37,948 nucleotides of DNA from Campylobacteraceae bacterium (GTDB taxonomy: Bacteria; Campylobacterota; Campylobacteria; Campylobacterales; Sulfurovaceae), in assembly GCA_027063325.1 (NCBI GenBank), contig JAMOSA010000233.1:1-37948 (forward strand), in the 5' to 3' direction. The first letter of the stretch is position 1, and each line of letters begins with the position of its first letter. Both the position numbers and the translations under genes were made by a program. Below the pieces are notes generated by a model. It had not been told where the DNA came from. It saw only the letters and a list, made by a program, of their open reading frames with translations, and ran no database searches. Shown one piece after another: positions 1 to 37,948 of this stretch.

Positions 1-443
1 ATAAATTGATATAAATTATCATATAGAGTTGCTGCCCAAACTATAGCTACTATTTGATTAGTACTCTTATCTATTATAGGAACTAACATTAAATCTTTTA
101 TATCTTTATCTATAAGATTATCTATTTTTGGATTATATATAAAACTAGTAACTAAATCATTTACAATAAGAGGTTGTTTATTGTTGATAGACTCTAGTAG
201 TATAGAGTTGTCAATCTCTTTTGGTTTTATAACTCTTTTTGTATCATCATACTCAAGTATTATCTCTTCATCTTTAAATATTAGTTTTACAACATATACT
301 ACATCAGCAGGTGTAAACTCTTTAATTTTATTTCTACAATCTATAAACAACTCTTTTGTACTCTTTTCTTCTTCTAATCTCTTTTCACAATAGATTAGTA
401 TTTGTTGAAATTTATCTTCATTTAAATCAGTTATTAGCCCCAT
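1..443 (-). CDS. 5' part of a probable GAF-domain protein, running off the window edge (not in the supplied ORF track)
   Basis: ATG at 443 preceded by AAGGA. Open frame MGLITDLNEDKF...KQPLIVNDLVTSFIYNPKID...IKDLMLVPIIDKSTNQIVAIVWA to base 1; the PLIVND/LMLVPII pattern is GAF-like. Confidence 0.6.
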   Translation of the reverse strand, partial: MGLITDLNEDKFQQILIYCEKRLEEEKSTKELFIDCRNKIKEFTPADVVYVVKLIFKDEEIILEYDDTKRVIKPKEIDNSILLESINNKQPLIVNDLVTSFIYNPKIDNLIDKDIKDLMLVPIIDKSTNQIVAIVWAATLYDNLYQF

Positions 444-744
444 CCTTAAAATCCTTTTATAGGTTTCAAAATTTATTAATATTATATTACATATTTTATA
501 TGTTACTTATATATGATCCTATCATACAATAATGTATGTATTGCTTGATTTTATCATAGTAATTAAGAATAATAACTAATTTGGTTTAATAAAATTTATT
601 GATAATCTATATATCGCTATAGGATTGATTTTTAGTTAGCACTATTTCAAAAGGCTTTATCAAGCTCTTTTGGATAAAATCCGATTTGATTTCCTTTGTC
701 TTTTTGCAAAGAGATGAGTTATAAGTTATGCTCAGGAGCTGTTG

Positions 745-3120
745 ATGATAAGAGTAGTAAAGAGAAATGGGCGAATTGAAGCCCTTGATGTATCTAAGAT
801 CCAAAAATATACTGCAGCAGCAGTAGATGGATTAGATGGTGTTAGTCAAAGTGAATTAGAGGTTGATGCCAAACTCCAATTTCGTGATATGATAAGCTCA
901 CAAGAGATTCAACAGACTCTTATAAAGACTGCTGTGGACAAGATAGATATAGACAGACCCAATTGGACATTTGTAGCAGCTAGACTATTTTTGTATGATA
1001 TATACCATAAAGTGGCAGGTTTTACAGGATATAATCATTTAAGAGATTATTTTATAAAAGGTGAAAAAGAGGGTAGGATTGTACTTGGACTCAAAGATAA
1101 GTATGATTTGGATGATCTAAATGACTATATCAAGCCAGAGAGAGATTTACAATTTACCTATCTTGGAATAAGAACACTATATGATAGATACTTACTCAAA
1201 GACAAAGATGGTAAACCTATAGAGCTTCCACAACATCTCTTTATGGCTGTTGCTATGTTTTTGGCTCAAAATGAGTTTGATTCCCAAACATGGGCAAAGA
1301 AGTTTTATGATATTTTGAGTAAATTTGAAGTAATGGCAGCTACTCCTACTCTTAGTAATGCCAGAACTCCTCGTCATCAGCTTAGTAGTTGTTATATAGG
1401 TTCAACTCCGGACAATATAGAAGGTATCTTTGATGGATACAAAGAGATGGCACTACTATCAAAGTTTGGTGGTGGAATTGGATGGGATTGGAATCAGGTT
1501 CGTGGAATGGGTTCATATATAGATGGACACAAACATGCAGCTGGAGGAGTTATACCATTTTTAAAAATTGCAAATGATGTGGCAATTGCTGTTGATCAGC
1601 TTGGAACCCGCAAAGGGGCAATTGCTGTATATTTGGAGCCTTGGCATATAGATATAAGAGAGTTTTTGGATCTGAAAAAAAACAGTGGAGAAGAAAGAAG
1701 AAGAACTCATGACCTGTTTCCGGCTCTGTGGATAAATGATCTGTTTATGAGAAGAGTTCAAGAGGATTCTACCTGGACTCTTTTTGACCCTTATGAGGTA
1801 CAGGAATTGTCTCAACTGTATGGCAAAGAGTTTGAAAAGAGATATGAAGAGCTAGAAAATGATGATAATATTACCAAAGAGGTAGTATCTGCAAAGGGAC
1901 TTTGGAAAGAGGTACTTAGAAGCTACTTTGAGACTGGCAATCCGTTTTTGTGTTTTAAAGATAGTGCTAACAGAGCCAATCCAAATGGTCACAAAGGTAT
2001 AATTAGAAGTAGTAATCTTTGTACTGAAATTTTTCAAAATACATCTCCAAATCATTACAAAATCAAATTGACTTATGAAGATGGAACTATTGATTATCTG
2101 GAAGAGGATGAAGAGATAAAAGTTGATAATGGGTTGATAAAACCAGCCAAAAAGATTACAGCACTTGATTCACTAAACGGTAAGCGTATATGGATGGTAG
2201 AAAAAGAGGCGAGTGATGGTGAGACAGCAGTATGTAATTTGGCTTCAGTCAATCTATCCAAAATCAATACCCCAGAAGATATCAAAAGAGTAGTCCCTGT
2301 TGCAATTAGAATGCTCGATAATGTAATAGATCTAAATTTCTATCCACTTGCCAAAGTCAAAAAGACAAATATGAAAACAAGAGCTATTGGTCTTGGTGTA
2401 ATGGGTGAAGCTCAAATGTTAGCAGAAGCCAAAATAGAGTGGGGTAGTAGTGAACATTTGCATAAAATAGATGAAGTTATGGAATCAATCAGCTACTATG
2501 CTATAAAAGCTTCAAGCAATCTTGCTATAGAAAAGGGTTCATATCCACTATTTGAAGGTTCAGATTGGTCAAAAGGTATTTTGCCAATTGACAAAGCAAA
2601 TAAAGATGCCTGTAAATTGGTTGATAGAGGTGGATTGTTTGGTTATACCCATGATTGGATGAAGCTTAGAGAAAAAGTCAAAAAAGATGGTATGAGAAAT
2701 GGTTATCTGATGGCAATAGCACCAACAAGCTCTATATCAATACTTGTAGGCACTACTCAAGCTATTGAACCTGTATATAAGAGAAAGTGGTTTGAAGAGA
2801 ATTTGAGTGGTCTTATTCCTGTAGTTGTCCCTAATCTCTCTCCAGATACTTGGCCATATTATGTATCTAGTTATGAATTAGATCAAAGGATACTTGTTAG
2901 AGCAGCAGCTGTTAGACAAAAGTGGATAGATCAAGGACAGAGTTTAAATATATTTATATCACTTGATAAAGCAAGTGGTAGGTATCTAAATGATATATAT
3001 ATGGAAGCATGGAGATTTGGACTCAAATCTACATACTACCTCAGAAGTCAATCTCCAGAAGCTATAAAAGCAGAAGAGGGGATAGAGGACAGAAGCTTAG
3101 AGTGTGTAGGGTGTCAGTAG
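745..3120 (+). CDS. nrdA: Ribonucleoside-diphosphate reductase class Ia, alpha subunit, with N-terminal ATP cone
   Basis: VVKRNG ATP cone, ATPTLSNA, LSSC, SNLCTEI, AVCNLAS, APTSSIS, KSTYYLRS and a C-terminal CxxC. RBS CAGGAG upstream; TTG at 742 is an alternative start. Confidence 0.97.
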   Translation: MIRVVKRNGRIEALDVSKIQKYTAAAVDGLDGVSQSELEVDAKLQFRDMISSQEIQQTLIKTAVDKIDIDRPNWTFVAARLFLYDIYHKVAGFTGYNHLRDYFIKGEKEGRIVLGLKDKYDLDDLNDYIKPERDLQFTYLGIRTLYDRYLLKDKDGKPIELPQHLFMAVAMFLAQNEFDSQTWAKKFYDILSKFEVMAATPTLSNARTPRHQLSSCYIGSTPDNIEGIFDGYKEMALLSKFGGGIGWDWNQVRGMGSYIDGHKHAAGGVIPFLKIANDVAIAVDQLGTRKGAIAVYLEPWHIDIREFLDLKKNSGEERRRTHDLFPALWINDLFMRRVQEDSTWTLFDPYEVQELSQLYGKEFEKRYEELENDDNITKEVVSAKGLWKEVLRSYFETGNPFLCFKDSANRANPNGHKGIIRSSNLCTEIFQNTSPNHYKIKLTYEDGTIDYLEEDEEIKVDNGLIKPAKKITALDSLNGKRIWMVEKEASDGETAVCNLASVNLSKINTPEDIKRVVPVAIRMLDNVIDLNFYPLAKVKKTNMKTRAIGLGVMGEAQMLAEAKIEWGSSEHLHKIDEVMESISYYAIKASSNLAIEKGSYPLFEGSDWSKGILPIDKANKDACKLVDRGGLFGYTHDWMKLREKVKKDGMRNGYLMAIAPTSSISILVGTTQAIEPVYKRKWFEENLSGLIPVVVPNLSPDTWPYYVSSYELDQRILVRAAAVRQKWIDQGQSLNIFISLDKASGRYLNDIYMEAWRFGLKSTYYLRSQSPEAIKAEEGIEDRSLECVGCQ

Positions 3121-4715
3121 GATTTACAGGGTGATATAAAGTGAAACTCTCTGCCGTCAAACAACCCTTTATCACTCAACTTTATCTCCGGAATTACAAG
3201 CAGAGCCATAAATGATAGTGTCATAAATGGTGCTGATAGATTTGAACCTAACTCCTCTTTGACAAAAGAGTCAATCTCTTGGTATCTTTTGGCTACTTCA
3301 TACGCTTCAAGAGTACTCATAATACCAGCTATCTCAAGAGGTAATATATAGCTTTTGTTTTTGCCAATAGCTGCTATTGCACCTTTACTTTTTATAACCA
3401 AATTTGCTACTTCTGCCATCTCCTCATCACTACAACCTACTACTACAATATTGTGTGAATCATGTGCTACACTTGAAGCAATTGCTCCATATTTCAATCC
3501 AAAGCCACTGATATGGGCTATACCTTTTATAGGTGTATTCTCATATCTATTTATTACAGCAATCTTTAAAACATCACTACTTTTGTTTGGTGTTAAAATC
3601 TTCTCATAAGTCATTAGTTGATGATCTATAGCTTGAATAACTTCTATCTCTTTACACTCAGGTAGATAGAAATCATTGGCACTTTTTGGTGATGTATTGA
3701 AATTGTTTGGTCTATCGCTTTTGATATAAGGAAGCAGACTTTTAGATTCTTTTGCTACCAAATTACCATCTATAAATACTTTTAGTATATTAAACTCTTT
3801 TAGATTGTCTATCTCTATAAAATCTGCCCTATCACCTACTCTTAGCAATCCAACTGGTAAGTTATAGTGTTTTACAGGGTTGTATGAAGCTATCTTTAGT
3901 ATATCAAATAGATTATATCCCAATCTAAGAGATCTTTTTACAAGTTCATTTATATGACCCTTTACCAAATCATCTGGGTGTTTATCATCACTACAAAACA
4001 TAACCATATCTGTATTAGTAGCTATCAATGGGTGCAGAGCTTCAAAATTTTTGGCGGCTGATCCTTCTCGAATAAGGATTTTCATACCCAAATTTATCTT
4101 CTCTTTTGCCTCTTTTAGTGTAAAAGCTTCATGATCTGTAGATATACCTGCATCTATATATTTTTTTAGATCTTCTCCACTAAGTGCTGGTGCATGACCA
4201 TCTATTGGAACTTTTGCTCTTTTGGCTATCTCAATCTTTGTAAGCATATCTTTATCACCTGCTACAACTCCTGGAAAATTCATAACTTCACTAAGGTACC
4301 CTATACCATCTTTGGATAGAAGATACTCTATATCTTTAGGAGTCAAGGTAGCACCACTTGTCTCAAATGGTGTAGCAGGTACACAAGGAGATGCCCCAAA
4401 TAGTACTTTTAGAGGAGTCTTTGAAGCATTTGCAATCATAAATTCCACACCCTCAATACCAAGTACATTGGCAATCTCATGAGGATCTGAAACTGTGGCT
4501 ATTGTACCATGTGGTATAGCCAATCTGCTAAATTCATATGGAGGCAACATAGAGCTTTCTATATGTATATGTGCATCTACAAATCCTGGTAGTATATATG
4601 TAGAGTACTCTTTATTAGTAGGTGTTATAGATACAATAAATCCATCTTCAATCTCAATAGATGCCGGATATATATCACAAGAGTGAATATCTATCAAGTT
4701 TGCTTCTATATTCAT
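3114..4715 (-). CDS. ade: Adenine deaminase (AdeC-type amidohydrolase)
   Basis: PGFVDAHIHIESS, DPHEIANV, EVMNFPGV, DGHAP, TDHE, REGSAAKN, SDDKHP, SVAHDSHN and LALLVIPE-like motifs. Confidence 0.95.
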   Translation of the reverse strand: MNIEANLIDIHSCDIYPASIEIEDGFIVSITPTNKEYSTYILPGFVDAHIHIESSMLPPYEFSRLAIPHGTIATVSDPHEIANVLGIEGVEFMIANASKTPLKVLFGASPCVPATPFETSGATLTPKDIEYLLSKDGIGYLSEVMNFPGVVAGDKDMLTKIEIAKRAKVPIDGHAPALSGEDLKKYIDAGISTDHEAFTLKEAKEKINLGMKILIREGSAAKNFEALHPLIATNTDMVMFCSDDKHPDDLVKGHINELVKRSLRLGYNLFDILKIASYNPVKHYNLPVGLLRVGDRADFIEIDNLKEFNILKVFIDGNLVAKESKSLLPYIKSDRPNNFNTSPKSANDFYLPECKEIEVIQAIDHQLMTYEKILTPNKSSDVLKIAVINRYENTPIKGIAHISGFGLKYGAIASSVAHDSHNIVVVGCSDEEMAEVANLVIKSKGAIAAIGKNKSYILPLEIAGIMSTLEAYEVAKRYQEIDSFVKEELGSNLSAPFMTLSFMALLVIPEIKLSDKGLFDGREFHFISPCKSY

Positions 4716-5464
4716 AATAAACTCCTGTTATACTCTTTTAGTACATTCCAATTCTCTTTAAATTTTGCAATTTTAGAGATGTTTATATTTTTACACTCAT
4801 CATCACTTAATTTGTCAGCCCAATACATAGGTATAATATAACATATTCCAACCTGCTTATCCACAGCAACATATATATCACAATCTTTTGATGTGATCCT
4901 TTTTCCTATATTTCTTTGATGATGATGATCAATTCCTTGACCACCTCTGTTTCTATCTTTGAAACTTATTGTATTGCCTGTAGAAATGCCTTTGATTTGA
5001 ATACGCAAAAGTTTACCTTCAAAATCTACAATTGCATCATAACGGCTACTTCTAACATCTACACTACTTGCATTAAATCCAGCAAGTATTGCTCGTGCTA
5101 CAAAAATAAACTCTGCACTATCTCCAGCATTTGCAGTCATTATTCCACTGTCTATATGGTTGATGTTTGTACTCCAACCATTATTTAAAGCAATATATAG
5201 AGATTTTTGAAGTATTTTTTTGAGATCTGTTTTAATAAATTCAAATTCTTTGATAAGCAGATCATCATCTAAGTAGTTTTTAATTATCTCTATATTTTTA
5301 TCTGCTAATTCTAAAAGATCTACTTTATTAGCAATGTCTTTAAAAAAAACTGATAAATAATATCTTTTTAGATCACTCTCTTTAAGATCAAACTTTTGTG
5401 CAATCTCTTTTATGCACTTTTTCTTAAAGCCACATTTTTTGAGTTCATTGATAAATTTGCACAT
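4712..5464 (-). CDS. Putative type II restriction endonuclease, PD-(D/E)XK family
   Basis: AGDSAE...SSRYDAIVD...RIQIKG catalytic pattern; lies immediately downstream of, and overlaps, a C5 methyltransferase. Confidence 0.75.
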   Translation of the reverse strand: MCKFINELKKCGFKKKCIKEIAQKFDLKESDLKRYYLSVFFKDIANKVDLLELADKNIEIIKNYLDDDLLIKEFEFIKTDLKKILQKSLYIALNNGWSTNINHIDSGIMTANAGDSAEFIFVARAILAGFNASSVDVRSSRYDAIVDFEGKLLRIQIKGISTGNTISFKDRNRGGQGIDHHHQRNIGKRITSKDCDIYVAVDKQVGICYIIPMYWADKLSDDECKNINISKIAKFKENWNVLKEYNRSLL

Positions 5465-6381
5465 TCAAAAGCCTTTAGTATCTCTTTTGCAATAGCTTCA
5501 ATAACAGGTACAGTAACAGAGTTGCCAATCTGTTTATATCTATGAGACAAAGCTAAATCTTCTGGAAAAATTATCTCATCAAAACCTTGAAACTTTGCAC
5601 ACTCATCAGGTGTTAATTTTCTAATATCTTTACTATCTATTATAAGTGGTACATTGTGTCCACCAGTTCCCATATTTGCTGTAAGAGTAGGGCAGAGATT
5701 AGATTTGTTTTCTCTTACATAAACACGCCTCCATTGATATATAGTATCTCTGTTTTTCATCTCTTCTTTTAACTGTTTGTAATATTTACTGTTGTGATAA
5801 TAAAATCTATCTTCAGCAGTAGGTTCTATAATATCGTGTATAGTTTGAATAATTTTTTTTGGTTTTGGAAAATTAAAGCTATCAAAAGCTTTCTTGTTCT
5901 TAAAAGCAACTATATATATTCTCTCTCTATTTTGTGGTAGATAATCGCAACTGTTTATTACTTTGTCTTTTATATAATATCCACGATCTTCAAGGCTTTT
6001 TTTGATAACTTTAAAAGTATTTCCTTTATCGTGACTTTTTAGATTTTTTACATTTTCCAAAAATACCACTTGAGGTTCTATTGCATCTATAAATCTTAAA
6101 ATTTCAAAATATACATTACCACGATCATCATCAAAGCCTTTTTGATAACCAGCAATTGAAAAGGCTTGACAGGGAAATCCGGCAGTTAAAACATCTACCT
6201 TTTCAACTTCTTTTTCATTCAACTCTTTTATATCACACTCATATAGTGTATGCTGATAATTTAACCTATATGTTTTACAGGCATTTTTATCTATCTCATT
6301 AGCCCAAAGTATCTCAAAACCTGCCTTTTTAAATCCAAGTTCTATTCCGCCAATTCCCGCAAAAAGACCAGCAACAGTCAT
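5410..6381 (-). CDS. DNA (cytosine-5)-methyltransferase, M.Bsp6I-like (GCNGC group)
   Basis: FAGIGG, GFPCQ, ENV, QNRER and YKQIGNSV motifs. TRD YQWRRVYVRENKSNLCPTLTANMGTGGHNVP closely resembles M.Bsp6I as I recall it. Confidence 0.92.
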   Translation of the reverse strand: MTVAGLFAGIGGIELGFKKAGFEILWANEIDKNACKTYRLNYQHTLYECDIKELNEKEVEKVDVLTAGFPCQAFSIAGYQKGFDDDRGNVYFEILRFIDAIEPQVVFLENVKNLKSHDKGNTFKVIKKSLEDRGYYIKDKVINSCDYLPQNRERIYIVAFKNKKAFDSFNFPKPKKIIQTIHDIIEPTAEDRFYYHNSKYYKQLKEEMKNRDTIYQWRRVYVRENKSNLCPTLTANMGTGGHNVPLIIDSKDIRKLTPDECAKFQGFDEIIFPEDLALSHRYKQIGNSVTVPVIEAIAKEILKAFECANLSMNSKNVALRKSA

Positions 6382-6414
6382 ATCAAACTCCCATCTTTAT
6401 ACCAAAGTAGTATT

Positions 6415-6882
6415 CTATTTTGGAAACTCATCCAAAAGTCTTGTCTCAGACATAGATTCGGTTCTTATCTTTAGTGTCTCCATTTTATCTGTTAAAGCTT
6501 TGGATATTCTTTTGACTTCATCGTAATACGCTTTTGCTTTGTCCAAATCTTCATCTGCTATTCTATGATGATGTATAAATTTACTCAAAAGACCTCTGTT
6601 GTGTTTATTGTAAAGCTCCATTATTTTATTGTTTTCATCATGCCATGCTTTGTGTAGTTTTTCAAGTTCATAAAATAGTTCATGACCAAAAAAATATATT
6701 ATCCACTTCTCATTTGTATATAGCCACTTTCCAAATTTACACTCAGTAGCATTAATCTCTATCTGTTTTGGATCAAAATCACTCTTTATTCCATATGCTA
6801 TAAATCTACTCATCCACAGTAGATAGTTATGTGCGTCCATTGCCTCTTCAATCTGTGCTACCAACTCCGCTTTTTTTCCCAT
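6415..6882 (-). CDS. Stand-alone CZB (chemoreceptor zinc-binding) domain protein
   Basis: AH..LW, ECKFGKWLY and LHKAWH give the His/Cys/His/His zinc-ligand pattern. Confidence 0.8.
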   Translation of the reverse strand: MGKKAELVAQIEEAMDAHNYLLWMSRFIAYGIKSDFDPKQIEINATECKFGKWLYTNEKWIIYFFGHELFYELEKLHKAWHDENNKIMELYNKHNRGLLSKFIHHHRIADEDLDKAKAYYDEVKRISKALTDKMETLKIRTESMSETRLLDEFPK

Positions 6883-6975
6883 TGTTTATTCCTCTATTTA
6901 TAAAAAGTAGTATAATTATATTGCATTGACTTCTTAGTGAGTCATATTAGCATATTTTATCAAAAAGGTTTTATA

Positions 6976-7539
6976 ATGACGCGACCTGTACCAATAGATG
7001 AAGAGATAATTCTTGATCCCAAAAGGTATATAGTGAGCAAGACAGATCCAAAAGGGGTCATAGAGTATGGTAATGATTATTTTGTGGAGATTAGTGGATA
7101 TACAGAGACAGAGTTGATAGGAACACCACACAATATTATTAGACACCCTGATATGCCAAAGATTGTCTTTAAGATGATGTGGGATCGAATCAAAAACAGA
7201 CAAAATATAATGGCAGTAGTAAAAAATCTTGCAAAAGATGGTAGATACTATTGGGTTGTAACAGAATTTGAAACAAAAGTTGATCCAATAACTAATGAGA
7301 TAGTAGGATATACTGCATTTAGAAAAGCAGCTCCAAGAGAAGCTATAGAGGCTATTGAACCACTCTATAAAAAACTTGTAGAGATAGAAAAAGTTGGAGG
7401 AATGGAGGCTTCTGAGAAGTATCTAAGAGGGATATTCGAAGAAAAAAGAGTAAGTTATGATGAGTATATCAATGATATAGTAGGTAATAAAGGTATATTC
7501 AAAGCCTTTTTCAAAATTATGAAAAAGATGTTTGGATAG
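6976..7539 (+). CDS. Stand-alone Aer/CetB-like PAS domain protein
   Basis: IVSKTDPKGVIEYGNDYFVEISGY, PHNIIRHPDMP and KNLAKDGRYYWV motifs. ATG at 6976 follows AAAGG, so it is preferred to the 6937 start. Confidence 0.88.
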   Translation: MTRPVPIDEEIILDPKRYIVSKTDPKGVIEYGNDYFVEISGYTETELIGTPHNIIRHPDMPKIVFKMMWDRIKNRQNIMAVVKNLAKDGRYYWVVTEFETKVDPITNEIVGYTAFRKAAPREAIEAIEPLYKKLVEIEKVGGMEASEKYLRGIFEEKRVSYDEYINDIVGNKGIFKAFFKIMKKMFG

Positions 7540-7544
7540 TATAG

Positions 7545-8306
7545 ATGAACAAAAGTATTCGTAGATATAAAGTAGTAGATACCAGTGATGGTTCTGCTAC
7601 TTTATACTCCAAAGAGTTTGATGAGTGTTATCACTCTACAAAAGATGGAGCATTGAGTGAATCACTATACAAACATATAATACCAGCTTTTAATTTGGTT
7701 GGAGATAGAGATAAATTAGTAATACTTGATATATGTTTTGGGCTAGGTTACAATACCTTAGCAACACTCTATTATATAAAAGAGCATAATATAGATATAG
7801 AAGTGGAGATAGTATCTCCGGAGATGGATAGAGAATTGGTAGCTTTGTTATCTAACTTTGATTATCCAAAAGAGTTTGAATATTTACAAGATACTATAGA
7901 CTCTTTGGCAAAATATGGAAAATATGAAAATAATAGATACAAAATAGATATACACTTTGCAGATGCACGCCAAATTTTGCCAAAATTGTCTCAAAAATTT
8001 GATATAGTCTATCAAGATGCTTTTAGTCCCAAAAAAAATCCTCTGCTTTGGACAAAAGAGTACTTTAAAGATGTAGCAAATCTCATAAAACCAGATGGTA
8101 TTATTACTACCTATTCAAGTGCAACACCAGTTAGAATGAGTCTTTATGAGAATGGATTTAATATATACACACATCCAAAAGGGAGTGTTAGAGAGGGTAC
8201 AATAGCCTCTTTTGCTACACTAAATCTACCTGCTGTTGATATGGAATTAAAAAAACAGAGAAATCCTCAAGCCAATGCACTCTTTGATAGTGAATTTATA
8301 TACTGA
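7545..8306 (+). CDS. mnmD: tRNA mnm5s2U34 methyltransferase (stand-alone MnmC methyltransferase domain)
   Basis: TSDGSATLYS, YHS..GAL.ES, ICFGLGYN, QDAFSPKKNP.LWT and TTYS motifs. Confidence 0.88.
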   Translation: MNKSIRRYKVVDTSDGSATLYSKEFDECYHSTKDGALSESLYKHIIPAFNLVGDRDKLVILDICFGLGYNTLATLYYIKEHNIDIEVEIVSPEMDRELVALLSNFDYPKEFEYLQDTIDSLAKYGKYENNRYKIDIHFADARQILPKLSQKFDIVYQDAFSPKKNPLLWTKEYFKDVANLIKPDGIITTYSSATPVRMSLYENGFNIYTHPKGSVREGTIASFATLNLPAVDMELKKQRNPQANALFDSEFIY

Positions 8307-8748
8307 TCTTACGCACATTTCAATCTTTGCGACTTATTGTATGCAATTTTGTTAGCTTTTATTAACAATTTCATTTTTAAAGCAAAGTGATTTAGATAAT
8401 GGCTACTATAAACTCTTTATTTTTGTTTGCAATATATTCAGAATTTTCAGTGGATGCAAACCATATATCCATTAATACATATTTAAACTTTAAATTATTA
8501 GCTATTACTACATAAAATATATCTTTTGATGTAAACTCACTATTTTTTAAAAATCTTGTAATTTGATCGTGACTTACTTCATTATCTAAATGTCGCTGTT
8601 GCATAACCAAATTGACTTATTAGAAAATCTGTATATAAATCAATGTACTCATTTGTTTTTCTTGCTTTCTCTTCTGGTTTTTTTGCAATCTAGCTCTCCA
8701 TTAAATCTTTCTTATTATAGCTTAACTTTTGCTTATATGTAAGGTCAG
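8303..8748 (-). pseudogene. Internally deleted IS701-like (DDE) transposase remnant 1, both termini present
   Basis: Frameshifted blocks IDLYTDFLISQFGYATAT / LDNEVSHDQITRFL / FKYVLMDIWFASTEN / LNHFALKMKLLIKANKIAY...CA*. Ends are CTGATCTTACGCA and a decayed TATGTAAGGTCAG (8736-8748). Confidence 0.8.
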
Positions 8749-8767
8749 CTGATAAATTATAGCGACA

Positions 8768-8829
8768 ATATAACTACCGACTTTACCGATATGTTTACCT
8801 GTTCGGTGCTAGGTTTTGTTTTGTTAGAT
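8768..8829 (-). other. Decayed integron attC-like recombination site
   Basis: Minus strand: ATCTAAC-AAAAC(AAAAC)-CTAGCACC-GA...TC-GGTAAAG-TCGGTA-GTTATAT. The R'' box contains the endonuclease stop codon, and spacers are the canonical 5 and 6 nt once one AAAAC copy is removed. Confidence 0.55.
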
Positions 8830-8987
8830 GTACTTTTCAAAAGGTTTAACAAATGCTTTAAAATATTGCAAACATGTTTGTCAAATGGTTCTCCTACTGT
8901 ATGACCTGAAAGTGTTTCTGATATTGGTTTTGGAATTTTTGTTCCAATTAACTCTTTAACTAATTTATCATATATTGTTTGTTCCAT
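8824..8987 (-). pseudogene. HincII-type restriction endonuclease with a large internal deletion
   Basis: N-terminus IYDKLVKELIGTKIPKPISETLSGHTVGEPFDKHV resembles the R.HincII start. It is fused out of frame to FVKPFEKYI*, which resembles the R.HincII C-terminus. Confidence 0.8.
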
Positions 8988-8990
8988 AAC

Positions 8991-10574
8991 TCACCCTTTA
9001 AATAATTTATCAATTTCTAAGTTTAATTTATTTATGTTTGAATAATCTTGTATAGTTTTTTTAGATAATTCTACAATTTTATTATGTAATAATACTTCTT
9101 TTTCATTATCCCAATTTATCTTTCTAAATGGAATACTAGCAATTGGTTTTTCAGAGAACTCAACTATATTTCCTTTTCTTACTCCATTGTTTATAAGCCA
9201 ATCAAATACTCTTTTATTGTTTAATAAAGCTAATATATAATAAATACTTTCTTTAATGTTATCTTTTTTAAAAAGTGCCGTTACATCTTGAGTAGGATAT
9301 AAATTTTTATCTATCAATGCAAATCTAAAATAATCTTTGTTTGATATTCTTTCTTTACAAGGAACAAATATTCTTTTTTTATTTTTAGAAAATAGATTAT
9401 AGTTTCTTAAAAATACCCATTCCCAATAAGGAATATTTCTGTTATAGTTATATCTTTTTTCAAGTTTTGATTTAAATGGTAATAGATGATTATAAAAATT
9501 TGGAAAGTTATTTTTTAGTTCTTCTTCATCTTTAATATTTAATAAAAATATATAGTATGTAATATTTGTATAACTAAATGGTTTTAAATCTTTAGCTTTG
9601 ATAACCTTTAAAATATGCTTTTTTTCATTTTTATTTAAGTGTTGAATATCTTGAATTTGAAAGGCTTTATCCAATCCACTTACCATTCCATTACCAATAT
9701 CACAAATATCTCCTATAGTATGGAATTTATCTGTTTCAAAATCAAATAAAGATGTTTGATGACTTTTGATTAAACAATATTGTTCAAATATTTTTAGTTC
9801 ATTTTTAATTTCATTAGAAGTTAGTAACCATCTTTTATTTTCTTCAAATTGCTCAATATTAAGATAAGTTGTGTTTTTTTGTTCTATTTGGTTTTGAATA
9901 TTATTTATAATTTCACTAGTTAATTTACGATTAGCATAATATTTAGTTAATTTTATTTTTGAGTTGTTTTTTTTATTTGATTTTATATATTTAAAAATTA
10001 TTGTAGAAACAGTAGCTTTATCAAAAATAGGTGTTTCATTAAAATGAATAATTTCTTCAAAATATCCATTTTTTACCATATAGTTACGAAGATTTAAAGA
10101 ATGTTTTGTATTTAACCAATATTCTGGTGTAATAAATATTAATTCTCCTCCATCTTTTAGTAACTCAATAGATTTTAGTATAAAAATATATGAATAATCA
10201 CATAAACTATTAAAATATTTATTCCATAAAATACTTTCATTTAGTTCTTCTTTTAGTTCTTCTTCTAAATTTTTCCATCTAATATAAGGTGGATTTCCTA
10301 TTATTAAATCAAATTTTTTGTCAATTTTTGCAGTTACAAAACTTTCATTTATAACATTTGGTATATTGCGAGATAATATTTCATCAATTTCATAACCTAT
10401 AATATTTTTAAATCCTTTATTTTTGAGATTTTCAATAAAAATACCTTTACCACATGATGGTTCTAATATAAGAGCATCTTTATCAACTTTTGATAAAGAA
10501 ATCATTAAATCAACAATTAATTTAGGAGTAAAATATTGACCAAATTTATTTTTAACTGATATAGGTTTTGTCAA
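8991..10574 (-). CDS. N6-adenine DNA methyltransferase, gamma class (Eco57I/TaqI-like fold), probably M.HincII-like (GTYRAC)
   Basis: GQYFTP, LEPSCGKGIF and IGNPPY motifs in gamma order; intact 527 aa with TTG start after AAGG; directly upstream of the HincII-like endonuclease relic. Confidence 0.88.
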   Translation of the reverse strand: MTKPISVKNKFGQYFTPKLIVDLMISLSKVDKDALILEPSCGKGIFIENLKNKGFKNIIGYEIDEILSRNIPNVINESFVTAKIDKKFDLIIGNPPYIRWKNLEEELKEELNESILWNKYFNSLCDYSYIFILKSIELLKDGGELIFITPEYWLNTKHSLNLRNYMVKNGYFEEIIHFNETPIFDKATVSTIIFKYIKSNKKNNSKIKLTKYYANRKLTSEIINNIQNQIEQKNTTYLNIEQFEENKRWLLTSNEIKNELKIFEQYCLIKSHQTSLFDFETDKFHTIGDICDIGNGMVSGLDKAFQIQDIQHLNKNEKKHILKVIKAKDLKPFSYTNITYYIFLLNIKDEEELKNNFPNFYNHLLPFKSKLEKRYNYNRNIPYWEWVFLRNYNLFSKNKKRIFVPCKERISNKDYFRFALIDKNLYPTQDVTALFKKDNIKESIYYILALLNNKRVFDWLINNGVRKGNIVEFSEKPIASIPFRKINWDNEKEVLLHNKIVELSKKTIQDYSNINKLNLEIDKLFKG

Positions 10575-10669
10575 TTTTAATTACCTTTTGTATATATAAT
10601 GTATTTTGTATAACTATATATAACTATTTATTATAAGAGATTGTATCCCATACACCCTTAAAGACACTA

Positions 10670-10887
10670 TTAGCAAATGATTTGATTGGGTTCTTACTAT
10701 TTTTGTAAGAGATTTTCATATAATTGTGTAGTTTCTTTTTTTTTCATTATCAATTCTAATCTCTATTTTGAAGAAAACCAGCTATCCATTAACACATATT
10801 TAAATCAAATTCATCATTTGATAAAAATTTTGTTATTTGGTCATGGCTTAACTCTTCTATTATTTTACCACAACTGCGTAAGGTCAG
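10670..10887 (-). pseudogene. Internally deleted IS701-like transposase remnant 2 (left end retained, inner boundary approximate)
   Basis: Starts CTGACCTTACGCA, then blocks EELSHDQITKFLSNDEF / FKYVLMDSWFSSK* / KSLTKIVRTQSNH. No matching right end found. Confidence 0.75.
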
Positions 10888-10973
10888 TTATATAATCTAA
10901 AAGGCTTCATTTTTGAGTTTTGAATAATAAGATTATATCTACATAATACTAATTTATTAAAAATTATATATTT

Positions 10974-10982
10974 GGCTATAAT
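10974..10982 (+). promoter_or_regulatory. Probable sigma70 -10 box for sqr
   Basis: GGCTATAAT about 28 nt upstream of the ATG, followed by an AGGAG RBS. Confidence 0.45.
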
Positions 10983-11009
10983 AAAATTATCACATATCAG
11001 GAGCAGACT

Positions 11010-12479
11010 ATGGCACAGGTTGTAGTAATGGGAGGAGGTGTAGCAGGGCATACTGCTGCTACATTTCTCAAAAATTGGTTGGGTAAAGAGCATGAGGTAA
11101 TAGTAGTTACTCCAAATAGTCAATGGAATTGGATACCCTCTAATATATGGGTAGGTGTGGGCAGAATGAAAAAAGAGGATGTTGTATTTCCTTTGGCACC
11201 TATTTATAATGAAGCTGGTATTGTCTATAAACAGGCAAAAGCAGTTGCTATATATCCAGAGGGATCATATGAGGTATCAAAGCCATATATTACTATTGAA
11301 TATACATCCAAAGATAAAAAAGGACAAGAGGAGATAGTTGAGTATGACTATTTGATAAATGCTACTGGTCCAAAGTTGAATTTTGGAGCTACTGAGGGGC
11401 TTGGTATAGATAGTCAAATTGGTGAATATACAGTATCTGTATGTACAGCCGAACATGCCAAAGAGGCAAATGAGAAGCTTAAAGATATATTTGAAAAAGC
11501 CAAAAATGGTAAAACCCAAAAGATATTGGTCGGAACTGGACATGGGACATGTACATGTCAAGGTGCTGCTTTTGAGTATATACTAAATATTGAGCATGAA
11601 GCAAGAAGATTTGGTATTAGAGACAATTTGGAGATTAAGTGGATCTCAAATGAACCATATCTGGGTGATTTTGGTATGGATGGTATGCATCTTGGTAGTA
11701 TGGGTTATGTGATGAGTTCAAAACTTCTTGGTGAATCTCTATTTGCAGAAAGAGGAATACCTTGGATACTCAATGCACATACAAGCAAAGTAGAAGAGGG
11801 TAGATTGGAGTATGAGCTTATAGATGGTTCAAAAGGGAGCGAAGAGTTTGATTTTGCTATGCTTATACCTCCATTTAAGGGTGTAGATTTAGAGGCATTT
11901 GATAAAGATGGTAATGATATAAGAGATAAACTGTTTTTGCCAAATGGATTTATGAGAGTTGATGCAGAGTATGAGCCAAAACCTTATGAAGAGTGGAAAG
12001 CGAGTGATTGGCCAAGTACCTATCAAAATCCTTATTACAAAAATATATTTGCAGCTGGTATTGCATTTGCTCCACCTCATCCAATATCCAAACCAAGAAA
12101 ATCACCAAATGGTACAGTAATTACTCCTGCTCCGCCAAGAACAGGTATGCCAGCAGGTACTATTGGCAAAGCAGTTGCACACTCTATTGCAAACAAAATA
12201 AAGTATGGAGAGAGTGGCAAACTAAGGGCTATCTCAATGGCACAGATGGGTTCAATTTGTGTAGCATCAGCAGGAGTTGGATTTAAATCTGGTCAAGCTA
12301 TATCATTTACTGTATATCCTCTTGTAAAAGATTTTGAGAAATATCCAGGAACAGGTAGAGATACAAGTAGAACTTATGGTGAGATTGGAGTATCTGGACA
12401 CTGGTTGAAGTTGGCACTTCACTATATGTTTATATACAAAGCCAAATTAAAGCCGGGTTGGACACTTATACCAGAATAA
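11010..12479 (+). CDS. sqr: Sulfide:quinone oxidoreductase, type IV (SqrD/SqrX-like)
   Basis: GGGVAG FAD motif, WNWIPSNIWVGVG, SVCTA, CTCQGAAFEY, PPRTGMP, CVASAG and C-terminal KLKPGWTLIPE. Confidence 0.88.
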   Translation: MAQVVVMGGGVAGHTAATFLKNWLGKEHEVIVVTPNSQWNWIPSNIWVGVGRMKKEDVVFPLAPIYNEAGIVYKQAKAVAIYPEGSYEVSKPYITIEYTSKDKKGQEEIVEYDYLINATGPKLNFGATEGLGIDSQIGEYTVSVCTAEHAKEANEKLKDIFEKAKNGKTQKILVGTGHGTCTCQGAAFEYILNIEHEARRFGIRDNLEIKWISNEPYLGDFGMDGMHLGSMGYVMSSKLLGESLFAERGIPWILNAHTSKVEEGRLEYELIDGSKGSEEFDFAMLIPPFKGVDLEAFDKDGNDIRDKLFLPNGFMRVDAEYEPKPYEEWKASDWPSTYQNPYYKNIFAAGIAFAPPHPISKPRKSPNGTVITPAPPRTGMPAGTIGKAVAHSIANKIKYGESGKLRAISMAQMGSICVASAGVGFKSGQAISFTVYPLVKDFEKYPGTGRDTSRTYGEIGVSGHWLKLALHYMFIYKAKLKPGWTLIPE

Positions 12480-12490
12480 AAGGAGTAGTT

Positions 12491-12682
12491 ATGGCACGAA
12501 TAAAAGAGGAGTTGAATTTTGCTAAAAGTGAGCAGTTTGAGACTACAATGATACCTGGTAAATTCCAAAGAGCAATGCGTCATTGCATTATTTGGCAATT
12601 TATTAGAATGATCTTTTTTGGTTTTAGAAGCTTGGGAATTATACGCTTAAATCTTAAAAACGAGCATGAGGTAGAGGGATAG
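12491..12682 (+). CDS. Small (63 aa) putative membrane-associated protein downstream of sqr
   Basis: AAGGAG RBS right after the sqr stop; basic/hydrophobic segment MRHCIIWQFIRMIFFGFRSLGII. Confidence 0.7.
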   Translation: MARIKEELNFAKSEQFETTMIPGKFQRAMRHCIIWQFIRMIFFGFRSLGIIRLNLKNEHEVEG

Positions 12683-12719
12683 GAGTCATATAGCAAATAG
12701 ATCTCTACCAACTTTTTAT

Positions 12720-12728
12720 TGGTATAAT
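12720..12728 (+). promoter_or_regulatory. Extended -10 promoter for the reductase-selA-selB unit
   Basis: TGGTATAAT 25 nt upstream of the ATG, with a GGAG RBS. Confidence 0.6.
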
Positions 12729-12753
12729 AACTCTATATTTTACTGGAGTTATT

Positions 12754-14388
12754 ATGTCAAAGCCAAATAAGATAGAAAGAATCAAACTCTCTTTATCCCC
12801 TGTTGAATTTGAAAAAGAGTTGGCATATTTAGATTATACCAATGTAAGTGAAGAGGATAGATTTTATCTAAAATCATATGGTATTTATAATATCAAACTA
12901 AGACCAGACAGATATATGATTCGTATCCGTATAGATGGTGGTAATATAGATACGAAGAGTTTAGAGTATATTGCAAACAGTGCCATTAGATACAATCTTG
13001 ATACAATACTCACTGCAAGAGGTGAAATTGAACTGCACAATATCAAACCGGATATGGTATATGAGATATATCAAAAACTCAAAACAGCCAATATAGAGAC
13101 AAAACAGACTCTTACTGACAACTTTAGGGCAATTACTACAGATCCATATGCCGATTTTTCAATTGATACTCTTATAGAGGTAGAGCCTATTATAAAACAG
13201 ATAAAGACTCTATTTTTGGGTAATGGTGAATGGATGGGTATGTTGCCTAGAAAATTCAATACTGCAATTGTGGGTAGAGTTGAGCCAGTAGTTAATCATT
13301 GGGGTAATGATTTGGTAATGATGCTCTCACAAAAAGATAATATATATGGCTTTAATATATATGCAGGTGGCAAAAACTCTGAAGTAGCACAAGATCTAAA
13401 TATCTTTGTAGAGCCAAAATATGCTTTTGATATATTTAAGGCAGTAGCAGATATATACAACACTATGGGGTATAGAGGTTCACGCTCAAAAACAAGACTC
13501 TTTTATATGATTGAAGATATGGGTATAGATAGATTCAGAGATTTAATTAAAGCCAAAGTACCAAATTTGCAAAATAAAGCAACTCTGCTGGTAAAATCTG
13601 CAAATCCTACTCCTGCTACACCTCTAAAAGGTGGTGGTATGGGAGTAACCATATATACAAACTATGGATTAATAGAGCCAAAAGAGTTGTATAGATACTC
13701 TCAATTGGCACAAGAGTATAGTGCTGTTATTCGTATGGGGTGTGATCAAAATCTACATATTTTACTTCCTAAAAAATACAAAAATAAAATTACTCCAGAT
13801 AGCACAAAAAGAGCTTTTGTTGTTGCTTGTGCAGGTAGTAAATATTGTCCACTCTCTTTGTGGGATATAAAGAGTGATTTACCAAAACTTCCGCAAAAAT
13901 TGATAGATATAGGTACAAAGATAGGTTTTAGCGGTTGTCTAAAGGGGTGTGGCAGACACTACCATAGTGATATAGGTTTTATTGGACTTAGGACAAATCT
14001 TTATGCAGATACAGAAAAAGCATTTCGTATATATATAGGAGCTATTCAAACGCCTGTTGCCAAACCAGCAAGACTACTCTATTATGCTGTACCAAAACGC
14101 TCTATTTTAGGGTGGCTAAATAGTGTAGCAGAAGATTTGATAAGTGGTGGTTTTGAGAACTTTGAAGATTATAGTAAACATATTAGAAACTTTAAAGATG
14201 AATTTATGACACTATGGTATCTAATAAGAGGTTGTTATGGATACAATAAAGATCTATTTGAACTCTTTTTATCCAAAGCTAAAGAAGAGAGTATTATAAA
14301 TAGAGCAAAAGAGTTATATAGTGATTTTCCAGAAGGTGATATAAACAATATTGCTAGAGTACTTAGTCATAGATTGTGGGATTTGTAA
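12754..14388 (+). CDS. Siroheme/[4Fe-4S] nitrite/sulfite reductase family protein (ferredoxin-dependent NirA-like, diverged)
   Basis: YGIY, MIRIRIDGG, DNFR, LPRKFN and RSKTRL motifs; Cys ligands in CAGSKYC and SGCLKGCG. Confidence 0.88.
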   Translation: MSKPNKIERIKLSLSPVEFEKELAYLDYTNVSEEDRFYLKSYGIYNIKLRPDRYMIRIRIDGGNIDTKSLEYIANSAIRYNLDTILTARGEIELHNIKPDMVYEIYQKLKTANIETKQTLTDNFRAITTDPYADFSIDTLIEVEPIIKQIKTLFLGNGEWMGMLPRKFNTAIVGRVEPVVNHWGNDLVMMLSQKDNIYGFNIYAGGKNSEVAQDLNIFVEPKYAFDIFKAVADIYNTMGYRGSRSKTRLFYMIEDMGIDRFRDLIKAKVPNLQNKATLLVKSANPTPATPLKGGGMGVTIYTNYGLIEPKELYRYSQLAQEYSAVIRMGCDQNLHILLPKKYKNKITPDSTKRAFVVACAGSKYCPLSLWDIKSDLPKLPQKLIDIGTKIGFSGCLKGCGRHYHSDIGFIGLRTNLYADTEKAFRIYIGAIQTPVAKPARLLYYAVPKRSILGWLNSVAEDLISGGFENFEDYSKHIRNFKDEFMTLWYLIRGCYGYNKDLFELFLSKAKEESIINRAKELYSDFPEGDINNIARVLSHRLWDL

Positions 14389-15704
14389 TGGAGTATAGGG
14401 ATATACCATCTGTTGATAGATTGCTAAAGTCTCCCAAATTTACTATGCTAAATAGAGATATACTAAAAAGAGCTTGTCATATAGAGATAGAGATATTAAA
14501 AAAGATTATCAAAGATGGCTCAAAAGATGTAGATACAAATAATCTTACAGATTTGATTCTAAAAAGATACAAACTTATATCAACTCCTACTCTAAAATCT
14601 CTTGTCAATGCAACCGGAGTTGTTTTGCATACAAATTTGGGAAGAGCCAAAATAGATAAAGAGTTGCTCAAAAGAGCTGTTGATATGGCAGGTGGATATT
14701 GTAATTTGGAGTATGATATAGATTTGGGCAACAGAGGAGATAGGAGTTATCATCTTGAAAACTCTTTGCAAAAACTTTTTGGTGATATTGGTGTATTGGC
14801 AGTTAATAATAATGCCTCTGCTTTGTTTTTGATACTAAATACATTTGCCAAAGATAAAGAGGCTATCATCTCAAGAGGTGAATTGATAGAGATTGGTGGT
14901 AGTTTTAGGCTCCCTGAAGTTATCAAATCCAGTGGTGCTTTACTCAAAGAGGTAGGAACAACAAACAAAACACATCTAAGAGATTACAAAGAGGCAATAG
15001 GTACTAACAGCAGTATGATTATAAAGGTACACAAATCAAACTTCCATATGGAGGGATTTTGCTCTGAAGTTGATATAAAAGAGCTTACAAAATTATCAAA
15101 AGAGAGAGGTTTGATAGACTATTATGACTTAGGAAGTGCTTCAATAGAGGAGATACCACATATTATAGATTCTCATATATCTTTAAAACATATACTCAAA
15201 CAGCCACCCTCTTTGCTTAGTTTTAGTGCTGATAAACTATTTGGTTCTATCCAAGCTGGTATTATAATAGGCAAAAAAGAGTTGATTAAAGAGTTGAAAC
15301 GAAATCAGATTATGAGAATGTTCAGATTAGATAAAATAACAATATCTATACTTCAGCAGAGTGTAGAAGCTTATATCCGTGGACAAACCAATACTATTAC
15401 TACCCTTTATCTGTTACAAAGAGATAAAAAAGAGTTATATACTATAGCAAACAGCATAATAAAGAGATCCAAAAAAGAGTTATATACAATAGATACAGTC
15501 GGATATACAGGTGGAGGTACTCTATCAAACAAAGAGTTACCCTCTGTTGCTATTGTGGTTGAGGGTGATTCAAAAGAGCTTCACAAGTACTTTAGACAAA
15601 GAGGTATCATAGGCAGAATAGAAAAGGGTAATTTTTTACTTGATATGTTGGCAGTAACAAAAGAGGAGATCAAAGAGATTGTAGAGGCTTTGGATAATCT
15701 ATGA
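14388..15704 (+). CDS. selA: L-seryl-tRNA(Sec) selenium transferase (selenocysteine synthase)
   Basis: NATGVVLHTNLGRA, NLEYD, VNNNA, SRGELIEIGGSFRLP, EVGTTNKTH, KVHKSNF, DLGS and the PLP-lysine motif FSADKL. Start overlaps the previous stop (TAATG). Confidence 0.95.
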   Translation: MEYRDIPSVDRLLKSPKFTMLNRDILKRACHIEIEILKKIIKDGSKDVDTNNLTDLILKRYKLISTPTLKSLVNATGVVLHTNLGRAKIDKELLKRAVDMAGGYCNLEYDIDLGNRGDRSYHLENSLQKLFGDIGVLAVNNNASALFLILNTFAKDKEAIISRGELIEIGGSFRLPEVIKSSGALLKEVGTTNKTHLRDYKEAIGTNSSMIIKVHKSNFHMEGFCSEVDIKELTKLSKERGLIDYYDLGSASIEEIPHIIDSHISLKHILKQPPSLLSFSADKLFGSIQAGIIIGKKELIKELKRNQIMRMFRLDKITISILQQSVEAYIRGQTNTITTLYLLQRDKKELYTIANSIIKRSKKELYTIDTVGYTGGGTLSNKELPSVAIVVEGDSKELHKYFRQRGIIGRIEKGNFLLDMLAVTKEEIKEIVEALDNL

Positions 15705-17494
15705 AGTATATTATTGTAGGGGTTGCCGGTCATATCAACCATGGTAAGACAGCTCTTGTTGAAGCTGTCTGCGGATACTCTACTGCTTCAAAAGAGGAGT
15801 TGGACAGGGGTATGACTCTGTTTGCAAGATACAGTAGTATCCAAAGGGATAATACTATAGTAGCTTTTATAGATGTACCAGGACACAAAGAGTTGATTTC
15901 CAAAATGGCACTCTCTGCATTTGCTTATGGGGTTACTCTGTTTGTAGTATCTGCAAAAGAGGGTATATCTGCTCAAACTATTGAGCATTTGAAGGTACTC
16001 AATATTGTATCAAACAGTTTGGTAATTGCAGTAGTTACCAAGACAGATTTAGTTACAACAAAAAGGATCAAAGAGGTAGAAGAGTCTATAAAAGAGTTGT
16101 TTAAAAGCTATAGAAATATCAAATTAAACTCTATACAAAAAGTATCTGTATATGATAACTCTTCTATATCAAAGCTTCTTGAACTTTTATATCAATTTTC
16201 AGCCCAAAAGAGTAGTGTAAATGAGCCATTTCGTGCATATATAGATAGAGTATTTGATATAAAAGGCAGAGGCAAAGTTGTAACTACTACTGTTTTAAAT
16301 GGTACAGTTGATATATCAACTTCTGTTTTTCACCAAAAGAGTACCAAAAAGTACAAAATCAAGAGTATAGAGCAACACCATAGCCAAGTTGAATATGCCA
16401 CAAAAGATACAAGAGTAGCTATGCTTTTGGATATCAAAAGAGTAAATTCAGGAGATATACTATACAGTGGTACCACAATAGATGCTTCATACAGTGTAGA
16501 TATAGCACTTGAGTACAATTACAATATCAAACACAACAGTTTTGTAAAAGTTGTTACAGTAGCAGGAGAAGTGAGTGCAAAGATACTTCTATACAGTGAT
16601 TCAAACTTTGCCAGATTAAAATTTGACAAAGAGGTCTTTTTGTGTTTTCAAGATAGAGTTTTATTGCTTGATTTATATGGTGTAATTGGTGGTGGAGAGG
16701 TTTTGATACCTCTGTCAGAACCTATAAGAAAAAGAGCAAAAATAGAATTGTTGCAGTATCTATACTGTAGAGATTTTACAAAAGCTTTGGCACTACTATC
16801 AACAAATCACAAAAAGGGTCTAAGGGTTGGTAACTCTTGGCAAAGGTTTGGTATAGAGCTTACAAAACTACACTGCTATACCAACTCATTAAGAGATTGT
16901 TTTTATGATACAAAAGTACAAAAGATATACTCCAAAGAGAGTATAAATAGTCTAAGAGAGGAAGTTTTAAGTATTTTTGCTAAAAACAAAATGGCACTTG
17001 TTTCTGCAAAATTGATTACAAATAGATTTAAATGGTGTGGTCTTCAATTGGCTGAGTATATATTAGAGAGTGAAAATATTCTACAAAAAGAGGGACAACT
17101 CTATTTTATAAGAGGATATACAAAAGCCTCAATCAAAGAGAGTATAAAAGAGTCTATATTAAAATTGACAGACTCTATCACTCCACCATCTTTAAATCAA
17201 ATGAGTATAGAGTTGTCTGTAGATATAACAGTACTAAAGACTCTTTTAAATCAATTAGAAAAAGAGGGTAGGGTATATAGAGTAACTTCAGATATATATA
17301 TTACACCAAGAGTAAAAAAGAGATTGATTGAGAGTATGTTGAGTATAATAACTAAAGAGGGTCAAATTGATATACAAAGTTGGAAGAGTTATATATCAAT
17401 TAGTAGAAAATATGCTATAGCATATCTTGAGATGTTAGATAACTTAGAGACTATCCAAAGGGTAGGGGGTGTTAGGTTGGCACTTTTAAAATAG
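15701..17494 (+). CDS. selB: Selenocysteine-specific elongation factor, diverged
   Basis: GHINHGKT, RGMT, DVPGH, TKTD, IDRVF and C-terminal winged-helix SRKYAIAYLE; ATGA-coupled to selA. Confidence 0.88.
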   Translation: MKYIIVGVAGHINHGKTALVEAVCGYSTASKEELDRGMTLFARYSSIQRDNTIVAFIDVPGHKELISKMALSAFAYGVTLFVVSAKEGISAQTIEHLKVLNIVSNSLVIAVVTKTDLVTTKRIKEVEESIKELFKSYRNIKLNSIQKVSVYDNSSISKLLELLYQFSAQKSSVNEPFRAYIDRVFDIKGRGKVVTTTVLNGTVDISTSVFHQKSTKKYKIKSIEQHHSQVEYATKDTRVAMLLDIKRVNSGDILYSGTTIDASYSVDIALEYNYNIKHNSFVKVVTVAGEVSAKILLYSDSNFARLKFDKEVFLCFQDRVLLLDLYGVIGGGEVLIPLSEPIRKRAKIELLQYLYCRDFTKALALLSTNHKKGLRVGNSWQRFGIELTKLHCYTNSLRDCFYDTKVQKIYSKESINSLREEVLSIFAKNKMALVSAKLITNRFKWCGLQLAEYILESENILQKEGQLYFIRGYTKASIKESIKESILKLTDSITPPSLNQMSIELSVDITVLKTLLNQLEKEGRVYRVTSDIYITPRVKKRLIESMLSIITKEGQIDIQSWKSYISISRKYAIAYLEMLDNLETIQRVGGVRLALLK

Positions 17495-17514
17495 TATTAC
17501 CAACCTAACTCTTT

Positions 17515-19464
17515 TTATTTACAATAAGAAGACTCTTTTATATCCAAAGTTACATCCTGATACTCAAAATGTTCTTTGTCAATATCTAGTGATATTGGTA
17601 TAATTTTGGCTTCAGTGTAACTGTATGTCTCAAAACTCTTTGTTATATCAGTATATGATTTATACTCTTCTACTTTGGCAAACTTATCACATGTATATCC
17701 ACTGTAATCCAATCTGTTTACATACATTGTAGTGTGAGTTCCACCCAATGAATTGAAACTAAGAGTTACTACACTGTTTTCAAGATCTACAAAGACTCCT
17801 TCACTCCACGCTCCATTATACCCTATGGATTTTTGAGGTAATCCATCTGAAGTCAACTCTATATTTGTTCCTCCTGCACTCAGATACATTTTGCCGTTAT
17901 AACTGATAGTTATACCTCTGTAGTAACTGTATGGAGATGAGAGTAAAAGAGTCTTTGCACTTTTAATATTTCCATCCGCATCTATATTTATCAAACCTGT
18001 ATTAATAAAGCTTGAGGAGTACTCATTATCTTCAAATACCAAAAATATGCCACTATCTGTTACTATTATACCATCACCCCTACTTGTAAGATAATTGTCA
18101 TTATAGAGTCTGTTAAACTCTTTTGCATATATAAAATTACCATCCAAATCAAGTTTTACTACCAAAGCAGATGTTCCTCTTTTTGCATTTTGGGATGTAC
18201 CTGATATATAGATACCACTGTTTGTAATATCAATACCATTAAAGTTCCATGTATCTCCACCATTTGTACCATAACCCAAATCATAGTAGAGTTCAGGTGA
18301 TGTTATAGCCTTTGCATCAAGTATATCTCCACTCTTTTCATCAATTTTTACAAAGATACCTATATTTGCTTTGTTTCCATTGTTATCAATTGGAATATAT
18401 GCATTTCCCACTGCATATATGGCATCACCTCCATATTTTATGGCTTTTAAATCAACAGCATCATCCCTTTTGTATATTGCTCCCCACTTAAAACCTCCAG
18501 TTGAACTTAGGTTTATTATCATTGCACTGAGTGAAGAATAGCTACCATCTCTTAATACGCTTCCAAGTAGTGCTATATTACCACTAAGCCAAGATCTATC
18601 TATATCTATGATAGATTCATTCTGTTTATATATAGGATTTATAGAGTCATCTTTATATCTGGCATAGTATATATCAAGTATATCTCCACTATCTTTGTCT
18701 ATTTGCATAATCAAAGCATCATCGCCTCTGTTATTGGTATTTAATTGATCTACTGTAACAGTACCACCCAATATATAACTGTTTGTACCGCTTGTTGGTG
18801 CACCATCATTTACAATCAATTGGGATGATTGAGAGTTGTTGATTATATTTAACTCATATACTTTTGAGAATAGAATATCACTTAGATGTGTAATATACTC
18901 TATTTTGGCTATTGCCTCTTGTACTGTAATATCATCACCAGTAACTCCACTCATTACATCTTTTGCCTCTATTACACTGTTTAGATTTGAATTTGCAAAA
19001 TATAGACCAACTTCTGTTTTGTTTGCTAAAATCTTTTTGTCATTTTCATCTCCATACTCAGACAATGCACCATTTATAACAGCTAGAATAAATTCTGATT
19101 TTTTTATATTGTTATTTGATAATTCGCCAACCCAATATTGCAATCCTGCAGTATCTGGTTCTCTGTTGAACAAGTTTTTATAAATGGCTTTTACAAATTC
19201 ATCTGTTGTCAAACTCTGGGGGTATCTCTGTTGGGTCTCATTTTGATCAAAAAAGCTTTGTGCTATCTGCTCTAAACATGCATTACCACCAAAGGATTGA
19301 TATAACCAGTAATCAATACCTGCTTTATCTGGAGCCCTGTCAAAAGTGGCTACATAGAGTCTAGTTAAACTCTCCTCTGTTGGCTTTTCACAACCATTTG
19401 CAAAGGAGAATAACACTGTTCCAACTACTACTATCTTTAATATATACCTAAAAAAACTTTTCAT
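17515..19464 (-). CDS. Secreted/surface protein: N-terminal DUF4214 (S-layer-associated) domain plus probable beta-propeller
   Basis: Signal-like N-terminus; RLYVATFDRAPDKAGIDYW and YKNLFNREPDTAGLQYW repeats; repeated blades such as LVVKLDLDGN and IFVKIDEKSGD. Confidence 0.75.
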   Translation of the reverse strand: MKSFFRYILKIVVVGTVLFSFANGCEKPTEESLTRLYVATFDRAPDKAGIDYWLYQSFGGNACLEQIAQSFFDQNETQQRYPQSLTTDEFVKAIYKNLFNREPDTAGLQYWVGELSNNNIKKSEFILAVINGALSEYGDENDKKILANKTEVGLYFANSNLNSVIEAKDVMSGVTGDDITVQEAIAKIEYITHLSDILFSKVYELNIINNSQSSQLIVNDGAPTSGTNSYILGGTVTVDQLNTNNRGDDALIMQIDKDSGDILDIYYARYKDDSINPIYKQNESIIDIDRSWLSGNIALLGSVLRDGSYSSLSAMIINLSSTGGFKWGAIYKRDDAVDLKAIKYGGDAIYAVGNAYIPIDNNGNKANIGIFVKIDEKSGDILDAKAITSPELYYDLGYGTNGGDTWNFNGIDITNSGIYISGTSQNAKRGTSALVVKLDLDGNFIYAKEFNRLYNDNYLTSRGDGIIVTDSGIFLVFEDNEYSSSFINTGLINIDADGNIKSAKTLLLSSPYSYYRGITISYNGKMYLSAGGTNIELTSDGLPQKSIGYNGAWSEGVFVDLENSVVTLSFNSLGGTHTTMYVNRLDYSGYTCDKFAKVEEYKSYTDITKSFETYSYTEAKIIPISLDIDKEHFEYQDVTLDIKESSYCK

Positions 19465-19570
19465 TTTTTACCCCTTTTTTTGTATATATACATTATAGAA
19501 CTTAAAATATAAAATATTTATTAAACAATAAAGGTGATATAGAGTAATTATTTTAGATATATAGTAAGGG

Positions 19571-20209
19571 TTATTTGAGTATCTTTTGAATAGCAATAGA
19601 GCATAGTGTAAGACCAAATGCACCTGTTACTGCTACAAATGATCCCTTCTCTTTGCATTTTGGCTCTTCATCTGAAAAGACAACAGTAAAATTCCTGTCA
19701 AATTTATGTTTTTTAAGCTCATTTCTTATCTTTCTAGCAAGTGCATCTCCATGACTTTTCCATATAGAGGAGTATTTGATTTTGGTAGTATCTATACGCT
19801 TTGCTGAACCCATTGACATAAGTAACTTTTTATAGCATTTTTTAGCAAGTGCAATTTTAACTTGAGTTGTATCACAAGCATCTATTACTATATCATAGGG
19901 ATCAAAATCAAATTTATATACCCAACTGGGAGTAACTTTGCACTCAATAGTATTAATACCCTTATATAGTTTTGCCAATGTATCTACTTTGCTATCTCCT
20001 ATACCAATATCTGCTCCAATTTGTCTGTTTTGATTACTCTCTTCAAAAGTATCATAATCAACTATAGTAATATTTGTAACACCACTACGATAGAGACAAT
20101 CCAAGGCATAACTACCAACTCCCCCTACACCAATAATTATTATATTGGTTTTTTGCAATTTGTCAAATCCCTCTTCTCCAAATAGATCTTTGCATCTTTG
20201 GTATCTCAT
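19571..20209 (-). CDS. tcdA: tRNA threonylcarbamoyladenosine dehydratase (ThiF/MoeB family)
   Basis: GVGGVGS, SNQNRQ, IDACD, SMGSA, DALARKIR, VFSDE and GSFVAVTGAFG motifs; ATGA overlap with the surE stop. Confidence 0.85.
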   Translation of the reverse strand: MRYQRCKDLFGEEGFDKLQKTNIIIIGVGGVGSYALDCLYRSGVTNITIVDYDTFEESNQNRQIGADIGIGDSKVDTLAKLYKGINTIECKVTPSWVYKFDFDPYDIVIDACDTTQVKIALAKKCYKKLLMSMGSAKRIDTTKIKYSSIWKSHGDALARKIRNELKKHKFDRNFTVVFSDEEPKCKEKGSFVAVTGAFGLTLCSIAIQKILK

Positions 20210-20994
20210 ATCCACCTCTTGATGTTTTCTAATCTATTGTATGCTGTCATATCCAAAGTAATTGGAGTAATAGATACAAAACCTCTCTCTATTGCTTCAA
20301 AGTCACTCAAATATTTGGGATTATTCCTAGATGACCACTCAAGTTTTGGCAAACCTATCCAAAAGTACTCTAAACCTCTTGGATTTATATGTGATTGGGC
20401 ATCATTCCCATAGTGTCTAATACCTGCATATGTAGCTTTGTATCCTTTGTATTCGTTTTCACTAACTGGAGGTATATTTATATTTAGTAACTCTCTTTTG
20501 GATACTGGATTATCAACTGATAATATCCTAGAAGCTATATACAAAGCTACTTGTGAAGCTAATTCATAATTGTATGGTATATTTGAACTTTCTGGCAGTA
20601 CTTGTGATATGGCAATAGATGGGATCCCTTGTAAGACACCCTCCATAGCTCCTGCTACTGTACCACTATATGTAATATCTTCACCCATATTTGCACCTTT
20701 GTTTATACCAGATACAATAAGATCTGGTTTACTATTTTTATATATCTTTTTGAGTGCTAAGAATATACAATCAGCAGGTGTTCCATCATCTAGTTTATAA
20801 AATGACTCTTCTATATTTACAAATCTAAGAGGTCTGGTAAGAGTCAAGGAGTGACCACTAGCAGACTTTTCGAGTGTAGGGGCTACTACAGTAACATCTG
20901 CAATCTCTTTGAGTCTGTTATACAAGGCTATAAGCCCCTCAGCCTCAAAACCATCATCATTTGTAATTAGGATTTTGTATCTCTTTTTTAACAT
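20206..20994 (-). CDS. surE: 5'/3'-nucleotidase SurE
   Basis: ILITNDDG, VVAP, GTPADC, SGINKGANMG and YSGTVAGAMEG motifs. ATG at 20994 follows AAGGA. Confidence 0.95.
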   Translation of the reverse strand: MLKKRYKILITNDDGFEAEGLIALYNRLKEIADVTVVAPTLEKSASGHSLTLTRPLRFVNIEESFYKLDDGTPADCIFLALKKIYKNSKPDLIVSGINKGANMGEDITYSGTVAGAMEGVLQGIPSIAISQVLPESSNIPYNYELASQVALYIASRILSVDNPVSKRELLNINIPPVSENEYKGYKATYAGIRHYGNDAQSHINPRGLEYFWIGLPKLEWSSRNNPKYLSDFEAIERGFVSITPITLDMTAYNRLENIKRWI

Positions 20995-23900
20995 CTGTAT
21001 CCTTTTTGTCATCTTCATATATAGTTGCTAAAAGTTCTTCTGTTTTGTTGTGTGGCAGAGGAGGAGAGAAGAGGTATCCTTGATATATATCACAACCATA
21101 AGTCTCCAGATATTGTAAAACATGGCTGTTTTCTACACCCTCAGCTACAGTCTTCATATCAAATACTTTTGCTATCTCTATAATCATCTTTACAAGAGCA
21201 GTATTTTTATCCAAAAAGAGTCTTAACACAAAATCTTTATCTATTTTTAGTGTATCAACAGGCAGTTTGTTTAGATAGTTGAGCGAAGAGTAACCCGTAC
21301 CAAAATCATCAATACTAAATGTAAAGCCCAGATTTTTGAGTCTGTTTATGGTATCTATGGTTTTGTTTATATCTTTTAGTAGAGCATCTTCTACTATCTC
21401 AAGTTCTATCAATTCTGTTTTTGCTCCAGTATTTTGTACAATATCTAACAAAGTAGCTTCAAAACTATCTGTTACAAACTGTTCACTTGATATATTTATA
21501 GATACCTTTTTATCAAAATCACTCCACCTCTTTTTCCACTCTACCAAATCTCTACAGACACTTTTTATTACATACTCATTCAATCTAAGACCAAGAGTAT
21601 TACCAATAGTAGCTTGTATAAATTGATCTGGACTAAGTAACCCTTTTTTGGGGTGTTGCCATCTAAGGAGTGCTTCAAACCCTTCTACTTCTCCACTTGA
21701 AATTGATACTTTTGGTTGATAGAATATCTTTAATTCATTACTCTTTTTTAGAGCATTTGTCAATTCATTTTTAATCTCGAGATACTTTTTGGATGCTTCA
21801 TCGAGTGCTTCATCAAAGAAGTTGAATCTGTTTTTACCACCTTTTTTGGCATGATACATAGCAACATCTGCATTTACAATTACATCCTGATAACTCTTTT
21901 CTTCTGTTGGAAATATCTTGATACCTATACTGAAACTTACCTCTATTGATATATCATCTACAATAATAGGCTTTTTAAAATGCTCAATAAGTTTCTCTAC
22001 AAATATAGATGCTTTTGCAATGGCAGACTCCTGATTTTTACCAAGTCTAGTTAGAATTATGGCAAATTCATCTCCTGCTATTCTAGCTGCTATATCTCCC
22101 TCATAGATAAGCTCTTTGAATCTGTATGCAACTTTTTGTAATACTCTGTCACCAACTTCATGACCATAGTAGTCATTGATGTGTTTAAAGTTATCCAAAT
22201 CAAAAAAGAAAAAAGCATTTAACTCTTTGTGAAGTTTACAGTATGAATAAATTCTTTGTAACTCTTCAGTTAATCCTTGTCTGTTATACAAATCTGTCAA
22301 AGGATCATGCATAGCCCTATACTCTGCACTCTGTTGAGCATCTTTCATATCACTTATATCATAAAAGTGTGCTATATAGTGTGTAACTTCACCATTGTTA
22401 TCTTTGATTGCACTAATTGATAACAACTCTGGATAAATTTCGCCATTTTTGCGTCTATTGTATATCTCTCCACTCCAATGACCAGTTCTTCTGAGTTTAT
22501 CCCACATATCTACATAAAAATTTTTATCATGCTGACCAGATTTGAGTATGTTTGTGCTTTTGCCTATAACTTCATCTGCTTCATATCCTGTAATTTCTGT
22601 AAATGCTTTGTTTACCTTGACTATTTTTCCATTTGTATCTGTTACTGTAATTGCCTCATGTGCATCAAAAGCTGAAGCTGCAATTCTAAGCTCTTCTCTA
22701 AGTCTTCTCTCTTGCTCTTTTGCATCAATTTTTTCAAATGCATAAGTTAAAGCACTACACATCCTGCCAAGCATCTCATTTATTGATACATCAAACTTCT
22801 CCTCTTTGTCAAATGCAATAACAAGTACAAATATTGTCTGTTTATCTCTGTTTATGGGGTATAATCCAAATACTTCAATCCCTTCATATAGAGGATTTTT
22901 GACAGCTTCAGGGTGTGATACCATCTGTCTGCCATCATTGAATGTATGCTCTATATCATCAGCTATTTTAAGTGTATCATTACCATGTATCTCTTTTTTT
23001 AATACAGTAGCTGGGATATTTTCTGTTATAAATGGTTCAATTACTCCATCTTTTTTTTCTGCCAACCAGAGATATTTAAAGTACTCTGTTTGGTACAAAA
23101 TTACACACATTGATGTAAGAATAGTCCTCTCATCATCATCATTATATATAAGTATTTCAGAAAATTCTGCAAAAGTTTGATAGAGTCTTTTTTGCTCATC
23201 TATCTTTGATACTAAATCCCCAAAGGCATTTATAATACTGCTTACAAGCCTAATAAGCAGATACAGAGCAAGTATGGACAGCAACCATATAAATATACTC
23301 AACCCCAAAGTTGTAAGAGCATCTCTTTTTAACTTCTGCTTCATATGCATCAGCATATTAAGTACCTCTTTATCCAGTTTATGAAGAGAATTTATATACC
23401 TAGTAGATATTTCCCACCATTTATTACTCTTTATACAGCATACATCTCTTTCAAAAATTATTTTATGTTTTGTATCTATATAGTTGTTTTCAAATTTTTT
23501 ATCTATAATATCTCTATAGCGTGTAAATACTCTAATTGTTGCATCACTGAGTAGATCTTGTCTTACTTGTTTAAACTCCATCTCAAGCTTGATTAGTGTA
23601 TGAAGTACTCTTGGTGCAGTTGAACCACTCTCTAACATAAATGTTATCAAAGCTCTCTCTTTACCACTTACTTCACCAAGTAGCATCAATCTTCTATATG
23701 CTACTATTGTTCTAAAAAACTCTTCATTTACAAATTTACTCTTTAGGATATTTGTACTTGCAATCAGATTTGATATTATATTGCTGTAGTAGTCTAATAT
23801 CTCAAATATATTAACCTTTTTTTTATCTACCTTTTGTCTAAAACTCTCTATATCAGAATAACTCTCTACTACACTCTTTAGATAGTTTTGATTTTCACTA

Positions 23901-24217
23901 TTTGTATAATTGTTAAAATACCTCTTTAATCGTTGATAGCACTCATTTGTTTTTTTTCGTTGTTTTTTTAACTTTTCATAAAAAAAATCTGATTTTTTTG
24001 AGATATATCCTATACTCAAGCCTCTCTCTTTTTGCAAATTATCTATAAATCTACTACTTATCTTTGCATATTGAGATACCCTGTCAAGGTATAGTGTATT
24101 GTCATACTGTATCACTTTGTCATATAGATAACCAGATGAGAAGTAAACCATTCCAATTGATGGAATGGCAAAGATTATCAGTAATTTTAGTTTTAGGTTT
24201 TTGATAAAATTATTCAT
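20957..24217 (-). CDS. Membrane c-di-GMP signalling protein, TM-NIT-TM-(GAF-like)-PAS-GGDEF-EAL
   Basis: LQKERGLS and GKERA NIT signatures between two TM helices; PAS (VNKAFTEITGY, NRRKNGEIYP); HDPLT, DLDNFK, AGDEF; QPKV, EALLRW, DDFGTGYSS. Confidence 0.9.
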   Translation of the reverse strand: MNNFIKNLKLKLLIIFAIPSIGMVYFSSGYLYDKVIQYDNTLYLDRVSQYAKISSRFIDNLQKERGLSIGYISKKSDFFYEKLKKQRKKTNECYQRLKRYFNNYTNSENQNYLKSVVESYSDIESFRQKVDKKKVNIFEILDYYSNIISNLIASTNILKSKFVNEEFFRTIVAYRRLMLLGEVSGKERALITFMLESGSTAPRVLHTLIKLEMEFKQVRQDLLSDATIRVFTRYRDIIDKKFENNYIDTKHKIIFERDVCCIKSNKWWEISTRYINSLHKLDKEVLNMLMHMKQKLKRDALTTLGLSIFIWLLSILALYLLIRLVSSIINAFGDLVSKIDEQKRLYQTFAEFSEILIYNDDDERTILTSMCVILYQTEYFKYLWLAEKKDGVIEPFITENIPATVLKKEIHGNDTLKIADDIEHTFNDGRQMVSHPEAVKNPLYEGIEVFGLYPINRDKQTIFVLVIAFDKEEKFDVSINEMLGRMCSALTYAFEKIDAKEQERRLREELRIAASAFDAHEAITVTDTNGKIVKVNKAFTEITGYEADEVIGKSTNILKSGQHDKNFYVDMWDKLRRTGHWSGEIYNRRKNGEIYPELLSISAIKDNNGEVTHYIAHFYDISDMKDAQQSAEYRAMHDPLTDLYNRQGLTEELQRIYSYCKLHKELNAFFFFDLDNFKHINDYYGHEVGDRVLQKVAYRFKELIYEGDIAARIAGDEFAIILTRLGKNQESAIAKASIFVEKLIEHFKKPIIVDDISIEVSFSIGIKIFPTEEKSYQDVIVNADVAMYHAKKGGKNRFNFFDEALDEASKKYLEIKNELTNALKKSNELKIFYQPKVSISSGEVEGFEALLRWQHPKKGLLSPDQFIQATIGNTLGLRLNEYVIKSVCRDLVEWKKRWSDFDKKVSINISSEQFVTDSFEATLLDIVQNTGAKTELIELEIVEDALLKDINKTIDTINRLKNLGFTFSIDDFGTGYSSLNYLNKLPVDTLKIDKDFVLRLFLDKNTALVKMIIEIAKVFDMKTVAEGVENSHVLQYLETYGCDIYQGYLFSPPLPHNKTEELLATIYEDDKKDTDVKKEIQNPNYK

Positions 24218-24259
24218 AGAGCTTTTATTCCTCTTTGTGGATTGTTTGATGAGCCATAT

Positions 24260-24829
24260 TTACTGATTTGAATCTAATATCTTTGGTAAGGTTATTCCTT
24301 TTTGTTTTTGATATTTACCTTTTCTATCTTTATAAGTAGTTTCACATGGAGTATCACCTTGCAAAAAGAGTACTTGAGCAATTCCTTCATTTGCATAAAT
24401 TTTAGCAGGTAGTGGTGTGGTATTTGAGATCTCTATTGTAATATGCCCCTCAAATTCGGGTTCAAATGGTGTTACATTTACAATAATACCACATCTAGCA
24501 TATGTGCTTTTCCCAAGACATACTGCTAAAGTATCTGGAGGCATCTTAAAATACTCTACAGTTCTAGCAAGTGCAAATGAGTTTGGAGGTACAATACATA
24601 CATCCCCTATATAGTCTATGACATTTGCTTCATCAAAATCTTTGGGATCAATTACAGTAGAGTTTACATTTGTAAAAATTTTAAACTCATTACTTACTCT
24701 TATATCATAACCATAACTGCTCAATCCATAACTTATAACACCCTTTGATACCAACCCTTCACAAAAAGGTTCTATCATTTGATGTTTTAAAGACATCTCT
24801 CTTATCCAACTATCTGATTTTAATCCCAT
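24260..24829 (-). CDS. dcd: dCTP deaminase
   Basis: [34 protein letters not shown] and KYQ motifs. Confidence 0.96.
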
Positions 24830-25007
24830 ATATTTACCTCATTTTATAAAAATTACCAAATTAGTTACAAATTTTACACACTCTAAGACTGTTTTGAGAA
24901 ATAAACAGTGTAATTATATAGATATGAATTTATTGTTAAACAACCTATTTAGTAACCATTAGATATAATGATGCTATTATATCCAAGCGATAGTAAAGGG
25001 AGAGAAT

Positions 25008-25457
25008 ATGAAATTTGATGATATAAAAGAGTTAATAAAACTATTTGGTAAGAGTGGATTAAATAAGATAAAGATAAAAGATAAAGAGTTTGAAATAACC
25101 ATGGAAAAGGGTGCTGTTTTGACATCCAAAGATGCAGTATCTGCTACTCCAACAGTACAACAAGTAGCTTCAACTCCTGCTGTAGAGGTACAGACTACCA
25201 AAAAAGATGAGGCAGAGGGTGATATAATATCCTCTCCGATGGTAGGTACATTTTATAGTGCTCCATCCCCTGATTCTCCTCCATTTGTTCAAGCAGGAGA
25301 TACAGTTCGCAAAGGGCAGACATTGTGTATTTTAGAAGCTATGAAGATTATGAATGAACTTGAGGCTGAATATGATTGTAAAATTTTGGAGGTACTTGTA
25401 CAAGATGGTGAGCCTGTAGAGTATGATAAACCTCTCTTTAGAGTGGAGAAGCTCTAA
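25008..25457 (+). CDS. accB: Acetyl-CoA carboxylase biotin carboxyl carrier protein
   Basis: SPMVGTFY, biotin-attachment motif EAMKIMNE, PVEY. Confidence 0.95.
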   Translation: MKFDDIKELIKLFGKSGLNKIKIKDKEFEITMEKGAVLTSKDAVSATPTVQQVASTPAVEVQTTKKDEAEGDIISSPMVGTFYSAPSPDSPPFVQAGDTVRKGQTLCILEAMKIMNELEAEYDCKILEVLVQDGEPVEYDKPLFRVEKL

Positions 25458-25458
25458 G

Positions 25459-26799
25459 ATGGGAAAGATAAAGCGTATTCTTATAGCAAACAGAGGTGAA
25501 ATTGCCCTAAGAGCTATTCGTACTATTAAGGAGATGGGTAAAGAGGCTGTAGCAGTTTATTCTACAGCAGACAAAGATGCCGCCTATTTACAATTAGCTG
25601 ATGCTGCAATTTGTATAGGTGGTCCAAAGAGTAATGAGAGTTATCTCAATATTCCAGCAGTAATCTCTGCAGCAGAATTGGCTGAGTGCGATGCTATATT
25701 CCCTGGATATGGCTTTTTGAGTGAAAATCAAAACTTTGTTGAAATTTGTGAACATCATGGTATCAAATTTATTGGTCCTGGTGCTGATGTTATGCAGTTG
25801 ATGGCAGACAAATCAAAAGCCAAGCAGGTGATGGCAGAAGCTGGTGTACCTACAATACCAGGAAGTGATGGGGCAGTAAAAACAGCAGAAGAGGCAAAAG
25901 AGTTGGCAAAAAAGATTGGCTATCCTGTTATTGTAAAAGCTGCTGCTGGTGGTGGTGGTAGAGGTATGAGAGTAGTCGAAGATGAAAGCTATATAGAAAA
26001 TGCTTTTTTGGCATGTGAAGCAGAAGCTGTAAGTGCTTTTGGTGATGGTACTTTGTATATGGAGAAGTTTATAGAGGCACCTCGCCATGTTGAGGTACAG
26101 GTAATGGGTGACAGTCATGGTAATGCCATACATATAGGTGAAAGAGACTGCTCTATGCAAAGAAGACACCAAAAACTAATAGAAGAATCACCTGCAAATG
26201 TATTAGATGAGCAAAGACGCCAAGAGTTACACCAAGCAGCAGTCAGAGCTACAAAACATATAAAATATGAGGGTGCTGGTACATTTGAATTTTTGGTTGA
26301 CAAGCATAAAAACTTCTATTTTATGGAGATGAATACAAGACTCCAGGTAGAACATTGTGTCAGTGAAATGGTAAGTGGTATAGATATTATTGAGATGATG
26401 ATAAGAGTAGCCGAAGGAGAAGAGTTACCGCCTCAAGATGAGATTACTCTAAGAGGTCATGCAATAGAGTGTAGAATTACAGCTGAAGATCCTGTTAGTT
26501 TTTTGCCAAGTCCGGGTAAGATACAAAAATGGATAGCTCCAGGTGGCAAAGATGTACGAATTGATACCCATGCATACTGCAACTATATAATTCCTACATA
26601 TTATGATTCAATGATAGGTAAACTGATAGTATGGGGAGCAGATAGAGACAAAGCAATAGCCAAGATGCAAAGAGCATTAGATGAATTTGAGGTAGCTGGA
26701 GTTAGAACCACTATAGATTTTCATAGAAAGATGATGAGAAATGAAGACTTTAGAAACAATAACTTTGATACCAAATATTTAGAAGACTACAAAGGTTAA
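25459..26799 (+). CDS. accC: Acetyl-CoA carboxylase biotin carboxylase subunit
   Basis: [44 protein letters not shown] and YDSMIGK motifs; follows accB. Confidence 0.96.
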
Positions 26800-26809
26800 A
26801 ATAGTCCAA

Positions 26810-27865
26810 ATGAAAATATTAGTAACAGGTACTGCTGGTTTTATAGGTTATCATTTGGCTAAAAGATTGACAAGTGAAGGTTTTGAAGTAGTTGGGCTGG
26901 ATAATATAAATGACTATTATGATATTAGAGTAAAATATGGCAGATTGGAAGATAGCGGTATAGAAGGAGCCAAAGAGGCTACATACAACTCCATACTTGT
27001 TAGTCAAACCAACCCCAATTACAAATTTATCAAATTGAACTTAGAAGATAAAGAGGGGATAGATAGACTTTTTGAGAGTGAAAAGTTTGATGCTGTATGT
27101 AATCTAGCTGCCCAAGCTGGAGTTAGATACAGTATCACAAATCCCAATGTTTATATTCAGAGCAATATAGTAGGCTTTACAAATATATTAGAATCTTGTA
27201 GGCATAATGGTATAAAGCATTTGGTATATGCCAGCAGCTCCAGCGTATATGGACTCAATGAGAGTATGCCATTTAGTGTACATGATAATGTTGATCATCC
27301 AATAAGTCTGTATGCTGCAAGTAAAAAGAGTAATGAATTAATGGCTCATACATATAGCCATCTGTATAATTTACCTACGACTGGACTTAGATTTTTTACT
27401 GTATATGGTCCATGGGGCAGACCAGATATGGCTCTATTTTTGTTTACTAAAGCTATGTTGGAGGGTAAAGCCATAGATGTATATAACTATGGCAATATGC
27501 AAAGAGATTTTACATATATAGATGATATTGTAGAGGGGATTGTACGCATTATCCAAAAGCCTCCAAAGGGTAATAAAAACTGGAGTGGCAAAAATCCAGA
27601 TCCTAGCTCTTCTGTTGCACCATACAAAATATATAATATCGGCAATAACAATCCAGTAAAACTTATGGATTTTATAGAAGCAATAGAGGAATCTTTGGGT
27701 ATAAAAGCTCAAAAAAATATGCTGCCTCTACAAGCTGGTGATGTACCATCAACATATGCAGATGTAGAGGATTTGATAAAAGATATGGGATATAAACCAT
27801 CTACACCAATTAAAGAGGGTGTAGCAAACTTTATAAAATGGTACAGGGAGTTTTATAGTGTCTGA
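26810..27865 (+). CDS. NAD-dependent epimerase, UDP-glucuronate 4-epimerase (CapI-like)
   Basis: [30 protein letters not shown] and [15 protein letters not shown] motifs. Confidence 0.92.
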
Positions 27866-29117
27866 TAAAATAGCAATTATAGGGTTAGGATATGTTGGGC
27901 TTCCATTGGCTCATGCATTTAGTTTCAAATACAAAGTGGTGGGATTTGATATAGCCAAGTGGAGAATAGAAGAGTTAAACAGATGCAAAGATAGAACTTT
28001 GGAGTTATCTAGTGAACAATTATCAGAAGCTTTGCAAAATGGTATGCTGTTTACTGATGATATAGAGCATATCAAAGATTGCAATATATATATAGTTACA
28101 GTTCCAACCCCTATAGACAAGCACAAAAATCCAGACTTAACTCCACTGATTAAAGCAAGTGAAACTATAGGTAAATTATTAAAAAAAGATGATATAGTTA
28201 TCTATGAATCTACAGTTTTCCCTGGAGCAACCGAAGAGGTTTGTGTACCTGTACTTGAGAAGTTTAGTACTCTAAAGTTCAATAAAGATTTTTATTGTGG
28301 ATACTCACCAGAAAGAATCAATCCAGGAGACAAAGAGCATACTGTTACAAAGATACTCAAAGTTACTTCAGGATCTACCCCCAAGATTGCAAAAAAAGTA
28401 GATGAATTGTACAAATCTGTAATAACAGCAGGTACTCATCTAGCTTCCAGTATAAAAGTAGCCGAAGCTGCAAAAGTTATAGAGAATGCCCAAAGAGATA
28501 TAAATATAGCTTTTGTCAATGAATTGGCACTTATATTTGAAAAATTAAATATAGATACACTGGAAGTTTTAAAAGCAGCAGGTACCAAATGGAATTTCCT
28601 GCCATTTAAACCAGGACTTGTAGGTGGACACTGTATAGGTGTAGATCCATACTATCTGACATATAAATCCAAAGAGGTTGGATACCATCCAGAAGTTATT
28701 CTATCTGGCAGAAGGATAAATGACTCAATGGGTCAAGAGGTAGTCCAAAGAGTGGTCAAGCTAATGATACACAAAGGTCACACCATAAAAGATGCCAAAG
28801 TATTAATCTTGGGTATTACATTCAAAGAGAATTGTCCAGATATTAGAAACAGTCGTGTAATAGATGTAGTAAGAGAGTTTGAAGAGTTTAGTTGCAAAGT
28901 TGATGTATATGATCCATGGGCAGACAGTAGTGAAGTTGAGAGGGAGTATGGATTTGAACTACTTACAGATATTAGGCAAAGTTATGATGCAATAGTATTA
29001 GCAGTTGCACACAAAGAGTTTGAATCTTTGGATTTGGACAGATATAAAAATCCAAATACAGTAGTATTTGATATAAAAGGTCTCTTACCAAAAGATAAAG
29101 CAGATGCAAGACTGTAA
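27858..29117 (+). CDS. UDP-HexNAc 6-dehydrogenase (TviB/WbpO/CapL family)
   Basis: [42 protein letters not shown] and [12 protein letters not shown] motifs. Confidence 0.92.
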
Positions 29118-29145
29118 TAGTGGTATTGTAATCATATATTTATAG

Positions 29146-29168
29146 ATGGAGAAAGTAAAAATCTCCAT
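29146..29168. terminator. Possible terminator hairpin after the nucleotide-sugar genes
   Basis: ATGGAGA-N9-TCTCCAT, 28 nt after the stop codon; U-tract is weak. Confidence 0.35.
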
Positions 29169-29311
29169 ATTCTCTCTTGTGGTAGTTAGCTGATTTATTC
29201 AGGTATAACTTTACTGTTTAATCTGAGTCTCGGATAAGAAAGAGATGGTTCCATAATAGAGAAAAATATCATAACACAAATTTTTGTTGACTGTGTGATG
29301 ATTTTTGATAC

Positions 29312-29325
29312 GGGACTAAAGTCCC
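29312..29325. repeat. Single REP-like GC-rich palindrome
   Basis: GGGACTAAAGTCCC in an AT-rich intergenic region downstream of the tRNA operon. Confidence 0.4.
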
Positions 29326-29432
29326 ATCTCCTAATAAACTTCAATATTGATTTATCTTGGATATGTTTTTTAGGATTAAAAATTTTAAAAATCATGTAAA
29401 AAGAGTTTATGAAAATAAGTTGTAGAAATTGA

Positions 29433-29520
29433 TGGCCGGGAGACAGGGATTCGAACCCTGGGAGGTGTGACCCTCAACGGTTTTCAAGACCGCCGCTTTC
29501 GACCACTCAGCCATCTCCCG
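29433..29520 (-). tRNA. tRNA-Ser (anticodon TGA)
   Basis: CGGGAGATGG...GCGGT-CTTGAAA-ACCGT, long variable arm, GGTTCGAATCC, ends GCCA. Confidence 0.97.
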
Positions 29521-29545
29521 ATAGTAGATAGTAATAAAAGTTATG

Positions 29546-29620
29546 TGGAGGCGCCACCCGGATTCGAACCGGGGATCAGAGCTTTGCAGGCTCCTGCCTT
29601 AGCCACTTGGCTATAGCGCC
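29546..29620 (-). tRNA. tRNA-Cys (GCA)
   Basis: GGCGCTATAGCCAAGTGG...CTGCAAA...GGTTCGAATCC...TCCA. Confidence 0.97.
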
Positions 29621-29623
29621 TTA

Positions 29624-29711
29624 TGGTGCCCGGGGCCGGACTTGAACCGGCACAGCTGCAATAGCCGGGGGATTTTAAGTCCCCTGTGTCTACCAATTCC
29701 ACCACCCGGGC
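29624..29711 (-). tRNA. tRNA-Leu (TAA)
   Basis: GCCCGGGTGGTGGAATTGGTAGACAC...CTTAAAA, variable arm, GGTTCAAGTCC...ACCA. Confidence 0.97.
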
Positions 29712-29774
29712 ATCAGGCACCAACACACTTACAAACATATTATTACTTTTAAAAACTTAAAATTCAAAACCAAA

Positions 29775-29849
29775 TGGAGCGGGAGACGGGATTCGAACCC
29801 GCGACCCCAACCTTGGCAAGGTTGTGCTCTACCCCTGAGCTACTCCCGC
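29775..29849 (-). tRNA. tRNA-Gly (GCC)
   Basis: GCGGGAGTAGCTCAG...TTGCCAA...GGTTCGAATCC...TCCA. Confidence 0.97.
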
Positions 29850-29888
29850 ACTCTAACAATTTAGATTCCGTTTTGAACTCGGAGTGGT

Positions 29889-29897
29889 ATTATAACA
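29889..29897 (-). promoter_or_regulatory. Extended -10 promoter of the tRNA operon
   Basis: TGTTATAAT on the minus strand, about 40 nt upstream of tRNA-Gly. Confidence 0.65.
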
Positions 29898-29976
29898 GCT
29901 TTTTTTATAAAAGTGAAGAGTAAAATCTGTTTTTTTTCAAAAAAAATACTATTTTTGTCAGCTTTATCCCTATATG

Positions 29977-29985
29977 TGCTATAAT
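29977..29985 (+). promoter_or_regulatory. Extended -10 promoter of ilvD
   Basis: TGCTATAAT about 75 nt upstream of the ATG. Confidence 0.6.
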
Positions 29986-30059
29986 CCCTCTACTGTATCT
30001 GATGCCTAAAAAGGTGTAGCAGATGAGATTAATTGATAAAATTGTAAGAGGAAGTAGTA

Positions 30060-31742
30060 ATGAGAAGTAATGAGATAAAAAAGGGTTACAACAGAGCTCC
30101 ACACAGAAGCTTACTTAGAGCAACAGGTATTAAAGATGAAGATTTTGATAAGCCATTTATTGGTGTGGCAAACTCATTTATAGAGCTTATTCCAGGACAC
30201 TTCTTTTTAAATAAAGTAAGTGAAATAATCAAAGATGAAATTAGAGCAAACGGGTGTGTTCCTTTTGAGTTTAATACAATAGGTGTAGATGATGGTATAG
30301 CAATGGGGCATGATGGTATGCTCTACTCTTTGCCAAGTAGAGAATTGATTGCAGCTTCAATAGAGACAGTTATGAATGCACACAAGCTTGATGCTATGAT
30401 AGCTATACCAAATTGTGACAAAATTGTACCTGGTATGATAATGGGTGCTTTGAGGGTAAATGTACCAACTGTATTTGTCAGTGGTGGTCCAATGGCAGCA
30501 GGACACTTAGAAGATGGTACACCTATAGATTTGGCTACAGTATTTGAAGGTGTTGGTCAATATGAAGCCGGAGAGATAGATGAGAAGAAGTTGATTGAGC
30601 TTGAGTGTAATGCATGTCCTAGTGGCGGAAGCTGTTCTGGTATGTTTACAGCTAATTCTATGAATACATTGATGGAGGCTATGGGTATAGCACTGCCTGG
30701 AAATGGTACAATTTTAGCACTTACAAAAGAGAGAGAAGAGTTATATAAAAAAGCAGCAAGAAGAGTTTGTGAAATAGCAAAATCCAAAAATCCAGAAGAG
30801 TTTAATATTAGAAATATTCTAAATGAAAAAGCTGTTCATAATGCTTTTGCAGTAGATATGGCTATGGGTGGTAGTACAAATACTATTTTGCATATGTTGG
30901 CAATTGCAGATGAAGCAGGAGTACCTTTTGATATAGCCAAACTGAATGAAATTAGCAAAAATGTATCTCACATAGCCAAAATATCTCCATCTCTGACTAC
31001 AGTACATATGGAGGATATAAATAGAGCCGGTGGTGTATCTGCTGTAATGAATGAGATGAAAAAAAGAGGTGATGATATACTCATAGACAATTTGACAGTA
31101 ACAGGTGAGAGTATATATGAGAGAATCAAAGATGCTACTATCAAAGATACAGATATAATTCACACAATTGACAATCCATATTCAGAAGTTGGTGGATTGG
31201 CAATACTCTTTGGCAACCTTGCAACACAGGGTGCAGTTATCAAAACAGCAGGAATTGTCGGTGAGAGAGTATTTACAGGCAAAGCGATATGCTTTGATTC
31301 ACAGGATGAAGCAATTGAGGGAATAACAAGCGGCAAAGTAAAAGCAGGTCATGTAGTAGTAATTAGATATGAAGGTCCAAAGGGTGGTCCTGGTATGCAA
31401 GAGATGTTGGCTCCAACAAGCCTTATTATGGGTATGGGACTTGGTGACAAGGTAGCACTTATTACAGATGGTAGATTTAGTGGAGCTACAAGAGGTGCTA
31501 GTATTGGACATGTATCACCAGAAGCTGCAGAGGGTGGTTTGATAGCTTTGCTCAAAGATGGAGATGAGATACATATAGATGTAGATAATTATATACTAGA
31601 GGCTAAAATCTCAGAAGCAGAGATAGCCTCAAGAAGAGAAAACTTCAAACCAAAAGTCAAACCACTAAATAGTAGATGGTTAAAGCAGTATAGAGCATTG
31701 GTAACAAATGCCAGTAGAGGTGCTGTATTAGAAGCAGATTAA
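30060..31742 (+). CDS. ilvD: Dihydroxy-acid dehydratase
   Basis: [51 protein letters not shown] and GHVSPEA motifs. Confidence 0.97.
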
Positions 31743-31746
31743 ATTA

Positions 31747-31766
31747 TAGAGGGATTACACCCTCTA
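31747..31766 (+). terminator. Hairpin after ilvD (terminator or processing signal)
   Basis: TAGAGGG-ATTACA-CCCTCTA immediately after the stop; no U-tract. Confidence 0.45.
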
Positions 31767-31789
31767 AATATCTATGGAGGTTTACTCTA

Positions 31790-32041
31790 TTGAAAAATAC
31801 AATAACTACAACTATACAGAAGCTACCATTAAATTTGAAGTACAAGTTTCGCTCAAGACTCAGACAAAAAGCTATTTTAAGAACAAAAGCACGACTTGCA
31901 GAAAGACAGATAGATATAAACAGACTTACAGATGAAGAGTTGGAGATTATTATACAAGATGAAGAGGATAAATTGATAGATGACTATAAGAGCAAAGGGA
32001 TTATAGCTCTACTTGCACTACTTGGAATTAGTTGGTTTTAG
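31790..32041 (+). CDS. Small hypothetical protein with a C-terminal hydrophobic tail
   Basis: GGAGG RBS with TTG start; basic then acidic helix ending IIALLALLGISWF. Confidence 0.7.
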   Translation: MKNTITTTIQKLPLNLKYKFRSRLRQKAILRTKARLAERQIDINRLTDEELEIIIQDEEDKLIDDYKSKGIIALLALLGISWF

Positions 32042-32043
32042 AT

Positions 32044-32451
32044 ATGTTTCATATATTTAAGTGGGCTACCATATCTTTGTATATCAAAAGAAATTCAAAA
32101 ATACTCTTTTTTATGATAATAGGAGTTCTATCAATAGTTGTAATTGATGGCATATATGATGACTTGAGCATATATTTTGCCAAAAGTAATCAACACAGAT
32201 ATATACTCTATGCTCTATTTTTAAAGTGGTTTTTAATAACAGTAATCTCTATATCTATTATATATACAATCTTGAAGCCTCTTATCAAACCTGCCAAAAA
32301 GAGTAACAAAAAGCTACAAAACAAACTATCAACAAAGCAGAGTAAAAAAGAGTTAAAAATAGACAAAAGGTTAGAAAAATTCAAAGAGCCTAATGTATCA
32401 CTTCGTTCAAATGCAGATAAGATCTTGGATAAATACAGTAAAAAGGGTTAA
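32044..32451 (+). CDS. Hypothetical membrane protein (2 TM, basic C-terminus)
   Basis: ATG 2 nt after the previous stop; two hydrophobic segments. Confidence 0.65.
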   Translation: MFHIFKWATISLYIKRNSKILFFMIIGVLSIVVIDGIYDDLSIYFAKSNQHRYILYALFLKWFLITVISISIIYTILKPLIKPAKKSNKKLQNKLSTKQSKKELKIDKRLEKFKEPNVSLRSNADKILDKYSKKG

Positions 32452-32453
32452 TT

Positions 32454-33572
32454 GTGTCAAAAAGAGTTGGAGCATTCATAATACTGGCTATTGTAGCTGT
32501 ATTTATATTTATGGGTTACAGATATATACATACTCGTCAAATATATGCTATAAGTGATGCAGCATTTATAAAGAGCAACAAAATAGCTACACTATCATTT
32601 AGGGTAGCTGGAGATCTCAAAGAACTCAAAGCCAAAGAGAACCAAAAGGTATCAAAAGGTGAACTTTTGGGAGTATTGGATACAAATGATACAGAGCTTC
32701 AAATATCTCAAACAAAATACTCTATAGATGCACTCTTAAAAAAGATTGAGTTAAAAGAGTATAAGTACCAAAGATTGTCTCAAACTCTGCCACTACAAGC
32801 CAAAAGAGCAAAAGCTAGGCTAGATAGTCTCAAACTACAAAGAGATTCTATAAAATATACAATACTCTCTGTCAAAGCCAAATTAAACAAGATAGATAAA
32901 GATAGTGCAAGATATAGCAATATGTTAAAAAGCCATGTCATAGCAGAGGGTGATTATGAGAAGATATCTACTCAAAAAAATTCTCTCCAAGAGCAGATTA
33001 ATTCACTAAAAAAGAAGCTTCAAGCATCAAATGCAGTAGTAGATGAAGCCAAATTTGCTTATAAAAGTGCTACTATTGCCATATCTACACTCAAAGAGTT
33101 AAAAGCAGAAATCAAAGCACTAAAAGATCAAAAAGATGCTCAAAAGCAGAGTTTGAAACTATTACAAAATAGACTCTCATACTGCTACTTATATGCCCCA
33201 TTTGATGGAGTAATTGCCAAAAGATATACAGTAGCTCCAAGAGTTGTAAATGCTGGTTCACCAATATATGCCATAGCAGATACAAAAGATTTGTATGTTG
33301 AAGTACTACTCTCTGAAAAAAAGCTTTACGGTGTAAAAGTTGGTAATAGTGTAGATATAAGTGTAGATGCCATAAAGGATAAAACTTTCAAGGGAGAAGT
33401 TGAATCAATAGCTCCGGTATCAGCTAGTACATTTAGCCTGGTTCCTAGAGATATAGCAAGTGGAGAGTTTACCAAACTAGATCAAAGATTTATAGTAAGA
33501 GTAAAATTAAATGCAACCAAAGGGTTGAGATCTGGTATGGGTGCAACTGTTAAAATCAAGCGGAGTAAATAG
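32454..33572 (+). CDS. HlyD/EmrA-family membrane fusion protein
   Basis: N-terminal TM, SDAAF, coiled coil, APFDGVI, ASTFSLVPRDIASGEFTKLDQR, LRSGM. Confidence 0.9.
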   Translation: MSKRVGAFIILAIVAVFIFMGYRYIHTRQIYAISDAAFIKSNKIATLSFRVAGDLKELKAKENQKVSKGELLGVLDTNDTELQISQTKYSIDALLKKIELKEYKYQRLSQTLPLQAKRAKARLDSLKLQRDSIKYTILSVKAKLNKIDKDSARYSNMLKSHVIAEGDYEKISTQKNSLQEQINSLKKKLQASNAVVDEAKFAYKSATIAISTLKELKAEIKALKDQKDAQKQSLKLLQNRLSYCYLYAPFDGVIAKRYTVAPRVVNAGSPIYAIADTKDLYVEVLLSEKKLYGVKVGNSVDISVDAIKDKTFKGEVESIAPVSASTFSLVPRDIASGEFTKLDQRFIVRVKLNATKGLRSGMGATVKIKRSK

Positions 33573-35105
33573 ATGCAAAAAGCACCTTGGGATATTACCT
33601 CTTCACAAAGAGCAATATTTTCTATTATTGTAATGACAGGTGCATTTATGGCAATCCTTGATACTACCGTAGTAGATGTAATAGTACCAAAACTGACAGG
33701 TCCTTTGGCTACTGATATGTATGGAGTACAATGGATAATAACAAGCTATATGGTATCAGCAGCTATTGCTCTACTTGCTACAGAGAATCTTATCAAAAGA
33801 TTTGGTGATAAGAGTATATTTATATTTGGTATTACTCTATTTACTATAGCTTCACTGATGTGCGGATTATCAAATTCATTAGAAGAGATAATTATATTTA
33901 GAGTTATACAAGGCAGTGGAGAAGCTTTGATAATGGTAACAAGCCATATAATGATATTTAGCTACTTTCCACCCTCCAAGCAGGGACTTGCTATGGGTAT
34001 ATATGGGCTTGGAGTTAGTTTTGCTCCGGCTTTGGGTCCTACAATAGGTGGATATTTGACAGAGTATTACAATTGGAGAATGGTATTTTTTATCAATGTT
34101 CCAGTAGGTATTCTTCTTACGATTGCAGGTATTATGTATCTGCCAAGAAGCAGTAAAATAGAGAAGTTGCCATTTAATATCATTAGCTTCTTTCTACTTG
34201 CAACTGCTACCGTATCACTACTAATTATGCTTAGCAAAGGTCAAGAGTTTGGTTGGTTTCATAGTATAACTATAGGGGTATTACTACTTATTAGTATAGT
34301 TAGTTTCTTGTTGTATATTATTAGTGAAATGTACTCAACAAATAGACTTATAGATTTTGATCTATTTAAAAACAGCTCTTTTAGCAATGGTATGATGATC
34401 TATTTTTTTGTACTTGGTTTTTCTATGTATCAATACTTCTATCTACTGCCTGTATATTATGAGCATATCAAAATGCTACCAACACTAGATGCCGGTATTG
34501 CTGTATTTGCTTTTGCAGTATTTATCGGTCTCTTTTCTCCAATTGCTGGAATACTATCTGATAAAATTGGAGCCAAAGAGACAGTAGCTCTTGCTGCTTT
34601 TGTATATGTATTTGCATCTTTGCTGTTTTTACCACAATTAGAGTATTATACACCCCTACATCAAGCTATGCTTCTTACAATACCTTTTGGTATAGGTATG
34701 GGACTCTTTTTTGCTCCAGTTACAGTACTTGTACTCCAAAGCGCCCCTTCACACAAGAGTGAATTGGCTATTGTACTTATGGATTACTTTAGATTTGTAG
34801 GTGGCAGTTTTGGTACAGCACTTGCAACAAACAATATGGAGTATTTTAAAAATATGCACTTTTTGCGTATGGAAGAGTTGCAAAATATAGAGTATATTCA
34901 ACACTTTTTAGATAAATTAACTCTCTTAAGTGGTGCAAACAGTGATACAATAAAGGTAGTTTTTGGCAACTATGAGACATTTATGGCATACAATTACGGC
35001 TTTTACAATACATTTTTACATGCTGGTTTGTGGGGACTCTTTGGCTCTATATTTGTAATACTGCTATTTGTACCTATGAAAAAATTATCAAAAAGGAGAG
35101 GATAG
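33573..35105 (+). CDS. DHA2 (EmrB/QacA) MFS efflux permease
   Basis: FMAILDTTVV, QWIITSY, RVIQG, APALGPTIGGYL and WRMVFFINVPVG motifs. Confidence 0.92.
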   Translation: MQKAPWDITSSQRAIFSIIVMTGAFMAILDTTVVDVIVPKLTGPLATDMYGVQWIITSYMVSAAIALLATENLIKRFGDKSIFIFGITLFTIASLMCGLSNSLEEIIIFRVIQGSGEALIMVTSHIMIFSYFPPSKQGLAMGIYGLGVSFAPALGPTIGGYLTEYYNWRMVFFINVPVGILLTIAGIMYLPRSSKIEKLPFNIISFFLLATATVSLLIMLSKGQEFGWFHSITIGVLLLISIVSFLLYIISEMYSTNRLIDFDLFKNSSFSNGMMIYFFVLGFSMYQYFYLLPVYYEHIKMLPTLDAGIAVFAFAVFIGLFSPIAGILSDKIGAKETVALAAFVYVFASLLFLPQLEYYTPLHQAMLLTIPFGIGMGLFFAPVTVLVLQSAPSHKSELAIVLMDYFRFVGGSFGTALATNNMEYFKNMHFLRMEELQNIEYIQHFLDKLTLLSGANSDTIKVVFGNYETFMAYNYGFYNTFLHAGLWGLFGSIFVILLFVPMKKLSKRRG

Positions 35106-36400
35106 TGAAAAGACTCTCAATACTAATAATAGTACCAATAATATCATACAGTACCGGCTTTAAAACTTTGGCAACACATATCAAAAGTACACAAACACTT
35201 AAATCTGCTTCATTTGGTATTAAAGCTGCAGAGAGTTTGGCTCTTTCAAATGAAGCTTTAAACTCCCCAAAACTGGATATTGTACTAAACGGCAGATGGC
35301 TGGATGAACAACCATCATTAACTGTATATACACCATATGGAAGCAGTACAGCTCCTATGGCTACAACACGCTCATTTTTGGGCAGTGTCAAGCTGAGTTA
35401 TCCCATATTTACAGGGTTTGCAATAGAGTCTCAAATATCCAAAGCCCATCTAAATGCTATTATTGCTTCACTGAAATACAAAGATATTCATCGTTCACTT
35501 TTATTAAATCTGATACGCCTCTATCTATCTGTTCAAGCTTTACAAAGCCAACTCTCAGCACAAAAGAGTGCATTAAAAGCACTGCAAGATGCATATAAAA
35601 AGGCTCAAGAGTTTTATAACAATGGTTTACTATCTCCTGCACAACTATATAATATAGAAGCCAAGATGTATGATATGAAAGCTCAAATAACCCAAAGCCA
35701 AGGAGCCATAGCACAAAGATTAAATCAAATCTCATATATCAGCGGTATTACAGTATCTTCAATATCTGGAGTTATCCCTCTGCCTCATCCCCCCAAAACA
35801 AAAAAGTTGATAAAGTTATCTCATAGATACAGAGCAGATATAAAAGTACTCAAAAAAGAGTTACAAATAAGAGATAGTGAAATAAAACTAGCCAAAAGCA
35901 ATCTATATCCAAAAGTAGCAATAGAGGCAAAGATAGAGAGATTTGGGGATACTCTAAAGTTGAATGGAGATGGATATACAAATGCCAATCGCAACAGTGT
36001 CGGGGTAGGAGTAGAGTGGAATATATTTGCAGGAGGCAAAGATAAACATTTGATTGAATCAGCAAAGTATGCCAAATTGGCTACTGCTTCAAAATTGATA
36101 AGCTACACCCAAAAAGTTGATAGTGAAATAGTAGATAGCTATATAGAGCTATCTACTCTCAAAGCCAAATTAATAAGTGCAAAAAAGAGATTACAATCAC
36201 AACGAAGTTATTATAAACAGTCTGTATCAAGATTCAATAATAGATTAATAAGTTCTGATGAACTAAGCAGAGCAATTGCCAATCTAGCAGAGGCAAAAGC
36301 ACTATACAATACAATCAAAGCCTCTATTAAAGCTCAAGAGGCTACTATATGGCTTATGGGAGGAGTTGAACTTTTTATGAGTAAATTGAACTCTAAATAG
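35105..36400 (+). CDS. TolC-family outer membrane efflux protein
   Basis: GTG overlapping the previous TAG after GGAGAGG; signal-like N-terminus; LSYPIFTGF, AKSNLYPKV and EWNIFAGG motifs. Confidence 0.88.
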   Translation: MKRLSILIIVPIISYSTGFKTLATHIKSTQTLKSASFGIKAAESLALSNEALNSPKLDIVLNGRWLDEQPSLTVYTPYGSSTAPMATTRSFLGSVKLSYPIFTGFAIESQISKAHLNAIIASLKYKDIHRSLLLNLIRLYLSVQALQSQLSAQKSALKALQDAYKKAQEFYNNGLLSPAQLYNIEAKMYDMKAQITQSQGAIAQRLNQISYISGITVSSISGVIPLPHPPKTKKLIKLSHRYRADIKVLKKELQIRDSEIKLAKSNLYPKVAIEAKIERFGDTLKLNGDGYTNANRNSVGVGVEWNIFAGGKDKHLIESAKYAKLATASKLISYTQKVDSEIVDSYIELSTLKAKLISAKKRLQSQRSYYKQSVSRFNNRLISSDELSRAIANLAEAKALYNTIKASIKAQEATIWLMGGVELFMSKLNSK

Positions 36401-36464
36401 TAACTTATTTTAAATATAACTCTACTATAATTCTCTTTTCAGTTTATATTGGTTGAGGAATTAT

Positions 36465-37811
36465 ATGGAGTATGAAATAGATAAATATCTAACAAACAGC
36501 CAAAAAGCATTTAACAAGTTGCAAAACTTCTCTCAAAAAGATATTGATAAAATTGTAAAAGTAATTATGCAAAAGGCTGTTGAGTACAATAAAAAGTTTG
36601 CTCAAATGGCAGTGGCAGAGACTGGTATAGGAAAAGTAGAGGATAAAATTACCAAAAATATTTTAGCTTCAAAATATGTATATGATTCTATCAAAGATTT
36701 TAAGAGTGTAGGAGTTATCTCAAGTAGCAACAATATAACTGAAATTGCACACCCAATAGGTTCAATACTTGCAATAATACCAGCAACCAATCCCACCTCT
36801 ACCCTTATATTCAAAACTCTAATAGCAATAAAAACAAGAAATCCTATTATATTCAGTTTACCCATAAAAGCGAAAAATACCTGTAGCTTTACTGCCAAAA
36901 TACTATATGAAGCAGCACTGGAGGCTGGTTTGCCAAAGTACTCAATTCAGTGGGTATCATCACCAAATAGGGCTAAAACAAAATTGATTATGAGAGACAA
37001 TAGACTCGCTTTGATTCTTGCAACAGGAGGACAGAGTCTAGTCAAAGAGGCTTATAGTTCTGGTACTCCTGCTTTGGGTGTGGGACCTGGGAATGTACCA
37101 GTCCTAATAGATGCCCAAAATATAAAACTGGAGTATGCAATAAAAGCTATAATCAAATCAAAGACATTTGACAATGGTACAATTTGTGCAAGTGAACAAT
37201 CTATCATAATCCCAAGAGCTTACATATATGATTTGATACAAATACTCAAAAAACATAATGCTTATATACTAAATGAAGATGAGATAAAAAGAGTAGAAAA
37301 GGTAGTATATAACAAAGACAAAGAGATGATGTCAGCAGATATTGTAGGCAAAAGTGCATACTATATACTCTTGAAGTCCGGAATCAAAATAGATTATGAA
37401 CCCTCTATTATAGTAGCACCACTAAAAGGTATAGGCAAAGAGTACCCAATATCAGCAGAGATTTTGGCTCCTGTACTTTCATTATATACAGTAGATGATT
37501 TTGATGATGGTATATCTATGGCACAAGAAGTTATAGAGTTTGGAGGAAAGGGGCATACTGCAAGTATCTTTTCAAATAGTGAAGCAAATATTATAAAATA
37601 CTCTACAAGTATGCAAGTAAGTAGAGTAGTGGTAAATACACCATCATCTCAAGGAGCAGTAGGAGGTATATATAACAATTTAACTCCATCTTTGACTCTT
37701 GGATGTGGCTCATATGGTAAAAATATAACTACTGACAATGTATCTGTACAACACCTTTTAAATATTCAAAGAGTAGCAAAACCACATACAAATATATCAA
37801 TAAACATCTAA
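36465..37811 (+). CDS. CoA-acylating aldehyde dehydrogenase (AdhE N-terminal/EutE-like), stand-alone
   Basis: ETGIGKVEDKITKN, PATNPTST, ATGG, GVGPGN, SKTFDNGTICASEQ, GHTAS and TLGCGSYG motifs; GAGGA RBS. Confidence 0.9.
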   Translation: MEYEIDKYLTNSQKAFNKLQNFSQKDIDKIVKVIMQKAVEYNKKFAQMAVAETGIGKVEDKITKNILASKYVYDSIKDFKSVGVISSSNNITEIAHPIGSILAIIPATNPTSTLIFKTLIAIKTRNPIIFSLPIKAKNTCSFTAKILYEAALEAGLPKYSIQWVSSPNRAKTKLIMRDNRLALILATGGQSLVKEAYSSGTPALGVGPGNVPVLIDAQNIKLEYAIKAIIKSKTFDNGTICASEQSIIIPRAYIYDLIQILKKHNAYILNEDEIKRVEKVVYNKDKEMMSADIVGKSAYYILLKSGIKIDYEPSIIVAPLKGIGKEYPISAEILAPVLSLYTVDDFDDGISMAQEVIEFGGKGHTASIFSNSEANIIKYSTSMQVSRVVVNTPSSQGAVGGIYNNLTPSLTLGCGSYGKNITTDNVSVQHLLNIQRVAKPHTNISINI

Positions 37812-37948
37812 GTGTGTAGTATTGCTCTCAATTGTACTGTTTGTATCAAATTTTATCTCATCATCCATTGCCGGTGGGATTGGTTTGATACTCTTTAGCA
37901 GTGCTTTTATATGGGTTGGAGTCTTGTCACTCTCTTTGTAGCCACTCT
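37797..37948 (-). CDS. 3' end of an unidentified gene entering from the right edge
   Basis: Open frame SGYKESDKTPTHIKALLKSIKPIPPAMDEIKFDTNSTIESNTTHLDVY*, convergent with and overlapping the ALDH stop. Confidence 0.45.
   Translation of the reverse strand, partial: SGYKESDKTPTHIKALLKSIKPIPPAMDDEIKFDTNSTIESNTTHLDVY

What the first reader, a model, noticed from the sequence alone, without database searches (positions are those of the whole stretch)
8296..10894. Fossil composite transposon with a 7-bp target duplication inserted at the mnmD stop codon
Seen: outer ends CTGATCTTACGCA and TGCGTAAGGTCAG, each abutted by TTATATA. Removing the element plus one repeat gives GAA TTT ATA TAA, which restores a stop for mnmD. 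The present TGA stop (8304-8306) is supplied by the IS end. The inner ends are decayed (8736-8748) or missing while the outer ends are intact. Inference: the 2585-bp unit moved as one piece and might still be mobilised in trans. A 7-bp repeat is longer than usually quoted for IS701-family elements, and the flanks are AT-rich, so some chance of coincidence remains.
Basis: partly seen in the sequence, partly recalled or inferred. Interest (0 to 1): 0.72.

Follow-up and report, generated by a model that had tools for sequence, protein, structure and literature searches.

The report
Insertion sequences moved an integron cassette
Two decayed insertion sequences enclose a 2.6-kb block holding a likely integron attachment site and a restriction-modification cassette, and a 7-base repeat of the length typical for these elements indicates that the block likely jumped as one piece into the stop codon of a tRNA-modifying gene; it is a tidy environmental variant of a known way of moving integron pieces.

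Summary
All coordinates are confirmed. The 7-bp repeat is normal for this IS701-family subgroup: 13 of 46 near-full-length copies have an exact 7- or 8-bp duplication (0.9 expected by chance; none has 5 or 6 bp), with target consensus TTAnTAA. Unrelated ends match over 7 bp only 1-2% of the time, so one insertion event is likely, though no empty site was found. It is an integron piece without integrase: an attI-like site, one cassette (adenine methyltransferase plus HincII-type endonuclease) ended by an attC site, and 25 bp of the next cassette cut by the inner IS end. The endonuclease has lost about 600 bp internally; contigs from another study run on past that junction, so a longer allele probably segregates. 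The flanking remnants come from two IS isoforms (72-75% alike where they overlap), so this is not a textbook composite. No intact transposase or integrase was found in the assembly, so mobility today is untested. mnmD gains one residue. Verdict: a new variant of a known kind, of modest interest.

The parts
7545..8306 (+). Stand-alone MnmC2/MnmD-like tRNA methyltransferase, 253 aa; last codon and stop come partly from the IS end (EFIY* now, EFI* predicted before insertion)
   Evidence: PF05430 E 3e-26; NF033855 114.7 bits, below its cut-off of 136; frame; 19 homologs end at about the same place
8296..8302 (.). Left copy of the 7-bp target duplication TTATATA
   Evidence: fits consensus TTAnTAA at 4 of 6 fixed positions read inward
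8303..8748 (-). Left IS701-family remnant, 446 bp, both ends present (outer right end 8303-8315 exact, inner left end 8736-8748 with 2 mismatches); keeps about nt 50-200, 517-628 and 1017-1111 of an intact 1.1-kb element
8749..8773 (-). 25-bp stub of the next cassette, cut by the inner IS end; not found elsewhere in the assembly
8768..8829 (-). attC-type site: ATCTAAC (8829-8823) ... GTTATAT (8774-8768); carries a 5-nt duplication next to the first box; the endonuclease's original stop is the TAA of the first box
8824..8987 (-). HincII-type endonuclease gene with about 600 bp deleted at a 7-nt overlap (8848-8854): 164 nt against 768 nt in the closest full homolog
   Evidence: PF09226; PDB HincII E 2.5e-6
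8991..10574 (-). Open 527-aa adenine DNA methyltransferase (Eco57I/N6_Mtase domains, GNPPY at residue 93), TTG start, 20.8% GC
   Evidence: partner of the HincII-type gene in 59 of 84 homologous loci
10617..10675 (-). attI-like site ending AATAAATAG|TT (predicted crossover 10624/10623), fused directly to the right IS remnant; no integrase gene beside it
10677..10887 (-). Right IS701-family remnant: intact outer left end (10875-10887), three internal patches, no right end; 94-97% identical in patches to the broken copy on G000 contig C262
10888..10894 (.). Right copy of the 7-bp target duplication TTATATA

Best explanation
The 2585-bp block is a low-GC integron fragment (likely attI site, one restriction-modification cassette with its attC, and the stub of a second cassette) that was likely cut out of an integron by the outer ends of two different IS701-family elements and pasted as one unit into TTATATA at the mnmD stop codon. 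Inferred order: (1) one IS701 isoform inserted between intI and attI, another 25 bp into the second cassette, in the same orientation. (2) A family transposase paired the outer left end of one with the outer right end of the other and inserted the unit, duplicating 7 bp and leaving intI behind. (3) Deletions removed most transposase sequence and, in this strain, most of the endonuclease; their timing relative to step 2 is unknown. The result is predicted to be an orphan methyltransferase, probably for GTYRAC by homology to HincII. Shown: the anatomy, the family's 7-8-bp duplications, the cassette structure, the deletions. Inferred: single-step transposition, the donor integron, methyltransferase activity and specificity.
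For: 13 of 46 near-full-length copies carry exact 7- or 8-bp repeats against 0.9 expected; 6 of 14 paired ends in family genomes likewise; 2 of 2 group copies fetched from RefSeq plasmids have 7 bp. Chance match between unrelated ends is 1.0-1.9%. The left remnant's own inner flank does not repeat its outer flank (5 of 7 mismatches). The outer ends belong to different isoforms: the right remnant is 94-97% like the C262 copy, the left outer end only 69% like C64, which shares sequence with C262. attC: homologs in other genomes keep the core and diverge right after GTT; they share a bottom-strand hairpin; in G422 the same endonuclease ends in the same site. attI: the same motif lies about 240 bp from a divergent, over-cut-off integron integrase in G022 and G008, and in G022 heads an array with two matching attC sites. 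Unit 23% GC against 33.6% for the genome.
Against: No empty site was seen. 33 of the 46 copies have no exact 7/8-bp repeat, and 27 of the 46 come from two genomes, so the counts are not independent. The target consensus makes chance matches about 1-2%, not negligible. The window's attC does not fold better than shuffles (z -0.32) and covariation in the alignment is weak (1 of 16 pairs with a two-sided change). Only 2 of 8 other attI-like sites examined have an intact integrase beside them. No donor scar, intact transposase or integrase was found in the assembly.
Confidence: 0.78

Rival explanations
1. The two IS remnants arrived or rearranged independently, and the matching heptamers are a coincidence of their shared AT-rich target preference; the integron piece came to lie between them through IS-driven deletions or recombination.
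For: Strong target consensus TTAnTAA; 33 of 46 near-full-length copies have unmatched flanks, so rearrangement is common; the genome holds many decayed ends; no empty site seen.
Against: Exact match expected in only 1.0-1.9% of unrelated pairs, and about 0.6% for this heptamer by the position matrix; the reconstructed site gives a stop where homologs end.
Confidence: 0.1
2. One IS inserted alone at the mnmD stop and made the duplication; a circle carrying the integron piece and a second IS then recombined into it, in the manner of IS26 translocatable units (recalled), leaving the old duplication outside.
For: It also gives two directly oriented IS copies and a kept duplication; run X2 shows extra C262-type IS sequence joined to the left remnant, so the locus keeps collecting IS DNA.
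Against: It predicts that the two outer ends belong to the same isoform; they do not (right end C262-type, left end 69% to C64). The two isoforms are only 72-75% alike in the overlapping patches.
Confidence: 0.09
3. The junctions are an assembly chimera made at repeated IS ends.
For: Metagenome assembly in 347 contigs with 3.4% contamination; no listed contig spans the whole stretch.
Against: Both junctions lie inside X1 contigs with no differences, overlapping pieces tile 6900-12471, and the left junction recurs in X2 from another study.
Confidence: 0.03

Closest known systems
MITE-integron-MITE and IMU-integron-IMU units of class 1 integrons (review PMC3575428, passages read)
   Same: Transposase-less IS-derived flanks around an integron piece, a duplication at the outer ends, and dependence on a transposase in trans.
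   Different: There the flanks are identical copies (439-bp MITE, 288-bp IMU) around class 1 integrons; here they are two different deleted IS701 isoforms around a chromosomal-type attI plus first cassette, with no integrase gene and a defence cargo.
Classical composite transposons (definition in PMC3575428)
   Same: Cargo between two directly oriented IS, outer ends intact, short duplication outside.
   Different: The two IS are not the same element and neither is intact.
IS701 family, NCBIfam NF049921 group; ISAba11 as nearest named element seen
   Same: DDE transposase over the NF049921 cut-off; about 1.1 kb with 13-bp ends sharing the core CTTACGCA with ISAba11.
   Different: 7-8-bp duplication, against 4 bp in PMC2266710, 5-6 bp for ISAba11 and 4-9 bp for ISGka1/2; transposase only 21% identical to ISAba11; ends lack the YACT signature of PMC2266710.
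CALIN/SALIN integron fragments (PMC4889954, passages; bioRxiv 2024.07.02.601686, passages)
   Same: attC cassette without a neighbouring integrase; IS-made rearrangement is a proposed origin (38% of CALIN have a neighbouring IS); type II restriction systems are reported as cassettes.
   Different: One attC only, with the attI-like site kept, and a target duplication that marks relocation by transposition.
HincII restriction-modification system
   Same: The full homolog of the endonuclease matches PDB HincII end to end, E 3e-108; methyltransferase upstream.
   Different: Endonuclease deleted internally in this genome; specificity not tested.

Membership tests
IS701 family (source of the ends) | Transposase scores in an IS701 model | tested here: met
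   Intact relative with the same ends (L033) scores 347 bits on NF049921, cut-off 250; window remnants align to it in four and three patches
IS701 family (source of the ends) | 4-bp duplication and YACT end signature (PMC2266710, table 1) | tested here: not met
   7-8 bp in 13 of 46; 4-bp matches at the chance rate; ends start CTGA. Other IS701 members also depart from 4 bp, so this marks a subgroup
Classical composite transposon | Same IS on both sides | tested here: not met
   Remnants 72-75% identical where they overlap
Classical composite transposon | At least one intact IS copy | tested here: not met
   446 bp and about 210 bp left of about 1100; two of three predicted catalytic segments (residues near 71 and 274) missing from both
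Classical composite transposon | Target duplication at the outer ends | tested here: met
   TTATATA on both sides, of the group's usual length
Classical composite transposon | Empty site in a relative | tested here: inconclusive
   Not found; conspecific contigs carry the unit or do not cover the place, and no mnmD-sqr adjacency was found in the congener loci examined
MITE/IMU-flanked integron | Identical non-coding miniature elements on both sides | tested here: not met
   Different remnants; the right one lacks its inner end
MITE/IMU-flanked integron | Movement when a transposase is supplied in trans | not testable with these tools
   Needs a transposition assay
Integron gene cassette | Gene(s) followed by attC with RYYYAAC ... 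GTTRRRY boxes | tested here: met
   ATCTAAC exact, GTTATAT one mismatch; conservation ends at GTT in homologs; consensus motifs recalled
Integron gene cassette | Bottom-strand hairpin of attC | tested here: inconclusive
   Consensus hairpin across 15 copies, mostly invariant pairs; the window's copy alone z -0.32
Complete integron | intI beside attI | tested here: not met
   No TIGR02249 match over cut-off in G000; the two loci hit are 278-279-aa XerC/D-like proteins
Complete integron | attI recombines with attC under IntI | not testable with these tools
   attI identity rests on position and motif in G022 and G008
Functional HincII-type RM system | Intact endonuclease gene | tested here: not met
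   164 of about 768 nt left

The most novel reading that the evidence does not exclude
This IS701 subgroup works as a general courier in Campylobacterota: its 13-bp ends, even from different isoforms, pick up attI with the first cassette and seed integrase-free attI platforms around the chromosome, which an integrase acting in trans could still load. That would explain the solo attI-like sites seen in relatives (6 of 8 examined) and give a route from cassette-borne restriction systems to orphan methyltransferases.
Probability: 0.15. Interest if true: 0.55.

Novelty: new variant of a known kind. Interest (0 to 1): 0.35.

Why it matters
It is a sequence-level record of a step proposed for the origin of integrase-free cassette clusters: IS ends lifting attI and a cassette out of a chromosomal integron in an environmental bacterium, the same logic that mobilised clinical integrons. 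It also gives a usable signature for an IS701 subgroup (ends CTGAYSTTACGCA, target TTAn(n)TAA, 7-8-bp duplication) and shows a restriction system apparently losing its nuclease within a population. None of this overturns known biology.

Tried and rejected
Reading the 7-mer as a 5-bp duplication plus one extra end base: rejected, since 6 of the 13 exact repeats have non-complementary first and last bases. Empty-site searches: exact 23-nt left flank in JGI metagenomes, 0 hits, and near records may be left out; contigs of six runs, no joint skipping 8303-10894 among those listed, tables cut; mnmD loci of 19 relatives with 1.5-kb flanks had no sqr; 4 sqr loci of three congeners had no mnmD. Integrase in the own genome: only XerC/D-like hits. 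Intact transposase in the own genome: C262 copy frameshifted and truncated, C64 a 3' part, C102 another DDE type cut by a contig end. Donor scar for the 25-bp stub: none at up to 5 mismatches. Promoter scan: 22 sites against 24.5 expected, uninformative. Other cargo units between these IS ends around methyltransferase, attC or attI homologs: none among loci L146-L291. The five weakest attC hits (L157-L161) and most attI hits lack the motifs and were treated as noise. Literature searches listed no paper whose title or abstract start describes this IS subgroup's 7-8-bp duplication or an IS-moved attI-cassette unit in this phylum; ISfinder could not be queried, and the end alignments in supplement 8 of PMC2266710 are pictures that gave no text.

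Full report
Observation. The window is contig C233 of G000, a 1.74-Mb, 347-contig assembly of 33.6% GC; its best-matching run is a hydrothermal vent metagenome. That the host is a Campylobacterota is my inference from gene content and from the record titles of close transposases. The unit runs 8303-10887, is 23% GC, and is bracketed by TTATATA. The IS end supplies the TGA of the mnmD-like gene, which gains one tyrosine; 19 homologs end at about the same place, so the gene is probably unharmed.

The IS. The 13-bp end occurs exactly in 28 of 151 family genomes, with one match in all for the reversed control. One locus (L033) holds a 1105-bp element with a 351-aa transposase that passes the IS701 model NF049921. 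With it I fetched 80 loci. I examined the 61 with long matches; 12 lacked a recognisable end and 3 had flanks that were too short, leaving 46. Exact repeats: 8 of 46 at 7 bp, 5 of 46 at 8 bp, none at 5, 6, 9 or 10 bp, and 3- and 4-bp matches at the chance rate; 0.9 exact 7/8-bp matches were expected. The 13 come from six genomes; 27 of the 46 come from two genomes, and 33 have no exact repeat, which I put down to recombination between copies or assembly (not tested). Six of 14 paired ends in family genomes also have 7 or 8 bp, and so do two copies on RefSeq plasmids, whereas an ISAba11 copy has 5 bp. Across 162 distinct ends the flank reads TTAnTAA, and unrelated ends match over 7 bp in 1.0% of pairs (1.9%). 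So the repeat has the right length and is unlikely to be chance. In print: IS701 4 bp (PMC2266710, passages), ISAba11 13-bp ends with 6 bp (PMC7519801, passages) or 5 bp (bioRxiv 2020.10.08.331108, passages), ISGka1/2 4-9 bp (PMC8024623, passages).

The two flanks. Both point the same way (minus strand). The left remnant keeps both ends and three patches of an intact element; the right keeps its outer end and three patches and is fused to cargo at about 10677. They are 72-75% alike where they overlap; the right is 94-97% like a broken copy on C262, the left outer end 69% like C64 and 75% like C266. The outer ends therefore come from different isoforms, which fits joint transposition better than recombination into one resident IS. 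No intact transposase of this group was found in the assembly; repeats are often unassembled, so this is not absence.

The cargo. A 527-aa adenine methyltransferase is followed by the start of a HincII-type endonuclease. The pair occurs together in 59 of 84 homologous loci and the methyltransferase in 5 of 401 genomes of the order, the own genome included. The closest full endonuclease is 255 aa and matches HincII end to end; the window keeps 164 of about 768 nt, joined at a 7-nt overlap. Behind it lies a repeat matched in 16 of 150 other family genomes (the five weakest hits lack the motif). Its copies begin near YAAC, end at GTT and diverge outside, and 15 aligned copies share a bottom-strand hairpin with unpaired bases: an attC site by the recalled consensus. 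In G422 the same endonuclease ends in the same site. The window's copy has a 5-nt duplication and folds no better than shuffles, so it may be impaired. Upstream of the methyltransferase is a motif ending AATAAATAG|TT. In G022 and G008 it lies about 240 bp from a divergent integrase above the TIGR02249 cut-off, and in G022 it heads an array with two matching attC sites. That is the position of attI. Six other copies examined have no intact integrase in the 1.2-9 kb upstream, among them one on G000 C164 with a weak integrase N-terminal trace (E 0.005). G000 has no integrase over the cut-off.

Population evidence. Runs X2, X3 and X5 are from one other study. X2 carries the left junction. X2 and X3 contigs stop matching at the endonuclease junction and run on in other letters (417, 79 and 203 nt), as an undeleted gene would; I did not see those letters. 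An X5 contig at depth 2 spans the deletion. An X2 contig joins C262-type IS sequence to the left remnant at 8386 and carries the C262 base at 10829, which I read as a further IS insertion. No empty site was listed in six runs, and the tables were cut.

Mechanism. Two IS701 isoforms likely landed either side of attI plus cassette 1; a family transposase likely moved the block by its outer ends, leaving intI behind; deletions then eroded the transposase genes and the nuclease. Confidence 0.78; rivals are coincidence (0.10), recombination into a resident IS (0.09) and chimera (0.03).

Comparison. It works like the MITE- and IMU-flanked class 1 integrons and like composite transposons (PMC3575428, passages) but fails their membership tests: the flanks are not the same element and neither is intact. 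IS-made integron fragments are a proposed origin of CALINs (PMC4889954, passages), type II restriction cassettes are known (bioRxiv 2024.07.02.601686, passages), and transposon-like restriction units were surveyed in PMC2853133 (passages). My searches (listings only, apart from the papers named) showed no description of this subgroup's 7-8-bp duplication, but ISfinder was not available and may hold named members. Earlier scan notes held nothing for this genome and one analogous IS701 composite elsewhere (unchecked).

Verdict. Real and well formed; a new variant of a known kind; interest 0.35.

Noticed in passing
L030-L056 (family genomes); G000 C19:4964-5015, C86:1845-1916: The same 13-bp ends enclose many tiny elements of 42-236 bp whose interiors look unrelated to the transposase and sometimes share other palindromic repeats; 6 of 14 pairs have exact 7-8-bp duplications. 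The ends appear to carry arbitrary filler.
   Followed up: partly
L142 (G000:C164) 1-3830: A second attI-like site (about 3100-3220, minus strand) heads a 364-aa unknown protein and a 426-aa C5 methyltransferase-like protein, downstream of gltX and a XerC/D-like gene, with only a weak integrase trace upstream.
   Followed up: partly
L144 (G000:C263) 1-900: Cassette array at a contig end: gene, attC (333-390), 64-aa ORF, a second possible attC ending near 725, then an IS with different ends (CTGACATTCCCCA) inserted just after its GTT. Possible relic of the donor array.
   Followed up: partly
G000 whole genome: GTMKAC hexamers are almost absent (observed/expected 0.01-0.13) and the other GTYRAC hexamers are about halved (0.46-0.51), while most other GTNNAC words are near 1; suggests long exposure to AccI-like and HincII-like enzymes (names recalled).
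   Followed up: partly
window 4712-6381: A second restriction-modification pair (C5 methyltransferase plus PD-(D/E)XK nuclease) lies 2 kb upstream, outside the unit.
   Followed up: no
window 10609-10623: A 10-nt tandem repeat at the attI crossover; one X2 contig (depth 4.3) lacks 10 nt here (table 4).
   Followed up: no
window 10895-10950: An X2 contig stops matching at 10951 with 32 other letters, so the spacer upstream of sqr may differ between strains.
   Followed up: no
L077-L123 (two complete chromosomes): Most IS copies in these two genomes have unmatched flanks, and one copy's left flank equals another's right flank (L118 with L102 and L115), as expected from recombination between copies.
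   Followed up: no
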